Position numbers and translations under genes: made by a program
Source of the DNA: Minisyncoccia bacterium
Lineage (GTDB): Bacteria > Patescibacteriota > Minisyncoccia > SW-4-49-11
DNA: 26,841 nt
NCBI GenBank assembly: GCA_049449075.1
Contig: JBMTTF010000001.1
Location: forward strand, 1-26,841
Reading direction: 5' to 3'
In this document: piece after piece, positions 1 through 26,841 of the stretch
Position numbering within the stretch: the first letter of the stretch is position 1
Layout: the number at the start of each line of letters is the position of its first letter
Notes under the pieces: generated by a model
The model's input: only the letters and a program-made list of their open reading frames with translations
What the model was told of the DNA's origin: nothing
The model's database searches: none

Positions 1-31
1 CTGCATCAATGGTAACAATTTCTCTCTGCAT
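1..31 (-). CDS. rplM: 50S ribosomal protein L13, 5' fragment (runs off window)
   Basis: ATG at 31 reads MQREIVTIDA, resembling the L13 N-terminus; 6 bp after the rplQ stop, matching the common rplQ-rplM order; only 10 codons visible. Confidence 0.6.
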   Translation of the reverse strand, partial: MQREIVTIDA

Positions 32-37
32 ATTATA

Positions 38-388
38 TTACTTAACTAATTCAATTATAGCCATTTTACTAACATCACTCCGTCTAATAGGAGCCTTAAT
101 AATTCTAGTGTATCCACCTACTCTATCTGTATAATTAGGTATAATTTCATCAAATAGCTTATGAGTAGCTCCTTGAGTCAAAAATCTAAGTACATATCGT
201 CTAGAAGCTAAAGAACCTTTCTTAGCATGAGTAACCATTCTTTCTACAAAAGGTTTCAAAGCTTTAGCTTTAGCTTCTGTGGTGGTGATAGAACCACGAG
301 TAATTAAATCATTAGAAAGACTTCGCAAAAGTGCTTTTCTTTGCTCTCTATTCCTTCCAATCTTATGTAACTTATTTCCCTTATTCAT
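38..388 (-). CDS. rplQ: 50S ribosomal protein L17
   Basis: KIGRNREQRKALLRSL, ITTTEAKAKALKPFVERM, GGYTRIIK motifs; follows rpoA. Confidence 0.98.
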   Translation of the reverse strand: MNKGNKLHKIGRNREQRKALLRSLSNDLITRGSITTTEAKAKALKPFVERMVTHAKKGSLASRRYVLRFLTQGATHKLFDEIIPNYTDRVGGYTRIIKAPIRRSDVSKMAIIELVK

Positions 389-436
389 AATCGTATGATC
401 CTGTTAATGTTTTGCATTGTACCTTATTTTTAGTAT

Positions 437-1366
437 TTATGCAAGTGTAATATCATATTTAGCTATTTGGTCTTCTAACTTTTTTAGAGCACTAGTGGAG
501 ACTCCCTTGATAGATAGTAGATCTTCTTGGGTAAACTGAGCCAATTGTGCAATATTTTTGATACCAGAAGTCTCTAGAGCTTTAATAGTTCTTTGAGATA
601 AATCTAGGGTTGAGATTTTAATACTTGAGGTCTCAATATCTGGACTAATTTTTTCTTCTTTCACCTCTTCTACTTTAGCACCTTCAACAGTTAAAGCATT
701 GAACTGATCTACTAAAATACCAGCAGATTTTTGAATTGCCTCTAGTGGAGTAATAGTCCCATCAGTTTTAATATTAAACACTACTCGGTTATAGTTGGTT
801 TTATCACCTACTCTAGTATCTTCTACGTCATAAGAGACTCTTGTTACTGGGGTAAATATTGAATCTACAGCAATAATTCCCACTTCTCCTTGTATATTTT
901 GATCTATATCTTTTCTAAACCCAAATCCTTTTTCAATTACTAATTCCATTTCAATTTTAGCATCTTTACTAGTCAAAGTTAGAATAGGTGCTTCAGGATT
1001 TACTACACTTACTCCTCCAGGTAATTTTAAATCTGCACCTGTAACAACTTTAGTACCTTGTGCTTTAAGAGTTAATAAAGTAGGAGAATCTATAACCGCA
1101 TCAAATCTTAGTGATTTAATGTTAAGGGTAATATCTAAAATATCTTCTAGAACATTAGGAATAGTAGTAAATTCATGACTTACTCCTTTAATACTATATC
1201 TAGTCACTGCTACTCCTTCTAAGGAAGATAGCATAACTCGTCTTAAAGAATTAGCAATAGTAACTCCATACCCTGGATTAAGTGGCTCAATTGCATAGGT
1301 AGATTGAGATGGACTAATTTCTTGTAATAGTACAGGTGCTTTTGGAAGGATGATATAGTTAGACAT
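437..1366 (-). CDS. rpoA: RNA polymerase alpha subunit
   Basis: IEPLNPGYGVTIANSLRRVMLSSLEG, HEFTTIPNVLED, IAVDSIFTPV motifs plus CTD; operon context. Confidence 0.98.
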   Translation of the reverse strand: MSNYIILPKAPVLLQEISPSQSTYAIEPLNPGYGVTIANSLRRVMLSSLEGVAVTRYSIKGVSHEFTTIPNVLEDILDITLNIKSLRFDAVIDSPTLLTLKAQGTKVVTGADLKLPGGVSVVNPEAPILTLTSKDAKIEMELVIEKGFGFRKDIDQNIQGEVGIIAVDSIFTPVTRVSYDVEDTRVGDKTNYNRVVFNIKTDGTITPLEAIQKSAGILVDQFNALTVEGAKVEEVKEEKISPDIETSSIKISTLDLSQRTIKALETSGIKNIAQLAQFTQEDLLSIKGVSTSALKKLEDQIAKYDITLA

Positions 1367-1384
1367 AAAAGTATTTGATTATTA

Positions 1385-1984
1385 TTATCGGGAATAATAC
1401 TGAATCACTAGGGCAATGTTGAAGTTTTGACTCAATTCCTCAACTCCAGGAGTGTGAGCAACTTCGACATTTTGATGTTTCTTGTCTAAGAGCAACCAGG
1501 ATGGTAGATCTGAGTCTTTTAACTTATCTTTGTATTCAGCCACTAGTTTAGATTTAGTAGCTGAATATGTAATAATATCTCCTATTTTTACTAGAAAACT
1601 TGGTATAGTAACTTTTTTACCGTTAACCAAAATATGTCCATGAGAAATCATTTGCCTAGCTTGCTCTCTAGTATATGCCATACTAGCTCTATATACAACA
1701 TTATCTAGTCTAGTCTCTAAAATTCTTAATAAAGCAGTAGGGGTAGGCTCAACATCAGATAAAGCTTTCTCATAAAATCTTCTGAATTGTTTTTCACGCA
1801 GTCCATATACATATTTTACTTTTTGCTTCTCTTGTAGTTGCTTTCCAAACTCAGATGCTGCCCGACGGCGCTTAGCCCCATGAACCCCAGGAGCTTTTGC
1901 TAATTTCTCATCAGTAATCTTAACTTCTGGAAAAATACGCTCTCCAAATTTTCTACAAATTTTAACTTTCTTACGACTATACAT
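1385..1984 (-). CDS. rpsD: 30S ribosomal protein S4
   Basis: SEFGKQLQEKQKVK, LETRLDNVVYR, ARQMISHGHILVNG motifs. Confidence 0.98.
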   Translation of the reverse strand: MYSRKKVKICRKFGERIFPEVKITDEKLAKAPGVHGAKRRRAASEFGKQLQEKQKVKYVYGLREKQFRRFYEKALSDVEPTPTALLRILETRLDNVVYRASMAYTREQARQMISHGHILVNGKKVTIPSFLVKIGDIITYSATKSKLVAEYKDKLKDSDLPSWLLLDKKHQNVEVAHTPGVEELSQNFNIALVIQYYSR

Positions 1985-2002
1985 ATACTCTTATAAAATC
2001 TA

Positions 2003-2431
2003 TTATACTCTTCTTGGCTTACGAGGACGAGTTCCATTATGTGGGACAGGAGTCAAATCTTTAATAGACATAATGTTAAGACCTGATACAGCCAACCCCC
2101 TAATTGAAGCTTCTCTTCCTGGACCAACACCCTTGACAATAACTTTTATATCTTGCAAACCTGTCTTTTTAACTTTCTCTACTACAGTTTTAGCTACTAT
2201 CGTAGCTGCATATGGAGTAGCTTTTTTAGCTCCTTTAAATCCAAGAGCTCCAGAGGATGACCATGCTAAAATATTCCCGGACAAGTCAGCTAAAGAAACC
2301 ATAGTATTATTATAGGTTGATACAATATAAGCAGTACCTCGGGATATCTTCTTTTTTGAAGAAGTTTCTTTTACTCCCATTTTTAATGAAGATACTGTAT
2401 CTCCTTTCTGTGCTACACGCTTCTTTCCCAT
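2003..2431 (-). CDS. rpsK: 30S ribosomal protein S11
   Basis: STYNNTMVSL, GFKGAKKATPYAA, VKGVGPGRE, DLTPVPHNGTRPRKPRRV. Confidence 0.98.
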   Translation of the reverse strand: MGKKRVAQKGDTVSSLKMGVKETSSKKKISRGTAYIVSTYNNTMVSLADLSGNILAWSSSGALGFKGAKKATPYAATIVAKTVVEKVKKTGLQDIKVIVKGVGPGREASIRGLAVSGLNIMSIKDLTPVPHNGTRPRKPRRV

Positions 2432-2450
2432 AGTAAAATTTTCTTAATAA

Positions 2451-2834
2451 TTAAGTCTTCTCAACTTTTCTTCGCCCACTACCCATAGTACGAACTACAT
2501 TACCTCTAATAGTTCTAGAGTTGGTTTTAGTTCTACCTTTTATGGGTAATTTTTTTGTATGACGACTACCTCGATATGAATTAATATCTTTTAATCTCTT
2601 TATATTATTAGCAACTTCTCTTCTTAAATCTCCTTCTATTTTATAATTTTTTTCAATACATTCCTTTAACAGAGATATTTCTTTTTCGTCTAACTCTTTA
2701 GCTTTTTTATAAGGATTAATTCCTGTCATAAATAAGACTTTTTTAGAACGAGTAAGACCTACACCATAAATATAAGTCAAAGCTATTTCAATGTTTTTAT
2801 AATCTGGGATGACAACTCCTGCAATTCTTACCAT
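2451..2834 (-). CDS. rpsM: 30S ribosomal protein S13
   Basis: MVRIAGV, ALTYIYGVG, EGDLRREV, YRGSRH, GRTKTNSRT. Confidence 0.98.
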   Translation of the reverse strand: MVRIAGVVIPDYKNIEIALTYIYGVGLTRSKKVLFMTGINPYKKAKELDEKEISLLKECIEKNYKIEGDLRREVANNIKRLKDINSYRGSRHTKKLPIKGRTKTNSRTIRGNVVRTMGSGRRKVEKT

Positions 2835-2852
2835 AATTTAATATATCTTATA

Positions 2853-2969
2853 TTATCCTTGTCTTTGCTTATGACGAGGATTAGCTTCACAAATAACTCG
2901 AATTACCCGCTTTCGCTTAATAACTTTACACTTATTACATCTTTTCTTAACTGAGGCTTGAACTTTCAT
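2853..2969 (-). CDS. rpmJ: 50S ribosomal protein L36 (Zn-ribbon C+ type), missed by ORF track
   Basis: My translation: [38 protein letters not shown] (38 aa), between infA and rpsM. Confidence 0.97.
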
Positions 2970-2977
2970 ATAGTATC

Positions 2978-3211
2978 TTAATTTCTCCTAGTAATTCTAC
3001 CTTGTGTTAAATTATAAGGGCTTAACTCAACTGTTACCTTATCTCCTGGCAAGACTTTGATATAATGCATTCGCATTTTACCAGAAAGATGAGCTAGAAC
3101 CTCTGAATTATTTTCTAATATAACACGAAAGGTTGTGTTTGGCAAGACTTCACTAACTACACCTTCTTGAATTAGGAGGTTTTTGGAGTTTAAATCTTGA
3201 CCTTCGAGCAT
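2978..3211 (-). CDS. infA: Translation initiation factor IF-1
   Basis: [45 protein letters not shown]. Confidence 0.97.
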
Positions 3212-3246
3212 AAATTATACAAATCTATATACATAATATAAATCTA

Positions 3247-3275
3247 ATTATATTACATTATTATACTCTTGTCAA
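3247..3275 (-). promoter_or_regulatory. sigma70 promoter of infA-rplQ cluster
   Basis: Perfect TTGACA-17 bp-TATAAT on the minus strand, about 35 bp upstream of infA. Confidence 0.8.
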
Positions 3276-3417
3276 TAGACTATACAAGAATATATTACAC
3301 AATATTGATTAAACATTAACGGACTCGTGTTGATTGATCATAAGTAAAGTAAATAGGGGCAATATTGATAGCTAGATGCAGAATATTATCTACTATCATC
3401 CTATACTTATATAAAAA

Positions 3418-3770
3418 ATAAAATACTTTTCCTTCTCCTTCTTGACTCTGTTAGTGCAAAGGGAGGTAAAAGTATTTTATTTATCTCTATTCCTGACAAA
3501 CTCTTTATATATTTTGAGCTTGTCAGAAAATAGATATTTTTGTCTAATCTTTGGTTAACACCTTTTTATTTTTACCAAATGTACAATATTTATAAGTATT
3601 ATTTTATTTATATTTTATTAGACGATTATTAGTTTGAGTTTATATTTAATATTGTAAAGATTAGAACAAAAATTCAATCACAAGTATTTTAATGTACGCA
3701 TTTAAAATTTTATACTTGTGATTGTATCCCTACTCTCTATCCTTACTCTTATATTTTAACAGAGTAAGGA
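3418..3770 (-). ncRNA. Candidate structured non-coding RNA of unknown family
   Basis: Five nearly contiguous stems of 10-18 bp; mismatches in the 3486-3534 stem become G-U pairs on the minus strand; no ORF; no recognisable family motif. Confidence 0.45.
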
Positions 3771-3787
3771 GATGTAAGCTATAGCAG

Positions 3788-3796
3788 TTATCCACA
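3788..3796 (+). promoter_or_regulatory. DnaA box (isolated)
   Basis: Perfect TTATCCACA just past the stop codon of the 468-aa gene; function unproven. Confidence 0.4.
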
Positions 3797-3797
3797 A

Positions 3798-5204
3798 TTA
3801 TTTAATTTGGTCTAAAGTATATAGCATAGACTCTTGAGAGGATGCTATCAAAATATAATTTTCATAACTTGACACATCTACTGAGTCTGCTGAAGAGGTG
3901 TAATTATAATAATAATTTTTAAACTCTTTACCAGTATTGCTGTTTGTGATAATTGACTCTTTAACCTGAGGAGTATTAACTATTCTGGATGGTAATGAAA
4001 TTGAAAATGCAGCTAAATCACGAGGAATAGCACTAGACCAGCTATCTACAAATTGATTAGCATCTTGATCTGATGACAGACCTAACACACATATTAATTT
4101 ATATACTCCTTGCTGATTATATGCATAAAAATTATAATTTTTAATCGTGTCAATAGAAGGGATAGTTATCCCCAATGCAGATGCAGTATCAATTAAGCTA
4201 ACAGGATTATTATCTTTAATTAAATTTAACTCAATTAAGGTATCTTTTTTATCTGTTAAGTTGGTTGAGATAGTTTTACGAATTGGCTCAGAATCACTAA
4301 AGGATATATCTACTTTTGAACTTGCTGATAATAAAGGGTTAGATTTAGAATTTGATGGTGGTGTAGCTGTAGGTGTTGATTCTGGGTTAACAGAAGCATT
4401 ATTAGGATTAACGCTGTTATTACTACTATCGATATTAAAGTACAAATACACTCCTCCACCTATCAGACCTAACAAAATAATTACTATTCCAATTGACAGC
4501 AGTCCTTTACCTGATGATTTATGCTTAACATCTTTCATATCATCCTGCAAATCTAGGCTATTGATATCAAATTGATTATTTGGATTACTAATATCTTTTT
4601 TTGAATCTGACAAATCGTCTGCTTGGTCATTTATTGGGTTATTATCTTTGCCAAAAGATGGGTTTATGCTCTTTAAGTTAGAATCTAAAGGTAATTGTAT
4701 TTTACTATCTACAGGTGGTTCTGTATTTTTATTTAGTGATAAATTAATGTTGTTATTTACGGGTGGTTCTATGTTTTTATTTAGTGATAAATTAATATTG
4801 TTATTTACAGGTGGTTCTATGTTTTTATTTAGTGATAAATTAATATTGTTATTTACAGGTGGTTCTATGTTTTTTACCATAGGTAAATCTATATTGTCAT
4901 CTAAAGCTGAAAGCTTAGCTCTAGATTTATCTTCAGAGTCAGTGCTAATAGTTGGCTTGGGATTAGATTCATTTAACTTGGCTGGAGCAATATCCATGTT
5001 TGTCCATGAATAGTTAGATTGCACTTTAGGTTCTACATCTTGTATTGTAGGTTCATATGGCTTAGGAGCATCGTCGTCAGTCTTAGGCCTTGCTTGCATA
5101 AAGTTACCAGCTTGCTGCAATCTATCCTGAGGATTAGTATCAGTAGACGCTAGGTCTGTCTTAAGTGTTCTGAAAGAACCGGGTATTTGATTTTGATCTG
5201 CCAT
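3798..5204 (-). CDS. Hypothetical single-pass membrane protein: low-complexity N-terminal region with tandem repeats, one TM helix, C-terminal domain
   Basis: 468-aa ORF 26 bp after pnp; hydrophobic LLSIGIVIILLGLIGGGVYLYF preceded by KHKSSGK; Asn/Pro/Asp-rich N-half. Confidence 0.8.
   Translation of the reverse strand: MADQNQIPGSFRTLKTDLASTDTNPQDRLQQAGNFMQARPKTDDDAPKPYEPTIQDVEPKVQSNYSWTNMDIAPAKLNESNPKPTISTDSEDKSRAKLSALDDNIDLPMVKNIEPPVNNNINLSLNKNIEPPVNNNINLSLNKNIEPPVNNNINLSLNKNTEPPVDSKIQLPLDSNLKSINPSFGKDNNPINDQADDLSDSKKDISNPNNQFDINSLDLQDDMKDVKHKSSGKGLLSIGIVIILLGLIGGGVYLYFNIDSSNNSVNPNNASVNPESTPTATPPSNSKSNPLLSASSKVDISFSDSEPIRKTISTNLTDKKDTLIELNLIKDNNPVSLIDTASALGITIPSIDTIKNYNFYAYNQQGVYKLICVLGLSSDQDANQFVDSWSSAIPRDLAAFSISLPSRIVNTPQVKESIITNSNTGKEFKNYYYNYTSSADSVDVSSYENYILIASSQESMLYTLDQIK
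4711..4873. repeat. In-frame 48-bp tandem repeat, about 3.4 copies (KNIEPPVNNNINLSLN)
   Basis: Units start at 4711, 4759, 4807, 4855 (ac[a/g]ggtggttct...); few substitutions. Confidence 0.95.
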
Positions 5205-5230
5205 AATTTTATAATTTATATATTTAGTAA

Positions 5231-7294
5231 TTACTCAAGAAGATAGGGGATTAAACTTATTCTACCGTCTGTATCAACTTTTTTAATTTTTACCCTTATA
5301 CTCTGATTTAATTGTATCACATCTTCTATCTTATTGATATACTTATCTGCAATGTCAGAAATGTGGATAAGTCCATCTACTCCTGTCTTAATATTTACAA
5401 AAGCTCCAAATGGCATTATTTTAACTACTTTTCCATCAAAAACATCGCCCTCTTTTGGCACATATACTAAGTCTAAGATTATATCTTTAGCCTGTATGAC
5501 TTTAGACAAGTCTTCTCCTGTTATAAAAACTTGCCCGTTATCTTCTATATCTATCTTGACTCCTGTCTCATCTATTATCGAGTTAATTATTTTACCTCCA
5601 GTCCCAATTACATCTTTAATTTTATTTGGGCTAATTCTAAGAACCTCAATTTTAGGAGCATATCTAGAAACTTCAGCCCTAACTTGTGATATGGTTTGAG
5701 ACAAAGTATCTAGAATAGAAAGCCTAGCTATTCTAGCTGTTTCTAAAGCTTCGCTAAATATTTCTACAGACATTCCTTTTCCCTTAATATCCATCTGTAT
5801 TGCATTAACTCCGTTTTTTGTACCAGCTACTTTAAAGTCCATTTCACCAAAGTGATCTTCAAGCCCCTGAATATCTGTTAAGATTTTATACTTCCCCTGT
5901 CCCTCTACTATACCAATAGCTATACCGGCTACTGGGGATATAATTGGCACACCTGCTGCTAATAAAGCTAAAGTTGATGAGCACACACTTGCCATAGAAG
6001 ACGATCCATTAGAACCTAATACCTCGGTTACTATTCTAATTGTATATGGAAAATCTTCAATATTAGGTAATACCCCTTCTAAAGCTTTTTCTGCTAAAGC
6101 GCCATGTCCAATTTCTCTCCTGCCAGGACCTCTTAGTTGACCAACTTCACCCACTGAGAAAGGAGGGAAGTTATAATGATGCATAAATCGTTTTTTGATT
6201 TCATCTTTCATTTCATCTACGATCTGAGCTTCTCCAGGAGAACCTAGAGTTAATATAGACAAGGTTTGAGTAGCACCTCTGTTGAATAGCCCAGACCCAT
6301 GTACTCTAGGCAAGACATCAATTTCTGAACTTAATTCACGCACTTGATTCAATTTTCTTCCATCTGGCCTTAACTCTCGCTCTAAAACACCCTCCTTAAA
6401 GACTATATTTAATTCTTGGTCTAATGTATGCTCTACTAAATCTTTATGTTCCGGATATACTTGATTTAATTCAACTAGCAATTGATGATGCGCTTGTTTG
6501 GTACTGACAGGATCACCGTATATTGCAGGCTCTAATCTACCACTGACAATATTCTTAATCCCCTCAATAATTTCTAGATTGGAATTGGTTTTAATTAAAT
6601 CTTGCTTTTTAACTCCCATCTCTGCTACGATATGATCTTGAAATTGTATCATTTTATTGATCTCAGGGGTTACAGCATTAAAAGCATCTAGAATCGTAGT
6701 TTCTGAAACTTGACTACCCCCAAATTCCATCATAACTAACCTATTATCAGAATTTAAAGTAATAATTGTATCAAAATCTCCGACTTCTCTTTGTTCAAAA
6801 GATGGATTAACAATAATTTGCTTATCCACTGAAGCTACTCTTAAAGCTGCTATTGGGCCATCCCAAGGGATGTCTGAAATAGACAAAGCTAAAGATGCTC
6901 CAAATAAAGCAATTGCATCTGGGTCATTACTATCATCCATTGAAAGAGTAGTAACTATCACTTGTATTTCATAACGAAGTGATTGATCGAAGAATGGTCG
7001 TATCGCTCTATCAACTAATCGTCCTGTCAAAACAGACTCTTCACTAGGTTTACCTTCTCTCTTTACAAAACGACTCCCTTTAATTTTACCATTAGCATAA
7101 AACTTTTCTTGATAATCTACAAATAATGGTAAATAATTAGAATTGACTGGCTTATTAGACATTACTGCTGTAACCAAAACAGTAGTTTCTCCAAGAGAAA
7201 CCATTACTGATCCATTAGCCTGTTTTGCTAATTTACCAATTTCTACTTTTAGATTTTGTCCTGCTATTTGTGTTTGATATGTTTTAAAGCTCAT
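5231..7294 (-). CDS. pnp: Polyribonucleotide nucleotidyltransferase (PNPase)
   Basis: GKLAKQANG, RLVDRAIRP, RPDGR, RREIGHGALAE, SNGSSSMASVC, DFKVAGT, KH and S1 domains. Confidence 0.99.
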   Translation of the reverse strand: MSFKTYQTQIAGQNLKVEIGKLAKQANGSVMVSLGETTVLVTAVMSNKPVNSNYLPLFVDYQEKFYANGKIKGSRFVKREGKPSEESVLTGRLVDRAIRPFFDQSLRYEIQVIVTTLSMDDSNDPDAIALFGASLALSISDIPWDGPIAALRVASVDKQIIVNPSFEQREVGDFDTIITLNSDNRLVMMEFGGSQVSETTILDAFNAVTPEINKMIQFQDHIVAEMGVKKQDLIKTNSNLEIIEGIKNIVSGRLEPAIYGDPVSTKQAHHQLLVELNQVYPEHKDLVEHTLDQELNIVFKEGVLERELRPDGRKLNQVRELSSEIDVLPRVHGSGLFNRGATQTLSILTLGSPGEAQIVDEMKDEIKKRFMHHYNFPPFSVGEVGQLRGPGRREIGHGALAEKALEGVLPNIEDFPYTIRIVTEVLGSNGSSSMASVCSSTLALLAAGVPIISPVAGIAIGIVEGQGKYKILTDIQGLEDHFGEMDFKVAGTKNGVNAIQMDIKGKGMSVEIFSEALETARIARLSILDTLSQTISQVRAEVSRYAPKIEVLRISPNKIKDVIGTGGKIINSIIDETGVKIDIEDNGQVFITGEDLSKVIQAKDIILDLVYVPKEGDVFDGKVVKIMPFGAFVNIKTGVDGLIHISDIADKYINKIEDVIQLNQSIRVKIKKVDTDGRISLIPYLLE

Positions 7295-7309
7295 ATAAAT
7301 AGGGTGAGT

Positions 7310-7576
7310 CTAAGCTCTAAGCCCAAGCTCTTTGACTGTTTTCTCAAATAAACTTAAGTCTGTTCTCTTAAGATAAGCTAACAGTTTTTTTCTCTGAGAA
7401 ACCAACTGAATCAACCCTTTTCTAGAATGAAAGTCTTTACGGTTTGCTTTCAAATGATCAGTCAAGTAAAGAATTCTTTCTGTAATTATAGCAATTTGAA
7501 CTGGAGCTGAACCATTATCACTCTCGTGAATTTGAAATTTATTAATAATCTGTCCTTTTGAATCTGAATTTAACAT
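7310..7576 (-). CDS. rpsO: 30S ribosomal protein S15
   Basis: HESDNGSAPVQIA, HLKANRKDFHSRKGL; canonical rpsO-pnp order. Confidence 0.98.
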   Translation of the reverse strand: MLNSDSKGQIINKFQIHESDNGSAPVQIAIITERILYLTDHLKANRKDFHSRKGLIQLVSQRKKLLAYLKRTDLSLFEKTVKELGLRA

Positions 7577-7608
7577 AGATTAAATATATTACCTTAGTAG
7601 TTGATATA

Positions 7609-7637
7609 ACTATAGCATAATCTTAATTTTATTGCAA
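7609..7637 (-). promoter_or_regulatory. sigma70 promoter of rpsO-pnp
   Basis: TTGCAA-17 bp-TATAGT with TG extension. Confidence 0.7.
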
Positions 7638-7710
7638 GTGGAGTGGTGAGGAGATAGAAAAAGAGATTTATTTAATGACTGAGGGTTTATCCATATATTC
7701 ACTACCAGAA

Positions 7711-7745
7711 ACCAAAAAACCCCCCACTTAAGGAGAGCTTTTGGT
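7711..7745 (-). terminator. Intrinsic terminator after SLT gene
   Basis: Minus strand ACCAAAAAGCTCTCC-TTAAGT-GGGGGGTTTTTTGGT: G-C/G-U stem followed by U tract. Confidence 0.75.
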
Positions 7746-7758
7746 AGTGACTAAAAAA

Positions 7759-8319
7759 TTATTTAGACCACTTAGATTTACTGGCATTCCAAGCTCCAAT
7801 ACCTCCACGAGAGATTTTGAAAGCCATAGCCTCGACATTGGTTTTGGCATCAAACGGAGTTACCCATTCTCTGCCCATTTGTCTTAATGTTCCAGCCCAA
7901 GTACCTCGAATAAATTGTCCACAGCCAGAAGCGGTAGAGTTTTTATTCTTGGCAAGAGCATTACCTCCAGACTCGGCCTTGATAATTCTAGTCATCAAGT
8001 CAGCATCTACTCCGTATTTAGCAGCCATCTCTGGCACATATTCAAAACAAGAACCTTGTGCTGGGATATTGCTTAGCTCGGCTTCTACTGAAGCATAGAA
8101 AGAAGTTTTAGTCTGTACTGTTACTTTTTTAACTTGAGCTTGTTTAGGTTTTTCAGGCTCAGGTTTAGGGGTTATGATAGTTTCAACGGGATTAACTCCA
8201 TTGATAACTGAGTTGGTCACTTCTAAATCGAATGAACTTGCAACTACGGGCTGAGTGTTGACTGGAAGAACTCCTGTAACTCCAACGATCAAAGCCATTA
8301 CAATATATAATATATCCAT
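7759..8319 (-). CDS. Secreted or membrane-anchored lytic transglycosylase (SLT domain) protein
   Basis: N-terminal hydrophobic segment, Pro/Lys linker, AAKYGVD..IIKAESGG (catalytic Glu), GCGQF variant of the GLMQ motif; ATG at 8319 preferred to TTG at 8355. Confidence 0.8.
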   Translation of the reverse strand: MDILYIVMALIVGVTGVLPVNTQPVVASSFDLEVTNSVINGVNPVETIITPKPEPEKPKQAQVKKVTVQTKTSFYASVEAELSNIPAQGSCFEYVPEMAAKYGVDADLMTRIIKAESGGNALAKNKNSTASGCGQFIRGTWAGTLRQMGREWVTPFDAKTNVEAMAFKISRGGIGAWNASKSKWSK

Positions 8320-8411
8320 TAACTGGGACAACTGATAAACTCTCCCAAACTTCAATCAAAAAACAGTGTAGACAAATATAAAAGAGGTCTTATATTTGAG
8401 AGATAAAAAAA

Positions 8412-8453
8412 ATAATAGCATAAAATTGACAAAATGTCAATATATAGTACAAT
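8412..8453. promoter_or_regulatory. Overlapping divergent sigma70 promoters (SLT gene and tRNA-Leu)
   Basis: Palindrome TTGACA-AAA-TGTCAA (8426-8440); minus strand TTGACA-17-TATTAT (8412-8440); plus strand TTGACA-16-TACAAT (8426-8453). Confidence 0.7.
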
Positions 8454-8464
8454 ATATTTAATAA

Positions 8465-8549
8465 GCCGAGGTGGTGGAATTGGTAGACACGCATGCCTTA
8501 GGAGCATGTATCTTATGATGTGGAGGTTCGAGTCCTCTTCTCGGCACCA
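8465..8549 (+). tRNA. tRNA-Leu (TAG), CCA encoded
   Basis: GCCGAGG acceptor, anticodon arm CATGC-CT TAG GA-GCATG, long variable arm, GGTTCGAGTCC, ends ACCA. Confidence 0.97.
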
Positions 8550-8550
8550 G

Positions 8551-8587
8551 AAAAAATAAGGCGTTTTATAACTGCTACTTTATTTTT
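8551..8587 (+). terminator. Possible terminator after tRNA-Leu(TAG)
   Basis: AAAAATAAGG...CTTTATTTTT imperfect A/U-rich stem. Confidence 0.35.
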
Positions 8588-8664
8588 ATATATTGCATTT
8601 ATAAAAATCTTGACTTTAGATAAACCTCAAAAGGTAAATTTTAGGACGTAAACCTTCTTGCTCC

Positions 8665-8693
8665 TTGCTTTTTTGGAGAAAATTCTTTATAAT
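8665..8693 (+). promoter_or_regulatory. sigma70 promoter of ABC ATPase
   Basis: TTGCTT-17 bp-TATAAT; implies the true start is ATG 8722. Confidence 0.65.
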
Positions 8694-8721
8694 AAGTTTA
8701 ATATTGTATACAATAATTAAT

Positions 8722-9450
8722 ATGGTTACAAAAAAACTAATTCAGATAGATAGTGTGTCCAAATATTTTAACTTGCAGAGTAAGAACAATAGTCGCTCTG
8801 GCGGTCAAATGGACGGGTTTCAGGCTTTCACAAGTACAGCTAACCCTGTTTTAAAAGATATAACTTTGGATATCGACCAAGGAGAGTGGATCGGTATAAT
8901 TGGAAAAAACGGGAGTGGAAAAAGCACATTGCTTAAATTACTAGCAGGTATTCATACTCCTGATAAAGGTCAGGTAAAGGTATCTGGTTCGGTTTTGCCT
9001 TTTTTTGGGCCTGATGAAATACTACATCCAGAAGGGAGAGCAGAGGATGCAGTCTTAGTTAAAGCCTTACAAGTTGGCTTACCAAGAGAAGATATTGCTA
9101 AAATTTATAATAATATTATTAATTTTTCAGAACTTCATGATTTTACTTCTCAGAAAATAAAGTTCCTATCTACTGGTATGAAAACCAGGCTTATTTTAGG
9201 GCTTATTCTCAATATCAATGCCGATATTTATCTTTTTGATGAAATTCCTGCTACTACTGATGCCACTTTCCAAGTTAAAGTTAATAATCGACTCCAAAGA
9301 TTAAAACAAATGGGTAAAACCGCTATTATTGTTAGCCATAATATGGATGAGGTTAAACAACATTGTAATAAATGTATTTTACTACACAAAGGAGAGTTAG
9401 TAGCTTACGATGATACCAATACTATTTTAAAACTTTATAATCAAATGTAA
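8722..9450 (+). CDS. ABC transporter ATP-binding protein, Wzt/TagH (polysaccharide export) like
   Basis: Walker A GKNGSGKST, signature LSTGMKTRL, Walker B IYLFDE, H-loop IVSH; layout resembles Wzt. Confidence 0.8.
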   Translation: MVTKKLIQIDSVSKYFNLQSKNNSRSGGQMDGFQAFTSTANPVLKDITLDIDQGEWIGIIGKNGSGKSTLLKLLAGIHTPDKGQVKVSGSVLPFFGPDEILHPEGRAEDAVLVKALQVGLPREDIAKIYNNIINFSELHDFTSQKIKFLSTGMKTRLILGLILNINADIYLFDEIPATTDATFQVKVNNRLQRLKQMGKTAIIVSHNMDEVKQHCNKCILLHKGELVAYDDTNTILKLYNQM

Positions 9451-9456
9451 TCACAT

Positions 9457-9909
9457 TCAATCTTGTAGTAACTTATCTATTTCATGTCTGAAGCCCTTTA
9501 TAGTTCTAAAATCTCTATAGATAGAAGCAAATCTAATATAGGCTACTTCATCGAACATTTTGAGATGCTTTAGAACTGTATCTCCAATTTGCTTGGTAGA
9601 GATTTCTTTAGGGTCTTTTTTGAATAAATCTACTTCAATTTTGAGTATAAAATCTCTAATTTTATCTTGAGTAAACGGTCTCTTATGCAGAGAGATTGAA
9701 ACAGCTTTCAAAAGTTTATCAGTACTATATCTTTCTTTTACTCCTGATTTCTTAACTACCATAACATCTAATACTTCTCTAGTCTCAGCAGTAGTAAACC
9801 TATAGTGACACTTCTCACATATTCTACGTCGTCTCACCATTATATCATCTCTAGACAATCTAGAATCTGTGATTCTCGTATCTATATGTGAGCATTGTGG
9901 ACATTTCAT
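9457..9909 (-). CDS. nrdR: Transcriptional repressor NrdR
   Basis: MKCPQC, RRRICEKCHYRFTT, ATP cone, VAYIRFASIYRDF. Confidence 0.98.
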   Translation of the reverse strand: MKCPQCSHIDTRITDSRLSRDDIMVRRRRICEKCHYRFTTAETREVLDVMVVKKSGVKERYSTDKLLKAVSISLHKRPFTQDKIRDFILKIEVDLFKKDPKEISTKQIGDTVLKHLKMFDEVAYIRFASIYRDFRTIKGFRHEIDKLLQD

Positions 9910-10430
9910 TTTTTTGATTTGAATCTAGCTTTTTTGGTAGACGATTTAAGAAATGGAAAGAATAATACTGGGGATATAGTCCAGAATATTTGAAAGGATT
10001 CTTTACTGAATAAAGATTGTTCAATTATATTTAAAATTGATTTATCTTGAGTTTTGATTACACTCAAAATATTAACAAGCAATAGACCTACTACTGATAC
10101 TCCAAATAATAGATTGCGCCACAATGGTTTTTTAGCAATGCTAAGATTAGATGAAAGAGCTGAGCTTTGTAAAACCCAATTTATAATAATAGTTAAAACT
10201 AAAAATAATACAGCATCCCCCGGTAAATTAACAACTTTTGGAAGTTCCCAAGGATATATATTAGATAAAACTTGAGCAATATATAGAGCGATAGCTAAAA
10301 TATAAATATTCTTTACTCCTTTATTATAAATATACAAAGATAAGCCTAGAACTAAGACTATACTAATGAATATATCTCCCGAGATTGAGCTCCAGGTTAC
10401 TTTACCAAATAGAGGTTCTAATGTATCCAT
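9906..10430 (-). CDS. Hypothetical multi-pass membrane protein
   Basis: 174 aa with about 5 hydrophobic segments and a basic C-tail; ATGA overlap with nrdR. Confidence 0.75.
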   Translation of the reverse strand: MDTLEPLFGKVTWSSISGDIFISIVLVLGLSLYIYNKGVKNIYILAIALYIAQVLSNIYPWELPKVVNLPGDAVLFLVLTIIINWVLQSSALSSNLSIAKKPLWRNLLFGVSVVGLLLVNILSVIKTQDKSILNIIEQSLFSKESFQIFWTISPVLFFPFLKSSTKKARFKSKK

Positions 10431-10463
10431 ATTTTTATATTTAAGTTATATTTTTATACTATA

Positions 10464-11570
10464 TCAAATACCTTCAGATTGCAAATCTTTTAGTAATTGT
10501 TGAGCTCGGCGAGAAATATTCTTTGGAGTAGATATCCTAACTGTCACATACATATCTCCATACCCTCGACCTTGTAAATGAGGCATACCTTTCTCACGAA
10601 GCCGGAAAACTTCTCCTGATTGGGTATGTTTTGGAATTTTTAAATTTAATTCTCCAGCTATAGTCTCTATGTCTAGATTACCACCTAATACAGCTGTGGT
10701 ATAGACTATATCTTGAGTCAGATATATATCATCTCCCCGTCTCTCAAACCTTTTATGAGGTTTAACTGAGATACTAATATAAATATTTCCATTTACCCCA
10801 CCATAAGGAGCAGCCTCACCTTCTCCTCTCATTTCTAAAGTCTGACCATTAGAAATTCCTTTTGGAATCTCGATTTTTATAGATTTCTTTTTTCGCTTGA
10901 CACCGGTTCCCTGACAGCTTTTACAATTAGATTCTGGGATTGTACCTTTACCCTGACAAGTCCCACAAGTAGCTCGCTGATTAAAAGTCCCGAGCATAGT
11001 CCTGACCTGTTGTTCCACATACCCATTACCTCTACATGTAGGACATTGTTTGGTCTTTTTGTTCTGCGCTCCACTACCATCACAAGCCTCACATGTGGTA
11101 TTGAGGTCTAAATCTATAGACTTAGAAATTCCAGTATAAGCTTCTTCCAAGCTAATATCTACTGCTATTTCAATATCTCGTCCACGAGCCTGTTTCCTAG
11201 AACCACTTCTACCACCTCCGGCTCCGAATACATCTGCAAACACATCCTCAAAACCACCTCCACCAAAAGAAAATCCAGCCTGCCCAAAAACATCATCAAA
11301 AGAAAATCCCTGAGCGCCACCGCCAAAACCAGAGAATCCACTTGCCCCCCCTGTAGCTTGCTGATAATTGGAACCAAATTGATTATACTGTTGTCGTTTT
11401 TGTGGGTCACTCAGATTCTGATAAGCCTCATTGACCTCTTTGAATTTAGCCTCATCTCCACCCTTTTTATCCGGATGATAGGTATGTGCTAATTTACGAT
11501 AAGACTTCTTTATCTCAGATTCACTGGCATCTTTGGACACCCCTAATATTTCATAATAATCTCTTGCCAT
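10464..11570 (-). CDS. dnaJ: Chaperone DnaJ
   Basis: J-domain with HPD, G/F-rich region, four CxxCxGxG repeats, C-terminal domain. Confidence 0.99.
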
Positions 11571-11601
11571 TGCACTTACATTTAATTGTTTTATACAAAA
11601 T

Positions 11602-11630
11602 ATTATACATTATTAGCACTAATCTGTACA
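11602..11630 (-). promoter_or_regulatory. Probable dnaJ promoter
   Basis: TGTACA-17 bp-TATAAT; the -35 element lies in the CIRCE spacer. Confidence 0.5.
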
Positions 11631-11639
11631 GAGTGCTAT
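11613..11639. promoter_or_regulatory. CIRCE element (HrcA operator)
   Basis: TTAGCACTA-ATCTGTACA-GAGTGCTAT versus consensus TTAGCACTC-N9-GAGTGCTAA, directly upstream of dnaJ. Confidence 0.85.
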
Positions 11640-11648
11640 CTTACCTGT

Positions 11649-12584
11649 CTACAAGCTTAAAGTTTCTTTTTTTGTTGATTTGAGATTGAGTTTTACTAGA
11701 TTGAATTTGAGACTATAATATTTTATAAGATTAGTAATAATTCTAATTCCAAATTGGAGTATTCCTATAAATGGTAAAAAGCTTAAAAACACTATTAGAG
11801 AGACTACTATACCCCAAAGTGGCCCACTCATCCAGGGAGCGATAAATCTATTAATATAATTGATAAAAGCTTGAATAACAGGGGTGTCTTTATTAATAGA
11901 AATATCAAATCTATCTGATAAATTATTTATTTGATTTTGAACGACTGCATCTCTATTAACACCTCTTGAGTCTAAATTGTCTAATTCTGTTTGAATATCT
12001 AATTGATCTGATACATAATTCCCAACTGACATTCTAGGATCAAAATCTGGAACAATGTCTTGAATAACAGGAGCCCAAGTTTGAATTTGACTATTTAGAA
12101 AGGATTCATCTAAAACAATACCGTTGGGATTAGTACGGATTGTGTTCCCATAAATAAAAACGGAGGTTAATAACATTAGCCAGACTATTATTCCTTTGGT
12201 ATGAGGCAAAACTATAGTCTTTACTCTAAATTTGATATGATCACTAGCACTTTCATTAATGTCATTAATGGCTCTAAATAGTGTTTTGATACCTAGAATT
12301 AAAGTGAAAGCTATTATTAGAGCAGTCATGATATCAAATAAAAATCCGATTAAAATTAATGGTAAGATTTGTAAAAGTATAAATGAAATATTATGGTTAG
12401 AGCCTCTGTAAATACAAACATAATATGATAATGCTGATATATATAAAACTCCAAAGAAAATAGCGATGACACCCCCTAAGATAATTGGAATATTACCAAT
12501 CACTGAGTTAGCTATAATAATAACAGTAATCCAGAGTAAAAGACTTATACTAGATTCTATGATTAATAATTTTTTATGCTGCAT
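11649..12584 (-). CDS. Hypothetical membrane protein (N-terminal TM bundle, soluble loop, C-terminal TM)
   Basis: 311-aa ORF 9 bp after mutL; several hydrophobic helices; no family recognised. Confidence 0.75.
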   Translation of the reverse strand: MQHKKLLIIESSISLLLWITVIIIANSVIGNIPIILGGVIAIFFGVLYISALSYYVCIYRGSNHNISFILLQILPLILIGFLFDIMTALIIAFTLILGIKTLFRAINDINESASDHIKFRVKTIVLPHTKGIIVWLMLLTSVFIYGNTIRTNPNGIVLDESFLNSQIQTWAPVIQDIVPDFDPRMSVGNYVSDQLDIQTELDNLDSRGVNRDAVVQNQINNLSDRFDISINKDTPVIQAFINYINRFIAPWMSGPLWGIVVSLIVFLSFLPFIGILQFGIRIITNLIKYYSLKFNLVKLNLKSTKKETLSL

Positions 12585-12593
12585 ATGGATTTA

Positions 12594-14369
12594 TTATCGT
12601 GAAAATTGTTTTTCGAACCAATCCTGATCTAATTGTACCATAGTTGGTCGTCCATGGCAGCATGCAAATCCAAAATCGGTCTTTGCAGCCTCTAGAATTA
12701 AGGCTTCTATTTCTTGTTGTGTCATACTATATCCAGCTTTAATAGCTGACTTACAAGCTATGGTCTTTAACAATTCTATTCTTAGTTCAGACAATTCCAT
12801 AGTCTGTCCTCTCTCTTGAATTTGTGCAATTATTGTTTTGATATGTTCTTCCGCTTTTTGAGTTTTGGAAAGAAAAGTTGGTAAAGCTCTGATTATAATT
12901 TCACTGGCTCCAAAATCATCCACCTCGAATCCCGGAATTTTAGATAAAACTTCTATGGTAATATCTTTCTCTGATTGAGGTACACTGATCGCAATTGGGA
13001 ATAATAGCGCTTGAGACTTTACTGTCTCATCTTTATTCATCAATTGCTCTAAAATTACTTTCTCATGCACAGCATGCTGATCTAAAATCATAATTCCATT
13101 TTGATTAGGATAGACTATATAAGTATCAAAAATATGTAGAAAATCTGGTTTAGCAGTATCAGCTTCTAGTAACTCTCTAAAATTTGGTTGTATTTTATGG
13201 AAGTTATATTGCGATTTTGGAATTTGTTTGGGTGTATATTGAGACAAATTCATCTCAGCCACTTGAGTGTTCTGATAAGTCTTAAATGAGTCATTATAAG
13301 GCTTGAAACTATAGTTTTTGACCTCTCTAGGGGTGGGGATTGCATCGTCTGCAATTGGATTGGATTGAATGGAATGTGGTTTTAGAATAACATCAAAAGC
13401 TGATTTCTGAAGAGTGTCTCTTATTAAATATTTTATAGTCTGGAACACAACTCTGTCATCAATGAATTTGACTTCAGTTTTCCTTGGATGCACATTGACA
13501 TCTAGTTCTTGTGGTGGGACAAAAATAGATACAAAGGCAAAAGGATAATGTCCCACTTCTAGCATAGTATCAAAACCTTGTTGAATAGCTTTATTGATAA
13601 GTGGTTGTATGACAGGACGATTATTAATAAAAATATGGTATTGAGATGATTTTCTAGAAATTCTAGGATGTCCAATATATCCTATGGCTTTTAAGTTTTG
13701 TTTTTGTGAATCTACTAATAATAAATATTCTGGCTCTTGGATTTTGAGTATATTGATAGTTCTAGTTAATAAATCACTAGTCTTAACATTGATTATTTCT
13801 CGATTTTGAGACTTATAGATAAAGGATACTTCTGGATGTACCAAAGCTATTTCTTCTATAATTTTTGTAATATGAGATAGTTCGGTGGTATTAGTCTTGA
13901 GGAATTTTTTGCGGGCAGGAACATTATAGAATAAATTTCTTATCGTAATAGTAGTACCTGTATTGGGCTTAGCTACTGATTTTATTTGAGTTGTATGTGG
14001 ATTATAAAAATATCCAGTCTTATCTATCTTAGTTTTAGTAATTAACTCTACTTGAGAAACAGCCTGAATACTCGATAAAGCCTCTCCTCTAAAGCCCATA
14101 GTAAACAAACTATGCAAATCTTCAATTTTCTCAATTTTGCTAGTGGCATGTCTTTTGAATAAATTCTCAAAGTCATCTTTAGCAATCCCAGAGCCATTGT
14201 CTTTGATAATTATCTCAGTTAGTCCAGCATCTAATACTTCAATTTGTATTTCGGTAGCTCCAGCATCAAGAGAATTTTCCACTAATTCTTTCACAATCGA
14301 GGCGGGTCTCTCGACGACTTCTCCAGCAGCAATTTGATTAATAATATTTTTAGGTAACAAATTTATCAT
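12594..14369 (-). CDS. mutL: DNA mismatch repair endonuclease MutL
   Basis: NQIAAGEVVERPASIVKELVENSLDAG, MGFRGEAL, DVNVHPRKTEV, DQHAVHEK, ACKSAIK, CCHGRP. Confidence 0.99.
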   Translation of the reverse strand: MINLLPKNIINQIAAGEVVERPASIVKELVENSLDAGATEIQIEVLDAGLTEIIIKDNGSGIAKDDFENLFKRHATSKIEKIEDLHSLFTMGFRGEALSSIQAVSQVELITKTKIDKTGYFYNPHTTQIKSVAKPNTGTTITIRNLFYNVPARKKFLKTNTTELSHITKIIEEIALVHPEVSFIYKSQNREIINVKTSDLLTRTINILKIQEPEYLLLVDSQKQNLKAIGYIGHPRISRKSSQYHIFINNRPVIQPLINKAIQQGFDTMLEVGHYPFAFVSIFVPPQELDVNVHPRKTEVKFIDDRVVFQTIKYLIRDTLQKSAFDVILKPHSIQSNPIADDAIPTPREVKNYSFKPYNDSFKTYQNTQVAEMNLSQYTPKQIPKSQYNFHKIQPNFRELLEADTAKPDFLHIFDTYIVYPNQNGIMILDQHAVHEKVILEQLMNKDETVKSQALLFPIAISVPQSEKDITIEVLSKIPGFEVDDFGASEIIIRALPTFLSKTQKAEEHIKTIIAQIQERGQTMELSELRIELLKTIACKSAIKAGYSMTQQEIEALILEAAKTDFGFACCHGRPTMVQLDQDWFEKQFSR

Positions 14370-16921
14370 AGAGGGTTATTTTTTTGTAATTCATCTAATA
14401 TAGCCAGAGCTTGTATTGGAGTCATGTCATTCAGATTATAGGAGTGTAAGTTTTGTATGAGATTTTGGTATTGCTCTGTCTGTTGAGTGTCTGCTTGTAT
14501 ATGTATATTGTTAGTATTTGTCATTTCTAAGAATGATAATTGAGATTTTTTCTGCTCATATTGTATAAGTGCATTCTTTGCTAATTCTAACACATCTGAA
14601 GGGAATCCTGCTAATTTAGCAATAGCTATCCCATAACTTTTATCTGCTCCACCTTGTTCTATACGATGTAGAAATATAATATCCTCTGTATTGTCTTGGA
14701 TTATCACCTGATAATTGACTACTCCTATCAACTCAGATTCCAGACTTAATAATTCATGATAATGAGTAGCAAAAAGAGTTCTTGCCTGAATAGTATTATG
14801 AATATATTCAATCAAAGCTTTAGCTATACTCATACCATCATAGGTGGAAGTTCCACGACCTACTTCATCTAAAATAATCAAGCTCGACTTACTGGCATTG
14901 TGTAGAATATTAGACACTTCCAACATCTCCACCATAAAAGTACTATGCCCCTCACTCATATTATCCGATGCTCCGACTCTAGTAAAAATTCTATCTACCA
15001 CACCAATCTCAGCTTTATTAACTGGAACAAAATAGCCAATTTGAGCCAAAAGTACTATCAAAGCTATTTGTCTAATATAAGTAGACTTTCCTCCCATATT
15101 GGGTCCCGTGATTAACATCAAAGAGTGATCCGGTTCAGCTAATTTACAATCATTGGGCACGTATTCAGTAATCAACTGTTCTAGTACTGGATGCCGACCA
15201 GCTTCTATGTAGAGATTTGGTTTTTTACTCACTTTAGGACGGGTATAACTCCACTCTAAAGCCAACTTAGCTCCTGCTTGCACACAGTCAATATAAGCAA
15301 TGGTTTTAGAAACTATATAAATCTGCTCGGCCTCAGCTATAATTGCTTGTCTTAAATCTTCAAAAACAATTTGCTCTAAACTCAGCAATTCAGCTTCTGA
15401 ACTAAGGATTTTCTCTTCAAACTCTTTAAGCTCTGGAGTAATATATCGCTCAGCATTAGCCAGAGTTTGCTTTTTTATATAATTTTCTGGCAAGTTTTGA
15501 TTTTTATAAGCATTACTAATCTCTATATAATAGCCAAAAACTTTATTATATTTGACTTTGAGAGAATTGATACCAGTGCGAGATTGTTCCTGAGATTGTA
15601 ATTCCAGTAAATAGTCTTTACCTCCCTGACTTAAATTTAATAACTCATCTATATCTTGACGATAGCCTCTGGCTACAAAGCCGCCATCCCTAGCCAAAAT
15701 TGGGACATTTTCTTGTAAAGCTTTTTGTAATTCTTGGTGTAAAGATTGTAATTTTAATAAAGCTTTTTGAGCAGGCTTAGTATAAGAAGCCTGGTCCAGC
15801 TTTAGAATTGTAGAAATATTAGAAAAGCTTTTGGAAAGCAGAGCCATATCTCTAGGGCCACCCACATTACTAGACAGCCTGGCTAATAATCGCTCTATAT
15901 CTGCAACTTGAGGCAATAATTCTCTTGTCTGATTAATTAAATCTAAGTTATCTAGATAATTCTGTATATGCTCTTGACGAGTATTAATAGACTTAATTTC
16001 TAGCAATGGAGACAATATCCAAGACCTCAACATTCTAGAGCCTAAAGGATTTTTGGTATAATTAATAGCTTGATAAAAAGTTTTACCTTTTTGGCTCGCT
16101 CTTGGGAGCTGGAATAACTCTAAATTCTGAATAGTTTGACTATCTAGTCGCATATATTGAGCTAGAGAAATGAGCTTTAGTTTAGTAATATGTTTCAAAT
16201 CCTCTTGCTGAGTATAAGTAAGATAAGTAAGCAAAGCCCCAGCTGGTGATAATCTCATATCATCAATCTCAAAACCAAAACCTGTCATACTACTCACGCC
16301 AAAATGTTTAGTCAAAACTTCAATTGACCGCTCTAATTGAAAATTCCATTTGGATTCAAGCACAATCCTAATATTTAATTTTTGCAGCTTTTCTAATAAT
16401 TCACTATTTTCTGGAATTATAATCTCTTTAACCTGCTTAGATTGCAGAATATCTTGTAATTCCACCTCCATAAATTCACCAACCTCAAAGAGCCCAGTAC
16501 CCAAATCAGCTAAAGCCAAATACACTAAACCTTTATAAGTACTGATACTAGCTATATATCTTGATTCTGTAGATTCTATATCCAAAAGAGCAGTCCCTGG
16601 AGTTATAACTTTTACTACTTTTCTTAACACTAATCCCTTAGAGTCCTGAGCCAAGCCTTGTTGTTCACATAAAGCAACTGAATAGCCAGCCTTTATTAAT
16701 TTTTGAATATATTGAGTTGAGGAGTGATAAGGAACCCCACACATTGGGATACTACCGTCTACATTATTCTTCCGCGCAGTTAAAACTAAATCTAAGATTG
16801 GAGCTACCAATTTTGCATCTTCAGCAAACATCTCATAAAAGTCTCCTAGTCGAAAGAATAAAATATCATTTGGATAATCTTTTTTTATCTCATAAAACTG
16901 AGTCATCATCGGAGACGGCAT
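14366..16921 (-). CDS. mutS: DNA mismatch repair protein MutS
   Basis: FFRLGDFYEMF, PMCGVPYH, TGPNMGGKST, STFMVEM, DEVGRGTST, FATHYHEL, SYGIAIA; ATGA overlap with mutL. Confidence 0.99.
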   Translation of the reverse strand: MPSPMMTQFYEIKKDYPNDILFFRLGDFYEMFAEDAKLVAPILDLVLTARKNNVDGSIPMCGVPYHSSTQYIQKLIKAGYSVALCEQQGLAQDSKGLVLRKVVKVITPGTALLDIESTESRYIASISTYKGLVYLALADLGTGLFEVGEFMEVELQDILQSKQVKEIIIPENSELLEKLQKLNIRIVLESKWNFQLERSIEVLTKHFGVSSMTGFGFEIDDMRLSPAGALLTYLTYTQQEDLKHITKLKLISLAQYMRLDSQTIQNLELFQLPRASQKGKTFYQAINYTKNPLGSRMLRSWILSPLLEIKSINTRQEHIQNYLDNLDLINQTRELLPQVADIERLLARLSSNVGGPRDMALLSKSFSNISTILKLDQASYTKPAQKALLKLQSLHQELQKALQENVPILARDGGFVARGYRQDIDELLNLSQGGKDYLLELQSQEQSRTGINSLKVKYNKVFGYYIEISNAYKNQNLPENYIKKQTLANAERYITPELKEFEEKILSSEAELLSLEQIVFEDLRQAIIAEAEQIYIVSKTIAYIDCVQAGAKLALEWSYTRPKVSKKPNLYIEAGRHPVLEQLITEYVPNDCKLAEPDHSLMLITGPNMGGKSTYIRQIALIVLLAQIGYFVPVNKAEIGVVDRIFTRVGASDNMSEGHSTFMVEMLEVSNILHNASKSSLIILDEVGRGTSTYDGMSIAKALIEYIHNTIQARTLFATHYHELLSLESELIGVVNYQVIIQDNTEDIIFLHRIEQGGADKSYGIAIAKLAGFPSDVLELAKNALIQYEQKKSQLSFLEMTNTNNIHIQADTQQTEQYQNLIQNLHSYNLNDMTPIQALAILDELQKNNPL

Positions 16922-16954
16922 AACGGGAAGTTTTTATTAACTATAATTATATTT

Positions 16955-16983
16955 ATTATAGCAAATTACATAATAATAGTCTA
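16955..16983 (-). promoter_or_regulatory. Probable mutS-mutL promoter
   Basis: TAGACT-17 bp-TATAAT with TGn extension. Confidence 0.5.
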
Positions 16984-16985
16984 AA

Positions 16986-17019
16986 TTATAAAAACTCCTG
17001 TTAACAGAAGCTTTTATAA
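16986..17019 (-). terminator. Intrinsic terminator after tRNA-Leu(TAA)
   Basis: TTATAAAAGCTTCTG-TTAA-CAGGAGTTTTTATAA hairpin on the minus strand. Confidence 0.75.
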
Positions 17020-17039
17020 TCTTTTTAATTTGTTCTTTG

Positions 17040-17124
17040 TACTAGGAGAGGGACTCGAACCCTCACAGTGTTTAATCACCAACGGATTTTAAGTCCGTCG
17101 CGTCTACCATTCCGCCACCCTAGC
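17040..17124 (-). tRNA. tRNA-Leu (TAA), CCA not encoded
   Basis: GCTAGGG/TCCTAGT acceptor, ACGGA-CT TAA AA-TCCGT, long variable arm, GGTTCGAGTCC. Confidence 0.96.
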
Positions 17125-17138
17125 TATAAGGTAAAGTT

Positions 17139-17167
17139 ATTCTACCTTATTTTGAAAAAATTGGCAA
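17139..17167 (-). promoter_or_regulatory. sigma70 promoter of tRNA-Leu(TAA)
   Basis: TTGCCA-17 bp-TAGAAT. Confidence 0.65.
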
Positions 17168-17174
17168 GGCAACA

Positions 17175-18308
17175 TTATCTTTCCGCCTCATATCTATCTA
17201 ATCGGTTATATTGTTTAGTAAAGACCATTTGCCATAATTGTAAATATCCAGCCCTAAAACTACCAGCACAACTCAAAAGATAATATTCCCATAGTCTATA
17301 AAAGTCTTCCCCATATTTATCTTTTATTTCAGGCCAAGATTGCTTAAAGTTTTCATACCAAGCCATGAGAGTTGAATCATAATCAAGCCCAATATTATGT
17401 AAGTCCTGTATAGTTAGAATGCTTTCCCAAGAACTAGATAACTGCTGTAGGGATGGAACCTGCCCTCCTGGGAAGATATATTTATCTATCCAAGGCTCAG
17501 TCGTAGTAGTAGAGACACTATCTCCAATCGTATGTAATAAAGCCAACCCATCATCTTTGAGATGATTAGATACAATTTGCATAAAATCTTGATGATTCTT
17601 ATATCCAACATGCTCCAAAATACCAATGGAAACCACTCTATCAAAAGGAGTAGCCGAATAATCTCTATAGTCAGTTAATAGAATTTCTACTGGAAGATCT
17701 TTTACACTTTCTTGTCCCCATTTTTGTTGTTCTTTAGACAAGGTTACTCCTACACCAATAATACCATACTTTTCTGCTGCAAATTTTAACAAACCACCCC
17801 AACCACAACCAATATCTAACACCCTCATCCCTTTTTCTAGCTTTAGTTTACGACAAATCAAATCTAATTTATTTTCTTGTGCTTGATTTAGATTTTCTGC
17901 ATTTTTCCAATAAGCACAAGTATATTGCATATATGGATCAAGCATTCTTGTATATAAATCATTCCCTATATCATAATGTTCTTTGGCAACTCTTTTACTC
18001 TTTTCTTTATCTTGCAAATTCAACATCTTACTTTGCAAAACATATAACCGATTCTGCCAAGAACCACCAAAAACATCTGATAAAGCATCTAAAACCTTGT
18101 ACTTTCTAATACGAAATAAAAATTCATCCAAAGACTCCACGTCCCACCATCCTTCAACATACCCCTCTCCAACACCCATTGACCCATCCCTCAACATTCT
18201 TTGCCAAATAGCTGGATTTTTAACTTGAAAGTCCCAAGCTCTATCTCCATTAACTTGAATATCTCCCAAAGCCATAGCTTCTGTGAATAATTTTTCTACT
18301 TTTTCCAT
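17175..18308 (-). CDS. cfa: Cyclopropane-fatty-acyl-phospholipid synthase
   Basis: HYDIGNDLY, YTCAYW, LDIGCGWGG SAM motif, SIGILEHVG, WIDKYIFPGG, RLWEYYLLSCAGSF. Confidence 0.95.
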   Translation of the reverse strand: MEKVEKLFTEAMALGDIQVNGDRAWDFQVKNPAIWQRMLRDGSMGVGEGYVEGWWDVESLDEFLFRIRKYKVLDALSDVFGGSWQNRLYVLQSKMLNLQDKEKSKRVAKEHYDIGNDLYTRMLDPYMQYTCAYWKNAENLNQAQENKLDLICRKLKLEKGMRVLDIGCGWGGLLKFAAEKYGIIGVGVTLSKEQQKWGQESVKDLPVEILLTDYRDYSATPFDRVVSIGILEHVGYKNHQDFMQIVSNHLKDDGLALLHTIGDSVSTTTTEPWIDKYIFPGGQVPSLQQLSSSWESILTIQDLHNIGLDYDSTLMAWYENFKQSWPEIKDKYGEDFYRLWEYYLLSCAGSFRAGYLQLWQMVFTKQYNRLDRYEAER

Positions 18309-18407
18309 ATTATACTGTATTATTTATACTTCACAATAATTTTATATCAAATTACATGTCAAATATAATTTTAATATAAAATCTTCTATATTTCAATATC
18401 AACCCAA

Positions 18408-18423
18408 TGTTCCACGTGGAACA
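18408..18423. promoter_or_regulatory. parS site 1
   Basis: Perfect palindrome TGTTCCACGTGGAACA matching the ParB/Spo0J parS consensus. Confidence 0.9.
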
Positions 18424-18425
18424 TT

Positions 18426-18812
18426 TCAGTCAAGACCCTCTAAAATATTAGGATAAAACCTAATCCAACTTTTTTTATGACAATTATCCACAATGCAGCC
18501 AATAGCGTCAATCGTAATATCTATATTGTTAAATTTTAGCTTCTGTACATACATCTGAGTCCCTAGTTTTAAATGTGTCATCTTCCTTGGAGTAATATTA
18601 TATATCGGAAATTCTAAGTTATCCCCAGGTTTTCCACATTTATACACAGTTTTTACTTCTATAATATGAAGAACTCTATCTTTCATCGCCACAATATCTA
18701 ACTCTGAAAACTTACCCAGCCTTATATTCTGGTCGATGATTTCAAATCCTTTAGATATTAAAAACTTTACTGCCAATCTTTCACCTAAATCACCTTTATT
18801 TTTTGTATCCAT
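18426..18812 (-). CDS. yraN: YraN family (UPF0102) PD-(D/E)xK nuclease-like protein
   Basis: GDLGERLAVKFL..KGFEII, ELDIVA, IIEVKT, ITPRK, IDAI motifs. Confidence 0.9.
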   Translation of the reverse strand: MDTKNKGDLGERLAVKFLISKGFEIIDQNIRLGKFSELDIVAMKDRVLHIIEVKTVYKCGKPGDNLEFPIYNITPRKMTHLKLGTQMYVQKLKFNNIDITIDAIGCIVDNCHKKSWIRFYPNILEGLD

Positions 18813-20052
18813 ATATATAAGTATAGTACTCTACTGAGATAACGACCACCAATAAACTAAAGTTAATCAATCCTAACTCACTTAATAATAACAAAAATAT
18901 ATTATGAACAGGCTCATATTGCCACAGCTCTCGATTATCAGATAAATTGACAACATATTGACCTAACCCTACGCCAAACCATAAATTTGAACTTATTATT
19001 TGAACAGAGTCCTTAACATATAAAATTCTTGTGGCTATAGTGTCAAGAATTTGCTGATATGGTAGAATCCATAGAAACATGATACCTATTATAGCCAATG
19101 TATTATTGATAATACGCGGAATAGATTTTAATTTTTTTTGAAATTGTTCCACGTGGAACAATGACTTTCTAGCTACGAATGTCAAATATATAAAATCGAT
19201 GAGCAAAAGCAGCGTTAAAGCCGTTTTAGAGAAGCTCAATAATATTAAAATATGCAAAGCGAGTACTAATACCCTAGAAAAAGGCTTTATAAGCTTTATA
19301 TAGTTTCCATATACAAGCTGAAGTCCAGTAAAGATAGTTATGCTAAAAGCTTGTACTGAAGTCACAATATAATGATCTATACCTCCTGCAAGAATAAGAG
19401 TAAATGAATAAATCATCATAGATACTCCTTTTCCTAACTTTGTAGCATATAATATAATTAAAGCTAGGATTCCAGAGAAGCCTAATATATTTGGATGCGG
19501 AAAAGTACCATACCCCCTAATTAAAGTATTATCAAAAATATTCACTTTAGCTACTCCTGAAATTTGTGTGGATAAAACTGATTCCACCACTATTGGTAAA
19601 CCTATATTTTTTTGTAAAATAAATTGTATGATAACAATAATGGCTTGTATTAACATCCCTATAAAGAGTCCTTTTATTAGATATGTTAGATCTTTAGCTA
19701 AATATTGGAATCTATTTATATACCAAATAACAGATGCCCCTAAATAGAATCTGACCGCCCAGGCCCAGCTAATAAGAGGATATTTAGCCCATAACAACTG
19801 TAGCAAAACCAAACAAAACAAACTTATCCATAACTTATCCACAATTTTATACCCACTAAATGGTATTTTTTTAGTTTTCCAAAATAAAAGTAAGCAAACT
19901 AAAAGCACGGCTATATCTAAACTGTGTAAATATATAGTTGTATAAGGTGATTTTATATTTCTAATTGTATAACTAAAAAGAGTGGTCCTAATTAAAAAAG
20001 GAAGACTTATCCCTATTATTGTATATATGAATACTTTAATTTTACTCTTCAT
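18796..20052 (-). CDS. O-antigen ligase / Wzy_C-like polytopic membrane protein
   Basis: About 11 TM segments; RGYGTFPHPNILG, GVGLGQY and PVHNIFLLLLSELG motifs. Confidence 0.8.
   Translation of the reverse strand: MKSKIKVFIYTIIGISLPFLIRTTLFSYTIRNIKSPYTTIYLHSLDIAVLLVCLLLFWKTKKIPFSGYKIVDKLWISLFCLVLLQLLWAKYPLISWAWAVRFYLGASVIWYINRFQYLAKDLTYLIKGLFIGMLIQAIIVIIQFILQKNIGLPIVVESVLSTQISGVAKVNIFDNTLIRGYGTFPHPNILGFSGILALIILYATKLGKGVSMMIYSFTLILAGGIDHYIVTSVQAFSITIFTGLQLVYGNYIKLIKPFSRVLVLALHILILLSFSKTALTLLLLIDFIYLTFVARKSLFHVEQFQKKLKSIPRIINNTLAIIGIMFLWILPYQQILDTIATRILYVKDSVQIISSNLWFGVGLGQYVVNLSDNRELWQYEPVHNIFLLLLSELGLINFSLLVVVISVEYYTYIYGYKK
19145..19160. promoter_or_regulatory. parS site 2 (inside coding sequence, read as LFHVEQ)
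   Basis: Perfect TGTTCCACGTGGAACA. Confidence 0.9.
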
Positions 20053-20214
20053 TTCATTTCTTTATCAGAATTCTAATCTTGTCAGCGTTCAAAGAATGAT
20101 ATATATTTATATGTGTGTATGTATTATAATCATATCATATTATTTTTTGTGGATAAATTGTTAAAAACCACTACTTATACCCAACTTATCCACAATTATT
20201 ATTAATAAATCTTT

Positions 20215-21201
20215 ATGTTATACAAAAATATAGTAGTGATTGGAGGCGGAACTGGTAGTTATACAGTGTTGTCTGGACTAAAACTATTTACTAATTTAAA
20301 CCTACAGGCTATTGTCACAATGGCTGATAATGGAGGTTCTACTGGCAAATTAAGAGATGAGTTGGGAGTATTACCTCCCGGAGATGCTAGACAATGTCTT
20401 GTAGCATTAGCTGAATCGCCAGAAATTCTAAGAGAATTATTTAACTATAGATTTGACTCTGGTGAATTAAGTGGACATAATTTTGGTAATCTATTTTTAT
20501 CAGCTTTAGAAAAAATTACTGGCAATTTTGAAGAAGCTATTAAAACTGCTAGTTCTATTCTCTCTATCAGGGGACAGGTTATTCCAGTCACAACATCTAA
20601 TATCAACTTATGTATCGATCTTGACAATGGTGACAAATTAATAGGAGAAGCATGTGTAGCTGATTCTAAAGAATTAATTAAACATAGTGTCAGAAAAGTA
20701 CATTTAACTCCAGAGCCTCAAATCAACCCGAAGGCTTTTGATGCTATTATGAAGGCAGATAGTGTAATTATTGGTCCAGGAAATTTCTATTGCAGCTTAA
20801 TACCTAATATGATTGTCCCTGGGATGAAAGAAGCCTTAATTAAAACATCTGCGCAAATCATATATAATGTCAATCTAATGTCTAAAGTTGGGCATTCTAA
20901 TAACTGGTCGGTAGAAGATCACGTCAATCAAATGCATAGATTTATAGGTGCTGAAGTTATAGAGATAGCACTCTATAATACAACTCAACCAGACCCTAAA
21001 TTAGTAGAGAAGTATAAGGAAGAGGGGGAACCTGTAATCAAAGCTTCAGGATCGGATAAAATTGGACATACAGCCCTCATTGGAGCTGATTTAATAGCAG
21101 ATGGTATATTTATTAACCCAAACAAAAAAGACCCCGTCAAAAGGACTTTAATTCGGCATGACTCTCTAAAACTTGCGGAATCTTTATATAGATTAATTTA
21201 G
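20215..21201 (+). CDS. yvcK: YvcK/CofD-like gluconeogenesis factor (UDP-sugar binding)
   Basis: VVIGGGTG, MADNGGSTGKLRDE, LPPGDARQCL, GHNFGNL, IGPGNFYCSLIP, IRHD. Confidence 0.93.
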   Translation: MLYKNIVVIGGGTGSYTVLSGLKLFTNLNLQAIVTMADNGGSTGKLRDELGVLPPGDARQCLVALAESPEILRELFNYRFDSGELSGHNFGNLFLSALEKITGNFEEAIKTASSILSIRGQVIPVTTSNINLCIDLDNGDKLIGEACVADSKELIKHSVRKVHLTPEPQINPKAFDAIMKADSVIIGPGNFYCSLIPNMIVPGMKEALIKTSAQIIYNVNLMSKVGHSNNWSVEDHVNQMHRFIGAEVIEIALYNTTQPDPKLVEKYKEEGEPVIKASGSDKIGHTALIGADLIADGIFINPNKKDPVKRTLIRHDSLKLAESLYRLI

Positions 21202-21453
21202 AAGACAATATAGATTCTACTGGTTAAAAAGTTTGGCATTTTATTTAGAATATGATATTTTATTAGTAGCCTCTGTATTATTTCCATGAAAGAATTTATC
21301 TTGACTGCGTATGGATTAATACTTGAAATATTTACTATAATAATAGTATTCCTGTACGAATACTTAAAAGTAATTAGAAGACAATTATATAGGCGCATTT
21401 ATAGATACTATAAAAAGAAATAAGATAAGAAATCTATCATATCAAACTATACC

Positions 21454-21479
21454 CAACCTACCAATTATAAGGTAGGTTG
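21454..21479. terminator. Hairpin immediately after typA stop
   Basis: CAACCTACC-AATTATAA-GGTAGGTTG perfect 9-bp stem; no adjacent U tract. Confidence 0.55.
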
Positions 21480-23285
21480 CTATCTGTTTGACCTTTTTCT
21501 TTCATTAGAATCTAGAATTCTCTTACGGATTCTAAGACTCATTGGAGTTACTTCCAATAATTCATCGTCAGCCAAATACTCAATACAGGCCTCTAGAGAC
21601 ATATCTTTTGGTGGAGCTATAAAAATACCGTCATCAGACCCAGAAGCTCTCATATTGGTCAATTTTTTAGATTTAACGGGGTTTATTTCCACATCTTGCT
21701 CCCGATTAGATTCACCCAAAACCATTCCAGGATAAACCTCAGTCCCATCCGGTACAAAGAATACCCCTCTATCTGAAGCCCCATCTAGAGCATATTTAGT
21801 AATTTTACCAAGTTCTAGAGACACAATAGATCCAGTAGACCTACCTTTACCACTAGACATTCTTGGACCATATTCTAGGAAAGAACTATTCATAATCACA
21901 GTTCCTTTAGATAGAGTCAATAAGACACTCCTTAGCCCAATAAGGTTCTGAGTAGTAATTTTATATTCAATATGAGACTCATTATGCTCATTAATCTCCA
22001 TATTTACTAATTCTCCCTGCCTTTTATTTACAGCTTCAATAATCTTACCACTATATTCTTCAGGAACATCTAGACTCAATAATTCATAAGGCTCTTCTAC
22101 AGTCCCGTTTTGCTCTCGCAAAATAACCTGAGGCCTTCCAACAGAAAACTCATATCCCTCTCGTCGCATAGTCTCAATCAAAACAGCTAAATGCAGCTCC
22201 CCACGACCAGCTACCAAAAACTTATCAGGACTATCTGTATCCTCAATTCTCAAGCTAATATTAGTCTCTTGTTCCTTATATAATCTGTCTCTTATCATAC
22301 GAGAAGTAGAATACTTACCTTCCTTTCCCGAGAATGGACTATCATTAATTGCAAACATCATCTGCAAAGTAGGGCTTTCTACCTCTACTGGAGCAATTTG
22401 GATGGGATTTTGAGAGTCTGCAATAGTATCTCCAATCTCAATACCCGCAATACCAGCAATAACCGCAATATCACCAGCTACAATTTCAGTAGCCTCTACT
22501 AAATCCATTCCACTATATTTCAGCAAACTAGTGATAGTATTCTTAGTATGATTCCCAGCCTTATCTATTCTGACCACCGACATACCTTTGACAATTTTAC
22601 CAGCATCAATTCTACCTACAGCCATAGTTCCTTTGAACTTATCAAATTGAAGATTCAAGGTCAACATTCTAAATGAATCTGCAATAGGAGACGTAGGAGC
22701 TGGAATTTCATTTATAATAACCTCGAATAGCTCAGTCAAATCCTTACCAGTTTGGTCAGTTTCCAAAGAAGCAGACCCATTAATAGCTGAAGCATAAACA
22801 ATTGGGAAATCTAATTGCTTATCATTAGCATTCAAAGTCACGAATAAGTCAAAAGTCTTATCTACCACTGCATCGGGATTAGCATCAGGGCGATCGATTT
22901 TATTAATAACCACCACTACCCGAAGCCCCAAAGCTAAAGCTTTTTTCAATACAAATTTCGTCTGAGGCATAGGCCCCTCTTTAGAATCTACCAATAAAAG
23001 AGCTCCATCTGCCATTTTTAGCACTCGTTCTACCTCACCACCAAAATCAGCATGACCAGGAGTGTCAATCAAATTAATCGTATAGTCTTTATAGGTAACG
23101 GAAGCATTCTTAGCCCTAATAGTAATACCTTTTTCTCGCTCCAAATCCATAGAATCCATCACGCGCTCCTGTACATTCTGATTCTCTCTAAAAATCTGAG
23201 TTTGATGCAAAATAGCATCCATCAAGGTAGTTTTACCATGATCAACATGAGCTATAATAGCAAGGTTACGAATATGTGCATTCAT
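21480..23285 (-). CDS. typA: Translational GTPase TypA/BipA
   Basis: IAHVDHGKTT, ERGITI-like EKGITI, DTPGHADFGGEVER, GRGELHL, RREGYE, EVTPMSLRIRK. Confidence 0.99.
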   Translation of the reverse strand: MNAHIRNLAIIAHVDHGKTTLMDAILHQTQIFRENQNVQERVMDSMDLEREKGITIRAKNASVTYKDYTINLIDTPGHADFGGEVERVLKMADGALLLVDSKEGPMPQTKFVLKKALALGLRVVVVINKIDRPDANPDAVVDKTFDLFVTLNANDKQLDFPIVYASAINGSASLETDQTGKDLTELFEVIINEIPAPTSPIADSFRMLTLNLQFDKFKGTMAVGRIDAGKIVKGMSVVRIDKAGNHTKNTITSLLKYSGMDLVEATEIVAGDIAVIAGIAGIEIGDTIADSQNPIQIAPVEVESPTLQMMFAINDSPFSGKEGKYSTSRMIRDRLYKEQETNISLRIEDTDSPDKFLVAGRGELHLAVLIETMRREGYEFSVGRPQVILREQNGTVEEPYELLSLDVPEEYSGKIIEAVNKRQGELVNMEINEHNESHIEYKITTQNLIGLRSVLLTLSKGTVIMNSSFLEYGPRMSSGKGRSTGSIVSLELGKITKYALDGASDRGVFFVPDGTEVYPGMVLGESNREQDVEINPVKSKKLTNMRASGSDDGIFIAPPKDMSLEACIEYLADDELLEVTPMSLRIRKRILDSNERKRSNR

Positions 23286-23329
23286 ATGGTTTAATAGTTA
23301 GAAGATAAGAGGATTGATATAATTGTGTT

Positions 23330-23358
23330 ATTTTACATTAAATAAGAATAAAAAGCAA
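23330..23358 (-). promoter_or_regulatory. sigma70 promoter of typA
   Basis: TTGCTT-17 bp-TAAAAT. Confidence 0.6.
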
Positions 23359-23400
23359 ATATATCCAGTTCGATGAATGATGAATTATAAATGTCATATA

Positions 23401-23429
23401 TTGACAAATGTATATAAGTATTATAGTAT
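23401..23429 (+). promoter_or_regulatory. sigma70 promoter of a short transcript or msrQ-like leader
   Basis: TTGACA-17 bp-TAGTAT (alternatively TATAGT at 15 bp). Confidence 0.5.
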
Positions 23430-23473
23430 ATTATTCTGCTTAAGCAAGCAAAGACAATTATAAATATCATTCT

Positions 23474-23497
23474 AAAAAGGGCGCTCAGCTCTTTTTT
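23474..23497 (+). terminator. Intrinsic terminator-like hairpin
   Basis: AAAAGGGC-GCTCA-GCTCTTTT followed by more T. Confidence 0.6.
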
Positions 23498-23514
23498 GTT
23501 TGTTTTACTCTCAA

Positions 23515-23530
23515 TGTTCCACGTGGAACA
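23515..23530. promoter_or_regulatory. parS site 3
   Basis: Perfect TGTTCCACGTGGAACA. Confidence 0.9.
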
Positions 23531-23557
23531 TCTTCTAATTTATAATTTCTTTTTCTA

Positions 23558-23566
23558 TGTTATAAT
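23558..23566 (+). promoter_or_regulatory. Extended -10 element for MsrQ-like gene
   Basis: TGTTATAAT 25 bp upstream of ATG 23592; -35 not evident. Confidence 0.45.
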
Positions 23567-23591
23567 CTGTAATAATATTAAATTTAAATCT

Positions 23592-24179
23592 ATGAAACTT
23601 CTACACAAAATCATTATTTGGCTTACTTATAGCAGTCCTATTTTATTCTTGCCTTTTTTCTTCCTTAAAGTTGGTGAGCGAGTAGAGTATGGGAAGAATA
23701 TGGGAACTTTATCTCTTATTCTATTTATTATTACTCTTATACCGAGTATGATTAGACGATTTGGATTGGCAAAAGAGTTTAGTTTACTAATTAAACTTAC
23801 TTTACCTGTCAGAAGGCAATTTGGGATTTTGATGTTTATGACAGCTTTCACTCATTATTTAGCAATGAAAGTAATTCCGACTTTACAATTTAGACTACCT
23901 CCATCTTTACCTCCTTATCAGGCTTTTGGGTTGGTGGCTCTAATATTCTCTTTTGCTCTCTTTATCACCTCCAACAATTGGGCTACCCGAAAGCTCAAGT
24001 CAAACTGGAAAAGACTACATCGCCTTACATATGTTATTGGATGGCTAATTTTTGGGCATGTTTTGCTAGGTGGACTTAAATCTGAGGGTGAAATTTCCCT
24101 ACAAGCAATTATAATCGGAGTTATAATGGTCTTAGAAATTGCCTCTTTGATTAAGGCGCGAGTGAGTACTGGAGCTTAG
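23592..24179 (+). CDS. MsrQ/YedZ-like ferric-reductase transmembrane protein
   Basis: RRQFGI, THY, LFITSN, NWKRLHRLTYV and GHV motifs with three candidate heme His; ATG 23592 preferred to TTG 23496. Confidence 0.82.
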   Translation: MKLLHKIIIWLTYSSPILFLPFFFLKVGERVEYGKNMGTLSLILFIITLIPSMIRRFGLAKEFSLLIKLTLPVRRQFGILMFMTAFTHYLAMKVIPTLQFRLPPSLPPYQAFGLVALIFSFALFITSNNWATRKLKSNWKRLHRLTYVIGWLIFGHVLLGGLKSEGEISLQAIIIGVIMVLEIASLIKARVSTGA

Positions 24180-24463
24180 GATTTAGGTATATTAATTTGT
24201 AATGTTAAAATTAATACTGTTAAATTAGCAAGAAGATAAATACTTGAAACTATAATATATAGATTATCTTGCAATACAAATATACCATACAAACATGAGA
24301 CTCCAGAAGTAGATGCCCACAATGCAAAAGAGCGTTTGTTAGCGCTATTCTTTTTGTATATATATAAATCCTTTATGGTTGGCCAATATCCTATAATATC
24401 TATTGCAGCAGTAGCTCCAAATAAGAAAATTATAAATTGAGTAAATATTTGATATATGTCCAT
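24176..24463 (-). CDS. Small 3-TM membrane protein, PQ-loop/SemiSWEET-like
   Basis: 95 aa with 3 hydrophobic helices; GYWPTIKDLY..KNSANKRS resembles the PQ-loop (PT in place of PQ). Confidence 0.6.
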   Translation of the reverse strand: MDIYQIFTQFIIFLFGATAAIDIIGYWPTIKDLYIYKKNSANKRSFALWASTSGVSCLYGIFVLQDNLYIIVSSIYLLANLTVLILTLQINIPKS

Positions 24464-24518
24464 TTTATTTAGATTAAATATAATATATTTGTATTATATA
24501 TTATATTAGTTTTAGACA

Positions 24519-25148
24519 CTACCCAAGATGGGCATGATCATTCCATGTTACAACTTTCCAAAATTTTTCAATTTCATCATATTGCATCCATACAATACCA
24601 GTATTACTCATTACAAAATTATTTACTATAATTTTTGATTCCCTAACATTCACATCATAACCAAATAAACAATACCAGAGCAGGCAATGTAAAAAGTTTT
24701 TATGAGTTACTACCGCAATATTATCTTCTATCCTATTTTCCAAAAAATCAAAGCATTCTTTAGCTCTCTGCCTTAAATCTACAAAATTTTCTTCATCTGA
24801 ATATTTCCAATCTAGATTCTCACAATTTAATTCAATTTCCTTGTCTATCGCTTGTAATTCTGGTGTGTTTTTACTCCTATTTTCTTGGATTGAGGGTCTT
24901 TTTCTTTCTCTAAATAATTGACTTTCTATAATATCTTTACCAGTCACTTCAGCAATATACCCAGCAGTTTGTTTTGCTCTAATATAATTACTCGTAATAA
25001 TAGTCTCAACTTCAATATTAGAGAACCTGTCAGCTATTAAATTTGCTTGAATATGTCCTTTTTGGGACAATAAAGTCTCAGAAGACTGATATAGCCTTGC
25101 CTGATTACCTTCTGACTCACCATGCCTTACAAAATATATATTTTTCAT
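24519..25148 (-). CDS. Histidine phosphatase (phosphoglycerate mutase family)
   Basis: IYFVRHGESEGN, SNYIRAKQTA, AVVTH, NTGI, WNDHAHL; ATG 25148 used because the longer ORF runs into tRNA-Ala. Confidence 0.92.
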   Translation of the reverse strand: MKNIYFVRHGESEGNQARLYQSSETLLSQKGHIQANLIADRFSNIEVETIITSNYIRAKQTAGYIAEVTGKDIIESQLFRERKRPSIQENRSKNTPELQAIDKEIELNCENLDWKYSDEENFVDLRQRAKECFDFLENRIEDNIAVVTHKNFLHCLLWYCLFGYDVNVRESKIIVNNFVMSNTGIVWMQYDEIEKFWKVVTWNDHAHLG

Positions 25149-25152
25149 ACTG

Positions 25153-25225
25153 TGGACCTGACTGGGATCGAACCAGCCACCTCCTCGGTGCAAGCGAGGC
25201 GCTCTACCATATGAGCTACAGGCCC
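25153..25225 (-). tRNA. tRNA-Ala (TGC), CCA not encoded
   Basis: GGGCCTG/CAGGTCC with G3-U70, CCTCG-CT TGC AC-CGAGG, GGTTCGATCCC. Confidence 0.97.
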
Positions 25226-25244
25226 TTATATAATTACAGACTAG

Positions 25245-25273
25245 ATTATATCAGATTGTCATTATCTATGCAA
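25245..25273 (-). promoter_or_regulatory. sigma70 promoter of tRNA-Ala
   Basis: TTGCAT-17 bp-TATAAT with TGn extension. Confidence 0.75.
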
Positions 25274-25307
25274 GAGATAAAAATAATACCATTAATACCT
25301 TGAGATT

Positions 25308-25391
25308 AAGTATCTTATATGAACGGTTTTATTGAGAATTTATTATGTATTTACTTGTCTTCTCAATACCCAAGCGAATATAAGACACTTT
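25308..25391 (-). other. Long nested hairpin downstream of cupin gene
   Basis: Outer 13-bp stem 25308-25320/25379-25391 (one G-U on the minus strand); inner 9-bp stem TATTGAGAA/TTCTCAATA 25330-25338/25360-25368. Confidence 0.6.
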
Positions 25392-25399
25392 TTTATACC

Positions 25400-25819
25400 T
25401 TATTCTTCATGCTCTGCAGCATCAGCCTCGGCTTTGGTCAAATGCACAGTTCCAAAAGGATGTTCTGGTTCTGCATAAATAGAGTATAATTGCAAAGGCT
25501 CATCCCCGGTATTGACTATATTATGAAATATCTCAGCTGGGACATGTATAGAATACCCATCTTCAATATCTTTTACAAAATCCAAATTATCCCGATTTTG
25601 CCCCATATAAACCTTTCCTTGTCCTTGATCTACTCTAATGAACTGTTCAATATTATGATGTGCTTCAAGGCCAATTTCTCCGCCCACAGGTATAGACATA
25701 ACTGTCACCTGCATCTTGTCTCCAGTCCAAATTGTCTGGCGGTAGGCTTGATTCTCGATTACTAATTCTTCTAGATTAAATACTGCTGGTTGTTTACCCT
25801 TGTCTTCAATCATTTTCAT
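25400..25819 (-). CDS. Cupin domain protein
   Basis: ENQAYRQTIWTG, QVTVMSI, IGLEAHH..EQF..V..GQG, VPAEIFHNIVNTG, LYSIYA.PEHPFGTVH. Confidence 0.92.
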   Translation of the reverse strand: MKMIEDKGKQPAVFNLEELVIENQAYRQTIWTGDKMQVTVMSIPVGGEIGLEAHHNIEQFIRVDQGQGKVYMGQNRDNLDFVKDIEDGYSIHVPAEIFHNIVNTGDEPLQLYSIYAEPEHPFGTVHLTKAEADAAEHEE

Positions 25820-25934
25820 AATAGTAATGATTAATATTACATTTATATTATATACCTTGTAGGAGGGTGTTGTCTATATATTGGCAATGTTGATGAGTGA
25901 CACCTGTCCACTATCTACTAAATTATACCTCTCC

Positions 25935-25971
25935 AAATAAAAGAGAGGAGCTTTACTCCTCTCTTTTATTT
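25935..25971 (-). terminator. Intrinsic terminator (distal copy)
   Basis: Perfect 16-bp stem AAATAAAAGAGAGGAG / CTCCTCTCTTTTATTT with 5-nt loop. Confidence 0.85.
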
Positions 25972-26132
25972 AGGGCGGGGACAACCAAAACGTAAGCGTT
26001 TTCCAAAACCACTCGGTTTTGGTGTTTCCGCCACGGGAAACTACCGTTTCCCGACCCCTTCCCCCGGCCGTCAACCAACCAAAAATAAAGAGAGGTGTAT
26101 ATGTACTCCTCTCTTTTATTTAGGGCGGGGAC
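25954..26132. repeat. 29-bp direct repeat (tRNA-Asp 3' end plus terminator arm) at 150-bp spacing, enclosing a GC-rich palindromic module
   Basis: TACTCCTCTCTTTTATTTAGGGCGGGGAC at 25954-25982 and 26104-26132; three 4-nt-loop hairpins in between. Confidence 0.9.
26081..26121 (-). terminator. Intrinsic terminator directly after tRNA-Asp
   Basis: Imperfect homolog of the 25935-25971 hairpin, followed by a U tract on the minus strand. Confidence 0.8.
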
Positions 26133-26199
26133 GGCCGGGCTCGAACCGGTGACCTTCTGCGTGACAGGCAGACGCTCTAACCAACTGAGCTACGCCCCC
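26126..26199 (-). tRNA. tRNA-Asp (GTC), CCA not encoded
   Basis: GGGGGCG/CGTCCCC acceptor, G73, TCTGC-CT GTC AC-GCAGA; T-stem has an A49-C65 mismatch. Confidence 0.95.
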
Positions 26200-26210
26200 A
26201 TAATTGTTGT

Positions 26211-26239
26211 ATTATACCAGTAATCTGATGCTTATGCAA
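26211..26239 (-). promoter_or_regulatory. sigma70 promoter of tRNA-Asp
   Basis: TTGCAT-17 bp-TATAAT with TGn extension. Confidence 0.75.
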
Positions 26240-26250
26240 GAGCAACACTC

Positions 26251-26325
26251 TGGGGTGGCCAACGGGAATTGAACCCGTAATGTCGGAACCACAACCCGAA
26301 GTTTTACCATTAAACTATGGCCACC
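26251..26325 (-). tRNA. tRNA-His (GTG), G-1 and CCA encoded
   Basis: G-1 then GTGGCCA/TGGCCAC, C73, TCGGG-TT GTG GT-TCCGA, GGTTCAATTCC. Confidence 0.96.
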
Positions 26326-26365
26326 ACACAATGTTTCTCTTAAAAATGAAAGTTCAATAATGCTT

Positions 26366-26394
26366 ATTTTACCAAAAACCTCCCCAAATTGCAA
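26366..26394 (-). promoter_or_regulatory. sigma70 promoter of tRNA-His
   Basis: TTGCAA-17 bp-TAAAAT with TGn extension. Confidence 0.7.
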
Positions 26395-26473
26395 ATGTAT
26401 AGTAAAACAACTATAAAGAAGGAATTTATTATATTTATATAACTTCATTGTCGCAAATAGGCTTTACTACTGT

Positions 26474-26506
26474 AAAAAATTCCCCCAAGCAAAACTGCGA
26501 GGGGGA
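26474..26506 (-). terminator. Intrinsic terminator after GC-rich small gene
   Basis: TCCCCC...GGGGGA stem followed by TTTTTT on the minus strand. Confidence 0.7.
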
Positions 26507-26515
26507 TAGGGAGTA

Positions 26516-26743
26516 TTAGCCGCGTGACCGCTCCAAAGAGCGGGACGCCTGATAAGTGCAGGCACATGCCAGCACCATGCTGGCGAGGATGGAGGCCTGA
26601 GCCCCTCTCCTGTGTGGCCCATGAGGGTCCACACAGAAGCCTATGATGAGGATGAATGCAATCCACCCAATGCCAGCAATACTGGCCCAGAAGCTAACCC
26701 AACCATGGGCTACTCTATTTTTTTCGATTTCTTGAATGTTCAT
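26516..26743 (-). CDS. Small GC-rich hypothetical 2-TM protein (75 aa)
   Basis: ATG 26743; two hydrophobic segments separated by DPHGPHRRG; bracketed by promoter and terminator; about 55-59% GC by hand count. Confidence 0.6.
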   Translation of the reverse strand: MNIQEIEKNRVAHGWVSFWASIAGIGWIAFILIIGFCVDPHGPHRRGAQASILASMVLACACTYQASRSLERSRG

Positions 26744-26769
26744 GGGAATTGATAAGGTACAACTCAATG

Positions 26770-26798
26770 CTTATACCACATTTTCCTAATTTTGTCAA
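26770..26798 (-). promoter_or_regulatory. sigma70 promoter of the small GC-rich gene
   Basis: TTGACA-17 bp-TATAAG with TGn extension. Confidence 0.65.
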
Positions 26799-26841
26799 TA
26801 TTTATTGTCTTTATTTTAGAGAATCTTATTTTTATCCTTAT

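Follow-up and report, generated by a model that had tools for sequence, protein, structure and literature searches.

A probable large structured RNA element downstream of the rpsO-pnp genes in uncultured Patescibacteria

Directly behind the gene for a 468-aa protein (p468), in a contig of a Minisyncoccia bacterium, lies a 385-nt block that we consider, with high confidence, to be a conserved, structured, non-coding RNA encoded on the minus strand. It is a new lineage-specific structured RNA that was not catalogued before. Concerning its role, we favor, at a probability of roughly 0.55, a functional RNA module that travels with the operon transcript or is cleaved from it, and that probably serves RNA turnover as a platform for protein binding. 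In the following, the window denotes the whole stretch of DNA that was analyzed, 26,841 nt in length.

The window has a G+C content of about 33%, and the element sits in a row of minus-strand genes:

Window left end, minus strand: rplQ, rpoA, rpsD, rpsK, rpsM and infA (the latter at 2978-3211)
-35 at 3270-3275 and -10 at 3247-3252, minus strand: promoter-like site of infA, 12/12 match
3212-3412, minus strand: spacer between the RNA and infA, variable and unalignable among relatives save for the promoter hexamers
3413-3797, minus strand: conserved non-coding RNA element of 385 nt, from alignments A2 and A3, nhmmer and the fold z score
3798-5204, minus strand: p468, directly upstream of the element, TAA stop codon at 3798-3800
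5231-7294, minus strand: pnp, from Pfam
7310-7576, minus strand: rpsO, from Pfam, in the same tightly packed row as pnp

The gap from infA to p468 is 586 nt, and the other gaps of the row span 15-143 nt, those between rpsO and pnp and between pnp and p468 being 15 and 26 nt. Of these spaces, the 143-nt gap between rpsM and infA (2835-2977) could fit a 38-codon rpmJ, the usual gene at this position, which would fall below the ORF length cut-offs applied.

Relatives were gathered through p468, and all counts hence cover p468-bearing genomes. Species-representative genomes were scanned with an alignment of p468 relatives, and among 122 candidate stretches 11 encode a relative, at 10 loci. These are uncultured Patescibacteria, with loci labelled as Paceibacteria, Parcubacteria and Saccharibacteria MAGs, and with one protein match in Candidatus Elulimicrobium. 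Across the 10 loci, tblastn recovered the same gene order, rpsO-pnp-p468-element-infA, wherever the contigs reach: upstream of p468, nine loci have rpsO and a complete pnp and L007 has the terminal part of pnp, and downstream infA-rpsM-rpsK follow in nine, the contig of L001 ending early. The full element occupies the same place in all 10 sequences long enough to contain it, the incomplete eleventh (L001) holds its first 152 nt, and p468 adjoins it in 11 of 11. A single full-length copy per locus was detected by nhmmer, other matches being weak reverse-strand self-matches of the palindromic stems.

The element begins with the base after the p468 TAA and ends at a U-run, beyond which the sequences cannot be aligned until the infA promoter hexamers. 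The preliminary description had placed a structured block at 3418-3770; this block is real, but the conserved unit is wider (3413-3797). Column identity averages 87% over 10 sequences, and mean pairwise nucleotide identity is 82%, as compared with 80% for rpsO, 78% for pnp, 85% for infA, 86% for rpsM and 53% for p468, all drawn from only 11 sequences of about seven lineages. Conservation sets in exactly at the p468 stop codon: upstream the coding variation falls chiefly on third positions, downstream it does not. The distance from p468 to infA is 476-586 nt in seven sequences and 1132-2090 nt in L004, L005 and L006. In each of these three loci (L004 7662-8120, L005 4656-5831, L006 7639-8967) a gene with a prepilin N-terminal methylation motif lies between the U-run and infA. 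The pilin-like inserts comprise 153-443 codons, the L006 copy with an additional glycine-rich domain, and their differing sizes suggest a variable insertion site. As they begin just past the U-run, they mark the 3' boundary of the element.

The element is non-coding. The gap contains no ORF of at least 40 aa with an ATG, GTG or TTG start, and the variable columns of the element are spread over the three phases as 55, 47 and 55 (p 0.47), whereas the final 150 nt of p468 give 22, 22 and 39. Several 1-nt indels are present in its alignment. Neither a start-codon frame nor an excess of third-position substitutions, the hallmarks of protein-coding sequence, was hence detected.

The stretch 3360-3800 folds to -111.4 kcal/mol on either strand, whereas 100 dinucleotide-shuffled controls average -68 +/- 5 (z -8.5 and -9.0 on the two strands; 0 of 100 shuffles equal). 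Energies far below the controls are what the preliminary description had asked of a structured RNA. Similarly, the 385-nt element alone yields a z of -8.6. When the minus strand was tiled with 385-nt segments (n = 77, that is 76 tiles and the element, with 15 shuffles each), the element was the most extreme at z -8.9, the others averaging -0.75 +/- 1.9. The sole comparable tile, with z -8.6, harbors two tRNAs and another structured stretch.

The pairing was assessed by pair counts on alignment A3 (10 sequences) under two models, S1 with tiled hairpins and S2, the consensus of RNAalifold. The parts are as follows:

3416-3482, minus strand: H1, the 3'-terminal long hairpin, with arms 3465-3482/3416-3432, inner pairs 3458-3462/3437-3441 and tip 3453-3455/3445-3447
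3490-3529, minus strand: H2, arms 3516-3529/3490-3503 and a 12-nt loop
3538-3671, minus strand: H3 of S1, 3656-3671 with 3538-3552, bulge at 3666, enclosing the A-rich linker and H3a
3549-3580, minus strand: H3a, CUUUGGY/RCCAAAG (3574-3580/3549-3555), with an 18-nt A-rich loop
3581-3655, minus strand: A-rich linker, mostly unpaired, with conserved sequence blocks
3672-3727, minus strand: H4, 3712-3727/3672-3687, a 13-bp helix and two further pairs
3740-3770, minus strand: H5, a 10-bp hairpin, 3761-3770/3740-3749, the 3' arm of which pairs elsewhere in S2
3530-3795, minus strand: closed multi-branch fold of S2, with P1 3789-3795/3530-3536 and P2 3778-3783/3543-3548

S1 comprises 81 pairs, of which 96.3% of the cells are standard, falling to 44-51% once the 3' partners are displaced by 1-3 columns; in 11 pairs both sides have changed, versus 0-4 in the displaced controls, and 0 of 500 column shuffles attain any of five measures. 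Over both models, 96-98% of cells are paired and 10-11 pairs have changed on both sides. The expectation of conserved and covarying stems in relatives is hence borne out by pair counts on the alignment.

Looking at the individual helices, H1 has 99% of its cells paired, seven doubly changed pairs and a nearly invariant loop. H2 follows with 99.2% and two doubly changed pairs, one pair alternating between G-U and A-U. The single doubly changed pair of H3a is C-G in six sequences, U-G in three and U-A in one; its last four pairs overlap H3. H3 itself, which competes with the pairings of S2, has 96.7% of cells paired, 10 of 15 pairs invariant and one compensatory pair, U-A in the window and C-G in the nine relatives. 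All sequences share the same H4 arms (12 of 15 pairs invariant, 99.3% of cells paired), around a loop of 24-29 nt that varies. Being invariant, H4 and most of H3 are uninformative on pairing, and since most double changes fall in H1 (7 of the 11 doubly changed pairs), chiefly in the divergent L010, independent compensatory events are few. Within these bounds, the comparative counts show H1, H2, H3a and H4 as helices that by all indications are held by selection on RNA pairing. In the A-rich linker, column identity is mostly 0.82-0.96, with 0.68 in one 20-column block, and the consensus fold has no conserved pairing there. A loop-loop contact of H3a (GUUA) with H1 (UAAC) was considered by eye and rejected, as L002 and L010 alter one side without compensation.

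The stems proposed in the preliminary description are recovered in the window, at times in longer form. The stem 3418-3430/3468-3480 lies within an imperfect inverted repeat of 25 nt, 3416-3440/3458-3482, and that at 3486-3503/3516-3534 has its core at 3490-3503/3516-3529 and is longer in the minimum-energy fold. Likewise, 3536-3552/3656-3673 was found as the inverted repeat 3530-3552/3656-3678, and 3676-3687/3712-3723 as 3672-3687/3712-3727 with 94% complementarity; the linkers of 5, 1, 2 and 16 nt agree with the confirmed coordinates. The stem 3740-3749/3761-3770 reads directly from the sequence as an exact 10-bp complement, but it is limited to closer relatives: H5 has 80.2% of its cells paired, lacks compensatory change and is broken in L006, L008, L009 and L010. 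The inner stem 3583-3590/3648-3655, with 8 of 8 pairs in the window, retains only 3-5 of 8 in each of nine relatives; it is private to the window and was dropped as a conserved feature. The weak stem at 3367-3397 is also present, but is situated in the spacer that cannot be aligned across relatives.

H1, H2 and H4 are common to both models, which part ways in the center. S2, with 87 pairs and -76.8 kcal/mol including -2.9 from covariation (RNAalifold), closes the 5' two-thirds of the element, leaves the variable 5' arm of H5 unpaired and extends H4 into a rod of about 29 bp through 3730-3737/3662-3669 and 3741-3746/3654-3659. Its extra helices have 95-100% of cells paired each, with one-sided changes only. 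The tiled hairpins advanced in the preliminary description are of lowest energy in the window (S1 -69.5 versus S2 -56.3 kcal/mol), but S2 lies below S1 in 9 of the 10 sequences. The tiled hairpins are hence the best picture of this window, though probably not of its relatives as a group. Two conserved, mutually exclusive pairings are open to the central part, and by these models both central folds may form. For L008, the single-sequence fold is without H4, and the comparative counts were used instead.

Which strand is used is indicated by the non-Watson-Crick pairs. The second stem had been noted for two such pairs that become G-U on the minus strand, and they are indeed found there (U3527-G3492 and G3519-U3500). 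The bias extends to the whole element: helices common to both models hold 41 G-U versus 4 A-C cells (12 versus 3 pairs), and the sense fold is more stable than the antisense fold in 9 of 10 sequences. Together, the G-U excess and the stability of the sense fold point to an RNA on the minus strand, that of the flanking genes. Folding, covariation and G-U bias thus support the proposal of a structured minus-strand RNA, whether as an ncRNA or as a 3' UTR.

No known family accounts for the element. At gathering thresholds, Rfam 15 reports only tRNAs, five in the window and eight in the ten loci, and the families not reached include RNase P RNA, tmRNA, 6S, SRP RNA, OLE, GOLLD, ROOL, HEARO and raiA; T-box and ribosomal-protein leader families likewise remain below the gathering score for the element. 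The preliminary reading that tmRNA and RNase P RNA are absent agrees with this, and ARAGORN, applied to the window and the 10 loci, found no tmRNA. A permissive Rfam search (E up to 10) of the element in the window, L008 and L010 gave only unrelated eukaryotic miRNA- and snoRNA-type matches at 14-20 bits, against cut-offs of 34-200, none of them at the same place in all three. Among 50,697 phage and 72,556 plasmid records, blastn at its 'distant' sensitivity setting found no match, and in the portions of the literature available to us we found no account of such an RNA, or of a family above 300 nt for this group.

The neighboring p468 was examined for hints at a function. It has no Pfam match, and none of its 67 relatives is informatively named; Atlas matches are limited to unnamed clusters of Minisyncoccota and related groups. 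The AlphaFold model has a mean pLDDT of 54.9 and is confident only in the C-terminal domain (about 290-468), the N-terminal half being disordered with a conserved motif in the first approximately 40 residues, and one membrane helix is predicted at 236-256. Foldseek against the PDB returned PsbP/DcrB-like folds as best matches at E 0.025-0.1, and none at E <=0.001. p468 is hence predicted to be a membrane-anchored protein outside known families, and, as it has neither a family nor a significant structural match, there is no evidence of RNA binding. The protein contains three tandem copies of a 16-residue repeat (NKNIEPPVNNNINLSL), and the G-C skew of its gene is opposite to that of the neighbors.

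We then turned to the ends of the element. The 3' arm of H1 enters the U-rich tract AUUUUAUUUUUU (3424-3413), and a U-rich tract, ATTTT[A/G]TTTTT or ATTATTTTTTT, follows H1 in 10 of 10 loci. H1 thereby has the arrangement of an intrinsic (Rho-independent) terminator, a hairpin and then a U-rich tract, and is the probable terminator of the rpsO-pnp-p468 transcript; the terminator scan, with its narrower consensus and loops of 3-8, did not call it. At the other end, no conserved promoter was seen before the element. A promoter-like site at 3851-3823 (9/12 matches) was considered and rejected, as it is not conserved in the alignment of p468 3' ends, and the number of promoter-like sites does not exceed that in shuffles. 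Upstream of rpsO, on the minus strand, a terminator-like site with a T-run (7742-7715) is followed by a promoter-like site with an extended -10 (7637-7609); transcription of the rpsO-pnp-p468 unit likely starts in this region (7609-7742). The only terminator-like site from rpsO down to the element is 7203-7183, inside pnp. Considering that no conserved promoter was seen before the element, and given this pattern of upstream sites, co-transcription with rpsO-pnp-p468 is the simplest reading, and the one we infer.

How might such an RNA work? On the reading that we favor, the last part of the rpsO-pnp-p468 transcript would be the element, beginning one base past the p468 stop codon, and H1 with its U-run would end the operon upstream of the separate infA promoter. 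The element would by itself be a functional module and do more than pose a generic hairpin barrier, and its most plausible role would be that of a protein-binding platform for RNA turnover of this operon. The conserved loops and A-rich linker, set against the fast-evolving p468, favor a specific partner over a generic barrier to exonucleases.

More speculatively, and in our view with rather low probability, the element could represent a new class of large RNAs of Patescibacteria with a dedicated partner. By analogy with OLE RNA and OapA, it might form a membrane-tethered RNA-protein complex with p468, or alternatively it might itself be a regulator that binds PNPase. In either case the two exclusive central folds would act as a switch, and ribosomes that finish translation at the p468 stop codon, 2 nt from P1, could set it.

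Possible as well, though we rate it clearly behind the module, is that the element is a cis-acting 3' UTR and nothing more, the stem-loops of which end the operon and shield the mRNA from 3'-to-5' exonucleases, including the encoded PNPase. Its abutment on the stop codon without a conserved own promoter in sight, the hairpin and U-run at its end and its position in the pnp operon would all be expected of such a region. So would its AT-richness, which resembles untranslated sequence: the G+C content is 25% in the window and 26-31% in relatives, below the contig average. Stable housekeeping RNAs of AT-rich genomes are usually enriched in G+C, and the low value hence counts against a stable RNA and fits a 3' UTR. 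However, a barrier requires stable stems only, yet the loops and the unpaired A-rich linker are conserved. Moreover, the 82% identity of the element stands against 53% for the gene it would directly serve, and it occupies 385 nt where other gaps are 15-143 nt.

An improbable role is that of a read-through attenuator, with H1 as a regulated terminator before infA-rpsM-rpsK-rpsD-rpoA and the upstream helices sensing a protein or a ligand. The succession of several helices and a terminator upstream of translation genes does recall leader RNAs, and two alternative conserved folds would suit such a device. The separate promoter of infA speaks against it: the 12/12 promoter-like site lies between the element and infA, and its hexamers align in every short-gap sequence (seven in number, from the window and six loci), TTGACA being unchanged. 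In addition, the pilin-like gene parts the element from infA in 3 of 10 loci, H1 is outside the alternative folds, and no riboswitch or leader family matches.

Still less credible is an element acting at the DNA level, as replication origin, cruciform or protein-binding palindrome array, the cruciform array being an option of the preliminary description. What calls it to mind, besides the invariant palindromic arms of H4 and the equal folding of both strands in the window, is one further feature:

3788-3796, plus strand: perfect DnaA-box-like 9-mer, single copy at the 5' end of the element, invariant in 11 of 11 sequences

In S2, this invariant 9-mer forms the 5' strand of P1. The element contains no other box, as against 10 of the window's 18 at 18282-20194, and the H4 half-sites are 24-29 variable bases apart. 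GC skew is negative on both sides and the flanking genes are all on the minus strand, with no switch at the element, and neither dnaA nor dnaN is present within the window. The element thus displays neither a DnaA-box cluster with an AT-rich unwinding region nor the skew or orientation switch of an oriC. Finally, the asymmetry of G-U over A-C (41 versus 4) is unexpected for DNA and disfavors the cruciforms.

That the element encodes small proteins is hardly believable: stop-free frames of 41-110 codons do give similar peptides in most loci, but they do so on both strands at once, because the nucleotide sequence is conserved, and next to the absence of a started ORF of at least 40 aa, of codon periodicity and the presence of 1-nt indels, the longest such frame has no match among the predicted proteins of a set of 5.8 billion sequences.

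Two other parts of the window merit a description. DnaA-box-like 9-mers (at most one mismatch) are clustered at 18282-20194, with 10 of the 18 in the window, five of them perfect; 9.35 +/- 3.0 are expected in the whole window. Two perfect boxes are found in the divergent intergenic region 20053-20214, between Wzy_C-like and CofD-like genes. The cluster may be an origin or a DnaA-regulated region; of the signs of an origin, dnaA and dnaN are absent from the window, and the skew does not switch in a clear and lasting way. The other part, at 25820-26122 on the minus strand and downstream of tRNA-Asp, consists of a G+C-rich stretch of about 100 nt between two near-identical hairpins with T-runs (25928-25978 and 26079-26124), with a z of -6.2 for the region. 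It fits no Rfam family at E up to 10 and could, judged from its sequence features, represent a small, stable RNA that carries a terminator of its own.

Among known RNAs, the element shares with the large orphan ncRNAs (OLE, GOLLD, ROOL, HEARO, raiA) a length above 300 nt, several helices, conservation in unpaired regions and restriction to a lineage. OLE is co-transcribed within an operon, beside the gene of its membrane-protein partner, and the element likewise adjoins a membrane-protein gene, p468. Unlike these RNAs, it begins at a stop codon, bears the putative operon terminator, occurs in Patescibacteria and is far AT-richer, and it lacks a match to their Rfam models (E up to 10). A second likeness is to protective 3'-UTR stem-loops, namely plastid 3' inverted repeats and enterobacterial REP elements, which shield mRNAs from 3' exonucleases, and to 3'-UTR-derived sRNAs, which share the terminator of the mRNA. 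The element, too, lies at an operon 3' end with stable hairpins and a terminator hairpin, and processing could release it. It is however several times longer than these and conserved, loops included, at the level of ribosomal-protein genes, and in contrast to REP elements it is single-copy. The third is the RNase III hairpin of PNPase autoregulation in Escherichia coli, which sits between rpsO and pnp, in the pnp leader. The operon is the same, and the H4 rod of S2, a long and almost perfect helix, could serve as a double-strand-specific cleavage site; in the present case, however, the rpsO/pnp gap is 15 nt and the structured RNA comes after the next gene.

These genomes are very small and packed, in which a 385-nt non-coding block kept at the conservation of ribosomal-protein genes is costly, and hence it must have a role. 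To our knowledge, only a small number of bacterial RNA families exceed 300 nt, and every one of them has led to a new line of research. PNPase is the main 3' exonuclease, and the fixed place of the element at the end of the PNPase operon makes a link to RNA decay directly testable. The two conserved alternative folds suggest a possible switch. Even as a stabilizing 3' UTR and nothing else, the element would be exceptional in both its length and its conservation.

Follow-up and report, generated by a model that had tools for sequence, protein, structure and literature searches.

Knowledge of the RtT repeats of E. coli dates back to the late 1970s. They are 178-bp repeats in the tyrT-tyrV operon (Rfam RF00391), located directly behind a tRNA gene and on its strand, and each unit carries an antisense copy of the tRNA T-stem and acceptor (GGGGAAGGAT), GC-rich hairpins, and the last 19 nt of the tRNA once more in sense orientation, beginning in the T-loop. 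They have been described as a processed small RNA whose mode of action is unknown (preprint). Small palindromic repeats of the REP/BIME/REPIN, Rickettsia palindromic and Correia/MITE types are short, GC-rich, hairpin-forming, multi-copy sequences that encode no protein, often lie at the 3' ends of transcription units, and in some cases nest inside other repeats. Integrative elements that target tRNA genes, and CIMEs, are flanked by direct repeats of the target 3' end, the classic attL/attR signature; they supply a replacement end that leaves the gene intact, the displaced end stays downstream, and successive insertions stack. Finally, the primer-binding site of LTR retroelements is complementary to approximately 18 nt of the 3' end of a host tRNA, and copying of the mature tRNA 3' end in retroelements stops around tRNA positions 57-60.

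The locus analyzed here resembles each of these systems in part. It lies behind tRNA-Asp(GTC) in a stretch of 26,841 nt (the window) from a Minisyncoccia bacterium with a 733 kb genome assembled in 89 contigs and 93% complete. It belongs to a family of small GC-rich hairpin cassettes of Patescibacteria that is apparently undescribed so far; no description of the family was found in the literature searched (open papers only). Our best explanation, held with moderate confidence, is a non-autonomous 3'-end cassette that spreads horizontally, bringing a replacement gene end with it and displacing the resident end.

Layout of the tRNA-Asp locus

Along the host gene the parts of a cassette follow one order: X1 (the gene end), a terminator-like hairpin, X' (antisense to the gene end), a core, X2 (a sense copy of the gene end) and a second terminator. 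Orientation relative to the host gene is strictly sense in the copies inspected. In the window the features are:

26251..26324, minus strand: tRNA-His(GTG), leading the His-Asp tRNA pair (ARAGORN; Rfam tRNA, 63.9 bits)
26123..26200, minus strand: tRNA-Asp(GTC), the host gene (ARAGORN; Rfam tRNA, 64.9 bits)
26104..26132, minus strand: 29-nt direct repeat, proximal copy (100% identity); X1 (last 10 nt of tRNA-Asp) and the first arm of the proximal terminator
26079..26124, minus strand: proximal terminator-like hairpin, seen in the fold; 21-nt arms, 81% complementary, second arm imperfect
26063..26075, minus strand: X', antisense to the tRNA-Asp T-stem 3' strand and the start of the acceptor 3' strand; GACGGCCGGG on the minus strand
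26031..26062, minus strand: conserved core; GGAA, GGGGTC, the 7-bp hairpin GGGAAAC/GTTTCCC with a 4-nt loop, and GTGG
26034-26041/26046-26053, minus strand: hairpin 1, within the core (inverted-repeat search)
26003..26022 (arms 26003-26010/26015-26022), minus strand: hairpin 2, CCAAAACC / GGTTTTGG, loop GAGT on the minus strand; covaries among copies
25987..26002, minus strand: hairpin 3, AAAACG/CGTTTT (read directly and in the fold); variable, other hairpins taking its place in other copies
25954..25986, minus strand: X2 with the distal copy of the 29-nt repeat (25954-25982; 100% identity), from orthologue comparison
25983-25986, minus strand: GGTT before X2, remnant of the 5' side of the T-loop
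25928..25978, minus strand: distal intrinsic-terminator-like hairpin; 23-nt arms (87%), followed by a T-rich tail

A first-pass annotation of the window, made from sequence alone, had described most of this anatomy, and our computations bear it out. The 29-bp direct repeat at 150-bp spacing is perfect (25954-25982 and 26104-26132) and combines the last 10 nt of tRNA-Asp with 19 nt of terminator arm. The three hairpins with 4-nt loops were recovered by inverted-repeat search, direct reading and folding, and the 10-bp inverted copy of part of the tRNA is 100% complementary (26063-26072 versus 26130-26139, about tRNA-Asp positions 59-68). The insert is indeed GC-rich, at 54.8% in 25983-26075 (58% by the earlier hand count) versus 32.6% genome-wide and approximately 33% in the window. 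It was also correct that the module ends like the tRNA and has a terminator of its own: the distal hairpin contains an 8-bp G/C-containing stem (GAGAGGAG/CTCCTCTC), lengthened by A/T pairs, and is better formed than the proximal one. A 9-bp direct repeat, CAACCAAAA (25982-25990 and 26076-26084), had been taken to bound the element. The repeat is present, but we reject it as a boundary because it is missing from the orthologous copies of six other species, and it is probably incidental.

The duplication itself is real, since 25958-26135 is matched with zero differences by a 178-nt contig from a DNA run in another study. An assembly artefact or chance repeat could be suspected in a fragmented assembly of 89 contigs, where a contig break coincides with one sister copy. 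Given the independent contig, the orthologous copies in six other species, and a perfect 29-mer repeat in 27 kb that is not expected by chance, we regard this explanation as hardly credible.

The two copies of the 29-mer also carry a trace of their recent history. The tRNA-Asp gene ends in GCCC in the source genome and in GCCA at the other ten orthologous loci of the genus, so that the tRNA with the encoded CCC must rely on 3' trimming and the CCA-adding enzyme. The derived CCC of the tRNA gene (26123-26125) recurs in the downstream copy (25973-25975). Since both copies share this derived triplet and the same terminator arm, the sequences indicate that they were recently homogenized by gene conversion or re-duplication.

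The stem of hairpin 1 is invariant and its loop varies, being mostly GNRA-like, whereas hairpin 2 shows compensatory changes: four of its base pairs have 2-12 double-sided changes each among 26 aligned copies. Hairpin 3 is replaceable, and some copies contain an extra insert of approximately 90 nt. On its own the module folds no more stably than its shuffles (z = -0.9 for folding energy); structural support comes from covariation and not from folding energy.

These properties are also what would be expected under the main rival to the cassette reading, namely a host-serving RNA of the RtT type. According to this rival the module is co-transcribed by read-through, forms a closed multi-hairpin domain, and is kept for its usefulness and not through movement; it would act in cis, as a 3'-end stabilizer, an insulator or back-up terminator, or a processing platform, or else as a released small RNA. 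We consider it a possibility to be taken seriously, albeit not a probable one. In its favor are the strict sense orientation and the position behind transcription units, together with the invariant hairpin 1 and the compensated hairpin 2. Moreover, a scan of the interval between the tRNA-Asp terminator and the module found no promoter-like site, which fits transcription by read-through. RNA contigs do not inform on this point: in three metatranscriptomes the only RNA contig at the locus spans 26109-26283 (His-Asp and a 14-nt trailer), other contigs cover the downstream cupin gene, and none covers the module, but contigs cannot show absence. Promoter-like sites do flank the region on the minus strand. 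One (TTGCAA-17-TAAAAT with TG) lies upstream of tRNA-His at 26366-26395, and another, matching 11 of 12 positions, lies at 25847-25876 upstream of a cupin-like gene (25400-25819); the cassette is placed between the terminator of the tRNA operon and the latter site.

The resemblance to RtT is one of architecture. RtT units and the cassettes lie directly behind tRNA genes on the same strand and have the order X'-core-X2 in common; both occur as tandem units, encode no mobility protein, and are poorly understood in function and origin. This likeness strengthens the host-serving rival, insofar as the E. coli units that share the layout are annotated as a processed small RNA. At the level of homology the two part. 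The RF00391 model gave no match in window positions 25850-26350 at E values up to 10, none in the sister modules L002 and L003 (E up to 1) or L179 and L180 (E up to 0.1), and scored the four E. coli units used as a positive control at 133-137 bits; the window thus falls below the threshold for RtT membership, set at 45 bits or more with the Rfam covariance model. The Patescibacteria family is RtT-like in layout and is not homologous to RtT. Unlike RtT, the cassettes have a terminator hairpin between host and X', use at least 31 tRNA isoacceptors as well as ribosomal-protein genes, and are dispersed (1-26 matches per genome in the genus of the window), with signs of horizontal spread. As a separate observation, the E. 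coli units and some Patescibacteria copies (Asn, Ser-UGA) contain the antisense T-loop GGATGAGAA, for which the exact complement would be GGATTCGAA; the bases opposite tRNA positions 57-58 are altered alike in E. coli RtT (K-12 1286200-1287700) and in those copies.

Distribution and host matching of the family

The first-pass annotation had suggested a miniature tRNA-targeting element, for which homologous modules should exist elsewhere. They do: we find a dispersed, protein-less family at tRNA 3' ends with host-matched sense and antisense fragments. The source genome itself, in which the exact-motif search matched the core at 26031-26058 of the window's contig, has a second copy behind tRNA-Ser(GCT) with a core 86% identical and the same layout; the tRNA 3' end and terminator are duplicated, and a T-arm-complementary segment lies on the 5' side. 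A shortened copy follows tRNA-Leu(CAA) at 214-297 of contig C51, where the terminator and a perfect antisense of the tRNA end are followed by only about the first 10 nt of the core. The start of contig C41 and the end of contig C87 overlap by approximately 55 nt inside tRNA-Ser(GCT). Since the assembly broke at a cassette, tRNA counts for this genome are likely to be underestimates. In practical terms, the cassettes cause metagenomic assemblies to break at tRNA genes, and they may be misread as integration scars or as pseudo-tRNAs.

Within the taxonomic family of the source organism the core is present in 14 of 17 genomes, and within the genus in all 11 species, with 1-26 matches per genome. 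Nearly every copy fetched from the taxonomic family lies 40-95 nt behind a tRNA on the same strand, the hosts being Asp, Gln, Asn, three Ser, two Leu, Ala and Arg. For the wider search, one genome per prokaryotic species was queried with the exact 24 bases of the core motif (GGGGTC, the 7-bp hairpin with any 4-nt loop, and GTGG). At least 118 stretches matched, and among those listed almost all belong to Patescibacteria, of many classes. Fifty-four of 80 fetched copies are behind tRNAs of 29 isoacceptors; the remaining 26 have no upstream tRNA, and many of these lie directly behind protein genes in the same layout. Across the 68 distinct tRNA-linked copies, 31 tRNA isoacceptors serve as hosts. 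Many Patescibacteria lineages share the 24 specified bases without a single difference, but in an even sample of the phylum only 13 of 401 genomes have the motif. The cassette family is thus widespread and at the same time very patchy. Fetched loci include tandem arrays of cassettes, and some copies are nested inside other repeats. Asn-type cassettes at three loci (L016, L025:1350-1500 and L181) are preceded by a degenerate tRNA-Asn-like 3' part that contains AAAGGTTCGAACATC and is ARAGORN-negative; these parts look like decayed or displaced tRNA pieces.

Such a distribution weighs against a host-serving RNA, for which presence in so few of the sampled genomes, copy numbers of 1-26 within one genus, tandem stacking, and nesting inside other repeats are difficult to reconcile. 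It also bears on a more conventional explanation, in which the locus is an ordinary att-site scar, the remnant of a large integrase-bearing element that had inserted in tRNA-Asp and was later deleted. The 29-nt repeat includes the tRNA end, as such a scar would require. However, the same core of approximately 100 nt lies between repeats at well over 100 independent sites, protein genes among them; no integrase adjoins any inspected copy in the source genome; and the exact core motif has no match in IMG/VR viral contigs. This explanation is already disfavoured, and we assign it very little probability.

Matching of the ends to the host is a general property of the family. When the 26 nt left of the core were compared with the last 32 nt of the tRNA, the tail of the copy's own tRNA was a better pairing partner for X' than at least 95% of the tails of foreign isoacceptors in 55 of 68 distinct copies; the median pairing energies were -24.2 kcal/mol with own tails and -16.0 kcal/mol with those of other isoacceptors. 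The duplicated host end is variable in length (10-45 nt). Its tRNA portion in the module is 10 nt at the Asp locus and 9-21 nt in other family members. For 34 of 47 copies, the first base of the exact X2 repeat falls within tRNA positions 57-60, which belong to the 3' half of the T-loop. The family therefore follows a rule, by which a sense and an antisense copy of the upstream gene end surround a conserved core, at tRNAs and ribosomal-protein genes alike.

This rule would also be compatible with an RNA-guided or RNA-primed element, in which X' is a programmable guide or primer site and the core, as scaffold or ribozyme, steers copying or insertion to the 3' ends of the genes of abundant transcripts. 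The host-matched X' directly 5' of a scaffold-like conserved core, the many target genes served by the same core, and the clustering of the X2 boundary where retroelement copying of tRNA ends would stop all point in this direction. The complement of a tRNA 3' end and a copy boundary near tRNA position 58 recall the primer-binding site of LTR retroelements. The likeness ends there: unlike those elements, the cassettes have no LTRs and no coding capacity, show the same layout with mRNA ends, and reside in a genome in which no reverse transcriptase was found. Further, no TnpB or IS110-type gene was found in the 93%-complete genome, Rfam models matched nothing but the tRNAs themselves in the window, in the module region or in the sister modules, and hence no ribozyme or guide-RNA family, and protein-gene hosts offer no modified-base stop that could set the boundary. 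We therefore judge an RNA-guided or RNA-primed element unlikely. If it were true, it would represent a mobile element that is RNA-guided and has no protein gene, with E. coli RtT as a distant analogue.

Protein-gene hosts and the origin of the two gene ends

By Pfam, the protein hosts are L7/L12 (rplL, 4 copies), S9 (rpsI, 3), L33 (rpmG) and L11 (rplK). The layout is that found at tRNAs, with the stop codon included in the duplicated end, and direct repeats of the target gene 3' end flank the inserted DNA at both kinds of host. The element is consequently not tRNA-targeting in the sense first proposed, the same core and the same X1/X'/X2 logic being used behind rplL, rpsI, rpmG and rplK.

The same hosts count against two related suggestions of the first-pass annotation, a dedicated tRNA mimic and an anti-tRNA regulator of tRNA processing. 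A case for them can be made at the Asp locus, where X' can pair with 10 nt of the T-stem and acceptor of tRNA-Asp and is predicted to compete with tRNA folding in the read-through transcript, and where the module end resembles the tRNA end. Yet one and the same cassette serves ribosomal-protein mRNAs with the same logic, X2 at the Asp locus comprises only 10 nt of tRNA, and neither ARAGORN nor the Rfam tRNA/tmRNA models detected a tRNA-like fold in the module, only genuine tRNAs being found. A mimic or regulator specific to tRNA processing is accordingly quite improbable.

Protein hosts further provide a record of where the two gene ends came from. X1 and X2 differ at 44 nucleotides in these copies, 36 of them at third codon positions, and the codon changes are synonymous in 35 cases and non-synonymous in 6. 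X' pairs far better with X1 than with X2 in 7 of 9 protein-host copies (e.g. -38.4 versus -19.6 kcal/mol). At two loci, three to four versions of the L7/L12 C-terminus, different from one another but synonymous, are stacked at the rplL end. Drift in place is a poor account of these differences, because a drifting non-coding copy would lose its frame and X' could not remain matched to a drifting X1; with X' near-perfect to X1, and X2 differing at many synonymous sites, we disfavor in-situ drift as their origin. X1 and X2 have independent coding histories. The simplest reading of these sequences is that X1, terminator, X' and core would have arrived as one coherent block from the orthologue of another genome, and that X2 would be the displaced resident end. 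The almost purely synonymous divergence is evidence for tiny cassettes that carry gene ends between genomes, and an X2 with a foreign coding history has no role in a host-serving RNA. We also considered a mini-ORF running from the SD-like AAGGAG through X2, and rejected it, since an in-frame ATG is found in one rplL copy only.

Under the 3'-end cassette reading, the unit would be a non-coding insertion of approximately 100-150 bp, or the descendant of one, placed sense-wise at the 3' ends of conserved and highly expressed genes. It would consist of a copy of the last 10-45 nt of the host (X1, from then on the functional end of the gene), followed by a terminator hairpin, by X', which pairs with X1 to close a long hairpin, and by the structured core. 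The resident end (X2) and its own terminator would remain just downstream, and this would account for the duplication seen in the first-pass annotation. As with integrative elements at tRNA genes, the gene would stay intact because the cassette brings a replacement end. Cassettes would spread horizontally between genomes and would occasionally be retargeted to new genes.

Turnover and possible routes of movement

At the orthologous tRNA-Asp sites of eleven genus members, a full module is present in 7, a shortened core in 1 and X' only in 3; six species other than that of the window have the same arrangement behind tRNA-Asp. One genome (G011) equals another (G010) plus a single block of terminator, X', core and X between tRNA-Asp and the old terminator, with the downstream flank common to both. 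A related strain from an independent metagenome has no module behind tRNA-Asp; one terminator, unlike those of the window, comes next, and then the same flank (94% identical). Thus filled, shortened and empty alleles all exist, with the proviso that a deletion between the direct repeats would look alike. This proviso applies to the related strain, where the "empty" allele, at 94% flank identity, could be such a deletion. Copies are lost or shortened in close relatives with no visible compensation, which again argues against a host-serving RNA.

Mean identity across seven orthologous copies is 84% in the core, 47-51% in the spacer and terminators, and 96% in the tRNA. The core, then, is either constrained or repeatedly homogenized. 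Preservation of the core at orthologous sites where the flanks are scrambled supports the host-serving RNA, and for the cassette reading it is a difficulty, since a core so conserved and always in sense orientation could equally mean a selected RNA function. Other observations also weigh against the cassette reading. No movement, circular form or enzyme has been observed. The two terminators at the Asp locus are of the same type, whereas a simple model predicts one cassette-borne and one native, so that later conversion must be assumed. The reading would have to account for a fresh X' and X2 at each new host gene, and X alone is too short, and at protein hosts too diverged, for RecA-type recombination.

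As first annotated, there is no integrase near the module, and the adjoining ORFs include none with a known mobility domain. The first-pass annotation had also recommended a search for co-occurring HUH/TnpA genes; these are absent, as are TnpB-type, reverse transcriptase, IS110-type and serine recombinase/resolvase genes (PF01797, PF07282 and PF01548 not found), in a genome that is 93% complete. One tyrosine recombinase (PF00589), Xer-like and of Xer size, is encoded away from the module, and one GIY-YIG protein is UvrC-like and of UvrC size. As candidate mobility enzymes within the genome itself, we therefore reject what the searches returned, which were negative or gave housekeeping-like matches only.

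With no dedicated enzyme encoded in the genome, movement of a 3'-end cassette would most likely depend on DNA uptake and host recombination, on template switching at hairpins, or on a factor that recognizes the conserved core. Three candidate routes may be envisaged. First, transformation could be followed by recombination assisted by homology, with the conserved host gene as its anchor; natural competence and the integration of DNA by homologous recombination have been shown for Saccharibacteria (PMC10633639). Secondly, fold-back or template switching at the terminator hairpin could make X' from X1. Thirdly, a factor could bind the invariant hairpin. If cassettes move with no enzyme of their own, they would represent a minimal parasite that exploits recombination and competence, or else a new RNA-directed element, in the most gene-poor bacteria known.

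In flanking direct repeats of the target 3' end, a replacement end that leaves the gene intact, a displaced end downstream, and stacking of successive insertions, the cassettes are like tRNA-targeting integrative elements and CIMEs. Unlike these, they measure only approximately 150 bp, have no integrase inside or near them, have repeats of 10-45 nt, and carry an antisense copy of the target; moreover, one core serves dozens of targets, which a fixed attP cannot do. With the REP/BIME/REPIN, Rickettsia palindromic and Correia/MITE-type repeats they share small size, high GC content, hairpins, multiple copies, the lack of a protein, frequent location at the 3' ends of transcription units, and occasional nesting. 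The differences are that their termini are host-matched instead of being family-wide inverted repeats, that their duplications are long and variable instead of short and fixed target-site duplications, that no RAYT/HUH or IS transposase was found, and that their orientation to the host gene is strict. Our results also place the RtT-type architecture in a new setting. It is now represented by a large, diverse and evolving family, and the question of its origin becomes tractable by comparison.

The source genome contains further sequences of related interest. Inside an 83-aa ORF on the minus strand of the window (26516-26767) is a GC-rich patch of approximately 210 nt (26470-26678; at least 56% GC versus 33% in the genome) that contains several short hairpins; the patch is single in the genome and has no Rfam match. 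A different and unrelated module type with the same logic is located behind tRNA-Ser(UGA) at 4690-4895 of contig C16. It contains the motifs GAGAAAGTCGGAGC and GGAAAATTACTTGTGACCGA, its final 19 nt copy the tRNA 3' end, and it has no Rfam match; in relatives this type occurs behind tRNA-Gln and tRNA-Ser(CGA), at times with a cassette of the family described above after it. Contig C56 carries a composite GC-rich block at 1750-2260. We considered this block as a fragment of RNase P RNA or tmRNA on account of GAAAGTC-like motifs, and rejected the idea, as RNase P RNA and a tmRNA candidate were found elsewhere. Additional families of GC-rich hairpin repeats, in C56 and at loci L192-L194, have units with, for example, GTCTCCCTTTGGAGGGAG and GTCCTCCCTTGGGGGAGG. 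A core sub-type with GGGAAAAC/GTTTTCCC is nested within C56-like hairpin repeats, and in the genus member with 26 core matches the matches are mostly of this nested kind.
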